Of a DNA stretch of 64,000 nt, positions 1 through 64,000 are shown piece by piece. The position numbers and the translations under genes were made by a program. The notes beneath the pieces were generated by a model that ran no database searches, was not told the DNA's origin, and worked only from the letters and a program-made list of their open reading frames with translations. Position 1 is the stretch's first letter. Every line of letters starts with the position of its first letter. The stretch comes from Octopus vulgaris (taxonomy: Eukaryota): assembly GCA_951406725.2 (NCBI GenBank), contig OX597830.1, positions 33,914,001 to 33,978,000 on the forward strand, read 5' to 3'.

Positions 1-75
<75 letters not shown>

Positions 76-80
76 CATAT
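1..80. repeat. (TA)n/(TATG)n microsatellite
   Basis: Direct reading; many similar tracts occur across the window (e.g. 7157-7510, 45490-45790, 56537-57120). Confidence 0.95.
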
Positions 81-99
81 ATTCAGTGTTTGTGTTAGG

Positions 100-480
100 C
101 AATATTATAATTAAAATTAAGATGTAATTAACCCTCTCTTACACAATATTAGAATGTCAACTTGCATGGCCAGTATTTGCGATAAGATTACAACTCCCTA
201 GTCCTGATTAGCATTATTCATTATTAATTATGGCGCGATTATCTAACGACAAACTTTGCTCCTCACCACCTCCCCTACGTTACCCACGCCCCATCCGTAC
301 CCCCCACTCCTCCCACACCTCAACCACCCACATCTGCCATACACTTCTACTCACCTGTTTCGGTGGAGAAAGCAGCAGATGCATTTCATCCATCATTAAA
401 AGAGTTACATGTTAATCAACCAGGCCGTAATCTGTTCCCTCCTTAGCGAGCTAATCTATAATTTAGATACTTGCCTTATA
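100..480. promoter_or_regulatory. Candidate conserved non-coding or enhancer island
   Basis: Unique complex sequence between microsatellites, dense in TAAT/ATTA cores with E-boxes (CACCTG, CAGATG). Motif content only; conservation untested. Confidence 0.2.
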
Positions 481-599
481 ACATGCACCATAATATAATT
501 ACATCTTTTGAAAAACTACAGCAACAACAACAACACCAACAAGAACAACATCAGCAGCAGCAGCAAGCATTACAGCATTAGTAACAATATCATCAAAGT

Positions 600-682
600 A
601 ATAACAATAATACTAATAATGCTACTACTAATAATAATAATAACAATAATAATTGCTGTTGTAGTTATTATTATTATTTTTA

Positions 683-743
<61 letters not shown>

Positions 744-803
744 CATTATTATTATTATCATCATTATTATTATTATTATTATCATTATTATTATTACTAC
801 TAC
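600..803. repeat. (AAT)n/(ATT)n trinucleotide microsatellite
   Basis: Long ATT run; it explains the poly-I and poly-N ORFs. A second tract lies at about 1045-1103. Confidence 0.95.
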
Positions 804-804
804 T

Positions 805-1035
805 GAGATCGTTCTTGTTATTTCCCCTCGTCTTGTTTTTATTGCTTGTTTTCTTCATACAACCCAGCACAACTCTGTATTTTGTTTCATGTTTCTATTT
901 TCTACCCTTTTAACAGTATTCCACCTAATACCTGTGTGCAGTGCCTTGTAGTGATATCTTCTCGGTGTTGAGTGTATATCTAAGTCCCAGGGGTTTAGTT
1001 GTGTATTTGTCTGCATCTGTATTATATTCATTTTG
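805..1035 (-). mobile_element. 3' end remnant of an R4/Dong-like (restriction-endonuclease-type) non-LTR retrotransposon
   Basis: Minus strand 1020-931 translates TDADKYTTKPLGLRYTLNTEKISLQGTAHR, resembling the QKxxLLGTAHILR C-terminal motif of R4/Dong elements. It is embedded in (TAA)n, the known Dong target repeat. Confidence 0.6.
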
Positions 1036-1066
1036 ACAGAACCATTACTATTATTATTATTATTAC

Positions 1067-1100
<34 letters not shown>

Positions 1101-1103
<3 letters not shown>

Positions 1104-1460
1104 GAGTGAGAGAGCAGTGCATGCGATCAAAGTGACACTGGGGTACAAATATACGAAGCCCAATATACCCATCATCACTACCCGTCTGATAAGGGTACAC
1201 CAAGCACATGCATCATAACCATACGTGCGCGACATGGTGATCTTATATCAAGATAAACAGCACATGACCTTGCAGGTGAGGCCCAGTTAGAATTTTCTTC
1301 TGGTCGAGTAACCCTTCCTGCTCAAAAGGTCGCTGAATTCAGGGGTTGTTTAAGGATGTTGAACGAAACACCCATGTTTCCAGGGATGAATTATTCAAAC
1401 CCCAAAGAATCCCTCTCAACACATGGATCTGATGCTCCCCCACTACTTCGGCTCGTACCA
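1101..1460. mobile_element. Unclassified interspersed repeat abutting an (AAT)n tract
   Basis: Complex block, more GC-rich than its flanks, attached to (ATT)n. It resembles a high-copy octopus repeat from memory, but only one copy is in this window. Confidence 0.35.
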
Positions 1461-1944
1461 GTGAAGTACTGGGTTGGAGTTAACTGACTCATAGTCATGA
1501 CTCTTATACTTCTCAAAGCACAGGTCTTTGACTAAGAACCTTCAACAAGTCATTTTAATGGAGTTTGTCCTTTGAGGATGTATCACTACATAAACTCCAG
1601 TGGCCACTGTTGTTGTTGATTAGTTCCAAGTCATCTACACCTGAGTGGACCCATGACATAAGGCCTCTTCATATATCTGGGCTGACTATATCATACATTG
1701 TTACCCATCCAATTTCCAATGCAGAGATGTGTAATTTGAGAGCTAGATTGCTACAATTTCTAACAAAATGGACATGGCTGGGTGGTTAAGAAGCTCAGTT
1801 TGCAATCGAATAGTTTTGGGTTCAATTGCACAGTATGGCACCTTGGGCAAGTATTTTCTACTATAGCCACAGGTCAAGCAATGTGTTCTGAGTGAATTTA
1901 GTGAATGGAAATTAAATGAAAACTTACTGTGTATGTGTATATGG

Positions 1945-1997
<53 letters not shown>

Positions 1998-2200
1998 GTT
2001 AAATAAAAAAACAAAGAACAAACACAATAAGAAAAAAACAACAACATGGGGACGTGGTACATGCAAAGTATTAGCAGACACTTAGGAATGGAATGAAAAG
2101 TAGTTTTTTATGGTTTGAGCAAAGCTCTTCATCAGAAAAAGGTGACAGAGGAAAGTCCAAAAGAATAGGAAGACAGAGGAAAAAAATGCCAACGATCCAC
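1998..2200 (-). mobile_element. Degenerate copy of the HHR-bearing short repeat seen at 18696-18905
   Basis: Shares blocks with 18696-18905 (ggaagacagaggaaaaaaa..gccaacg; gagc..agctcttc.tcagaaa). Minus strand 2139-2106 reads CTGATGA-A-GAGC-ttt-GCTC-aaac, with the GAAA mutated. Confidence 0.7.
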
Positions 2201-2260
2201 ATGTACATATATATATATATGTTTGTATGTGTATGTATATATGTATATCTATATATATAT

Positions 2261-2448
2261 CATCATCATCATCATCATCATCGTTTAACGTCCGTTTTCC
2301 ATGCTAGCATGGATTGGATGGTTTGACCGGGGTCTGGGAAGCCAAAAGGCTGTGCTAGGTTCCAGTCTGATCTGGCAGTGTTTCTACAGCTGGATGCCCT
2401 TCCTAACACCAACCACTCTGTGAGTGTAGTGGGTGCTTTTTACATGCT
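2261..2448 (-). mobile_element. RTE-related short element (family B) with (GAT)n tail
   Basis: (CAT)n-cgtttaacgtccgttttccatgctagc...gtttctacagctggatgcccttcctaac, repeated at least 10 times in the window. The ggttggcgttaggaagggcatccag motif resembles RTE-clade untranslated regions. Confidence 0.8.
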
Positions 2449-2894
2449 GAAATTTACAAGTTTTTTTCTTTCTCTGTATATTTTCTCTTATTCCTTTCAG
2501 TTGAAGAGCATAGGCTCAAAACCTAAAAGACTTTTTTATTTTCCCAAATGTCAAACTAAAACACTTGTTGTTCATACACCTGTCCTCATCTTTTACTTTT
2601 CTATAAATTTCAACTATATATACACACACACACACACACACACATATATGATATGTAAAAGTAAGATGCATGGATCAAGGTGTAGGAAGTGAGTAAGCTT
2701 CAAGCAGTGCATAGGAGTTATAAAAAACAACTTTCAAGAAGAGTAGTGATTTATTGACATAGAAGGTTTTAAAGTTTTCCCATATCGAAGTCTAATAAGC
2801 TGAAAAAAGTTATTTCATGGTTCACAGTTAGCAACTGGAGTTGCTGTATATGTGATTACCTCAATATTAGATTCACCTCAACATTTAAATTTAA

Positions 2895-2946
2895 TTTGCC
2901 AAAATATTTTCGTCACTTTGAGACTACGACCTGTTCACTGACAAAA
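2895..2946 (-). ncRNA. Minimal type I hammerhead-like motif with G3-C8 core variant
   Basis: Minus strand: TTTGTCA-GTGAACA-G-GTCGT-agtctcaaa-GTGAC-GAAA-ATAT-TT-TGGCAAA. Stems I and II and a palindromic stem III all pair; the core is GUGAACA instead of CUGANGA. Confidence 0.55.
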
Positions 2947-2949
2947 TTC

Positions 2950-3342
2950 TCTTTTACTCTTTTAACTTGTTTCAGGCATTTGATTGTGGCCATGCTGGAG
3001 CACTGCCTTCAGTCGAACAAATCGACCCCAGGACTTATTCTTTGTAAGCCTAGTACTTATTCTATCAGTTTCTTTTGCCAAACTGCTAAGTTACCAGAAT
3101 GTAAACACACCAACATTGGTTGTCAGGCAACGGTGGAAGAACAAACACAGACATACAAATATATATATATATATATATACACGATGGGCTTCTTTCAGTT
3201 TCCCTCTGCCAAATCCACTCACAAGGCTTTAGTTAGCCTGAAGCTATAGTAGAAGACACTTACCCAAGGTGCCACTCAGTGGGAATGAACCCAGAACCGT
3301 GTGGTTGGGAAACAAACTTCTTATCACACAGCCACTCCTGCA
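2950..3342 (-). mobile_element. tRNA-derived SINE, family A (full length)
   Basis: Reverse complement of the copy at 3801-4179: A/B-box head, internal (TA)n, (TAAAAGA)n-like tail. Confidence 0.9.
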
Positions 3343-3343
3343 C

Positions 3344-3382
<39 letters not shown>

Positions 3383-3386
<4 letters not shown>

Positions 3387-3583
3387 TTTTATTCTTTATG
3401 GTCATTTGACTGTGACCATGCTGGAGCACCGCCTTTAGTTGAAGAAATTGACACCAGGACTTATTGTTTGTAAGCCTAGTATTAAGTCTGTCAGTGTCCT
3501 CTTGTGAACCTCTAAGTTACAGGGCCGTAAACACACCAGCATCAATTGTTAAGGAATGGTGTTGAGGACAAACACAGACACAC
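3383..3583 (-). mobile_element. SINE family A, 3' half
   Basis: gtcatttgactgtgaccatgctggagcaccgcctttag...ggacaaacacagacac matches the family A body. Confidence 0.85.
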
Positions 3584-3800
3584 TAATTAATACATATATA
3601 CTACTGTGTGTATGTGTCTGTTACCACTTTGACCACTTGAGAATAGGAATTGGTTTGTTTACATCCCTGTAACTTAATGGTTCATCAAAAGATACCATGG
3701 GAATTACTACTGGGCTTAAAAAAAAGTAAAAGTGGTAGGATTGTTTAATTCAACTATAAATATAAAAATGGCCCTGCTTGGTCACAGCCCAGTGATGAAA

Positions 3801-4179
3801 GGAGCAGGAGTGGCTGTGTGGTAAGTAGCTTGCTTACCAACCACATGGTTCCGGGTTCAGTCCCACTGTGTGGCACCTTAGGCAAGTGTTTTCTGCTATA
3901 GCCTCAGGCCGACCAAAGCTTTGTGAGTGGATTTGGTAGATGGAAACTGAAAAAAGCCCGTCGTATATATGTATATGTGTGTGTTTGTCCCCCCAACATC
4001 ACTTCACAACCGATGCTGGTGTGTTTACGTCCCCGTAACTTAGCGGTTCTGCAAAAGAGACTGATAGAATAAGTACTAAGCTCACAATGAATAAGTCCTG
4101 GGGTCGATTTGCTTGACTAAAGGTGGTGCTCCATCATGGCCACAGTCAAATGACTGAAACAAGTGAAAGAATAAAAGAA
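3801..4179 (+). mobile_element. tRNA-derived SINE, family A (full length)
   Basis: A-box-like TGGCTGTGTGG, B-box-like GGTTCAGTCCC, internal TA/TG repeat, end cagtcaaatgactgaaacaag+taaaaga; more than 15 full or partial copies in the window. Confidence 0.9.
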
Positions 4180-4710
4180 GTAGTCTCACAAAAAAATCCC
4201 TCCTCAGTTCTTCTGTGATGGTCATTGACCTCCTCTATTCTCCTCTATTCTGAGCATTCTTAGCTACGAAAAACATCATGAAGGCACAATGCTGCTAATA
4301 ATATAATTACTGGGATGTTTGGTGTATTCATAATCATATTCAACATTGTCAAAAGAAAACCTTCATCATCATCATTAACATTATTATTCTCGTCATCATT
4401 TCTGTCATCCTCATCATCACTATTATCATTGTCAAGGCTAATGTCATCATTATAGATATTGTTATTATATTATTTGTTTTTCATTATGCAAATAAAGAGA
4501 AAAAAATTACTATGTTATTTCCACTTTTCTTAATGATATAATGGCTACAGTATATCTACTTATATAGAAACTTATGATAAAATATCTCCTATCTACCTTT
4601 TTCTGTGTGTGTGTGTATGTTTGTGTATGTATATGTGTGCGCTGTTCTATATTTGTATATGGATGTGTATATCTAGTAATTTGTGTATATATATATATAT
4701 ATATATATAT

Positions 4711-4880
4711 CATCATCGTTTAGTGTCCGCTTTCTATGCTAGCATGGGTTGGACGGTTCAACTGGGGTCTGGGAAGCCAGAAGGCTGCACCAGGCCCAGT
4801 TTGATCTGGCAATGTTTCTACGGCTGGATGCCCTTCCTAACGCCAACCACTCCATGAGTGTAGTGGGTGCTTTTTACGTG

Positions 4881-4883
<3 letters not shown>
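4711..4883 (-). mobile_element. Family B RTE-related short element
   Basis: Near-identical to 2261-2448. Confidence 0.85.
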
Positions 4884-4920
<37 letters not shown>

Positions 4921-4921
<1 letters not shown>

Positions 4922-5613
4922 GTGGAGACGCAATGGCCCTGTGGTTAGGGCAGAGGACTCACAGTTGTAGGATCACGGTTTTGATTCCCAGACCGGGATT
5001 CATCGTGAGTGTTTATTGAGCGAAAACACCTAAAACTCCAAGAGGCTCAGGCAGGGAGTGGTGGTGAACCCTGCTGTACTCTTTCACCACAACTGTCTCT
5101 CACTCTTTCTTCCTGTTTCTGTTGTACCAGTATTTCAAAGGGCTAGCCCATTCACACTCTGTGTCATGCTGAATCTCCCCAAGAACTACGTTAAGGCTAC
5201 ACATGTCTGTAACTTAGTGGTTCATCAAAAGATACCAAGGGAATTACTACTGGACTTATAAAAAGATAAAAGTGCTGGGATTGTTTAATTCAACTATAAA
5301 TCTAAAAATGGCCCTGCTTGGTCACAGTCTAGTGATGAAAGGCGCAGCAGTGGCTGTGTGATAAGTACCTTGCTCAGCCACTTGCACGTTATTAAATGAG
5401 CTGCAAAGTCGCTGGCACCAAGCTGTATCGGCCTTTGCCTTTCCCTTGGATAACATTGGTGGCATGGAGAGGGGAGACCGGTATGCATGGGCAACTGCTG
5501 GTCTTCCATAAACAACCTTGCCCAGACTTGTGCCTCGGAGGGTAACTTTACATTCCCGTAAACTAGCAGTTCAGTAAAAGATATTGATAGAATAAGTGCT
5601 AGGCTTACAAAGA
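4921..5613 (+). mobile_element. Chimeric SINE patchwork: family D head and body, an inserted copy of 3671-3834, family E body, family A tail fragment
   Basis: Head matches 44015 and 49494; 5211-5374 matches 3671-3834; 5394-5549 matches the reverse complement of about 32720-32875; 5549-5613 matches about 4025-4090. Confidence 0.8.
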
Positions 5614-5616
5614 GTT

Positions 5617-6049
5617 ATCAGAGGATTAGTTACAGCTCAGTGATTATCACTGAAGATTTGGATATGAGATATGTGTCTGCTAAGTTTGTGCCAATACTGC
5701 TTTCAGCTGACCAAAAGGACACTCAGGTTTCAGTTGCACAAGATCTCCTTGATTGTGTTGAGACTGATGAAAACTTTTTGAAAACTTTGCATAGGCCTCT
5801 GAGCAGGTATCGTCAAGCTTTTGGCAAAAATTTGATGCAGATTCTCTGCTCACCTTTCTCTGTCATTATCAATACGATGATCACACGCTACACACCTTCC
5901 TTCCAAGCATTGCTGTAAACAAGGAAAGTGAGCTAGAATGTTAAAACTTAGTGCACATGCACAGTAGTGTTTAAGGTCAATTTGTGCCAAACGATTTCAC
6001 TCACTGTACTTTAGATTTGTTACTATAACAACAATCCGGATACTTATTG

Positions 6050-6052
<3 letters not shown>
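5617..6052 (-). mobile_element. Mariner-derived non-autonomous element with an internally inverted transposase fragment
   Basis: Plus strand 5640-5790 gives ITEDLDMRYVSAKFVPILLSADQK...DENFLK (mariner WVP-linker region). Minus strand 5867-5790 gives MTEKGEQRICIKF/CQKL (mariner N-terminus). A TIR-like tgatcaataagtatccggattg lies on the minus strand at about 6032-6053. Confidence 0.8.
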
Positions 6053-6097
<45 letters not shown>

Positions 6098-6468
6098 TAC
6101 ATATGTATGCAATCATATCGAAGAGTGAGAATGAGTGCTCAATGCTACATTAGTGAACATGTATTCTTTATTTGTTGGTTAAAGAGGCTAGCATTGGTTG
6201 AGAATTCTTGGCATGAAACTAATGGTAGCAGTAATAATTTGCATGAAACAATGCGTATCTTTGTGGTCGCCCCTCCTCCACTATTGCTTGACAACTAGTG
6301 TTGGTTTGTTTACATCTCTGTAACTTAACAATTTGGTAAAAGTAACTGATAAGGTACCAGATTTAATTAGTAAAATTAATTTGTTCAAGTGGGCCCCAAG
6401 TGTGGCTACTAGCCAACAACGGAGACTAGTAAAAGTATATATAAGCATGTGTGATGTGTGTGTGTGTG

Positions 6469-6536
<68 letters not shown>

Positions 6537-7251
6537 CAATGCATGTGGATGTGTGAGTGTATGTGCTTGTGTTAATGTGTATCGATGTCATGCTTGAATA
6601 CAACTGTCTATTATGAGATTCCAGCATATATATATATAATGACATATGTACGAATAAACACACACTGCCATAGATATATATATATACTTCTATTAATATT
6701 TATATATAAATATATTATCTTTTCTATCATTTGGTAAATATGGTTTCTTTTCTGTCATAAGAAGAGGACATGAAGGTGGATGGGGGTAGGTTTGTGAAGG
6801 GGACAAAACAGCAAGGTGCGTGGAAGGGATGGGCTTTGAGTTTAATCACTTCAACATAAAATTTATGTGTACCTATACATATAGACATCAACGAATATGT
6901 GTCGTCGTATTGTAACATAAAAATAAAGACAAACATTATGCATTGTATGCATTGTTTTGTGTTATTCATATTTGTTGCCCTTGAGTCGAAATAAAGAAAA
7001 TATTATCATCATCATCATAACAACAGCAGCAATGTCATCATCATCAAGTGTCATTTCTATTCTTCTCTTTTTGAATATATCCAATATAAGAGATACTAAG
7101 TAACGGCATTATTTTAATCTACCAACAGTCTATTATTATAGAACAATGCAAGCATCTATATATACATATATATATGCATATATGGATGTATATATGTATA
7201 TGTGTATGTATATTTATATATATATATGTATACATGTATGTATATATATGC

Positions 7252-7293
<42 letters not shown>

Positions 7294-7310
7294 GTATATA
7301 TATGTATATG

Positions 7311-7341
<31 letters not shown>

Positions 7342-7412
7342 GTATACATGTATACATGTATGTATATATATGTATACATGTATGTATATGTGTATATATA
7401 TATATATACATG

Positions 7413-7466
<54 letters not shown>

Positions 7467-8056
7467 TACATGTATATGTATATATATATATATATATATA
7501 TTTATATACAAATGTGCATATATATGTCTGTGAGTTTGTCTGTGGTGTGTGTGTATTAGCCACACACATATATGTATGTGACATATATTTATACGTCCCC
7601 ATATTTAAATACACTTCGTATATGAACATAACTATACTTACGTTCACAAATATACAATTGTTTTATATAAAAGTGCATGTGTGTGTACGTGTTCATAGAT
7701 CTACATCAGCATGGACATATAATACATATATACACACACATGTGAGTGCGAAATATACATGAGTGTGCAAGTGCATGCTTGCTGCTTGTGTGTGTGCATG
7801 TGCATGTATATGCACGTGTGTGTGTGTGTGAGTTTGTGCGTGTCTGCGTATATCTATCTAGCTTCATCAACATAAATGCTTTCGTACGGAAATATGTTAT
7901 AGAACAATGTGAATTTTTGTGAATGTGTTCACATGATTTATATAGGTGTGTGTATAATAAGTATGTCTATGTATATACATACATTTCCTGAAAGGCATCT
8001 CGTAACAGCTTCCAACATTTTACCATCCTACTCTACATAATATATGTATAGATATA

Positions 8057-8093
<37 letters not shown>

Positions 8094-8107
8094 TATATGT
8101 ATACATA

Positions 8108-8139
<32 letters not shown>

Positions 8140-9140
8140 CATATATGTGTGTGTTTGTGTGTATAAGTGTAATTAAAAGAATCTATATTATTCCCATTAA
8201 TTGATTATTAACAACATCCCAGAAATAGTCTGTCCAAAACATTTCTTTCCTCAAAGACCTATATTTCCCTTGGTAGACAATGTAAACAACAGAATGTGAG
8301 AAAAATTGTTAAGTACAACAGAAAGAAATCTGTGTAGGTGTTTGTGTTTATGCATATAAAGTTTGTATGTGGATATGTGTGTACATCTGTGTATGAGTGT
8401 GTGCACATACATTTTTGGGTTTTTTTTAGCTTGTTTTATCCATCAAGTCCACTGGCATGCCAAAACCCATACATCTGTAAATGTATTATATATCTACACA
8501 CTCACTTACATTCACACACACACACACACACACACACAGAGGTAGAGATAGTGGTGTCGATATGTGTAGGTGTTTACCTATCTGTCACTCTCTATATATC
8601 TGTGTGCGTGTGTGTGTGTATGAATACGTGTATATGTTGTATAAGTCTTAGTCATCATCCGATGTATATATTTTCCTATGCTTTCATGGGGTCTTAGACT
8701 GATCCTCTCCAGTATTATTGTCCTGTTGCTATTTCTGTTCTTTTGTCATTACCTTCGTGAGGCTCAGTATTTTCTAATAAACATGATGGCTGAGAAATTA
8801 ACCTTGATGGACTTCCACACTAAACTGCTGATTAAAATCATATTTTCTTCTTACTGATAGCATCTCTTTTGATAACTTGTATGGTGCTTGCAAGTTATTC
8901 ATGCATTCCTAGTTTTCTTAGCACCAGCAAGACTACAAATTGTGATTCCTACCATAGGCCTTCTCCTGGTCATTGGACTGTAAGTTTAGTGGCTTCCTTT
9001 TAGCTAAAACATTCTCTAGTTATTGTTGTATTTAGGAATGGTCATTTTGCCAGTTTAGCCAATAAAAACACACGCACTATATATCTGGTGTTAATTTGCT
9101 TCAGCCTTATTTATTTTTTACATTAATCTTAATCTTATTT

Positions 9141-9190
9141 CGGCCAGAGTTCTTTCGTCACACTTCTGTGACCTCATCAGTGGTCCTTTA
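9141..9190 (-). ncRNA. Minimal hammerhead-like motif (Penelope-type), partly degenerate
   Basis: Minus strand: ggacca-CTGATGA-G-GTCACA-gaag-TGTGAC-GAAA-gaac-TC-tggccg. Perfect 6-bp stem II, imperfect stem I. Confidence 0.55.
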
Positions 9191-11644
9191 CTTTCTTCTT
9201 TCTTATTTGAGTGTCTCTCTCACAAGAAAGAGAGTATTAGTGGTACCTTGTCCAGGTAGAAACACAAGCAGTATCTCATTTAATCTAATTCTCTTCCAAA
9301 TCATTTGTGTTATAATTTTTTTCTGTTACTTTGATAATCTGGACCATCAGATTGATATTTCTTTCTGTAGTGTGTCCTTTGCCATCATATCAATTGATGA
9401 TAATACCACTATCCGTCATTGTGTATGACACATGTCCTTTACTACATCATTAGCTCTATGAGTGACAAGCATATATTCTACTTCACTGGATAATTTGAAT
9501 ATTTCAATGACGATTCCTGATTAATCTCCTTGCCTTTTTATTCTTGATTACACATTGAACATGTACCTGTCAACTTTTATATCTGGTCCCTTTGTTGGGC
9601 TTATTGAGACCAGTCTTTCCCTCTCCCATTAATTCTTCTCCTCTGTCCTGGCTTTCCAACTACTTGGTTCCAAGTTCAGTCTTATGGTGTAGTACGTTGA
9701 GAGGTCCAAAAAGAGAGAAAAGAATGATTTCTAGTAAAGATTCATCATATTCATAAAAAACAAGCAAGAGCAAGTAATAAGAATATGAAAATAGTAGTTG
9801 AAAAATATCGTTATAGGTATAAACAACTAATAAGGGTGAGAAAATTGGAATCTAATTTAATAGTACATCCATTTAACACCAAGTGGCTTAGTGCATAAAA
9901 AACCAGGAATACAATAAATTTTATACATAAATATAAGAGAGTAACCACTATGTGGTCGACTCTAGCACTAAAAATAGAAAAATGGAGGAGAAAAAGATGT
10001 TGAATCAAAATTAGATTTAATCTCTTACTTTCACGTTTTTATAATATGTTACAAGTACCTGGTTTTTAGCCTCTCTCCTGGTTCTCTTATATAGTTCCTT
10101 GTTCCTCACTTTATTTCAATCTTCCAAGGCCTGTCGTTTTACATTTATCAACAGTACCTCTCCACTGCTATATGATCTTCCATCATCTTAGTTTTGGACT
10201 TGCTCCATCTACACATTCAGTCTGTAACGTGCAACATGTTTTCGTAAAAGACTTTTAATTATTCTCTATGTTTTAAGTCTCTAGCTCTTCTTTCTTCTTC
10301 CTTCTCGTTATATTTCAAACTTGTATTTCTTTTTAACATCTAGCTTATGATTTTACATTTGGCATACTTCTTAGATTGTGTTGTATTTCAGAATACATCT
10401 CTCTCTTATCTTGTGGCCACTAATCACTTGTCTTGTTTTAAGTGATAGATTCTTCACTGGAAAAGGACTTAATATTCAAAACATATATTTATATCTTTTC
10501 CTGCTAGGTACAAATCCTATGTGACTTGTATGTTCACCTGAGAGGTAGAAGATCAAGTGGTTGGCCATTCTCTTGTAGTTAGTCATTGAAAAAAGGCTAT
10601 TATATTCCCTCACAGACTTCAAAATCATTGACCTTTCTTATTTCCATGTACCATGATACCCATGTATATCAGTGTAACTAGCATGGTGCGTGCCCAATAT
10701 TTCCCTTAAAGTTACCTGCCATCTTAAAGTTGCAGTCTTTCATCATCAAAGTAATCTGCTAGAGCAATGCATAGAACTGACTCTTTTGCTCATCTACCAG
10801 TCTTTATTGTGATGCATATACAGAAGTTACTGTATTTGCCATGTTACCCCCTGACCTGTCTGAGTTTAATTATTCTATCATATAATCTGATTACCTATAT
10901 TATTTTATCAAGCCGTTTTGCCAACTCCATTTACCTGAGAGCTTTTAACAAGTGAAAAATATTTTTCATCTACGTTTTTCCTGTAAGGAATCCAGTTGAA
11001 GCTCTCTTTCATATTAACTCTTGTTTATGATACTTGCATCCCTTTTCACACCTCTAGAATTTCTCCAGACATTAATGCTGACAGTCTTATAGTTTTATGC
11101 CTGACAGGAAGGGCTAAGATTCCAATAATGAGGTGGAATCCCCCCCCTCTCTCCCTCTCTCAAATCATAATATTATGATAGCTTGTCTGTCAAATTTGAC
11201 GAAAACTTAGCAATGACAGAATAAAAAAGATCTCATTCATGGGTTCTGTTGTACCTGATAAGGCATATTCTAGCCAAGACGTATTTGCCACTGATCATAC
11301 ACTAATGTCCATTTACCCTAGGCTTGACAGAGGAGGATTTTCAAGCCTCTGCTATACAGATTTTTGAAGAAACAAACCACTCCGGAACCTCTGGTGATAT
11401 CTTCCATACAGTTATTAAGATACATCTTTGAATCTTTTACAAGGTACAATGAACCCTCTGTTTGCAGGCTAAGAATAAAGGGTTGCATTTGGTACTCTAG
11501 GGGCAAACATTCTGAGAACATGTTCAGCTCAGATCAACTTGGTGGACTTGAGCTCAGAAAAGTGGATAAAGTAGATACATTGGCACATCACCTGAGAACC
11601 GTTTTATTAGAAATCCTATTTTGGCACAAGGCCAGCAATTTTGC

Positions 11645-11822
11645 AGAATGGGACAGTTGATTACATCAACCCCAGCAATCAACTAGGACTTATTTTATTG
11701 ACCCCTCGAAAGGATGAAAAGCAAAGTCAGCCCAGACAATATTTGAACACAGAATGTACAGACAGATGAAATATCACAAAGCATTTTATCTGGATGCTAA
11801 TGGTTCTACCAGCTTGCCACCT
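11645..11822 (-). mobile_element. SINE family C, diverged
   Basis: gaaaggatgaaaagcaaagtcagc...atttgaacacagaa matches the 26592-27820 cluster. Confidence 0.75.
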
Positions 11823-12225
11823 TAGGAATTAAAAAAATTAAACTTATAATCTACTTGAAACAAAGAATATGGAATGCAGGACCAAGGCTCAACTTAGCAT
11901 TACCATTTAACTGCTTTCTACCATTCTTTATTGTTTCTTTTGTCTTTCTCTGATTGTTCTTCTACTATTCTCTATTGTTCCTTTCTCCATTCTCTGCTAC
12001 ATCTTTTGCCATTCTCCACGACTTCATTTGCCATTTTCCACTGCATCTATCATTTCCTCTTCAATGATTTTTCAGCCATTCTTCATTGTTTCTACCATTC
12101 TCTACTAGTTCTTCTCCTATTCTCTTCGGTTCCTTTTTGCCATTCTCAATTACTTCTGCCATTCTTTACTGCCTCTACCATTCTACCACCTTTTCCTAAA
12201 TACCAATAAATAAATAAAGATAATC

Positions 12226-13150
12226 ATGATGATGATGATGATGATGATGATAACAAACGGAACCTAACAATGTCAACAGGAAATATGATAATGCTGATAG
12301 TGGTGATGATGATGATGGTGGTGGTGGTGGTGATGATGATGATGATGATGATAATTACAGCATGAATGATACGTAAAATAATGACGATGATGGTAATAGA
12401 AACAATAATAATTTCTTTTTTTCCTCTTCATCAGTGCAACAACAATTTAGCTGAATGAAATCCACATTGACAACAAAAATAATAAGGATGCTGAAGGTGA
12501 TGATGATAATTATTATTTCTATAACTATCATTATCCTTAGTATCATCCTCATCACCACCACCACCACCACCACCACCACCACCACTATCATCACCACCAT
12601 CATCACCACCATCATCATCATCACCACCACCATCACCACCACAACCACCATCGTCATTATTATTATTATTATTATTATAATTATTATTATTATTATTGTT
12701 ATTGTTATTATTATTGTTATTATTTGTCATGTTTATCAGTTTTGTTAATAGTAGTATTAATCATAGCGTTTACAAGCTGAAAGACAATAGCGGAATAAAG
12801 ATTAATAATAAAAATGAAAACCAATAATGATGATGATGATGATGATGATGATGACTGTGAAGATGGTGACGATAATGACAATAAAGATATTGATGACGAT
12901 GACAAGGAGGAGGAGAACAACGACATTGATGATGATGATGATGATGATGATGATGTTTGTGGTGGTGATGATGATGATGATGATAGTGGTGGTGGTGGTG
13001 GTGGTGGTGGTGGTGGTGGTGGTGGTGATGATGATAGTGGTGGTGGTAATGATGATGATGATGATGATGATGACTAATGATGATGATGATAGTGGTGGTG
13101 GTGATGATGAGGATAATAGTGGTGGTGGTGATGATGATGGTGATGATGAT
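12226..13150. repeat. Compound (GAT)n/(GGT)n/(CAC)n/(ATT)n trinucleotide tracts
   Basis: Direct reading; source of the poly-D, poly-G, poly-H and poly-M ORFs. Confidence 0.9.
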
Positions 13151-14448
13151 GAAAATAGTGTCTCCTCTCAAAAGTGTGAGATTTCCTCCTCTTTAGTGTT
13201 ATGATTGACTCTATTCATTTTCGCTTTTGAAGATCTGATATGATTATTGTCAAGCCAAAATATGTATCTTGAGATATTAGAATTGTGAAGCAATGGAAAA
13301 GAGTATGGTAAAAGTAAGAAAGAACACAAGAGATTCCATTGAATGATATTTAGTTCCTGTGTTCTTTGATTATCCTTCTCAAAGGAAGCCATACAACAGT
13401 TTCATTAAATTGCAGTTCCTATAAAATCCGTTTTTTTTTATAAACGAGATTTTGAGACTAATAACTTAAGTTTACTTGTTCTCTGCAGTTGAAAAATTCT
13501 TTTGTAATTTTTCTCTTTTTCTTTGTTTGTGTATTCTTCATGTGCTTGTGTGTGTGTGTATGTGTGTGTGTGTGTGTGTGTGCATTGAACATATAGATAC
13601 AATGTAATAATAATATTTTCTAATAACTGTTATAGAAACATTGTCGTCGTTATTTTTACTATTAAATGGTGCACGCCTGTGTGTATATATGTGTGTCTGT
13701 GTACATATGTGTGTACATGTGTATGCATGTGTGAGTATATATGTGTGTGTACATGACGCATATATACACATATATATATACATATATATATATATACACA
13801 TATATATATATACATATATATGGCTGTCTACAAATAGCATAATTATTTTGTAAATTCATAAGCACCTATATTTGCATATGTATTTTTGCTGATACATGTG
13901 TACGTGTAATGTTTATATATATATATATATATAGATAGATAGATAGATAGATAGATACACAAAAAGAGAGAGAGAGAGAGAGGGAGTGTAAGGGATATAC
14001 ACCCACATATACACATATGCATGGTTTGATGTGCATAAATTCATAAATATATTTGTAGATTTTGTTAATATATAAATACTTCTAAAACTGGCATCTATGA
14101 AAATATAGCTGACATCATCATCATCATCATCATCATCATCACCACCACCACTGCCACAACTACTAGAATCTTGCATTCATTTGGCTACGCTCACATGCTT
14201 TGCTCCTTGTTGTGGTCCTTTGTTAATTAACCTCCTTCTTAATGTCCAACTGTCTGAGATTAGATTTTAGCACTTTTACACAACTGTCATGCTTCCTAAG
14301 CATCACCTGTCTCTACCAGCTCAGTTCTTCTCTCATACACATTAGCACTAGTTCCCCCCTCATGCATTTGTTATTTTTTAACCCTCAGCTCACATTACAC
14401 ATCCAGTGGAGTTTGTTCATCTCATTACTTTCCATCCTTTATAAATTA

Positions 14449-14850
14449 GGCACAGGAGTGGCTGTGTGGTAAGTAGCTTACTTACGAACCACATGGTTCC
14501 GGGTTCAGTCCCACTATGTGGCACCTTGGGCAAGTGTCTTCTACTATAGCTTCAGGTCGACCAAAGCCTTGTGAGTGGATTTGGTAAACAGAAACTGAAA
14601 GAAGCCCGTCGTATATATGTATATATATATGTGTGTGTGTGTCTATGTCTGTGTTTGTCCCATGAACATCGCTCGACAACCTATGCTGGTGTGTTTACTT
14701 TCCCATCACCCAGCGGTTTGGCAAGAGAGCCCAGTAGAATAAGTACTAGACTTACAAAGGATAAGTCCTAGGATCGATTTTCTTGACTAAAGGCGGTGCT
14801 CCAGCATGGCCGTTGTCAAATGACTGAAAAAAATAAAAGAATAAAAGAAT
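14449..14850 (+). mobile_element. SINE family A (full length)
   Basis: Colinear with 3801-4179. Confidence 0.9.
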
Positions 14851-15272
14851 ATACACATTCAATGTTCAGATTTCTACCAGTAGAGATAATAGGTTCCTGA
14901 ATGTTCTTTACTTTATGCTTACATTGGTTGCCTTGCTTTTGGAACTTCCTCTCCGCTGCTAATTTGGTCCTCTTGGTAATGAAAACAATCAGCTACTTCT
15001 AAGGAATTCTCTGTACATTTCAAAGAATTTGATTCTAATTTTTTTTAGAGTTCATTCTGCTCCTTACCCATGTGCTTCTGCTATCTACAAAGAACTTTTC
15101 TGTCAGTTTCTCATTGCATCTCATTGCATCTTATTGCATCTCTTGCATCTGCATAGTTTCCACCGACTACACTTGCTACTTCTCACTCCTTTCTTGCATA
15201 TCAAGCATGGCCATTCCCCCAGAGGGTAGTAAAGTCCTTTTTTTCTTTCCAGTATACTAAAAATATGCCCAC

Positions 15273-15564
15273 GGGCATATGGCATAGTGGTTAAGAGCAC
15301 GGGCTACTAACCCGAACATTCTGAGTTTGATTCCAAGCAGTAACCTGAACAACAACAACAACAATAATAATAGTAGTAATAACATTAAAAAATACCTTAG
15401 GAATGAGAACCCAGGTTCACAATTTCCCCAAGACACCTGATGAAGGCTGGAGGGTATATCAGCTGAAATGTTGTGTTAACAACAAACAAGATGAGGACAA
15501 ATATCATCAAATGTAAATAATATAAATAATGTACATAATTCCTCATCTCTTAAATATAGAATTG
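15273..15564 (+). mobile_element. tRNA-headed SINE-like element carrying a minimal hammerhead motif
   Basis: A-box TGGCATAGTGG (15280-15290), anticodon-like stem-loop CGGG-ctactaa-CCCG (15300-15314), B-box-like GAGTTTGATTCC (15323-15334), (AAC/AAT)n linker, then the HHR at 15432-15477. Confidence 0.7.
15432..15477 (+). ncRNA. Minimal type I hammerhead ribozyme motif
   Basis: GACAC-CTGATGA-A-GGCTGG-agggtata-TCAGCT-GAAA-TG-TT-GTGTT: stem I GACAC/GTGTT, stem II with G.U pairs, stem III AATGTT (AACGTT before CpG decay). Confidence 0.65.
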
Positions 15565-15860
15565 TAGAAGTATTTTATCTTTGTTATCCTTATACTTACT
15601 TTAAAACCCTTTCTTTTAAAGTTTTACTCCTTTAAATACCTTCTTAAACCCTATCATTAAAATAAGGAAAAATACACTGAGAATGTGAAATGTTTATAGG
15701 TAGAACGTCTTTTATCATAGGTCTGCTAATTTTGGACTGACCTAGGTTGGTTTGAATACTAACATATTAATACGAATGGCCCAGATGATTGAGTTGAAAC
15801 AATACTTCTAACCAAACATTTAATCCTGTTCTCTTGTTTCTATACAGTCATCTTGTTTGC

Positions 15861-16230
15861 CATCATCATTTAACGTCCGCTTTCCATGCTAGCAAGGGTT
15901 GGACGATTTGACTGAGGACTGGCAAGCCAGATGGCTGCACCAGGCTCCAATCTTGATCTGGCAGAGTTTCTACAACTGGATGCCCCTTCCTAACGCCAAC
16001 CACTCCGAGAGTGTAATGGGTGCTTTTACGTGCCACCGGCACGAGGGCCAGTCAGGTGATACTGGCAATGGTCACGCTCAAGTGGTGTTTTCTATGTGCC
16101 ACCTGTACAGGAGCCAGTCCAGCAGCACTGGCAATGACCTTGCTCGAATGTTTTTCATATGCCACTGGCAGAAGTGCCAGTAAGGTGATGCTGGTAATGA
16201 TCACTTTTGAATGGTGCTTTTTACATGCCA
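15861..16230 (-). mobile_element. Family B element with internal tandem subrepeats
   Basis: Family B body followed by about four degenerate units of roughly 65-70 bp (tttt.atgtgccac.ggca...ctggcaatg). Confidence 0.8.
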
Positions 16231-17031
16231 TATGTATTCATTTACTCATTCATTTACTTGTTTCAGTCATTTGACTGCAGCCATGCTGGACCATTGGTCA
16301 CTCTATGACTGGACATGTATTTAACAGACGTTAAACAATGATGATGATGGTACATGACCAGTCTACAGTGCCACAGTTCCACCAAGATTGAGATCAGAAT
16401 CTTGTATCTTGCAAAACGAATTCCTTAACCATACATGCATTCACATTTCCTTATTTCCTTTATTTCCTTTCTTTCATATCCTTCATTCCATATTTCTCTT
16501 ATTCTTCCTTTCTTTCATACCTTAAATTCATTCTTTACCTTTCTTCTGTTAGTCATGTATTTATTCTCCTTCACAACTAACATTCCTCAAACTACTGTCT
16601 CTTGTCTTACCTGTCTAACCCTCTCTCTCTCTTTTACCTTCATTGTTTTAATAATTGTTCTCTATTTCTTGTATTTTTTACTCTTGTTTGTTTTATTTCT
16701 TTATATCATATTTGAGTTTTGTTCTTTTTATTTCACTTCATAAGTTGGCCACCTTTTTTTCTTTCCCCATGAACAGGAACTAGTTACTATATGTGTCTGT
16801 CTGTATGTCTATCTCAGTCTCTCTCCGTCTCTCTCTCTCTCTCTCTCCTTTTTTATATTTAATCTTTTCACACAATCTTTCTTTTTTTCTCACTCTTTCT
16901 TATTTTTCTCTACTCCACCCCCCCAAGTATTATTTATTTTACTCACTCCCACCATGCCATCCACTTACTAAAGAGTCACCAAGCACTCCCTTTCTTCTCA
17001 CACTGTCTCTCTGTCATATGATTATTATTAC

Positions 17032-17094
<63 letters not shown>

Positions 17095-17999
17095 GCTTTT
17101 CCTCTGCCTTCTTCTCTCTTACCTTCCCTCTTTCTCCTTAGTTTCCTCTCACCTCCAGCATCACATCCTTCACACACCACCACCCCTAGCTCCCTCTCTC
17201 TGACCCACCACATTTCCCATACCCTGCACTGCCTCCTGATGCCACATCCAACCACCACCACCATCACCACCACCAAACCACCACCACCACCACCCTGTTA
17301 ATCCAGCTAGCAAGTCTTAAGTCAAACAGCAGCAGATGAAGTTGTGCAGTGAAGTGTGACAGAAGACACAAGTGATTAGTGCAAGATTTCTTCATGGGTC
17401 AATGCAGGCTAGTAGTGGTTCCAATGGTTCTTTTCTAAGCAGTGCCATGTTTGCCAGAAACTTCTCTCACCCCACCACTTCCTCCCCCCTCTCTCTCTCT
17501 TCTTCTCTTTTTACCCAAGTTCTTTCTTGTCTTGTCATGTCTGTCTTGTCATATTTCTTTCTCTCACTCTCTCTCTCTCTCTCTCTCATATACACATATT
17601 GTCTGCTGACATCCACCAGGCCATAATAAACCACCACCAGCCCCACCATCACACCCACCATCACACCCACCACCACACCCACCACCACCACCACCACCAC
17701 ACAAGACTCAAATGGAAAAACAATGTGTTCTTGTCCACAAATCTCACCTTACATACCCAAACCTGCCCCCTCCCTCCACTGTCACCCACACTCTTCCTAT
17801 TTTCACTTTTTCTCTCTCCTTTTTGCTTGCATTTTTTCTTCAATTACATATGTCGTGTGTGTGTGTGTGTGTTTGTGTATATATATATTATATGTAGAAA
17901 AATACAAACTGAGACAAGAACGTAATATATACACACACACCTGTATATACATACACGCACACACACACACATATATATAGACAAAATATATATACATAT

Positions 18000-18030
<31 letters not shown>

Positions 18031-18695
18031 ATACATGCACACACACACATATATAATAGACATTATTTATATATATACATATATATATACACACACACAT
18101 ATATAATAGACATTATTTATATATATACAGATATATATATATATATATACAATAGACTATATATGTTTACACACACACACACACATATATGTATGTATGT
18201 ATGTATTCTTTTTTGTTATTTATTGTCCACTTTCCTTGAGACAGTTGTATTCTGTTTTACCTTTAACTTCTTTTGTCTTGTCTATTTTTCTACTTTTTCC
18301 TTAGCTCTTACCCCCTCTCTCTCTCTCATTTTCTCCCACTATCTCTCTCTCTCTCTCTCTCTGTATCTCTCTCATTGTATCTCTCTCTCTCTGCATCTCC
18401 CTCAGTCCTTCTATGTTTATTCCTGTTTCTTCTGTGTCATAAATTTTCTCCTTTATTTGCTACTTGTCTCAGTCGTTGGGCCACGGCCACGCTGGGGCAC
18501 CACCATGAAAGGTTTTAGTCAATCAAATCAACCCCCAGTTCTTATTGTCTTAAGCCAGGTTCTTATTCTGTCTGTCTCTTTTGCCAAGTCGCTGAGTTAC
18601 AAGGATGTAAATGAACTAACATTGGTTGTCAAGCAGCTGCCAAGGACAAACACAAACACACACACACACACACACATATATACATATATATATAT

Positions 18696-18902
18696 AGTTA
18701 ATCCAAGCAAGAAAACACCAAAAAAAAAAACACAACAACGCTAGGACATGGAACAAATATAGTATTATTGGACGCTCAGGAAAGAAGGAAAGAAGGAGGG
18801 TTTAACGTTTCGAGCGGAGCTCTTCGTCAGAAACATAGGAGAAGGAAAGATCCAGAGAAGGGAAGACAGAGGAAAAAAAATCGCCAACGGTACACACGAG
18901 GT

Positions 18903-18905
<3 letters not shown>
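18696..18905 (-). mobile_element. Short non-autonomous Penelope-type repeat with intact minimal hammerhead
   Basis: Inserted between (TA)n tracts, has a paralog at 1998-2200, and contains the HHR at 18800-18834. Confidence 0.7.
18800..18834 (-). ncRNA. Minimal type I hammerhead ribozyme motif (intact core)
   Basis: Minus strand: GTTT-CTGACGA-A-GAGC-tcc-GCTC-GAAA-CG-TT-AAAC. Stem I GTTT/AAAC, stem II GAGC/GCTC, palindromic stem III AACGTT. Confidence 0.75.
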
Positions 18906-18958
<53 letters not shown>

Positions 18959-19051
18959 CATACACATACACATACACACATATATATAGAGAGAGAGAAT
19001 GAGAGAGATGACAGGCTTCTTCTAGTTTCTGTCTACCATTCCTACTCACAT

Positions 19052-19233
19052 GTGGAGGTATGTAGCTTAGTGGTTAGGATGTTGAACTCATGATCATAAG
19101 ATCCTGGTTTCAATTTCTGGACTGGTCAATACATTGTGTTCTTCAGCAAAACACTTCATTTCACATTGCCCCAATCCACTTCACTGGCAAAAGTGAGTAA
19201 TCCTGCAACAGACCAGCATCCTATCCAGATGGG
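19052..19233 (+). mobile_element. CORE-like tRNA-derived SINE (family E-type head); second copy at 19792-19963
   Basis: tagcttagtggttag...ggtttcaattt head followed by ttgtgttcttcagcaaaacacttcatttcac (CORE-like block). Confidence 0.7.
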
Positions 19234-19240
19234 AAATATA

Positions 19241-19740
19241 TCATCATCATCATCATCATCATTTAACGTCCGTTGTCCATGCTGGCATGGGTTAGATGGT
19301 TTGACTGGGCTGGCATGCTGGAAGACTGCACCAGGCTCCAGTCTGATTTGGCATGGTTTTCTACGGCTGGATGCTCTTCCTAATGCCAACCACTCTAAGA
19401 GTGTAATGGATAGTTTTATTTGCCACCAGCACAGGTGCCATTTGTGTGACTCCTGTATTTGCCACGACTGCAATTTTGCTTGGCTTGATGTGCCCTCTCA
19501 AACACAATGTAATGCCAAAGGTCTTGGTCATTGCCTTCATAAGGCCCACACAGTATGTTATCAAGAAGCAACAGCAATCTGATTCGAGGTTCGCTCTCAG
19601 AGGAATGGGGTCATTGCCTCCATAAGGCCCAACACTCATAAGGAACTCAGCCACTTTGCCCTCATGGGGGTGGAGCCTATTGCTCGAAAGGAACTCAGCT
19701 ACTTTGCCTCCATGAGGCCCAACACACAAAGAAACTCATA
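19241..19740 (-). mobile_element. Family B element with internal gcctccataaggcccaac subrepeats
   Basis: (CAT)n-tttaacgtccg body plus repeated subunits at 19530-19725. Confidence 0.75.
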
Positions 19741-20149
19741 CGAAACTGGGAAACTGAGCCCTTATGACTCAAGAAGGTCACTTTACCCTTTTGTGGAGGC
19801 TCATGACTTAGTGGTTACAGTATTGGACTTATGATCATAAGGTTGTGGTTTCAATTCCTGGACTGGGCAACACATTGTGTTCTTGAGCAAAACACTTCAT
19901 TTCAAGCTGATCCACTGGCAAAATGAGTTATCCTGTGAGGAACCGGTGTCTGATCCAGATAGGTATTAATCCAGTATTGATCTTCATACACTAAAATACT
20001 AGATGTTAACATATTTCTTATCTCTATAGGGAATATGTGAATATCTTTTGTTCTAGGTTGAACAGTTTGAAAGGGGTTTTTGTCAACCCTAGTACTTAGA
20101 AAATAACTATTTGTAAATTTCACAATGAGAGATATTCAGCAACAGTACT

Positions 20150-20508
20150 TTGGAGTAAAGATTGTTTGCCAACATAACATGGCAGTCCTGGTTTGGGATG
20201 AATGTTACTGTAATTTAGCCCCAGGAATGGGGTCATTGCCTCCATAAGGCCCGACGCTCAGAAGAAACTCAGCCGCTTTGCCCTCACAAGGGGCTCAATG
20301 CTCGAAAGGAACTCAGCCACCTTGCCTCCATGAGGCCCAACACTGCTGGCTATACGACATGATTTTTGTCCTTATATTTTCGAAAATATAATGACACAGA
20401 TCATGTCGTATAGCCAGCTGGAGAAGATGTCTCCTGGGGCTAAATTACAGCAACATTCGTCCTAAACCAGGACTGCCATGTTATGTTGGCAAATAATTTT
20501 TACTCCAA
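20150..20508. mobile_element. Foldback (palindromic) MITE interrupted by a 118-bp insertion
   Basis: 77-bp inverted arms at 20150-20226 and 20432-20508 (5 mismatches by eye); inner palindrome 20345-20418 centred on TATATTTTCGAAAATATA; flanking direct repeat caacagtact/ccacagtact. Confidence 0.85.
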
Positions 20509-21042
20509 CCACAGTACTTATTTTTTAAAGCACGGTATTCATTTTATCGGTCACCTTTGCTGAAGCACTATATCATCACAGGAACATAAACAAACCAACA
20601 CCGGTTACCAAGTGGTAGTGTGGACAAGCAAAGACATAAAGACACACACTCACATGTGTGCATGCACACACACACATGCTCACATGTACACAGCAGACTT
20701 CCACACCATGGAAGCAAAAAAACCAGCCCTTATGAATCAGCAAGACTCGAGGGGGGAAACTTTATCGTTTTTTTTATAACCATTCATAAGACTTTGGCAG
20801 CTCTGGAGCTATTGTAGATGACTTTTGGCCTATGTGCCATGCAATGGGACTGAACCTGGGACCATGTGGTTGGGAAGCAAAATTCTTACTGCATACTCAT
20901 ATCTATTTCTTCATTTTTCTCTTTCATACCCCGCTCTTTCTTTCCCTCTTTTCATTTTATTTTCTATCTATTTTTTGCCTTCAATTTCTCTTTCTGTCAC
21001 TTTCTTTCTTGCTTTTCTCTCTTTTACTTCCCTTTTTTATGT

Positions 21043-21645
21043 ATTCTTTTATCCTTTTATTCTTTTACTTGTGTCAGTCATTTGGCTGCGGCCATGCTGG
21101 AGCACTGCCTTAAAGGGTTTCAGATAAAGAAATCGGCCCCAGATTCTTTGTAAGCTTTGTACTTATTCTATTGATCTCTTTTGCTGGAATGCTAAGTTAC
21201 AGGGACATAAACACACCAACATCAGTTGTCAAGCAATGGTGGAGAAGCAAACACAGACATGGATACAAAGACACACATACATAAACACATGCATATATAT
21301 GTGTATGCATGTGTGTGTGTATACAACAGGCTTCTTTTAGTTTCTATCTACCAAATCCACTCATAAGGCTTTGGTTGGCCTGAGGCTCTAGTAGAAGACA
21401 CTAACCCAAGGTGCCACACAGTGGGACTGAACCTGGAACCATCTGTTTGGGAAGCAAGCTACTTACCACACAGCCACGCAATATATATATATATATGACA
21501 GACTTCTTTCAGTTTCTACCAAACCTACTCACAAAGCTTTGGTCAGCCCTAGGTTATAGTAGGAGACATTTCCCAAAGGTGCCACATAGTGGGACTGAAC
21601 CCAGAACCATGTGTTTGGGAAGCAATCTACTTGCCACACAGCCAC

Positions 21646-21696
<51 letters not shown>

Positions 21697-21858
21697 GTAT
21701 GACAGGCTTCTTTCAGTTTCTCTCTACTAAATCCACTCATAAGGTTTTGGTTATCCCAAGGCTATAGTAGGAGACATTTGCCCAAGGTGCTGCACAGTGG
21801 GACTGAATCCAGAACCATGTGGTTGGGAAGCAAGCTTCTTACCACGCAGCCATGCCTG
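21043..21858 (-). mobile_element. SINE family A full copy (21043-21479) plus two tandem extra heads (21495-21648, 21699-21858)
   Basis: Three successive gacaggcttctttcagtttc...accacacagccac units, each preceded by (TA)n. Confidence 0.85.
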
Positions 21859-22550
21859 TACCTGTATAGTGCTCTTTCTTTATTTTTCTCTTTCACACTT
21901 CTTCGTTTCCCCACCCCAACTATTTTTACAATTCTATATTTATCTTCTTTCACTCGTTTCAGTCATTGGACTGTGGCCATGCTGGGGCATCATTTTTGAG
22001 GGTTTAACTGCACAAATCGATCCTAGTACTTGTACATATTCTATCAGTTTCTTCAGCAAAAACAAAAAAAAAACCATTATTGGGACATAAACAAACCAAC
22101 ACCTTAACAGTAAAAACACTTAAATATGTAAATAAATTAATTCAAATGCATAGAGAATTCTTTAGATGTATCTGATTGTTTACATTAGAAAGGGAACCAA
22201 ATCAGCCATGATGAGGGGGTTCTAAATACATTGTGATAAAGTAAAGAACATTCAAGAACCTATTACCTCTGTTGGCAGAAACATGATCAAACCATTAAAT
22301 CTTAATCCAGCATTGATCTTCATACACTAAAATAGTAGATGTTAACATATTTTTTTATCTCTGTAAGGAATATGTGAATATCTTTTGTTCTAGGTTCAAC
22401 AGTTTGAAAGGGCTATTGTCAACCCCAGTACTTATTTTTTAAAACCTGGTATTTTATTGGTCTCTTTTGCTGAGACACACTCACACATGTGCATGTACAC
22501 ACACACACACACATGTACATGACAGAATTCCATACAGTTTCTATCTAGAT

Positions 22551-22818
22551 GCCACTTAAAAGCACCCAGTCTACACTGAAAAGGGGTTGATGTTCGGAAG
22601 GGCATCCAGTTGTAAAAACCTTGCCAAAACTGACCTCGCCTGTGCTTGTGCCACCTAACAAATACTAACTCCTGTCTCCAGAGTGGTTGGTGTTAGGAAG
22701 GGCATCCAGCCATAAAAATCCAACCAAAACAGTCACAGAGGTCTGGTGCAGGCTCTTGCCTGTCTGGTTTTTGTGAAACCATCCCACCCATGCTAGCATT
22801 GAAGGTGGACGATGATGA
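22551..22818 (+). mobile_element. Family B element with duplicated ggaagggcatccag module
   Basis: ggaagggcatccag occurs twice (about 22596 and 22696); ends ggacgatgatga. Confidence 0.7.
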
Positions 22819-23278
22819 TAAATTCACTCACAAGATATTGGTGGTCATTCTGAGACATTAGTAGAAGACACTTTTGCCTGAGGTGCCCTGAAGTGGGACT
22901 GAACCCAAAGCTGCATGATTCAGTCCCAATGTGTATGTCTAATACTAAATGGCTGAAGTTCAATGACTGAAGCAAGTAAATAATAAAAGATAAATTTGAG
23001 ATTTATTATGAATTTGTGATAAAAATCATTTGTCCAAGATGTCATGCAGTAGGATTGAAACCATAACCTTATGAAAAGAAGGAAACTTGCTAACCATTAA
23101 GTCACACTATATTTACATATACTTTGTTGTCAAGGGCTCATTGATAGTTTTACCCATTCCTGGTTTTCTGTCAATTATGAGGTTTTCAGTTGATCCTATC
23201 ACTGGAACATCCTGTTCATGAAATTAGCATGCAAGTGGCTGAGTACTCCACAAACATCCCAGGAAAAATTTAATATGA

Positions 23279-23424
23279 AAGGCATTAGGAAGGACATCTA
23301 GCTGTAGAAACTTTGCCAGGTTAGATTGGAGCCTGGTGCAGCCGTCTGGCTCACCAGTCCTCAGTCAAACCATCCAACTCATGCCAAGATGGAAAGAGGA
23401 CGTTAAACGATGATGATGATGATG
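23279..23424 (+). mobile_element. Family B element 3' part
   Basis: ttaggaaggacatctagctgtagaaac...ggacgttaaacga(tga)n. Confidence 0.8.
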
Positions 23425-23729
23425 ACATTGAATGTGACAAAACTGGTCCACCAAGCAACAGGTACAACTCATTTTTACCAGCTGAATTGACTGGAACAAT
23501 ATGAAGCAAAATATCTTGCTCAAGGAGCTTAATGTGCCATCAGAAATTGAACTCGTGACCTTTCAATCATGAGCTGAATACCCTAACCACAAAACCACGT
23601 CTTCACAACCATACAAATGTTTGAGTTTTAGTCATACAAATATTTGTAACGGATGCACTCCTTCGTTGTAATGTATTGTTATTTGATTCTGATGGGACAA
23701 CAGCAAAAATGAGAAGTCAGTCTATACAC

Positions 23730-24030
23730 ACTTTGGTTTACTGTTTGCAGGAATGTATACTGGGATGTACTTGCATAGCAAGTGACCTGATCTGAGATCA
23801 CGTGCTAGAATGAAAACAATTGCAGTGTGGAAGATGTTTATAAGCCATTTAAGAAACACACAAAAACCGTTAGATTCACTTCAACATTTAAATTTAATTT
23901 GCCAAAATATTTTCGTCGCTTTGAGACCGCAACCTGTTCACCGACAAAATTCCATGCTGCACAGGATTTTGTCAGGGAACAGGTTGTGGTCTCAAAGTAA
24001 TGAAAATATTTTGGCAAATTAAATTTAAAG
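23730..24030. mobile_element. Penelope-type short repeat ending in a head-to-head inverted duplication of the G3-C8 hammerhead-like motif
   Basis: 23870-23950 matches 2868-2947; 23887-23950 is an inverted repeat of 23966-24029. Confidence 0.65.
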
Positions 24031-24140
24031 GATGTATACTACTTTGTTGTAAAGCTCATTAATTATTGTTCGATGCCTGCATCTAATTTTCTTTTTTATC
24101 CAGAAAATATTTGAAGGTAACCCAAATATATTCTATTTAA

Positions 24141-24358
24141 CCCTTTTGTTACTGTATTTATTTTGAGATGCTCTGTGTTTCTTTCAATTACTTTAAATAT
24201 GACAAAGAATTTAGTAAAATAACTTAGTTATCATTCAGTTAATGTTAGGAACATAAATTGTGACTAAGATCTGGTGGAAGATTTTAATTCAAAACTTATG
24301 AAAACAAGACATTTGTACTAAAGAGCCAGAGGCGGTTTCAGCCAGGTTGGTAACGAAA
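24141..24358. mobile_element. piggyBac-like MITE with truncated right end
   Basis: TTAA then CCCTTTTGTTAC at left; the partial complement GTAACGAAA at right lacks the terminal GGG-TTAA. Confidence 0.5.
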
Positions 24359-25250
24359 TCTAGTACACAATCAGTTTTCTGAAGAGGAGGTGTTTTATAC
24401 TCTAATGATTTGGTTAACTGTAATTCAGAGAATTCTGTATTGCTTGTTTCCTGGGTCTTAATTCTTTTGCTATGTGTATGTATGCTAATTGTGTGTGCAT
24501 GTGTGTGTACGCTACATTGCATAGTAGTTGTAAATGAGTATCAATGTCATACAAGCAGTGTCGTTGATTTCTAATATTCTATGAAATCACGGCTGGTCAT
24601 GGTCATCTTGCTTGGAAATAGATGAGGTTTGATGACTGGAAGAGCATCTGGCCATAGAAAATGTGCCTCAATAAACCTTGTCTGACCCATGCAAGAATGA
24701 AAAACTGGACGTGACGACGATGATGATGTTGATGATGATGATGGTGTCTGTCTGTCTGTCTTTGCTATCTATCCTGCTAACAATACTATTTTTTCCACCT
24801 CACTGACTTCCTCTCTTATTTCATTACTCCCTCTCATCATTCTCTCTCACTTCCACTCACTCTCTATCTGTCTCTGTCTGTCTGTCTCTCTCCCTCTCTC
24901 TCCATCCTCCTCCTCCTCTCTCTCTCTCTCTCTCTCTCTGTGCATCTCTCTTTACCTTCTATATCTTTTGTTAATCTGTTTCTCTCAATTTCATTCTACA
25001 AACTCTTTCATGTAACAATCAGTATTTCTTTCTCTCTCTCTATCCCCCCTCTCTCTCTCTCCACCTTTTCTCTCTACCGCCCTTTCTCTCTCTCTCTCTC
25101 TCTCTCGCTTGCTCTCAGCTGTTTACCTACGTACACATTGTCTTATTGCTCTATTTACATCTCTCCTTTTCTATTTACATATTTCTCTCTCTCTCTCTCT
25201 CTCTCTCAATCTATCTAACTAAACCTCTCCCCCACCCTCCCTCCCTCCCT

Positions 25251-25298
<48 letters not shown>

Positions 25299-25799
25299 TC
25301 TCTCACTCTCAATGCACAGCTGTAAACGTACTCAAATCCCCCAAGAAGTACATTACTCTAAAACCAGTCACTAGCTTACATTTTTTTTTTAATGTTTATT
25401 ACAGCTTGTCAAATTCTTTTTTGCTTTTTTTGTTTTTTTTTTCCTCCTCCTAGCCCCTACCCCCACCCCACCACACCCCGACCCAGCCAATCACCACAAC
25501 CTTCTCTCTCCCCCCTTCCCCCACCCCCATCGTCCTTTCTCACCATATCTTCCTTCCCAAATCTCTCTCCTCGGAAGCTTAGCTTTTCTCGGCCACTGCC
25601 TCCCCCCCCTCTCTCACTCCACCATTCCACCATCTCTCCACTTGTTCCATACATTCTTCGGTGTGATGAGTGCTCAAAGAACACGAAGCGTTAAGCAACT
25701 GTAAGTACAGAGACAAGAAACAGATAAATCCAATAATGGGGGAATTAGTGAAACAGTGGTTGATTTGCATTATGTAAATGATGGTGGAGCCTCTAGCAG

Positions 25800-26590
25800 T
25801 GGTGGCGGTGGTGGTGGTAGCGGTGGTGGTGGTGGTAGTGGTGGTGGTGGTGGTGATGATGTTGCCAGCAGCAATAGGAGGGGATGGCGATGGTGGTGGT
25901 GGTGGTAGTGGTGATGCTGGAAAAAATTGTGTTGCTGTAATGATTATAGAAGTGGTGGTGGTTGTGGTGGTTGTGGTGGTGGTGGTGGTGGTGGTGGTGG
26001 TAGTGGTGGTAGAGAAATCGTGTTGTTGCAGCAATGATTGTAGTGTTGGTGATGGTTGTGTTGGTGGTGGATGCGATGGCAGTGGTTGTGATGGTTGTGT
26101 TGGTGATGGTGGCTGTGATGGAGGTAGTTGTGATGATTGTGTTGGTGATGGTTGTATTGGCAATGGTTGTGTTGGTGGTGGGAGTGGTGGTGGTGGTTGC
26201 AATGGAGGTAGTTGTGATGATTGTGTTGGTGATAGTTGTATTGGCAATGGTTGTGTTGGTGGTGGTGGTGGTGGTGGTTGTAGTGGTGATGGTGGTTGTG
26301 ATGGAGGGAGTTATGATGCTTGTGTTGGTGATGGTTGTGTCACTTGTGGTGGTGGTGTTGGTAGCAATTTTTGCGGTTGTGCTGGTGATAGCAGTATTGG
26401 TGGTAGTTTCAGTGGATGAGTTGGTGGCTGTTGCATTACTGATGGTGGTGGTGGTAGTTGTAGTTGTGGTAGTGGTGGTGGAATTATGCTGCTAGTTTTG
26501 TTGTTTTTATCATGGTAGTGAGGGAGGGAGGGAGGGATGATGACAAGGGTGGTAAATTATACTTCTGTTGTTGTAGCGGTAGTAGTGGTA
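25800..26590. repeat. Degenerate (GGT/GAT/TGT)n tract with an internal duplication of about 84 bp
   Basis: atggaggtagttgtgatgattgtgttggtgat.gttgtattggcaatggttgtgttggtggtgg occurs at about 26118 and 26202. Confidence 0.8.
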
Positions 26591-26591
26591 G

Positions 26592-27820
26592 CGGGCGAAA
26601 TGCTTAGCAGTATTTCATCTGCCGCTACGTTCTGAGTTCAAATTCTGCCGAGGTCGACTTTGCCTTTCATCCTTTCGGGGTCGATCAAATAAGTACCAGT
26701 TACGCACTGGGGTCGATATAATCGACTTAATCTGTTTGTCTGTCCTTGTTTGTCCTCTCTGTGTTTAGCCCCTTGTGGGTAGTAAAGAAATAGGTAGTAG
26801 TGGTAGTGGTTATAATACTGATGATTGTAATGGAACTGGGCTTTTGTTTTTGTTATGTTTATATTTTCATTATAATGATAGCCATAGTGGTTGTGATGGA
26901 GGTAGCAGAATTGTGTTGTTGCTGCTGTTGTTGTTATAGTACAGGCAGTGGTTGTGCTGGAGGTAATAGAATTGTACTATTATTAAGGTGGCATTCTGGC
27001 AGAAACATTAGCACACTGGGTGAAATGCTTAGCGGCATTTCATCTGTCTTTACGTTCTGAGTTCAAATTCCACTGAGGTCAACTTTGCCTTTCATCCTTT
27101 CGGGGTCAATAAATTAAGTACCAGTTGCATACTGGGGTCGATCTAATTGACTGTCCCCTTCCCCCAAAATTTCAGACCTTGTGCCTAGAGTAGAAAAGAA
27201 TATATATATACTTAAGGCAGCAAGCTGGCAGAAACATTAGCACGTCAAGCAAAATGCTTAGCTGTATTTCATCAGTCTTTATGTTGTGAGTTCAAATTCT
27301 GCCAAGGTCAACGTTGCCTTTCACCCTTTTGGGGGAATTTGAACTCAGAACATATAGACAGACAAAATACCACTAAGCATTTCGCCCAGCCTGCTAACAT
27401 TTCTTATTTGTTTATTGCCCACAAGGGGCTAAACGTTAGAGGGGAGAAACAAGGACAGACAAAGGGATTCAGTTGATTACATCGACCCCAGTGCGTAATT
27501 GTTACTTAATTTGTCGACCCTGAAAGGATGAAAGGCAAAGTCGACCTCAGCAGAATTTGAACACAGAATGTAACAGTAGACAAAATACCTCTTTCTTTAC
27601 TACTCACAAGGGGCTAAACACAGAGAGGACAAACAAGGACAGACAAACGGATTAAGTCAATCATATCGACTCCAGTGCGTAACTGGTACTTAATTTATCG
27701 ACCCCGAAAGGATGAAAGGCAAAGTCAACCTCGGTGGAATTTGAACTCAGAACGTAACAGTAGACAAAATACCGCTGAGCATTTCGCCCGGCATGCTAAT
27801 GTTTCTGCCAGCTCACCACC
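26592..27820. mobile_element. Cluster of about six SINE family C copies (plus: 26592-26795, 26986-27200, 27217-27330; minus: 27331-27404, 27404-27590, 27592-27820)
   Basis: Shared gaaatgcttagc..tatttc, gagttcaaattc and gaggtcgactttgcctttcatcctttcggggtcga. The central block resembles, from recollection, the Meta/Sauria-type SINE central domain. Confidence 0.85.
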
Positions 27821-28285
27821 TTATATAATAGTAGACACAGTATTAGTAATAATGTTGTTTAGCCCACAGGTAAGCCTTGATTAACTAAACTCATAACCAA
27901 AAAGGTATTCTAGTTATGACCATCCAACTAATTTTTGCTCAAGCACAATATATCTAAGACTACATCATCCAATGTGTCTCTTTTAAAAACATGGCAGCTT
28001 GCAATTTCAAGATGATCAGCTGCTGTTCCTATCTGGTTGAGCAACCACATAAAACTCGTGTGATTTATGGTGCAACTGTTGTGTCGATGGTAATATATAA
28101 GAGGTGGGTACATATCTGTGATGATGTATAAAAGGGGTTTATGAGAAATGGGTAAGTTATGGGTAGATGATTTATGGCTTCACAGTTGGTTAATTTGAGA
28201 GATGTTGCAGGGAGAATTCATCGATGGGTGGGAAAAATGGTTAACTAAAATCAGACATTCTGAGTATTAGGTGTTCGATGTGATG

Positions 28286-29029
28286 ACAAGTTGATAAATG
28301 TTAGTCATTAGATACAAGCTTTAATTAAAAATAAGTAGTTGGATCTAATTAACAAATTAGATTAAGGTGTTTACAGGACTGTAAATATGGATAGTACCGG
28401 ACTGATCCAGTGTCAAGTGTTGCTTGCTAGTTGAGCTGCTGTATAGAAAGTAAATTGTTCTGCCAAACCAAGAAGCAGCATGAGGTGAGTGAGTCTCTAT
28501 GTGGTTGCTTCATATGCTGAAAATAGCAGATAAATCTCTTTCAGATCATAACTTAACAATGCAAAAAATATATAGAAGTAGATAAATATATACAAGTTGA
28601 TAAATGTTAGGTCATTAGATACAAGCTTTAATTAAAAATATGTAGTTGGATCTAATTAATAAATTAGATTGAAGTGTTTACAGGACTTTAACCCTTTAGT
28701 ATTTGCATTATTCTATTAAATGTAATGCTTATTTATTCACATTGTTTTGAATTAATCCTGCATTATCTTGTAGCTTTGAGATTTTGATGAAGTAACTATT
28801 CATTTTTAGAATTATATAGTAGGGCTGGTGTGAGAGGCCAGATCTGGCCAATTTGAACATAAAACAGGGGAGAATATTTTGGCTGGATATGGCCGGTTTA
28901 AATGCTAAAGGGTTAAATATGGATGAAGCCAGACTGATCCAGTGTCAAGAGCTGTTTGCTAGTTGAGCTGCTGTGTAGAAAGTCTCTTTCATATCATAAC
29001 TTATCAATGTAAAAAAATATATAGAAGTA
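28286..29029 (+). repeat. Tandem duplication of about 300 bp (28286-28580; 28592-29029)
   Basis: acaagttgataaatgttag...tatagaagta repeated; the second copy carries a MITE insertion and a deletion of about 80 bp. Confidence 0.85.
28692..28912. mobile_element. piggyBac-type MITE
   Basis: TTAA (28688-28691) CCCTTTAGTATTT...AAATGCTAAAGGG TTAA (28913-28916). The empty site caggact-gtaa-atatgg is present in the paralogous copy at 28374-28390. Confidence 0.9.
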
Positions 29030-29779
29030 TTTGACGTCTTTTGTTTGTTTCAGTCATTAGACTGTGGCCATGCTGGGGCACCACCTTGAATTTTTAGTCA
29101 GATACATTAACCTCACTATGTTTTTTCTTTTTTTTTCAAGCCTGGTACTTATTCTATTGGTGTCTTTTGCTGAACCGCTAAGCTTTGAGGACATAAACAC
29201 ACCAACACCGGTTGTCAAGTGGTGGTGGGGGACAAACATAGACACACAAACACACACACACATGCAAACATACACACACACACAAACTTAGAACCTAGAG
29301 CCAGAAGAAATGCTGATTAGCATTTTGTCTGGCATGGATTTGAACTCATGACTTTTCGATAAGAATTTCAGTATTTTATCCACCTTGACCATCTTCTTTC
29401 TTTTCTTCTTCTTGTTGATGTTGTTACCTCTGAAGCTTAAACCCAAATCAGGCCTTATCAAACCAGATTATGATGAAAGACACTCTCATAATGACCATCC
29501 TGTTTTAATATTTTTGTCAAAAACTTTTGTTTGTATATCCAGGATTTCATTTCCAAGTATATCTTTCATTTATTTAAAATGGTATGGTGTGATTTGGGGA
29601 GGATTTCATTGTTATTTCTAGCACCTCAAACAATCACAAAGAAACACCATCATTTTCTGGACATCTTAATGTGTAAAGTATAAACAAAACATAAACTTCA
29701 TTTCCACTTTGAATTATTCAATTTCTAAATAATTCTTATTTTATGATACCAATAAATATACAGTCTTATAGATTAACTA

Positions 29780-30370
29780 ATTCATTCGTCACTACTTTGG
29801 CAAAAGATATCTTTTCAAGGAGACAGTCAGAATAATATTGAAGTAGGCTATGTCTATTGTTGCTTGGAAGATCAAAACAATGTTAGTCATTAATGACAAA
29901 ACATTATTTATTATATTTACCTCTTTGCTTAGTTTTTTCTGCTTAGATTATTAACACTCCATGTTGTAAATAACTCTTTCATGATCATATTTATAATTGA
30001 ATGCTCTAAGTGTTTTAATAAATTCTGAAAACAATCTAGAATTTTGGAAAGAATTTGGTAAAAAAAAATAACTAGCTTTGTCATTAAGATGATGTCTGGA
30101 GCATAACTTAACAAAAGGCTCTTATACATAAATATTTATAAAGGAAGGTTTTTTTTATGAAACATGCTTGATTTAAAATGAGATTTTGTATGATAGAGGC
30201 ATTGGTATCATAATTATTTAAATTGTGTAAGTTTGAAAAGAAAGGGTTTAGTATCATTGATCTTGAGGTAGGGCTGGATTAAAACCCGAAGAGGCTTAAC
30301 CAGTTTAACAGATTTTTTCTGGTTTTCGAAGATTGAGATAGAAAAATCTACGAAACTGGTTAAGTCTTTA
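29780..30370 (+). pseudogene. Possible highly decayed Penelope-like 3' remnant
   Basis: Fragments TTLAKDIF and IVAWKI resemble the GIY-YIG tail seen at 37107-37199; a hairpin at 30293-30366 follows CCGAAGA. Confidence 0.3.
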
Positions 30371-31289
30371 AAAAAATAAACTAAAAAACTCCTGGTGCAT
30401 TTTCAACTTCACTTTTCTATATGTGAAATAAACTAACTTTCCTTCTCTCTCTTAATATAATATAAAATAATACAATATAATATAATATAATATAATATCA
30501 TATCATATCGCATCGCATCGCATCGCATCGCATCGCATCGCATCACATCACATCACATCACATCACATCACATCATATCATATCTATACATGCACACACA
30601 CACTCAATAGGCTTCATTTAGTTTCCATCTATCATGTTCAGTTACAACTCATATAGGAGTCAGTATGTGTGACTGTGGGTTCATATTTGGCCTCTTTGGC
30701 TTGACATTGCATGATAAATGTTCATGAATGTCCCCCATCGTAAAAGCAGTATCATTAGTTTATAATCTTCAATGGAAACATATCTGACCATGGGGATATA
30801 ATATTACTTTTCTAGGAAACAGATGAGGGTAGGTGACAGCAGCAGTGTCCAGTTGTGGAAAATGCTGCCTCAACAAATCCTGTCTAACCCATGAAAGTAA
30901 AAAAAAGTGAACATTAGAATGATGATGATGATGATGACAATGATGAGGATAAAGATGATAATCCTGATGAAATGGATGAAGCCTTTATCCATAAACCCAG
31001 AATACTGTTGCATGAAATCTCTGGCATGTTGTTTCTATATGTGAAAGCTAAATTTTAACAGTATACATCCTATACAGATAAATATTGCTTTTGACACTTG
31101 GCAGAAACATGATTTTTGTTATAACAGTTGTTTAACGACCCAGCTCTGTCTTGTTCAAGCAAACCTGTGATCAAAACCAAATTCATCCTAGCCATGACTC
31201 AGCTCCTTTAGTATTTACAGATATAGTGTTTCTAGGACAGTTTGGTAGCTTGTTTTAACACCACCAACTGGTCTTCAGGTAACCTTTAG

Positions 31290-31730
31290 TGGAGACCGCC
31301 CTGTTGTATCTACCACAAGGTCCAGTCCTTGTTGCCCTGTGGTAGCTTGTGTGCCTCAGTGATGTTGAGAACTTTGCCAGCAGAGTTCAAGCTTTTGGCA
31401 GGACATCTCATGCTGTATAGAACAAAGGTTAGAGGCCACATTAATATGAACCACCTTTTCTAAGAGTTAAAAATGGGTTTGCATAGGATCAACACCGTTA
31501 CCTAGAGGAAAGCAAAGTTACAGAAAAATTGATGATAATTTAAAATCAATGAGTCCTGAGAGTGGGACGGCCTTCCCTCATGGAAACACAATGAAGTGAA
31601 GCAAAATCTGAAACAAAGCAGCAAGGAAGCAGGGATCAAATTGGAAAGAAGCAGAAAAGACAGCTCTAACTTGAGAACAACAGAGGAAAGTTGTTGATGA
31701 TCTGAGCTCCATAGAAAATGAAGGGCTGAA
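31290..31730 (+). mobile_element. RTE-like internally deleted element (5' UTR-like block joined to ORF 3' end)
   Basis: gcttgtgtgcctcagtgatg...tggcaggacatctcatgc...aaaggttagaggcca...gttacagaaa resembles RTE 5' regions. 31642-31725 translates WKEAEKTAL..RKVVDDLSSIENEG, like RTE C-termini. Confidence 0.5.
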
Positions 31731-32274
31731 ATCAATGAGTACTATGTTGTATGGATTTGAGCCAAGGCTAAATACTCTTCTCTTGCACTCCATTTTACTA
31801 GTCTTAGAATACAGAGAAAGGCAATGTGTGCTGCCTCATTACCAAAAAAAATATCCAATGTAACCTTCTCTTTCTGACGATAATGTGTTGTCATTTCTGG
31901 AAGATTTTGCCTGTTATTTCCAGTAAATAGAGCAGCCACGTAGAGGCTTTCTTATTAGTTAATGATTGATACAACATTTGAAGTCCACACTGGATATTTT
32001 TTATTTCATTAGCATCTGCAGCAGTAATTTAATGTTATCAAACTGTTTTTTTTTCTTCTTTTTTATTTTGGGTTTAGGATGGGTTAAGGTGTTTTAAGAC
32101 TAAAATCAGCATTGACCATGTAACTTAACACTATTAGATTTTTCCCTTATCTTCCCTCACCAATCATATGACTCTAGCTATAAACTATAATGATAGTGTC
32201 CTTATTATTGCTGTTTCACTCTTTCTTCCTACCTACTCCACACACACACACACACACAAACGTGTAACTGAAGA

Positions 32275-32378
32275 ATTTTAGTCGAATGAATTGACCTTAG
32301 GGATGTAAACATACCAACGGCAGTTGCAAAGCAGGGGTGGGAGACAAACGCATGCACAAAGACACACACATACACTTG

Positions 32379-32416
<38 letters not shown>

Positions 32417-32622
32417 AACACACATACACAAAGATACACATATACACTTACATATATATATATATACACACACATACATACATATTCATACAATGGACTT
32501 CATTCCATTTTCATCTACCAAATTCACTCACAAGGCTTTGGTTGGCCCAAGACTATAGTAGAAGACACTTGCCAAAGGTGCCAAGCAGTGGAACTGAACT
32601 CAAAACCATGTGTTTGGGAAGC
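32275..32622 (-). mobile_element. SINE family A, diverged
   Basis: catctaccaaattcactcacaaggctttggttggccc...tagtagaagacacttgcc. Confidence 0.8.
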
Positions 32623-32666
32623 ACATGATATATGTGTGTGCATGCATGTGTATGTTTGCTGTAAAG

Positions 32667-32993
32667 AGTAAAGAGAGAAGACTCCCTTCAGTCATGCATG
32701 ACCAGGAGATTGCACATAGAAAGTTACTTTCCAAAGCATAAGTCCGGGCAAGGTTGTTTATAGAAGACCAGCAGTCACCCATGCATATCACCCTCCACTC
32801 TCCATGCTACCGATGCTATCCAAGGGAAAGACAAAGGCTGATACAGCTTGGCACTTGTGATGTCACAACTCATTTCTACAGCTGAGTGAACTGGAGCAAT
32901 AGGAAATAGAGTGTCTTGCTCAAGAACACAACACACAGCCCAGTCCGGGAATCAAACTTACTACCTCATGATTGCAAGCTCAACACTCTAACC
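32667..32993 (-). mobile_element. CORE-like SINE (family E); its 5' tip continues at 33507-33530 beyond the MITE
   Basis: Minus strand: ggttagagtgttgagcttgcaatc...gtttgattcccgg...gttgtgttcttgagcaagacact...cagctgtagaaatgag; the body matches 5394-5549. Confidence 0.8.
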
Positions 32994-33137
32994 CAGTGTT
33001 TCTTAATCTATTTACCCTTACGTAACCCTTAAAATAAATTACATGTCTCAAGGAACCCCTACTCAAAAAAAAATTTTTATATACCATATCTTTCTCATAT
33101 TTTTTTCATCATAGTTCACATGGTAAATATCATATAT

Positions 33138-33171
<34 letters not shown>

Positions 33172-33198
33172 CATCATCATTTAACATCCGTTTTCCGA

Positions 33199-33234
<36 letters not shown>

Positions 33235-33506
33235 CCTGCCTTTGTCTTTTGTTTATATATATATATATATATATATACATTACAGACATCACTAAATATA
33301 TCCCCCAATGGTTGTTATATATTTTTGATAACATAATAAGTTAGATAAGATGATGTCTGTATTACAATATTACAATAACCAATAATATATTCTGCATATG
33401 TTACCATAGTGAAATTAACGTTAGCTATCTTATTCTTTCTCACGGAACCCCTAAGAACCTTTTGCGGAACTCTATGGTTCCAGGGAATCTTGATTGAGAA
33501 ACACTT
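32994..33506. mobile_element. hAT-type MITE with 8-bp target site duplication
   Basis: TSD CTCTAACC at 32986-32993 and 33507-33514; TIRs CAGTGTTTCTTAATC / GATTGAGAAACACTT (13/15); subterminal GGAACCCCT motifs. Confidence 0.9.
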
Positions 33507-34384
33507 CTCTAACCATTGAACTATGTATCTTTAATATGTTTACTGTAGACATGGGATTAAGGTATTTAATAGAATTCATGCATGATTTACTTTTAGGCAA
33601 CCATATACTGCTTCAGTGATTTTGCTCATGGCACCCTAATCATAGGTGGAAACATTCTATGCAAGGATTTGAACCTTGTCAAGTTCAAAACTGGTCTGTG
33701 ATTGGAACCACAGTACTGTTGTTTTGAAATTTGTTCTCAGCAGTTCTCAGGTTACCACACATATAGAATTACATCAAATCAAGAGTGAACACACCAGCAC
33801 AAACATACACATATACATACATAATTACATATATATATATACACACACACACATGCACATGATTACACGTACAATTACAATTATATACACAATAATATAC
33901 ACAATTATATATGCGCACATTATAATGTTAGAGATTTCCTTCTTCTTGAATCTAACTCTTCGATGCCATTTACCATATATCATTCATTCTTTATGAATGT
34001 AATTAAAATGCATAATTGCAAAGGCCCTATATTTGAATAATTTATATATATGTTATTTTGTTCTTGTTCCATTTTGGATGTTATTTTTGTTGTTATTGTG
34101 GCTGTTATTGTTGTTTCATATCTTCAATATTATTTTGTTAATAACTACAACAACAACAACAACAACGATGGTAACGACGTCATCATCAACGAAAACAACA
34201 ATAATGAGATCGGTGACAATTAGGAAGTAGATGAATAGGATTATGCTGATGATGAGGGGGCAATAATTATGCTGTCAGTGATGATGATGATGAGTAATAA
34301 TTATGAATACGACAATAATGATGATGGTGGCGAGGGTGGGGTGAAGATGATGATGATGATGGTGATGCTGCTGGAGACAATAAC

Positions 34385-34775
34385 TACAGTTATTCACTCT
34401 ACATCTAATTTCCAATCATTAACTGCCAAAAATTGTTAATATTTCAACACAACAACTGACTTTCATCAGATGAAATAATTAGAAAGAAATATAAAAAAAA
34501 AAAAACATAGAAAAAAAAAATAATAATAAACCAAAAAACAAAGAAACAAAAGTGAAAAATTAAAGAGAAAAAAATCAAAATCAAATGGAATGAAATCAAA
34601 TCAAATATTATTGAATGTTAATATCCATTTTCTGGAATTCCCAAACATGATGTAAGCAGTGTTTAATTTACTTAAATGCCATTAATAATTCTTGTAATAA
34701 CTCCAGCTTAGGTTGGACAGAGGGAAATAAACTCACAAATTAGACCATTAGCAATATAATTTCAGGAATTAACTA
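34385..34775. promoter_or_regulatory. Candidate conserved non-coding or enhancer island
   Basis: Repeat-free blocks rich in TAAT/ATTA homeodomain cores, flanked by simple repeats; inference only. Confidence 0.2.
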
Positions 34776-35467
34776 GCGCGCACACACACATACACATACA
34801 CACATACACAGACAAACACACATGGCTATACGTGCATAGATATACATATAGATATATATAAACACTCATACACATATATATATATTAATTGATTGATTAA
34901 TACAAAACTCAGTCAAATGGAGAATTTTTTAATTAAAAATTTATATATATTCTCATTTAATATATATAGTTTTCAATTTTGTGATATGGGTGCATGAATA
35001 TATATACATACATACATACATATACATACATATTATATATATAAACTTCAATGACAATTATATAGCATTTATATACAATATGATATAGATATATTAGTAG
35101 AGGCTTAATGATTTATTTTACATATCTTATTAAGAATATACTTATATATATTTTGACATTTTTCAAAATTGATGAGTATATTCATGTATATATTTATATA
35201 TATTTGTGTGCATCTGTGTATGACTCTGTGTGTGTGTGTGCATTTATGTATGTATATATATATGTGTGTGTGTAAATGTATATATGTATATGTATATGTG
35301 TGTGTGTATATATCATATATATACATATATATTGTATTTTATATATACTGTATTCAATGTGTATGCATATATATAATGCATTTGTAAATTTGTATATAAA
35401 TTATTATATATAATTTTAAAATATATATAAATAATATATTTATATATAATTGAAAGAATAAGCTCTA

Positions 35468-35523
<56 letters not shown>

Positions 35524-35899
35524 GACAAGCTAGGAAAATTTCAGGGAGCTATTACCACTGCTGGCAACAAAGGTTTCTTTTCTCTCGGAATGAAGGGCAG
35601 ATTGAACAATGCTTGTGAAATATTTCTCTTCAAGTTCCTAATTTTTTGGCAAATGAAGGAATTTTTAACAACAATATTCAATATTCAGTGTTGTTAAAAA
35701 AAAGGGGTTTGGAAGATAGAATTAAGTATTTTCCTCCAGGTAAACAACAGAACTGCACTAAAAGAATCAGTAATACTCATAAAGGTAGAAATATTCTACC
35801 TTTATTCAAAACTCTATGAATAGAAAAACAAAGCGTAAACTAACAAAAATATCATTAATACTAAACTGCAAACCACAGAAGATCAGAATACCCATAAAT

Positions 35900-37330
35900 A
35901 TATAACAGATAAACAGAAAAATGGATAATGAAGATTGGATAATGGTAAACACAAACAAATAGTAGGCAAACCAACAAAACCTCCCAGTAAGCTAACATAG
36001 ACATCACTCAGTACAAATGGTATAGCAAATAGATTGAAACCCACGGTCCAGTGCAGGACAATATCCAAATATGGTCATGTAAGAAGCTGTGCATATAAAG
36101 ATTAAAATATTGAAGATACCAATATATTTCATACTCACAACACACTAACAAACATAAGCAATTTAAAATAGTCCATAAAAAATAAATTAAACTTTTATTT
36201 GTTCTAATTCCAAAATAACAATTTCACCTGAACCACAATTTCACTAGAAAACCACAAAATGATATATAGTCTTACTCAAACACCATTGAATATAGTTAAC
36301 AGTGAGAAAAGGAAAAGTAATATAACATGGTATAATGCGCCTTATACAAAAATCTTCATCTTCAATATCCCCAGAGTCTTCTTTAATATTCTAAAAAAAT
36401 AAAAATCCTTATACTTTTTAAATATCATAGCATCTTCATAGTAAAATGGTAAAATTCCCATACTCTGCAATACAACAGTGACTACTCAAACACCTCAAAA
36501 ACATCTCAAAAATTAACAAATGTATCAGGTAAAACCTCTAATCTAGAAATTTTAATGCTCAACTAATGGCAGAAGATAAACCCCTATACATTCAATATTA
36601 AGTGAATATTATAATGATGATGATGATAATAATAATAATAATACGAAGAAGAAGAAGAAATCAAATAATCTTGACAGCAGGAATTAGGATCCAAGCTATT
36701 CATTAAATGGGTAAACCACTGATGTGAACAACAATAACAAAAATCATACCCTGAAGAAGGACAATACCATAAAGATAAATTTGAAATTTGTTACAACCCA
36801 AAACGGATAGCAAATATGTAAAGTCTTATATTCCTTTTAATACTAATAAAAACACTGATAAAAACAGTAACAGATAGGACAAAAATATTATAAATATTAA
36901 TAAGAAAATTTCAACTATTCCAAAACACCTGGAATTCTCAGCATCAAACTCAAACACTTGTCAGTGAAGAATAATTACTAATTGTCTCCTTCAAAGTAGG
37001 TGCTAATAGGAAATACAATAATGCTAGAAAACAATAAATATTACATGAACAGTTCTACATCAAGCACATTTAAGTGCCACAATGTTATGCTTAGACATAC
37101 TTTTTAAATAATAGAAAATTATGTAAAACAACTTCACTTGCAGAATACATATGGAGCTTGAAATCTAAAGTTATTAGTTTCACAGCACAATGGACTATCA
37201 CAGAAAATAAGATGAAGATCATAGACTTTGTACAATAGAAAGGGTTTGAAATGTTAGCAGATAAAAAAAAACAACTTAATCTGAGAATGAGAGCATCATA
37301 TCCTGTAAAATATAAATTTCTCAGAACTTA
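35900..37330 (+). pseudogene. Decayed Penelope-like element (Neptune-type linker and GIY-YIG region)
   Basis: 36307-36351 KRKSNITWYNAPYTK (cf. RKRNIIWFNPPY); 37107-37199 NNRKLCKTTSLAEYIWSLKSKVISFTAQWTI (cf. TxLSKYIWxLK...WxI); many stops and frameshifts. Confidence 0.7.
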
Positions 37331-37597
37331 CCATTTTCATCGTAATAACTCCAGGTAAATGGAAAGTCAGAATACAGTTAAATAGACAGCAATGATTTAT
37401 CCATGAAATGGAATCATATACTATATCAATTACTGACACATAAACAGTGATATAATATGATTTTGCCCATTAGATAGAGGCATATATTATATGGATATAT
37501 CAAAAATATACATGTACATAGGAAAACATGCACATTGATGTGTGTAGGTTTGTGTACATATATGGCTCTCCCCCTTTCTCCATATATACATACATGC

Positions 37598-37642
<45 letters not shown>

Positions 37643-38363
37643 TGTTTGTGCTTATGGAAATATATGTTTGTATGATGGATGTACAATTGATCATCCAATA
37701 TATGTTTGGTTGCTTGTTTTTATGACACTACCCCTCAACATTAAACTTAATTAGCATCAAAGAAAAACAATTGATAAAACCCTGCTCTTTTTTATGTAGA
37801 TTTCCTTCATCAATACCAAATATAAGGTGTTTCCCCAAGTTCCTTGAATACAGTTGCTCATCATATCCATGTTCATTCATTCTGTCAACATCTTTTCAAT
37901 CCAATAATGTTACAAATAAAATTACCCATCTCTGATGATTTGACAATAAGACGTGGTTATGTAATTTAATTTCCTTACATTGATGAAACATTTGTAAGAT
38001 GATTTAACTAAATGCCTTGTAAACAATCTCTAATGTTTCCTTGTATTTTCTACATGTACTCTGTAAATCACCTAGACGCAGGATTCATAGAAAATGATAC
38101 AAATACTCAAATGGAACAAAACATAGTGTTCTAAGTGCTGGTTATTTGTCATAAGATTCAAGTTTACATATATATACATTCAATCGTCACTAATTGTAAC
38201 TGAGGGTACTGAATATCACCTATATCGCTAGAAATATGTTAAAGACCCTTAAAGCTGCATAAGCAGACTAGTTTGTCATTTATTACAGACTTTCCAGCAG
38301 TGTCTACCCCTATTGCTCAAATGGTTCAGCTAAAACCCTCCATCAGTATATATGTATATACAT

Positions 38364-38401
<38 letters not shown>

Positions 38402-39275
38402 GTGTGTGTATGTATATATTTATATATGTATATATATCATATAAATGTATGACTGATTTAGTGGAATTCTGTGTATAATAAAAATCAATATAAGCAGCTA
38501 TGTGCAATATAAAACCATACAGGAAAAATTTAATCTTCGCTAAAGATGACCAGTGGTTCCCCAGCTTTGTTCATGGGGTGGTTATCTCCCCTGTCATTGT
38601 ATATAAAATGTGCGCTTACACAGTTTTAAGCGTTTAACTCTTATCTCTAGTAATACATACATGTGTTGTTCAGCACCCTCAATCACAATTAGTGACGATT
38701 AAATATTTCCTTCATGGTTTTATATTGCATGTAGATGCTTATGTGTGGGGGGGGGGGATACTAAAGCAGACATGGTGAATACACCCCCCCCCCCGCTACG
38801 TTTTGTTTGATTTTTCATTCTGCAAGCATTTCTTTGTAGCCTGATGCTTTCAGCAATGCAAATTATGATTTCACTGTAAAAAAAAACAGCATTTCAAAAT
38901 TTCAGCTATCATCCATATATATGTGCAATTTTTATTGCTTTACACTATTTTCCAAAAATTTCTTGGGAATTTTCATGTAGGAAATACAAAATATATGATG
39001 ATTACAAAAATTTTTAATTCAAATTTTTTAAATTACCACTTCCATCAACACTTACTCTTACTGTTCCCCCTCTTCTGCTACTGCTTTTCCACATTACCCA
39101 TTCTTGTTTTGTCTACCATTGCTATTAGCTATCATTCCTCTCCTGTATCCACCACAACAATCCTGTCTACCATTTTTATATTCATGCTCCATCACCCATT
39201 CATTCACACCTTTCTGCTGCTACTGTTCTCACCTATTCCCCTCCTTGGTCACATTGTTTATGTGAAAGTCCATAA

Positions 39276-39686
39276 GGGTGGCTGTGTGATAAGTAGCTTG
39301 CTTACCAAAAACATGGTTCTGGGTTCAATCCCAATGCGTGGCACCTTGGGCAAGTGTCTTCTACTATAGCCTCGGACTGACCAAAGCCTTGTGAGTGGAT
39401 TTGGTAGATGGAAACTGAAAGAAGCCCATTGTATATATGTATATATATGTGTGTATATATGTATGTGTGTGTATATGTTTGTGTGTCTGTATTTGTCTCC
39501 CCCAACATCGCTTGACAACCGATGGTGGTGTGTTACATTCCCGTAACTTAGCAGTTCGGCAAAAGAGACTGATAGAATAACTACTAGGCTTACAAAGAAT
39601 AAGTCCTGGGATCGATTTGCTTGACTAAAGGCTGTGCTCCAGCATGGCCACAGTCAAATGACTGAAACAAGTAAGATTAAAAGAGT
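39276..39686 (+). mobile_element. SINE family A (full length)
   Basis: Colinear with 3801-4179. Confidence 0.9.
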
Positions 39687-39974
39687 ATCTGAAGCTACTG
39701 AGTTCTTGCTAGACTCACAGTGCACGTGGCATACTCTTAATGAGCTGGAGCCATGGCTGAAGGTCCTCCCAACTAGAGGTGTCCTGAACAAGCAGGATGA
39801 ATGTAGGGTTAAGAAGTTTTTGTAGTCTAAACACTATGAGAATTTACAAACTGCTTTAGTCTTTGAACCGAAAGTGCAATCTGTAAAGAGGCTGGCATAA
39901 GAAAGGAAAGCAGTCACTGAAATCAAACCCAAATGATGTACACCCACCAGTCAATGAGAACAATAGCCCCCAAT

Positions 39975-40908
39975 AAGACATTACTCGTGTTATTATAGTT
40001 CATTATGCCTCAATGTTTAGTGTGAATTGCTGGTTGCAGTTTGTTGTCCAGCATTTCACTGTAGCCTACACCAGTAACTGTAGACTCCTTTTCCAGGTAA
40101 TGTTCCAAAATAGGCTCGTTTGTGTCCCAAAAACTGGTTAGCATCACTTTTTCTGTGGAAGGTTGAGTCTCAATTTCTTTGTTGCTGGTGATTCTGAGTT
40201 TTTCCACCCCATTCTCTGCCTCTCAATTCTGGCCCAAAGGAATAGACCAAGATCTCATCTTCTATGACAATTCTCTCCAGAAACGCTTTGCCTTCATTGT
40301 TAGTGGTCAAGTAAGTGTTGACAGATCTCCCCCATGATTGTACATATATGATTTGGTAAGCTCATTTTGGCACCTGGCTAGCAAAGTTTTTATGAAAGCA
40401 TAACTTGATAAAGATGATTTTATATGCAGAACCTTGACTAGTTTGTAGAGAATGTGCTACCTCATTGATGGTCACTCGTAGATTCACCAGAACCTATCTC
40501 TGAAACTTGTTGAATCTTCATGTCAGTGGTGGAGGCTGATGGCTATCCTGCTTCCTCTTTGTGCTTGACACTTGTTTCGTCAATTAAAATTTTCTCTATC
40601 CACCCATGCACACTTCTATGTGATAGAGTACTGTCCTTTTATTGTACTAAAAGGCTGCAAGGAATTTCAGCCCCTGACACAGCTTCAGTCAAGAGAAACC
40701 AAATCACTGATATCTATTCTTCTTTGGTGCACACAACAAGCAGAGCGGCTATGTTTACTCTGTAATACAAGAAAGAAAACTGGAGCACACTAAGAGCAAA
40801 CCTTGGTTCCATAGCCTCAAAAATACCACCCTTTAGCTAGCATGGGACCACTGAAAGCATTGTAGCCAATTTAAAGAAAGTTGCAGATGATGCTTATCTT
40901 CCCCTTAA
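39975..40908 (-). pseudogene. Mariner (DD34D-type) transposase pseudogene, 3'-truncated
   Basis: Minus strand: N-terminal AALLVVCTKEE*ISVIWFL..EAVSGAEI near 40750-40660; AFLERIVIEDEILVY (cf. FLxRIVTGDETWV) at about 40286-40242; ORF 40010-40207 TQPSTEKVMLTSFWDTNEPILEHYLEK (cf. SAGKVMLTVFWD). Confidence 0.85.
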
Positions 40909-42789
40909 ATATACATACATACATACATATACAAGCATACACACACACACACATGGATATATTACTTAGTTTCACATTTCTGCTTTCAGGTTAGAATTTT
41001 AAAAACATAAACTCTACTTAATGAATTGAGTACTTTTTACTTTCGTTTGTAAAATCAAATTCCTTTTCACACATTCACTCCCCCGTACATGTACATACAA
41101 AATCAAATATATCTTTCTCACATATCTCCCCATGTATATAACATGTGAATATATATATATACACATATGAGTAAATATATATATATACATACAATATACA
41201 TACATGCAAATACAAGCATACATACACATGTGAATATATATATCAAGTGGATATTTATGATAGTGTAATCTTGTGAGAATTCAAATATCAGGTTTAGTAA
41301 AAGATTTTGGTGTAAATTGATAATGTCTAGTAGTAGTAGTAGTAGTAGTTATGGTAGTGGTAGTATTAGTAGTAGTAGTATGGAAAACAACAATGATTCT
41401 TATGCGGTTCTTATTTATCCAGGCTGGAATTCAAACAATTCTTGGCAAGATATTAGATGCACGAAACAAAACCCATTCTGTTAAAATTATAGCTTTTGAC
41501 TTAATGAAGTCATTTCGCCTTCTTTAGTCCATTCGTAATCAAATTTGATACGGAGAAAACAAGGTCAAACGTTAAAGCCACCCCCCCACCACCACCACCA
41601 TCGCATCCTCCCCTCACTCCATCTCTCTCCCTTCATCCAATCCATTTTCTCTCTCTCCCTCCTCGCCCCCCCCCATTCCCCCCCTCCCCGCCTTGCCTCC
41701 ACACCCAAATTTTACAAACCCTCATTATGGTAATACAGTAAGGCCTGTGCTGTATCATTGTCATTAGCGTTGAATACAACAGTGACAGCAGCTACACTAA
41801 TGACAGATATCAATATAGGAAAAGCTAAATTATGAAGACTTTCTCATCTGATCATTTATTAAAAGCAATTAGTAAGTATTCTTGGTAAGAATATATCCAA
41901 CATTTGGTAAACATTCTGATTCTGATTCTCTGATTCTGACTGGTTTCCAAACTGACTTCACCCTGACCCTCACCCCCACCACCACCACCACTACCACTAC
42001 CACCACCGCACCGCTGCCGCCACCACCATCACCAACACCATCACCGCCACTAATAATAACAGCAACAGCAACACCCGACTTGCAAACGCCACCATCCATA
42101 CGTTATGATACATGACAGCACACTACTACAATATTCCATGCCATGCTATGCCTTGCCATGCCAGGCCATGCCAAGGCCAGGCTAGGCCAGGCCAGGCCAG
42201 GCCAAGCCAATCCAAGCCATGCCCTACCTTACCATACCATGCACTATGGTGTGATATATTACATCATTGCACACACCAGGCTTTTAAACATCACACTAAG
42301 CAAACCAATGAAGGAGACTCAACATGGTTCACTTGCTACTTTTTTTAATTCTTTTTAATTAGATCAGTCACTGAACCCTGGCCATGCTGGGGCACTGCCT
42401 TGAAGTATTTAGTTGAACAGGTCTACCCCAGTGTTTATATTAAGTTAGGTACTCTGTGGTAAAAAGCTTGCTTCCCAACGACACAGTTCTGGGTTCAGTC
42501 ACACTAGGTGGCACCTTGGGCCAACCAAAGCCTTGTGAGTGGATTTGGTTGATGGAAACTGAAAAGAAGCCCATTGTGTGTGTATGTGTGTATATATATA
42601 TATACATACAATAGCAGATGTAACCATGGCTGTGTGGTTAAAAAGTTTCCTTTCCAACCACATGGTTTCAGGTTCAGCCCCATTGCATGGCACCTTGGAA
42701 TTTTTTTTTCTTTTTCTACTACAAACATGAGCTGACCAAAGTCTTGTGATTGGATTTTGTAGACTGAAACTAAGAGAACCTGCTTTCTT

Positions 42790-42987
42790 TTCCTCTTTGT
42801 TGCTTCAGTCATTTGATTGTGGCCATGCTGAAGCAATGCTTTTAGTTCAACCAATTGGCAATGGGACTTATTCTTTGTAAACCTAGTACTTATTCTATCA
42901 TTCTCTTTTGCTGAACCACTAAATTACAGGGATGTCAACACACCTGCAGCAGTTGTCAAGCAATGGTGGGGGGGTACAAACACAGAT

Positions 42988-43035
<48 letters not shown>

Positions 43036-43206
43036 GTGCAGGAGTGGCTGTGTGATAAGAAGCTTGCTTCCCGACCACATGGTTCCAGGTTCAGTCTCAC
43101 TATGTGGCAACTTGGGCAAGTGTCTTCTGCTATAGCCTCGGGCTGACCAAAGCATTGTGAGTGGATTTGGTACACGGAAACTGAAAGAAGCCCGTCATAT
43201 ATATAC

Positions 43207-43249
<43 letters not shown>

Positions 43250-43626
43250 TATGTGTGTGTGTATATATGTATATGTTTGTGTGTCTGTGCTTGTTTCCCC
43301 ACTGTTGCTTGATGACCGATGTCAGTGTGTTTACATTCCTGTAATTTAGCAATTCACCAAAAGAGACCAATCGAATAAGTACTGGGGTCAGTTTGTTTTA
43401 CTAAAGGCAGTGCTCCAGCATGGCCGCAGTCAAATGACTGAAACGAAAGAATAAAAGAAGATATATGATGGGCTTCTTCCAGTTTCCATCTACCAAATCC
43501 ACTCACAAGGTTTTGGTCAGCCTGAGGCTATAGTAGAAGACACCTACCCAAAGTGCCATGCAGTGGGACTGAACCTGAGACCATCTGGTTGGGAAGCAAG
43601 TCTCTTACCACATAGCCAAGCCTGCA
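42790..43626 (-). mobile_element. SINE family A (minus) split by a nested opposite-orientation family A copy
   Basis: 3' half at 42790-42990, (TA)n, inserted plus copy at 43034-43459, then the 5' head at 43466-43626. Confidence 0.85.
43034..43459 (+). mobile_element. SINE family A (full length, nested)
   Basis: gggtgcaggagtggctgtgtg...cagtcaaatgactgaaacgaaagaataaaagaa. Confidence 0.9.
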
Positions 43627-44014
43627 TCTGTTGTGCATATATTCTTTAGTTGTCCCTTACTTCGTAGATGTTCAATGCCACCTCAGCGTCATTGCCATAT
43701 CTTAGAGGAGAGAATTTAGATAATTATATGTATGTGTATGTGTACTGTAAATATGCTTCTGTCTCCTTTTTTGGCATTGAATGATTGTTGTAATAGACTG
43801 GTAATGATTGACATTCAATCATTACCAGTCAATCATTACCAGTCTATTACAAGAACATACCTTAGCATGTAGAAATATTACCTTACTTTGAAATAGCTGA
43901 GGACTAGTGTCAGGAAAGGCATCCAGACGTAGAAAAATCTGCCTAAATAAACATCAGCTAACCCATGCAAGCATGGAATTATATACATTAAAACAATGGT
44001 GATATATACATGCA

Positions 44015-44333
44015 TGGAGGTGCAATGGCCCAGTGGTTAGGGCAGTGGCCTCGCGGTTGGAGGATCACTGTTTCGATTCCCAGACCAGGCGTTTTGTGTG
44101 TTTATTGAGCGAAAACACCTAAAGCTCCATGAGGCTCTGGCAAGGTGTGGTGGTGACGCCTGTTGTACTCTTTCACCCCAATTTTCTCTCACTCTTTCTT
44201 CCTGTTTCTTAAGTAATGCTGCGATGGACTGGCGTCCCGTCTAGCTGGTGGGGAACACATACGCCACAGAAACCTGGAAACCGGGCCCATGAGCCTGGCT
44301 AGGCTTGAAAAGGGCGCATAGATAAATAAATAA
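44015..44333 (+). mobile_element. tRNA-derived SINE family D, tail variant 2
   Basis: Head tggaggtgcaatggcccagtggttagggcag...gtttcgattccc; tail gctgcgatggactggcgtcccgtc (V-SINE-like motif) ending in (ATAA)n. Confidence 0.85.
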
Positions 44334-45504
44334 TATATACATGCAATAGGCTTCCACACAGTTTCCGTCAACCAAATTCACCGACATTGCATTCATTGGA
44401 AGGGAGCTGTATTAGAATGCTCAGGGTGCAATACTGTAGAACTGAACCCAAAGCCATGTGCTTGGAAAACAAACTTTTTAACCACGCATTCATGTTTGTT
44501 GTTTCTCATCTTGTCCAAACCTAGTGGTAGTTGTTACATTTTCTCAAATCCTACCCTACCATTTTAGAAAAACACTTTGAATAATCAATAATACATCTCT
44601 GTCCTCCTGGGGCTACAAGCTACAGTAGCATCCACCCTTAAGGGTTAGTCACATTTAAGTAGCAAATATACTTCACTTTGAATAATGTTGTCATGACTGG
44701 AATGTTATTGATTATAGGTCATAGGTCAGCTCAATCAAGGCCTAGACCTGTGGTTAAAGGCCTCAACAACATTTCACTTTACCATATAGTACCATGCTTT
44801 GAAATGCTGCACCAAGTTATAACTAAAGGGTTGTGGTCTTGGGCAGTTTTCAATCGAAAGAGACAAAAAAGACAGAAGGGCCATGGCTGGAATCTCTTAG
44901 ATTTGAGCAATCAAAATCAATTAGGGCCCAGCAACAACAATTTCACATATCATACATAAGCACCCTGCCAAGCTATACCACATCACCTGCTGACAATGAA
45001 ACACCACTCAACAGGTGGCACCACAACACAAGGACACACTGAAATGACATATTAATACTCTGAGCCATCTTAAGACTTACAATGCTTCGAGAATATTCTC
45101 ATTTGTATCATATATTCATCATTCTTCTATAGTTTATATGTATATGTACTTAGCAAATTCAATTACTGCACTATACATCAAACGAGGTGTGTGTGTGTGT
45201 GTGCATGTATGTGTGTGAAAATACATATGTGTATATAGTTATGTGCTTATAATGTAGATATAGATACATTTAATTGTATTTATATGTAAATATCTATTTA
45301 TATATATAAGCATATATGTGCATATATATATATATGTGTGTGTGCGTGTGTGTGTGTGTGTTCATACGAGTGTGTGGAAATGTGTGTGCCACAACTGATA
45401 AATACACACATATATTGGATATTTATACACCTACATACATGTATGTGTATATATGTGTGTATATATACATGTACTTACATTGAAGCTGGTGGATGTTTAA
45501 TGAT

Positions 45505-45574
<70 letters not shown>

Positions 45575-45685
45575 CTTGTATGTATGCATATACACACACA
45601 CACATACAAATGTATGCAATGCAATACTTACTACGCAGAAATAAATTATTACATATACATAAATATATGTATGTATGTAAGTATG

Positions 45686-45734
<49 letters not shown>

Positions 45735-46048
45735 TCATATATATATATATGTATGTATATATATACACACACACCCACACACATATATATCAAAAACTGT
45801 TAACATTGAAGAATGTTTCATTAATGACACTGGGAAATTACTCCTGTAAATGATTAATCAAAATCTTTGATAACGAGCAATTTGATTCAAAACTAACTAC
45901 TTTGAAATGTATTTAGTAGTGTATGTCTGCCTGCACTCTAACACAATAGCATATATGTGCACATTATGCATACACACACACATGTATGTAGATATAGCGA
46001 CATAGATATACATAAATGTGTATATATATAAGTATATGTATATATGTA

Positions 46049-46090
<42 letters not shown>

Positions 46091-46417
46091 TGAGGGAGAG
46101 AGAGGTGTCAATGTAGAGATATTGATATACAAAAAGACACACATTTGCAGACAGTTCCATAGAGTAACGAGTTAGGATTCTTCTAATAATATATGTATAT
46201 TTTGATTTCATTTGACTCAGCCAAATTTTGTAGAAGGTGTGTAATTGATGGAATCTTATTTTACTTATGGACCTAATTATTTTCTCAACCCCAGAGGAAT
46301 GGATAATCAAAATGAAATCTGGCAGAATTAAACCAGCAATGTAGAGAGTAGAATTTCAAAACTGAATCTCATAAAGGTTTCACTTTGAGTATGGACTGTT
46401 TGTTTTTATTTGTATAT

Positions 46418-46623
46418 ACTCTTTACTCCTTTACTTGTTTCAGTCATTTGACTGTGTCCATGCTGGAGCACCGCCTTTAATCGAGCAACTCGACCCCGGG
46501 ACTTATTCTTTTGTAAGCCCAGTACTTATTCTATCGGTCTCTTTTGCCTAATCGCTAAGTAACGGGGACATAAACACACCAGCATCGGTTGTCAAGCAAT
46601 GCTAGGGGGACAAACACAGACAC
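46418..46623 (-). mobile_element. SINE family A, 3' half
   Basis: acttgtttcagtcatttgactg...gggacaaacacagacac. Confidence 0.85.
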
Positions 46624-47114
46624 GTTTTTTTTGTTTTTTCTTTGTATCTTCATATGCACAGAACAAATGGTAATGCCCAGCGTATCTGAGACTGTAGGAC
46701 TGAGGGAACAAGTTTTCCTTGAGCCAGAGACGTGGCTCAAATACTTGCAACAGAGTGAGCTCAGCTAAATGCTTCCAGAAATGACAAGCGGGGGTTACAT
46801 GAAATGACGGTTTCAGTTTGTTGCCTAAGAACTCAGAAGGCAAATATCTGGAACAAATATAGCAATGTGATCCCACCTCAAAATGTGGTTTGCAAAATCT
46901 ATTTCTGCTGTCAAGGCATTTGACAAATAAGTGGGACATCGGCAGGTAATTTTGAACACTGAAAAAAAAAAGATTATTGACTGATTTGTTAAAATTGATG
47001 CTGAAAATAAGGATTAAAATATATGGAAAGACGCGAATGAATTTATCTGCCAGCTCAATATGGATGCATGTATGTATGCATATTTGTATGTATGTATATA
47101 TGTATGTATGTATG

Positions 47115-47148
<34 letters not shown>

Positions 47149-48589
47149 TGTATGTATATATGTATAACTCTGTTTTTAATCATTTAAATTCTTGCTCTGT
47201 AGAAAGAGCTGGTTTCTAACAAAGATACAAAGCTCCATCTTTGTAATGTAGATAACGAAAACAATGTCACATTTTAAACCTGAGAAAAGGCTTGCATAGT
47301 TTTACCGTTCTGCTTACAGATAGTATTTATAGTTTGTCAGTCAGTTGGTTGAGTACTTTTTCTGAAAACCCAAGCTTATCCAAACTGACAATTAGGCATT
47401 TATACCAATTATTATTGGTATAAATGTAAATTTCTAATCTGAAGTTTTCAAAGCAGTCATCCTTAATTATATTCTTTCTCTTTGATTTTGAAAGAGATAT
47501 TCACATCAACAAGACAGCTTACTTCTATTTCCTAATTTCTCCCAAACAACAATATCTGACCTGTTATCCTTACACCTGACAGATGTTTTGATAGGAATAT
47601 TCCACCAGTATTCCTTGTGTTATTTGTGCACTTATTCAATAACAAGGGGATTCTCTGTAATTATTCCAGAAGTCTTTTTTCCAAATGGCCTTATATATTT
47701 TTTTGTGACAATGTCATGTTGTATAGGGAGGTAGAATCTTATGTATGCATGTAACTTAAATATACTCAAATGCACATTTTATTCTATGCTCGTCATGTCA
47801 TATCCTTTCGCTTGATTTTTGTCTACTGCACACTGTGAATACCCTGTGAAAATCTCAAGTTTACTACAAGGCATGCAATCATAAACATTTGAGTGTAACT
47901 TGATCTTTGTAACAACTTTATTTCCAATCAGATTTTATTAATTTATTAATTTCTATTTTATCCTCAATTGTAATGTTTTAAATAATAAAAGAACACAGTG
48001 CAACATACATATCTATGTATATATGCACATTTCTATGTATGTATGTATGTATGTATGTGAGTGAGTGACTGAATGAGTGATATTTCTACATTATGATAAA
48101 ACTAAAAAATCAAAAGTGATATATTGCAGGGGATTTTGATATCCTTTGCAATAAACAAGGGATATCAAAATCATTAGTATGATGAATAACATTGTATTGT
48201 ATTGTATTGGCTAAGTCCTTTTAGATCCTGCTTATATCTCTTTGCACCCAAGATGTTTTCGCCTTTCATCTTCCCAAAGTCTTCTATTATAATTCTATTC
48301 ATATCTAGAATGAATTTTAAGCATATAAATCCACATCCATAATTGACTGATCCCAGAAAGATGAAAGACGAAGTTGCTCCAACAATTCTACAATTCCACT
48401 GATAAATAAGTACCAAAGTAATTGAGAAGATTTAATTTCGCAAAAACTCTTAAAGGCTATGCCAAATCATGACTGTATTTCAACAATCAAGACCAATAAA
48501 AGACTATAAAAGACTACACATACATTTGAAGAGATATCTTTCTTTTTGTTTGTGTGTGTGTTTGTACAGATACTTGCATACGTATATAA

Positions 48590-48978
48590 GCGCAGGAGTG
48601 GCTGTGTGGTAAATAGCTTGCTTACCAACCACATGGTTCTGGGTTCAGTCCCACTGTATGGCACCTAGGGCAAGTGTCTTCTACTATAGCCTCAGGCCAA
48701 CCAAAGCCTTGTGAGTGGATCTGTTAGACGGAAACTGAAAGAAGCCAGTCGGGTATAGGTATATATATATGTGTTTGTCCCCCTCCCCCTTCCAACATTG
48801 CTTGGCAACTGATGCTGGTGTGTTTACGTCCCCGAAACTTAGCAGTTCAGCAAAAGAGACCGATAGAATAAGTACTAAGCTTACAGAGAATAAGTCCTGG
48901 GGTCGTTTTCCTTGACTAAAGGTGGTGCTCCAGCGTGGCCACAGTCAAATGACTGAAACAAGTAAAAGAGTAAAAGAG
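48590..48978 (+). mobile_element. SINE family A (full length); extra head at about 49080-49205
   Basis: Colinear with 3801-4179. Confidence 0.9.
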
Positions 48979-49010
48979 AGAGAGAGTATATGTGTGTATA
49001 TGTACAGATA

Positions 49011-49078
<68 letters not shown>

Positions 49079-49365
49079 CGTGACTGTGTGGTAAGAAGCT
49101 TGCTTAGCAACTACTTGGTTCTGGGTTCAGTTCCACAGTGTGGCATCTTGGGCAAGTGTCTTCTACTATAACTTTGGGCAGACCAGAGGTTTATGAGTGG
49201 ATTTACTGGTACTTTACCATTCCTTCCATGCCAGTCTCCTCTTTCTTTTCCTCCTTTCTTTTGTGAGTTGCTTTCTAATCTCCCTTTTTTTTTCTAATAC
49301 ACACACCAGCACTCACTCTTCAAACAAACCACTTCTCATATTTTCCTGTTGTCTCCAATAAGTGT

Positions 49366-49409
<44 letters not shown>

Positions 49410-49455
49410 CTCAGTGGTTAGAGCGTCGAGCTTACGATCGTGAGGTTGTGAGCTT

Positions 49456-49493
<38 letters not shown>

Positions 49494-49495
<2 letters not shown>

Positions 49496-49800
49496 GAGGT
49501 GCAATGGCCCAGTGGTTAGGGCAGCGGACTCGCGGTTGTAGGATCGCGGTTTTGATTCCCAGACCGGGTGTTGTGAGTGTTTATTGAGCGAAAACACCTA
49601 AAAAGCTCCATGAGGCTCTGGCAGGGGGTGGTGATCCCTGCTGTACTCTTTCACCACTCTTTCTCTCACTCTCTCTTCTGTTGGCCTGCTCGCTTAGCCA
49701 GCGGGGTGGCGTCATTCGAAGGCTAAAACAGTGCGAACGCATTGTGACCAGCGATGTGTAACAACATCTGATGTCTGGTTGGTCACGTGATCACGTGATA
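49494..49800 (+). mobile_element. tRNA-derived SINE family D, tail variant 3
   Basis: Same head as 4921 and 44015; distinct tail ending ggtcacgtgatcacgtga inside (TA)n. Confidence 0.85.
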
Positions 49801-50154
49801 TATATATATGCTGACAATGTGTGCATATATGTCTCTCGCTGCATATGTGTGTGTATAAAGACACTTCATGTGTGTACAGTTTGATGTATATGTATAACTA
49901 TGAGTTACAGCTCCACATAGATTACCGTTAGCCAGTGAGCTTCCAGTTTAGTTGTTAATGTACCATTGTACTTTGTAGTGTTACTATTTATGATATACAG
50001 AGCATTTGTAGAGGAAAATTAAGAAAAACAAAAGTATGAATTATCAATAATTCATATTTGCATTTATCTTAATTTTCCAGTATATATATATATATATAAA
50101 TGTTTATATATGTGGGTGTGCATTTATTTGACACTACTCTCAGAATGCATGAAC

Positions 50155-50716
50155 CATCATTAACATCATCTTGGTTTGAAAGGAGCTGGCAAACCAGAAA
50201 ATTGTACCAAGTGCCACTATCTATTTTGCCATAGTTTTCACAGCTGGATGCTCTTCCTAAAGCTAACCACTTTACAGAGTAGACTGGATGCTTTTTATGT
50301 GGCACCAGCACCAACACCAGCAAGGTCCCCTTTTGGCATGGTCTTTATGGCTGGATGCCGTTCGTAATGCCAACCACGTTACAGAGCAGACTAGGTGCTT
50401 ATTATGTGGTACCAGCACCAGCAAAGTCCCTTTTGCCATGGTCTTTATGGTTGGATGCCCTTTATAATGCCAACCACATTAAAGAGCACACTGGGTGCTT
50501 TTTATGTGCCATCAACACCAGCAAGGCCCCCTTTTAGCGTGGTCTTTATGACTGGATGCTCTTCCTACTGCCAACCACGTTACAGAGCAGACTGGGTGTT
50601 TTCTATGTGGCACCAGCACCAGAGAGGTCTTCTTTGGCATGCTTTTTCTAGTTGGATACCATTTCTGACTCCAACCATTTTACAGAGAACACTGGATGCT
50701 TTTTATTTGGCACCAT
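50155..50716 (-). repeat. Family B element expanded into a minisatellite of about 100 bp (5 units)
   Basis: Units start at about 50243, 50350, 50450, 50551 and 50651 (.tggatgc...ccaaccac.ttacagag.agactgg.tgcttt.tatgtggcacca). Confidence 0.85.
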
Positions 50717-52469
50717 GCTTTTTACATGATATTATAACAAAGGTACAACTACCAGTGGGTAAGCTCTTGATTCTTTGACCTTGCTACTTTGACAGCCTCT
50801 ACCAGGGGTGCTTTACTTCCAGCAGCATGTGTATGTGGTGCATGTGTTTGTGTGTCTTTGTACAAAGTGCTTGTTCAGGGAACAATGGAAAACAATGGAA
50901 AAAAAAGGCCAAATCATGGAGAGCTGAGTTAAAACTTTTTTTGAATGTTTACTGATTGCTGCATATTATTCGTTCATGGTGATGATGACAAAACATGGAG
51001 ATAATGACAAGGAATTCGTATGGCTAAGAATCTTGCTTTTCAATCGCACGGTTTTGGGTTCAGTCATTGGGCAACTGTCTTTCATTGAAATCTGGGTCAA
51101 CCAATGCTTTCTGAGTGAATTTGGCTGATAGAATCTGTGTGAAAGACTGTTGTTTGTGTGTGTGTGAGCCTGATCAATTTATTTGATTAAACCCTTTAAG
51201 CTGGTACCCCTACAAGGCTGAAACAAGCTAAAATAAAAAGTAAAAGGGAAACAGTTTGAAGATAAATATTAAAGGAGAGAGAGGGAACAATTTGATCAAT
51301 GGATATTTTAAATGAGGCCCACCACTGCTTCTATTTAAAGAGATGTAAGATGGAAAAATAACCTGTGTATTGAAGTTGACATGAGCCATTATATATATAT
51401 ATATATATGTTTTTCCTTTATATATTTTTATTAAGAAACATTTCTCAGGGCCCCACCAGACAAAATGGAAAAGGCATTGCTCCAGAGAATGGTGAAGGAG
51501 ATGCATATCTCCCTCATCATCCTCCAAGACAACATCTTTTCCATTTTGTCTACTAGGGCTATGAGATAGAACAGTGCAAAGAATTTGTGCAAATCACTTG
51601 ATTACCATTTATAAGTATTTATAAGATATTCATAAAATAAATATATTGTATAGGAGAGTTTGAAAACAGCTGTTACTATCTGTTGTCACACAAATAAGAG
51701 CAGTAGATTAAAGAGAAATTATATGAAATGAAAATGAAAGTTGATGGGAAAATAACTTATGGTAACCAGTTAAAAACTTTTAAATACAACTAAATTTAGG
51801 AAATCTTAAGCTTATATTAAATGGGTTAAAATAATTAGTTATGAGTAGAATTGTAACAAAATGGCTGAAGAGGAATTCATGTAAGATAAATTTGTTATAC
51901 AAGAAAAAAATTGTTTAAAGGGCAGTGAAGAATAAGCATTTGAAATTTAAAGATATGTTGGAAGGCTTATTTCCTAATAAATAATTTAATGCCAAGTGAT
52001 AATGAAGAAGTAATACTTGAAGTCTTATCTCGAACATTTATAATATACCAGACATAAGTTTTTTTTATAATATTTTTTCTCCAAGTCTTGATTAAATCAA
52101 AGAGATTGGGAAAAGCGGCAATTGATTGAATTATAAAAAAAATGAGAGAAATTTCAGGCATAGGGATGTGCAGGCAAAATTAAAATAATTCAAGGCAGGA
52201 TAAAACAAGAAAGGGCAAAATGAAACAAGAAAGATGAAAAAGAATGATAAATTAATGTTGAAGTAGAATGAATACAATGAGTTGAGATGTATTAGGTTAG
52301 ATGATTAAATAAGTAAATAAGTAGATATAAAAATGCATGGTAAAAATAAAATTGAATATAAAATAAAATAATGCAAGGGAAAATAAGATTAGATAAAAAT
52401 GCGGAAAGTTGATTAAATTAAAAGAATAGAAAGGTGATCCACTTATGAGATAGATCGAAATAAATTTCT

Positions 52470-53175
52470 TTCATGATAAACATTCCAACTACCCAAGGAA
52501 TATTATTAATAATTTAGTTGAGAATATTTTTCCCAGATTGTCTAACCTTTCTGTTGAGCAACAAATATTTACTTAGTCATCCAGTACTATAATGAAGTTC
52601 TTTTCTAGAAGCACTTTTAAACAGAAAATTTGTCATATTGAATATATTCCAAAATATCCTGTTGAAAGAAATAGGAAAATACATATGAATTGGTATAACC
52701 CTCCTCATAACTTAACTGCAACAACATAAGTGTCAAAATATTTTTAATTATTTACATTTCCCTATCTCACCATAACATAAATATTATAATATTTCTGAAA
52801 AAAAAACGCTACAAAATCTTTTACTCAACTATATCCAGTCTTTAACGTTATTTAACCTTTCTACCTTGATATACAAGTTAGTCTATAACTAATTATCATT
52901 ATATTAATACTAATTAATGCCTTCCCCACTTCTCTATTGCATAGCTAATGGTAAAGTTTAGCAATTCCTTGTACAAGCTAATAATTCTTCAAATGTATAC
53001 ACTAGTCCTACTTCTAGCCCTTCTTAATTTCACTTGCATAATCTTACCTACATTTAGAAGCCTGATAAAATCTTGTCATTTCACTTTATCTGGGAATTGA
53101 AAAATTAAAACTTAAATGAAGCATTTTATCAAGTGCAAGGTTTGATACTGTTAACCAAAGAACATGCGACCTTTA
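52470..53175 (+). pseudogene. Second decayed Penelope-like (Neptune-type) remnant
   Basis: 52478-52570 KHSNYPRNIINNLVENIFPRLSNLSVEQQIF (cf. SNHPPxIIK...RLSxLS); 52667-52714 RNRKIHMNWYNPPHNL; HFIWELK at about 53082. Confidence 0.7.
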
Positions 53176-53724
53176 TCCATACACATACACACACACACAA
53201 AGAAAAACTCTGATTTAATCAACACATACAAAACAAAATACTTTAAACTATGTTATTTCTCTAATTTATCAATAATATTTGAATATTACCCCTTCATTAT
53301 CATCTGATATTTATAATTAGTTATTATTAGCTCCTATGCAGTTCATTTGTATTTACTTCATTTAGCTTAAACCCTTCTAAAAATTAGTACATCTTTAGAT
53401 TACACAATCTTTTCAACAATATTTCCTTGTGTACCTCATTTACATTACTTGAGTTCCACTTGAACCAGTTTGTTATATCGTTGTATATAAGTAAGTGCTT
53501 TACTCCAACGAATAGTAATTTCAGATTTACAAAATTTCCCAGCATTCTGTTTCGTAAAAACAAGGTAATCTCCTCTCAGACACTCTAGACTTGACTCACT
53601 CATCTCTTTTCTTTTCATTACCATATTCTGTTCACTTAACCAGATCCTACAATAAGCATTATTTCCATGGGTTAGTGAAGAACTTTGGTTCTCCCCAGAA
53701 TATCAGTCGCATAAAATTTCTTCT

Positions 53725-54109
53725 CTCTTTTACTCTTTTACTTGTTTCAGTCATTTGACTGTGGCCATGTTGGAGCACTCGAGCAAATTGACTTATTCTT
53801 TGTAAGCCTAGTACTTATTCTATCAGTCTCTTTTGCCGAACTGCTAAGTTACAGGGATGTAAACACACCAGCATCGGTTATCAAGTGAAGTTGGAGGGAC
53901 AAACACAGACACACAAACATATATATATATATGATACACATATATACGACAAGCTTCTTTCAGCTTCCGTCTATCAAATCCACTCACAAGGCTTAGGTCA
54001 GCTCGAGGTTATTGTAGAAGGCACTTGCCCAAGGTGCCACACAGTGGGACTGAACCCAGAACCATGTAGTTCGTAAGCAAGCTACTTACCACACAGCCAC
54101 TCCTACACC
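53725..54109 (-). mobile_element. SINE family A (full length)
   Basis: Reverse complement of the family A consensus seen in this window. Confidence 0.9.
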
Positions 54110-54289
54110 TATGCACAATTTTCTTGGAACTGTTTTGATTTGCAACATTCAGTTGGAATATTAATCATATTGGCATCACATTCTAAGAGAACTTGGAAAG
54201 ATAAAAACAGTCTGTTCATTCTAACTGATGCAATAAAGAAAATTCCAAGATAAAGTGATATACAAGGTTCCATCAGCTTCAAAATGTCA

Positions 54290-54798
54290 TCATGATCATC
54301 ATCTTTTAATATTCCTTTTCTATGCATGGCTTGAGAGGAACTGACAGGGCAAGAGGTCACACCAGATTCTATAGTCTGTTTTGGCCTGGTTTCTACTGCT
54401 GGATGCCCTTCCTAATACCAACCATCTTACAGGGTGTACTGTGTGCCTTTTATGCGGCACCAGCACCCACATGAATGCTTTTTTATGTGGAACTTTTGGT
54501 TTTAGAATATGATTATTCAATCGAAACTTAAAAGAGCTAGCAGTAGGACCAAATGCATGCCTTTAAGAAATGGTTGTAAGAAACAGGCCAAGACTAACCT
54601 TGCCTGTGCTGGTGCCACTTAATAAGCACTTAGTCCACTCTGTGCATTGGTTGGTTGTTAGGAACAGTGTCCAGCTGTAAAAACCATACTGAAATAGACA
54701 CAGTAGCCTGGGGTAGGCTTCTGCCTGGCCAACTCTTGTCAAACCATCCAACCCATGCCAGCATGGAAAACAGATGTTAAATGATGATGATAATGAAG
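54290..54798. mobile_element. Two family B elements in opposite orientation (54290-54490 minus; 54585-54798 plus)
   Basis: ctggatgcccttcctaataccaacc versus ggttgttaggaacagtgtccagctgtaaaaacc...gcatggaaaacagatgttaaatgatgatga. Confidence 0.75.
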
Positions 54799-56052
54799 AC
54801 ATAACTCTACAATTAGTTAAGCAAGATATGTGGGTTCAGATCCCATGGGAAGCCTTTGACTTTTTCCATCCAAAAAGGTTTTCTAACCCAATATTGACAG
54901 ATTATTTATTGCTTCAGAATCCACTGTTCCACAAAAGAATTATTTCCTGTTATCTTGAAAGTTTATAAAATTCTTATAGTTTCAAATATTATACTTAAAT
55001 TATGTTTGAACAAATTTTATCTCCTAACATCAATAACTGTCTTATTCTTATACATTTTAACACTTGGTTTAGAAAGAGAGTTTATTTTTTTGTGAGATCG
55101 AGACACCTGATGACATTTGAAGATCAAACTGATTCAAATGCAATGAAAATGTAAATATTACAAAATCTTTCATATCTAATGACAAGGCTAATGAGAGAAA
55201 AAAAAATGAGAATCATATTCATCATATACCAGTTCTTATCTCCTTTATAATCTTGCAAGCTAATAATTATGCAGTTTATGTTGTTCTGATAACCTTAAAT
55301 AGATTTTATGAATTTTCATCTGACCCATACTATCAAGGAAAATTGGACGTTAAAATGCTAATGAAGATAAATATACATACATGCACATGCTTACTCACAC
55401 ATACACATGTACACACACACATATATATATATCCATATATATATAAAGTCTACGTACAAGCATATATATGTATATGTATATGTGCATACACAGATGTTTG
55501 TATGGATGTGTGTGTGTGTATGCTTATACCTATTTGTGTGTGTGTATACATATATGTGTATGTATGTATACACACCCCACACCCATTTATATACACATAC
55601 AAAATGAAAGCAAATTGCTAAATATTTTCAAGAACGGGAAAAGGCTGTATTTTTAAGTTTTCTGCTTAGAAATATGAAGAGTAAGTTTGAAATATTTTCA
55701 AATAGAGTATGAAAAAAAAAAAAAGACAATGCACCAATGCACACAAAGATAAGGAAGCACATATACATACACACAAACACACATACATACAGACGTACAC
55801 GCACACATTCACGCACACATACACACACTCTCAAATACACATGCACACACGCACATACAAGAGAAGAAAATTATAATAGATTGTACAAAAAATTAGAATC
55901 TATTTTTTGTGATGCTGCATTTAATTTGATTTTAATGTATGTATATGTGTGTGTATATGTATACGTATGTTGCATATATGTATGTGTGTGTGTATATATA
56001 TATATACACACAAATATGTGTGTGTCTTTTAAACGTATGTTGCATATATGTA

Positions 56053-56094
<42 letters not shown>

Positions 56095-56536
56095 AATATG
56101 TGTGTGTGTATTTACACAGATACACATACATATAGATACACACACACACACACATACATGTATAAGCACATACACACATTGTATATGCATAAGAATAGTC
56201 AAAAAATGATACAAACAAACACCCACCTGCTTCCGTCCGACCTCCCACTTCTCCCTGTTATTAATGTGATTTTAAAAGCAGACATATAAGATACTTAATA
56301 ACAACTAACATAGAATGAAGGAAGATTTCTTTAATTATACATTAAAGCACACACGGACACACACCCATGCATACACTCATCTTACCCTAGGGGGTGTTGG
56401 ATGAATTAAAGATTGTAAAGAAAGAGAAATAGATGTGATAACAAGAGGAAGATGAAGACAGAGAGAAAGAGAAAGGAAATGAGAAGAGAGAGAAGACTAG
56501 AGGAATATAAGAGATAGTAAACAAAGTGATAACAAC

Positions 56537-56582
<46 letters not shown>

Positions 56583-56600
56583 CAGTGTGTCTGTAATATG

Positions 56601-56668
<68 letters not shown>

Positions 56669-56821
56669 TACATACAAATACACATATATATATATATATA
56701 CACATACATACAAATACACACATATATATATGCACATACATACAAATACATATATATACACACATACATACAAATACATAAATACATACATATATATATA
56801 TATACACACACATACAGACAA

Positions 56822-56868
<47 letters not shown>

Positions 56869-56876
56869 CATATATG

Positions 56877-56957
<81 letters not shown>

Positions 56958-57395
56958 ATATAAATATATATTTATATACAAACATACACTCACACATATA
57001 ATGTACACATATATGCATATATACACTGATACATACATAAATACATATCTATATATAGGTATGTATGTTGAATATGAGAGTGTGCCAGTGTGTGTGCATA
57101 TACATATATATATATATATGCATTCATAATATACACATATATGTGTGTGTGTGTGTGTGTGTGTGCATATATATGTGTGTATGTATATATATGTATGGGG
57201 GGGATGGACTCTTAATAAAATGAGAGGGTAAAAGAAAGCACTATAAGAGAAAGAGATAAGGAGTAATAGAGAGACTAATAAAGAGTAGTAGGAAGGGGAG
57301 TCAAATAAGTGAGGTAGGAGTGAGGATAAATATTGATATCTGTTGGAGTGAGTATACGTTGTACATGCGAGTGTGTGTGCTTATATATATGCATA

Positions 57396-57430
<35 letters not shown>

Positions 57431-57714
57431 TTGAAATATATAAATGAAATATAAATTATTTAAATGAGAAAATGCCTGTGTACATGTATATTATTTTTTT
57501 AAACATAAGGTAAGCAAGCAAAGATAGCAAATATATGTGTGTGTGTGTGTGTAGTATAATATATATGTGTGCGCGTAATATTATATGTATATTGAATGTA
57601 TGTGTATGTATTATATATATGTATATATATCATGTCCATATATCTATATGCAATAATGTAGATGTATACATACATTTATTACACATAAAGGAATAAAATG
57701 AGGAAGATTGAGTG

Positions 57715-57750
<36 letters not shown>

Positions 57751-58137
57751 CACACACATATATATGTGTTTGTGTGTGTATACATACATACACACACACA
57801 CATATACGCATATATATATATATATATAGGCACATACATGCACATATATAAGAAGAGGGAAAGAGACATGATATTATATAAGGAGGGAAAAAAATAAGAT
57901 TGGCTGTGAGGGAGATGGAAAGAGGGGGAGAAATTTAGAGGAGGAGAAAGTGTGTGCATGTATGTTTGGGTGTGTGTATGTACGTGCACAAGGGAGAAGA
58001 ATTGTGTGATGGTTGGGTGGCAAAAGAGAAATGAATTCTTAATTACATGTTTATCAGTTTCTTCTTCAATGATGCGGAAGCAATGAGTAAAATAAAAACA
58101 AAAGCCAAAAATAGTAATAATAATAATGATGATTAGG

Positions 58138-58197
<60 letters not shown>

Positions 58198-58840
58198 GTG
58201 AATGAAGGGAGAAAAGAAAATACAAAAACACACAGATTTTCGGTCCTATTTTCGGTTTTCGGATTAATTTGATTGGCAAAACACTCAGCTGTAAAAACAT
58301 GATTCCACTCTAAAAAACGTGTACTGACTCATCCTTTAGAAATAAAGGGGCCTTATTTAGAAATTGTTATTAATTTCGTTGTTGTTGTTGTTGTTGATGT
58401 TGATGTTTTTTGCAGTTGTTGTACAGAAATTATGGTATTTTCATACTAAGGAAATGTTCCTTCCAAAATGCTTAACTCCCATATTCATCAGTAAAGAAGT
58501 CTGGTTCCACGAAAATTCCTCAGAGAATTTTACCTGATATGATGCTGGTCAGTTGAACAAATTTCTTTCACAGAAACATATTAGTTTTTCGTGTATTTGT
58601 ATATATTATAAATATATACATGAATATATAAGTAATTATTTGGACTTTGGGTAAATGTCTGTCAGCATGACGTTTAAAGCATATCTACCATTTGGGGTAC
58701 CTGATGTCATCCACAGTTATGGTGTAATTTTCACCGGATCTACTTCAGGAATTCTGCAGTGTTCAATTTATTCATAATTGATGAGGGGTGCATTGAATAA
58801 AGATTCATACCAAATCCATTTTCTTTTTCTCTCCTCAATT

Positions 58841-59120
58841 CATCATCATCATCATCATCGTTTAACGTCCGTTTTCCATGCTAGCACGGGTTGGACGGTT
58901 CGACCGGGGTCTGGGAAGCCAGGGCTGCACCAGGCTCCAGTCTGATCTGGCAGTGTTTCTACAGCTGGATGCCCTTTCTAACGCCAACCACTCCGCGAGT
59001 GTAGTGGGTACTTTTTACGTGCCACCTGCACAGGTGCCAGCGGGGTCTGGCATTGGCCATGATCGGTTGGTGCTTTTAACGTGCCACCGGCATGGAAGCC
59101 AGCCAAGACGGCGCTGGCAT
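58841..59120 (-). mobile_element. Family B element (young copy)
   Basis: (CAT)n-cgtttaacgtccgttttccatgctagc..., with CpGs retained. Confidence 0.85.
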
Positions 59121-59424
59121 ATATAAAATTAAATAGTAAGGATAGAAATTGGTGTTAATCAATTAAAACCAGTGGCTTAAAAATCCAAAGATTAAAAATT
59201 GTGATACGTACAAAATTTAGACGAATGACCACTAAAGTGGACACCCTATATGCTAAACATAGACGTCAAATCGCCATTACCATGAAGAATGTGTTCTCAA
59301 GAAAAAAAATCTCAGCAAAACACCAGAATGTAAAAAATGAGCAAAATAAATTTAAAAAATACAAAATAAAAACGATTTTATTTCGTATGTTTTCATTTGT
59401 CTTGTTCATTTTTACATTTATGCA

Positions 59425-59548
59425 TTTTGCTGAGTAAATTGGTGCAACTTGAAATAAAGTGTCTTGCTCAAGGACACAATGTGCCCCTAGGAATTGAACT
59501 CATGACTTTACAATCATGAGCTGAACCCCTGAACAACTAAGCCATGTG
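59425..59548 (-). mobile_element. CORE-like SINE head fragment (similar copy at about 23465-23600)
   Basis: gtgtcttgctcaaggacacaa...ggaattgaactcatgac...caatcatgagctgaa...actaagcca. Confidence 0.7.
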
Positions 59549-59819
59549 TAGAAAAAGAAAAGGAAAATAAAGACAGCTTCAAACAATGCAGAAAGTTTTA
59601 CAAAAACCTTTATATCAAGGCACAAAGGCTCATTCTTAGAGGGAAACTGTTCAATAAATGTCTATTTATATCAGTTTTGCTATTTTATTTAAACTGCTTG
59701 GCATTTGGGTTAGCAGCAGCAGCAGCAGCAACTCTCCAAGTATAGGTCATTGTGACGTACTTTCATGTGGTGGTGGTGGAAGGTGGTATTGGTGGAGTAT
59801 GTTCTGATCTTGGTCACAG

Positions 59820-60300
59820 ATGCCATGACGTTTTCATAGGAGCCACTGGCTCATCTTTGGTCAACCGTTAATTTTTGGGTTGAGGCAGTGGATCAATATA
59901 ACTTCCTTGATACAAAGATTTCCATTGTTCTTCTCTGAGGCCTGTATGTGGGTGTGTATCTTTGAGGTGGTGTTGCTGCACTTGATTCGTGGAAGAAAGA
60001 TGCGCTGGTAGTGAGATTTTCCTTCATTGAGATGTGGAATGGTAAGATTGTGCTACCGAAGTAACAGGTGTTGCATGTGAAGCATCGTATCTTGTACACC
60101 ACATATGCCCATAGGCACATGTTAGCGTTGCAAATGGAACAGTTTGCCAGTGTGCAGAGCTGTTTATCTGTGTGTGACCCTCTTGTTGAGAGAGGCTTAT
60201 GTAGGATGCCTAGGCCTTCCCTGCAGGTGGCCTTGTAAATGGTAGAGGTGGACTTATCATTAAAATGGGGACACTTCAAGAAACAGGTCTTAGAGAAATC
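59820..60300 (-). pseudogene. Penelope/Poseidon-type GIY-YIG endonuclease remnant; partial duplicates at about 60484-60590 and 62148-62277
   Basis: ORF 59893-60360 contains CxxxxCxxC...VVYKIRCFTCNTCYFGSTILPFHISMKENL (GIY-YIG VVY...YxGxT...KEH pattern). 59869-59998 matches 62148-62277. Confidence 0.75.
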
Positions 60301-61664
60301 CCACTTGGCATGTTTATTTACAAAATTGTCATTGTAGACACCATAAAAACACCCAAACACACCGACATGCTAAAATAATGAAAACTGGTATTAGGTTTTT
60401 GGGTCTGAGTTACAGAAAAAAAAAGCAAGCAAAATATATTTCATGGAGGTGAAATCTTTATGAAGGTGTTTATCTTTAAGGCGTTTATCTTTGAGGTGGT
60501 GTTGCTACATTTGACTAGGTGTTTGTGGAAGAAAGATGCGTTGGTAGTGAGATTTTCCTTCATTCAGATGTGGAATGGTTAGATTGTGTAACAAAGGTGT
60601 TCAATATATTTCATGATTAAAGTTGTGAAATTTGGGCAACAAAATAATTGTGCAACGAATATGATTATGCATTGGCCAAAAGAGAACAGAAGTAGTTTTA
60701 TTTTTTCTCAGATATAGGATAGCTACCTTATCTCCAGATGTTTTGGTAGTGAAAATCTTTAAAGAAATGTCGATAGAATTGTTTTGTAAGTGATGCATCA
60801 AAGAAATTTCTTGTGATGTAATTTATCATAAGAGAGACATTTTCTGTATTTGTATTTTATTTTATTTAATGTAAAATGAATCTATCACATATAACAAGGT
60901 AGGTATTTTTATTAGAAAAGTTGGCGACAGTTTTAGAATCACTTAATTAGATGGAAATAAAAAAGAAGGTCTGATGTATTTGACAAAGCAAAGCTATGTT
61001 TGGAAAATCTACCACTAAATTTTAGTAACCTTGTAAGTGTATCTAGTGATGAAACTGTTACTTAGTAAAGTTATAGTGCTGTTGGTATTACAATTTAGCT
61101 AGAAGACATTTTGGATAATCATGTAAAATATCGCAGCATCATCTGTCTGCCGACAAAAACACATTCATCATTGTTGTTGTGCTACATTTATATTTCCATG
61201 CAATCAGAGGTTTGTGGAGTGTATTGTAGAGGCGATATTTCACAAACAGATGCCCTTCCTATTGCCAATTCTCACCTGTCTTTCAAGCAAAAGATCTCTT
61301 CCTTCACACTTGGCCGAATGCAAAAAAGCCAGAGTATGATTTGTTGACAAGGGAAATTAAAAACAACAGCACCTCTTGCAGCACATGTGGGGGTAATTTA
61401 TGAATAAGTTTACATGTAAACAAATGTGTGCATGCATACACAAAAACAAGCACATACACAAACAGCCTTCAGTGAGTTTCCATTTACAAAATCCTCATAC
61501 AAGGTTTTTGCTGGCCAAGGGCAATAATAGAAGACATTTGCACAAGGTTCGCTATATTGAAATTATATTGAACCAAATATATATATAAGAATGAGTAAAT
61601 ATACAAAATAAATACTCATAAAGATGAGCGGGGCCATTGCCAGAAATGCCTAACTGGCCCTCAT

Positions 61665-61839
61665 GGCAGTGGCATGTAAAAGTACCCACTACACTCTGAG
61701 AGTGGTTGGCATTAGGAAGGGCATCCAGCTGTAGAAACTCTGCCAGATCAGATTGGAGCCTGGTGCAGCCAACTGGCTTGCCAGTCCTCAGTCAAATCGT
61801 TCAACCCATGCTAGCATGGAAATCAGAGGTTAAACGATG

Positions 61840-61874
<35 letters not shown>

Positions 61875-61890
61875 CATTATCATCATCATC
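61665..61890 (+). mobile_element. Family B element
   Basis: gagtggttggcattaggaagggcatccagctgtagaaactc...gttaaacgatga(tta)n. Confidence 0.85.
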
Positions 61891-62278
61891 ATCAAGGACA
61901 AATCTAAATAACTGATAATAGCAATAACAATAATATTGGTGGCAGCAATTGAAAATAGCATTAAACAGCTATACAATAAATTATTAATTATATTAGAAGG
62001 TACACTAAGCACCAGCCTGCTAGAAAGTGGAAGTAAAAACTTCCAACTTAACCACAAATCTTACTGAAAATATGTAACAGACCAACAGAAATTGGGCAAA
62101 CAAGTGGAATTTAATGTATTTTCTCAGCTAAAAAGCCTTAGAATAAGGTTAATTTTTCAGGTTGAGCCAGTGGATCAATATAGCTTCCTTGAATAAAGAT
62201 TTCCATTATTCTTCACTGAGGCCTGTATTGAGGTGTCTATCTCTTTGGTAGTGCTACCTCATTTGATTAGGAAGAAAC

Positions 62279-62315
<37 letters not shown>

Positions 62316-62511
62316 TAAATAGATAGATATATACCTGGGTTCAGTGTTTATTTTTACTTTCTGATCTATCTTTATATCTATTTCTTCCATCCTTCCACCT
62401 ATTTTTCTATATACTTTTCTTTTCAAGTCCCATTGGACATTTTCCTATCAGCATTATTTCTTCATATTTCTCATGCTGTCTCATAAATGAAAGCCTCTAT
62501 ATGTGACACAC

Positions 62512-62546
<35 letters not shown>

Positions 62547-64000
62547 TAGACTACCCGTGACCTGTTGAGTCACTGGGAAACTCTGAATTTCCCAGCAACA
62601 GAGTTTTGTTTTGTGGGTTCTTTTCTTTCCCAGGTTATTTTGCTTGCTTTCAATGAATGTGACATTGAAATCACATGTAAATGGCTCCTTTCCACAGAAA
62701 AGGAAAGATTTAGTTGCTATTTCTTGTATGCCCTGCTACCATGTAACAGGTATTTCGGGTTCTTTATCGCAAATAGCTGTTACGTGGTAGCAAGGCATGC
62801 TAGAAATAGCAGCCAAATGTTTGGAAGTGAGATACGTTGAATACACTTGAAAAAAATCGATGGGGAAAAACTATTTCACACCAAGGTTATGGACGAGTCT
62901 TTTATGAAATATTTACCATATTTTTAAAGTTATTTTAACTTTAAAATATTTTAAAAATATGCTAACAGAAATTTTTGGAATGGTATACACTTGAAAATAA
63001 TTGTAAAAAACATAAAAATATTATCTGTTTAAAGAAAGCTAAAATATAAATACTTACTGCACAAACAGATTACATGTTTGATGTCACATTCACTTAAAAA
63101 TATTTCTAAATTATTGAACTATTGTGTTTAAAAGAAGCAAGAATAGAAACATTTACTCTAAAGAATTTGTATTTTTTCCCTTATCAAGTCACTGTCTCTC
63201 ATAGAAAGATATGAGTTTCTTCCCTTTCAGGATGAAGATTATTTTCGGAATATTTTCCCATTATGCACCGTTTTGAGTATTTATACCTGAAAAATCTCTA
63301 ATATTTTTAAAACTACGTGTCTTATGTATGTGAAACTTGTTTTATTCCGTCCGTATTAACATTTCAGGGTAAACTTTATTCATACTATTTTCCCATTATC
63401 TGCCAGTTTGGCTGGGTAACATTGCAAGCAAGCAAGCAAGATTCAAACTGATTTTTAATGTATTATAGATATACATATATATCCCTCTGATATACATATT
63501 ATTTTTAACACAGCATGTCTATAAGAGATTTTATCTGGGATGAAAACTACAGCATCTTTTCTGCCAATGGTATATTTAGATTAAGAATGACACGTTGACA
63601 GCTATTTTAATTTAACATTGTTTTGTTTCAGTTGTGTACACCAGATATGTGTGTGTGTGTCTGTGTGTCATGAAGTCAAACCAAGTATACTTCTGAAAAC
63701 ATTTAATATGTGTATTTCAGATAATTGTGCAATAGATAAAAATGGAATTTCTCTTCTTAAGCAATATCTTCCTCAGTTAATACATATCAGAATATAAACA
63801 AATTGATGGAAACCACTCTTTCTATATGGTCAGGGCAGTTTAAGTTACTTATTAGAAAAGGAGAGGAGGTGGTCAGGAGGAGTAGAAAGTCTATAGAGTA
63901 GCAAAGAGAAGAGAGAAGGAGAGAGAGTGCATGGGTGGGGGAATTGGTAATGTAGGCTTAAGGGCAGAGGAAAGGTGAGAAAGATGGAACCCTAGGTAAT

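Follow-up and report, generated by a model that had tools for sequence, protein, structure and literature searches.

Hammerhead motifs with a swapped G3-C8 core in the pseudo-LTR of an octopus Penelope-like retroelement

In hammerhead ribozymes, the base pair between core positions 3 and 8 positions the general acid. The closest described relatives of the motif treated here are the minimal type I hammerheads of Penelope-like elements (PLEs). According to the passages of Cervera and de la Peña (2014, PMC4209133) drawn on here, these share with the octopus motif the type I order, an extra nucleotide between A9 and G10.1, the G10.1-C11.1 closure, a tiny palindromic stem III and the location in a pseudo-LTR (pLTR), and their elements likewise form many solo copies and opposite-strand pairs. 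A further close case is PAc, the Poseidon element of Anolis carolinensis (Frangieh et al. 2024, PMC11167929). In the sections of that article used here, its ORF begins in the pLTR near the hammerhead, as in octopus, its insertions have two 3' ends inside the ORF start (the tail), and uncut RNA apparently is the main template.

An inversion of the 3-8 pair has been described as an engineered change. In a PLE hammerhead, cleavage is recovered in part by the double mutant C3G/G8C (PMC11167929, results passages), which a full pairwise scan found to be the one double mutant able to rescue in that core region (PMC9901934, as excerpted here). An earlier note on the present DNA had likewise mentioned partial rescue in vitro. 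In the part of PMC3884650 that concerns it, G3-C8 is noted as more active with G17 than with C17, the data not being shown there.

The motif and its copies in the window

The window analysed here comprises 64,000 nucleotides of the genome of Octopus vulgaris (contig OX597830.1, positions 33,914,001 to 33,978,000). The earlier note had described, on its minus strand, a repeat that follows the hammerhead order with the core pair inverted to G3-C8, and direct reading of the letters confirmed this for both copies, at 2895-2946 and 23898-23949. The first, decayed copy is a minimal type I hammerhead motif (2895-2945, minus strand) composed, in the order of that strand, of the stem I 5' strand (2945-2939), the core heptamer (2938-2932, with G3 at 2938, C8 at 2933 and A9 at 2932), an extra G after A9 (2931), stem II (2930-2926 and 2916-2912), G12-A14 (2911-2909), a palindromic hexamer from 15.1 to 16.1 that represents stem III (2908-2903), U17 (2902) and the stem I 3' strand (2901-2895), so that the predicted cut lies between 2902 and 2901. 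The order of parts is identical in the second copy (23948-23898, minus strand; G3 at 23941, C8 at 23936, U17 at 23905). The palindrome that had been assigned to stem III is present, but its 8-nt extent includes A14 and U17, and the formal stem III measures 6 nt. The stem II difference between the two copies is not covariation but one-sided CpG decay to G-U pairs.

Throughout the family, U4, G5, A6 and A9 are canonical, G12, A13 and A14 as well as the A15.1-U16.1 pair are those expected of a hammerhead, and U17 occurs in 105 of 106 pLTR arms, while the literal core C3 U4 G5 A6 N7 G8 A9 is not found. By homology, the motif is a hammerhead variant that departs from the literal core at C3 and G8 and whose activity is putative. 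Folding predictions differ among copies: the first is predicted to misfold in its context, with a stem II pair probability of at most 0.08; the second, taken in isolation, is predicted to adopt the hammerhead fold with G10.1-C11.1 in place; and young copies are predicted to do so with probabilities near 1 for stems I and II. For a dimer duplex via the palindromic stem III, the predicted energy is a marginal -0.2 kcal/mol, and a wobble pair between G3 and U17 is predicted.

A G3-C8 descriptor (at least 7 in stem I and at least 5 in stem II) matched twice in the window and in none of 100 dinucleotide shuffles; even at the loosest setting the shuffles averaged 0.06 matches. A genome-wide pattern count shows a multicopy family. 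In the 2.8 Gb counted, a 16-mer pattern made up of stem I and the G3-C8 core has 9,085 exact matches (3 for the reversed control), compared with 283 for its G3-G8 form (control 7) and 29 for its C3-G8 form (control 7). Among the 12 of these 29 matches that were read, none aligns to the family over the motif and no C3-G8 revertant inside the family was found. The expectation that searches based on CUGANGA would miss the repeat was also borne out, since the literal core is absent and the Rfam covariance models gave no hammerhead at E ≤ 10 within 2700-3100. Over the whole window, the 150 Rfam matches inspected of 257 listed were only microsatellite-driven miRNA matches. With about 9,000 copies that carry a natural, fixed G3-C8, CUGANGA descriptors and Rfam models thus overlook whole families. 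Canonical CUGANGA minimal hammerhead-like motifs also lie at 15432-15477 (plus strand) and 18800-18834 (minus strand), probably as pLTRs of other PLE families.

Both copies sit in remnants of a larger repeat. Around the first, a truncated solo pLTR of a PLE remains as an 83-bp remnant (2867-2949, minus strand), which is 93% identical to the second copy over these 83 bp and corresponds to the pLTR found at ORF-bearing loci. It adjoins a SINE-like repeat (2946-3380) that is very common, with more than 12 matches in the window, and that apparently truncates the 5' side of this first copy. The second copy lies in a near-complete solo pLTR of the long, tailed arm type (23758-23961, minus strand), 85% identical over 204 bp to the young pLTR of an ORF-bearing locus (L238). 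It contains the first codons of the element ORF (23848-23758, with the ATG at 23848), and the alternative 3' ends of insertions fall near 23817 and 23760. Next to it, an inverted truncated arm (23964-24029, plus strand), overlooked in the earlier note, carries a third motif damaged by U4G and forms with the second copy a 143-bp inverted repeat of 87% identity. The locus as a whole has a predicted fold of -83.5 to -89 kcal/mol, and inverted pairs such as 23887-24029 would form long double-stranded RNA that hides the motif.

The parent element

The repeat is the pseudo-LTR of a recently active Penelope-like retroelement, as follows from its sense position 3' of the ORF together with its run-on into the ORF start. 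This Penelope-like nature, unrecognised in the earlier note, explains why there are so many copies and why inverted pairs occur. As a Penelope-like retrotransposon the element is unremarkable, and what remains of it at 2895-2946 is a decayed copy.

Copies were sampled blind to the core. A 22-mer that lies beyond the motif has 6,310 matches, and the first 100 of these, all on one contig, supplied 86 loci. The repeat unit measures about 150 or 210 bp, and the 132 arms of the 86 loci have two alternative 3' ends, separated by about 60 nt. Long and short arms are combined in 35 of 41 inverted pairs, and many arms adjoin (TA)n. Most genomic copies are short pLTR insertions, often in inverted pairs of a long and a short arm; a tail and inverted arms of this kind are described for PLEs in the portions of PMC8557442 and PMC11167929 considered here.

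One sampled locus (L164) leads upstream into a GIY-YIG frame, and searches seeded with this frame retrieved frames with a reverse transcriptase (RT), a Cys linker and GIY-YIG. The latter scores above the Pfam cut-off (PF01541, E 3.4e-5); RVT_1 is weak and below its cut-off (E 0.014), the RT motifs being visible nonetheless. Of 20 older loci, 14 have a sense-strand pLTR behind the ORF; among 20 young ones the number is 19, all with G3-C8. The distance from the stop codon is mostly about 1 kb. At two loci (L237 and L238) the pLTR continues into the ORF, and the ATG is part of the repeat; such a run-on is seen in L240 as well. The motif is on the sense strand of the pLTR, with the ATG 57 nt after the predicted cut. 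An uninterrupted frame of about 1,000 codons that lacks a start is present in one locus (L216); none of the copies examined can be read through from the ATG to a stop codon. A branch-point and acceptor-like sequence lies immediately 5' of stem I, and no spliced junction of a 5'-UTR intron was present among the RNA-read junctions listed. Family DNA is present in sequencing runs under five organism codes.

Non-LTR retrozymes are tandem non-coding units, each with a hammerhead; the octopus copies derive from a coding element and lie mostly scattered, as solo or inverted pLTRs. A tandem run of about seven pLTR units, retrozyme-like, occurs in one locus (L249:130-1473) and could allow dimeric hammerheads. 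A search with the GIY-YIG family yielded mainly other PLE families, to whose ORFs the motif is unlinked (30 loci, 15 extended regions). In two cases (L059 and L073) the motif's proximity to other GIY-YIG ORFs was set aside as chance neighbourhood, and a sequence common to the upstream regions of L008 and L023 proved to be another common repeat and not the element body. A third related pLTR family with canonical core and similar stem II was seen in L257 and at about 750-880 of L059. In addition, a U3-A8 hammerhead family (L038, L040, L041, L044, L049, L055, L062, L063 and L070) lies behind a PLE family that is very young and has a 781-codon frame.

A likeness to the hammerhead that arose by chance within a repeat, for example in the terminal inverted repeat of a MITE, would agree with the occurrence of copies in inverted pairs and with the missing Rfam match. 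These pairs are asymmetric, however, with the long and short arms of PLEs, a parent element with RT and GIY-YIG was found, and relatives carry canonical hammerheads at the same place (see below). Given the linkage to the PLE ORF and the comparison with the sister family, both of which refute it, such an origin is next to inconceivable.

Origin and constraint of the 3-8 pair

The claim that G3-C8 is fixed in a multicopy family was upheld by the core-blind sample, in which 74 of 88 core-spanning arms have G3-C8 and none of the 88 has C3-G8. Old, diverged copies carry the swapped pair, as do all 19 young ones. A sister Penelope family is represented within the window itself, where a stretch of its element (9021-9219, minus strand) holds a hammerhead (9142-9186, minus strand) of the same architecture with a C3-G8 core and A9 kept. 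This family, with 55% amino acid identity and at least 3,738 copies by pattern search, was read in 30 copies (L268-L297). Its hammerhead lies at the same place, has the same extra G and the same stem II closure, and shows C3-G8 in 30 of 30 copies; A9 is changed to C in 27 of them.

Of 13 metagenome relatives, one (L303) is ambiguous, and in six the flank is too short or no motif follows the ORF. The descriptor found C3-G8 in L301 and L304 and U3-A8 in L298, and inspection by eye found C3-G8 in L299, L302 and L305. In L298, C9 occurs together with U3-A8. Downstream of the ORF, a U15.1-A16.1 swap in L299 and U4G in L302 were seen by eye. A quick protein tree, which omits or does not label L309 and others for which no long open frame or no flank is available, joins the family to its sister (SH-aLRT 97) inside carriers of C3-G8. 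Hence, with a C3-G8 sister and C3-G8 carriers around the family in this tree, G3-C8 is the derived state. Judged from these comparisons, the swap is a derived compensatory double change that was kept through old and young subfamilies. The compensatory character proposed in the earlier note is thereby borne out, with C3-G8 throughout the sister copies read and C3-G8 or U3-A8 in the outgroup elements. Positions 3 and 8 are complementary in each case, as G-C in the family, C-G in its sister and U-A in L298, and would form a Watson-Crick pair.

The pair is not without exception. Four ORF-bearing insertions (L206, L207, L208 and L210, contig C16) have G3-G8 and form one sub-clade with support 88/94. 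Since this sub-lineage made separate insertions, spread does not strictly depend on the 3-8 pair. On the same contig, many relatives of the sub-lineage are clustered.

Between subfamilies, common variants affect 1 of 33 structured non-CpG positions as opposed to 14 of 60 free positions (Fisher p = 0.016), and the sole structured variant preserves its pair. Loop II varies between subfamilies, while stems and core are kept. The constraint could in part reflect needs of a promoter, a splice acceptor or protein binding. Stem covariation across copies, which the earlier note had named as a check, did not emerge: no compensatory stem change was found among individual copies, as is expected for dead insertions, and only 34 of 83 motif-spanning arms retain intact core and stems. 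Selection on master elements would keep the hammerhead fold and the 3-8 pair, and thousands of solo copies, both window copies included, would decay neutrally. Overall, the interpretation in the earlier note is supported in part: the repeat is a hammerhead homologue at the usual Penelope pLTR place, but its stems do not covary among copies.

Cleavage and comparison with described elements

Insertion 5' ends give a view of the templates. Of the 132 arms, 91 extend 5' beyond the core. A start at most 2 nt away from the predicted cut is seen in 2 arms, where 2.1 are expected. As the 5' ends ignore the cut site, the templates appear to be mostly uncut. By analogy with PAc, the element protein would prime cDNA within the first ORF codons, at two sites, and the cDNA would extend to the RNA 5' end, about 20 nt before stem I, mostly on uncut RNA. 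Priming in the first codons and copying up to the RNA 5' end would leave short solo arms. Reads from two raw RNA runs, which carry another species label and stem from fragmented libraries that are uninformative on cleavage, cover the pLTR about equally on both strands and the ORF thinly, which is interpreted as read-through; no pile-up of read starts or ends over the pLTR occurs in these two runs.

The insertion 5' ends, the G3-G8 sub-lineage and the A9C change of the sister family together suggest that cleavage is weak or dispensable, and the motif is predicted to cut only weakly. The A9C change (27/30) and the U4G in L302 further suggest, at the level of sequence, a loose core constraint in the clade. 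Our preferred explanation, which we hold to be rather probable, is a pLTR hammerhead with a compensatory G3-C8 that likely still cuts, though slowly and only if it dimerises or is assisted by the element protein.

A fast constitutive ribozyme, in contrast, would efficiently process element transcripts into unit RNAs or circles. Stems I and II, which models predict to be stable in young copies, and the tandem units of L249, from which dimers could arise, would suit such an enzyme, but most cDNA templates are uncut, and minimal PLE hammerheads cut poorly in vitro in the assays described in the consulted part of PMC4209133. The weak stem III, U17 and a swapped pair that is only partly active in the experiments of PMC11167929 used here speak against it as well, and efficient processing is therefore very unlikely.

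More weight is due to the possibility that a descendant of the hammerhead no longer usefully cuts, its fold or sequence being kept for another job such as protein binding, a promoter, a splice acceptor or a translation start, and that the swap is a tolerated passenger that rode a successful master copy. Arm 5' ends that ignore the predicted cut site, the existence of the G3-G8 sub-lineage, the prevalence of A9C in the sister family, as well as the acceptor-like sequence and ATG that flank the motif, all fit this idea, as does the finding, in the relevant passage of PMC11167929, that PAc insertion in vitro is unaffected by core mutants. Yet exactly two paired positions have changed and are still complementary, with the other nine conserved core letters canonical; the chance of a complementary paired change is about 1/55 x 1/3 by a hand estimate made post hoc. 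Moreover, subfamilies differ in loop II but share stems and core, and U3-A8 in relatives adds a third paired state. We consider this loss of useful cutting a real possibility, albeit the less likely one.

Returning to the slowly cutting hammerhead, a more specific version of it can be envisaged. The preference of G3-C8 for G17 over C17 in the cited part of PMC3884650 suggests that G3 disfavours C17. A Watson-Crick trap between G3 and C17 may thus have made U17 a permissive background for a natural active G3-C8 hammerhead, kept by selection over repeated cycles of the retroelement lineage as a slow, protein-gated ribozyme with a shifted rule for the cleavage site. We put this forward tentatively and regard it as somewhat doubtful. 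If true, one PLE clade would show three natural 3-8 states, namely G3-C8, C3-G8 and U3-A8. In any case, the genome offers a natural series in close elements, from C3-G8 with A9 and C3-G8 with C9 to G3-C8 and G3-G8, which bears on whether Penelope hammerheads need to cut at all.

No natural G3-C8 was found in the literature searched, which reports only engineered G3-C8 and natural U3-A8; as its coverage is incomplete, an earlier report may exist. The passages of PMC3088659, PMC7151607, PMC10085705, PMC12192606 and PMC13725137 that were retrieved likewise contain no natural G3-C8. Within the known PLE families, the octopus element is akin to the EN+ clades Nematis or Neptune (Craig et al. 2021, PMC8557442, in the portions used here) in its C-terminal GIY-YIG with CCHH and its CX2-5CxxC linker, as well as in insertion beside (TA)n, inverted 5'-truncated arms and a tail. 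In a by-eye comparison, the rows for Nematis in Fig. S2 of that paper are similar to the linker, which makes this clade a candidate. Unlike the octopus family, all 34 hammerhead rows in the consulted File S2 have C3-G8, and U17 occurs in 10 of the 34.

The element also differs from PAc, which, as given in the sections of PMC11167929 referred to above, has C3-G8 and belongs to a different PLE clade, and in which G3-C8 occurs only where it was engineered, with partial rescue. In octopus, 57 nt separate the cut from the ATG, which in PAc is located inside stem II, and the octopus tail measures about 60 nt as opposed to 30-40. Compared with the Schistosoma examples in the excerpts of PMC4209133, the octopus motif has a longer stem I, of 7 bp, and a shorter stem II, of 5 bp, and these excerpts report only C3-G8 and natural U3-A8, in contrast to the octopus G3-C8. 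The natural U3-A8 variants (Perreault et al. 2011, PMC3088659, and PMC4209133, each in the part consulted) are a further close case, as they too represent natural covariation of positions 3 and 8. U3-A8 arises by two transitions, and position 8 is still a purine, whereas G3-C8 takes two transversions and places a pyrimidine at the position of the general acid.
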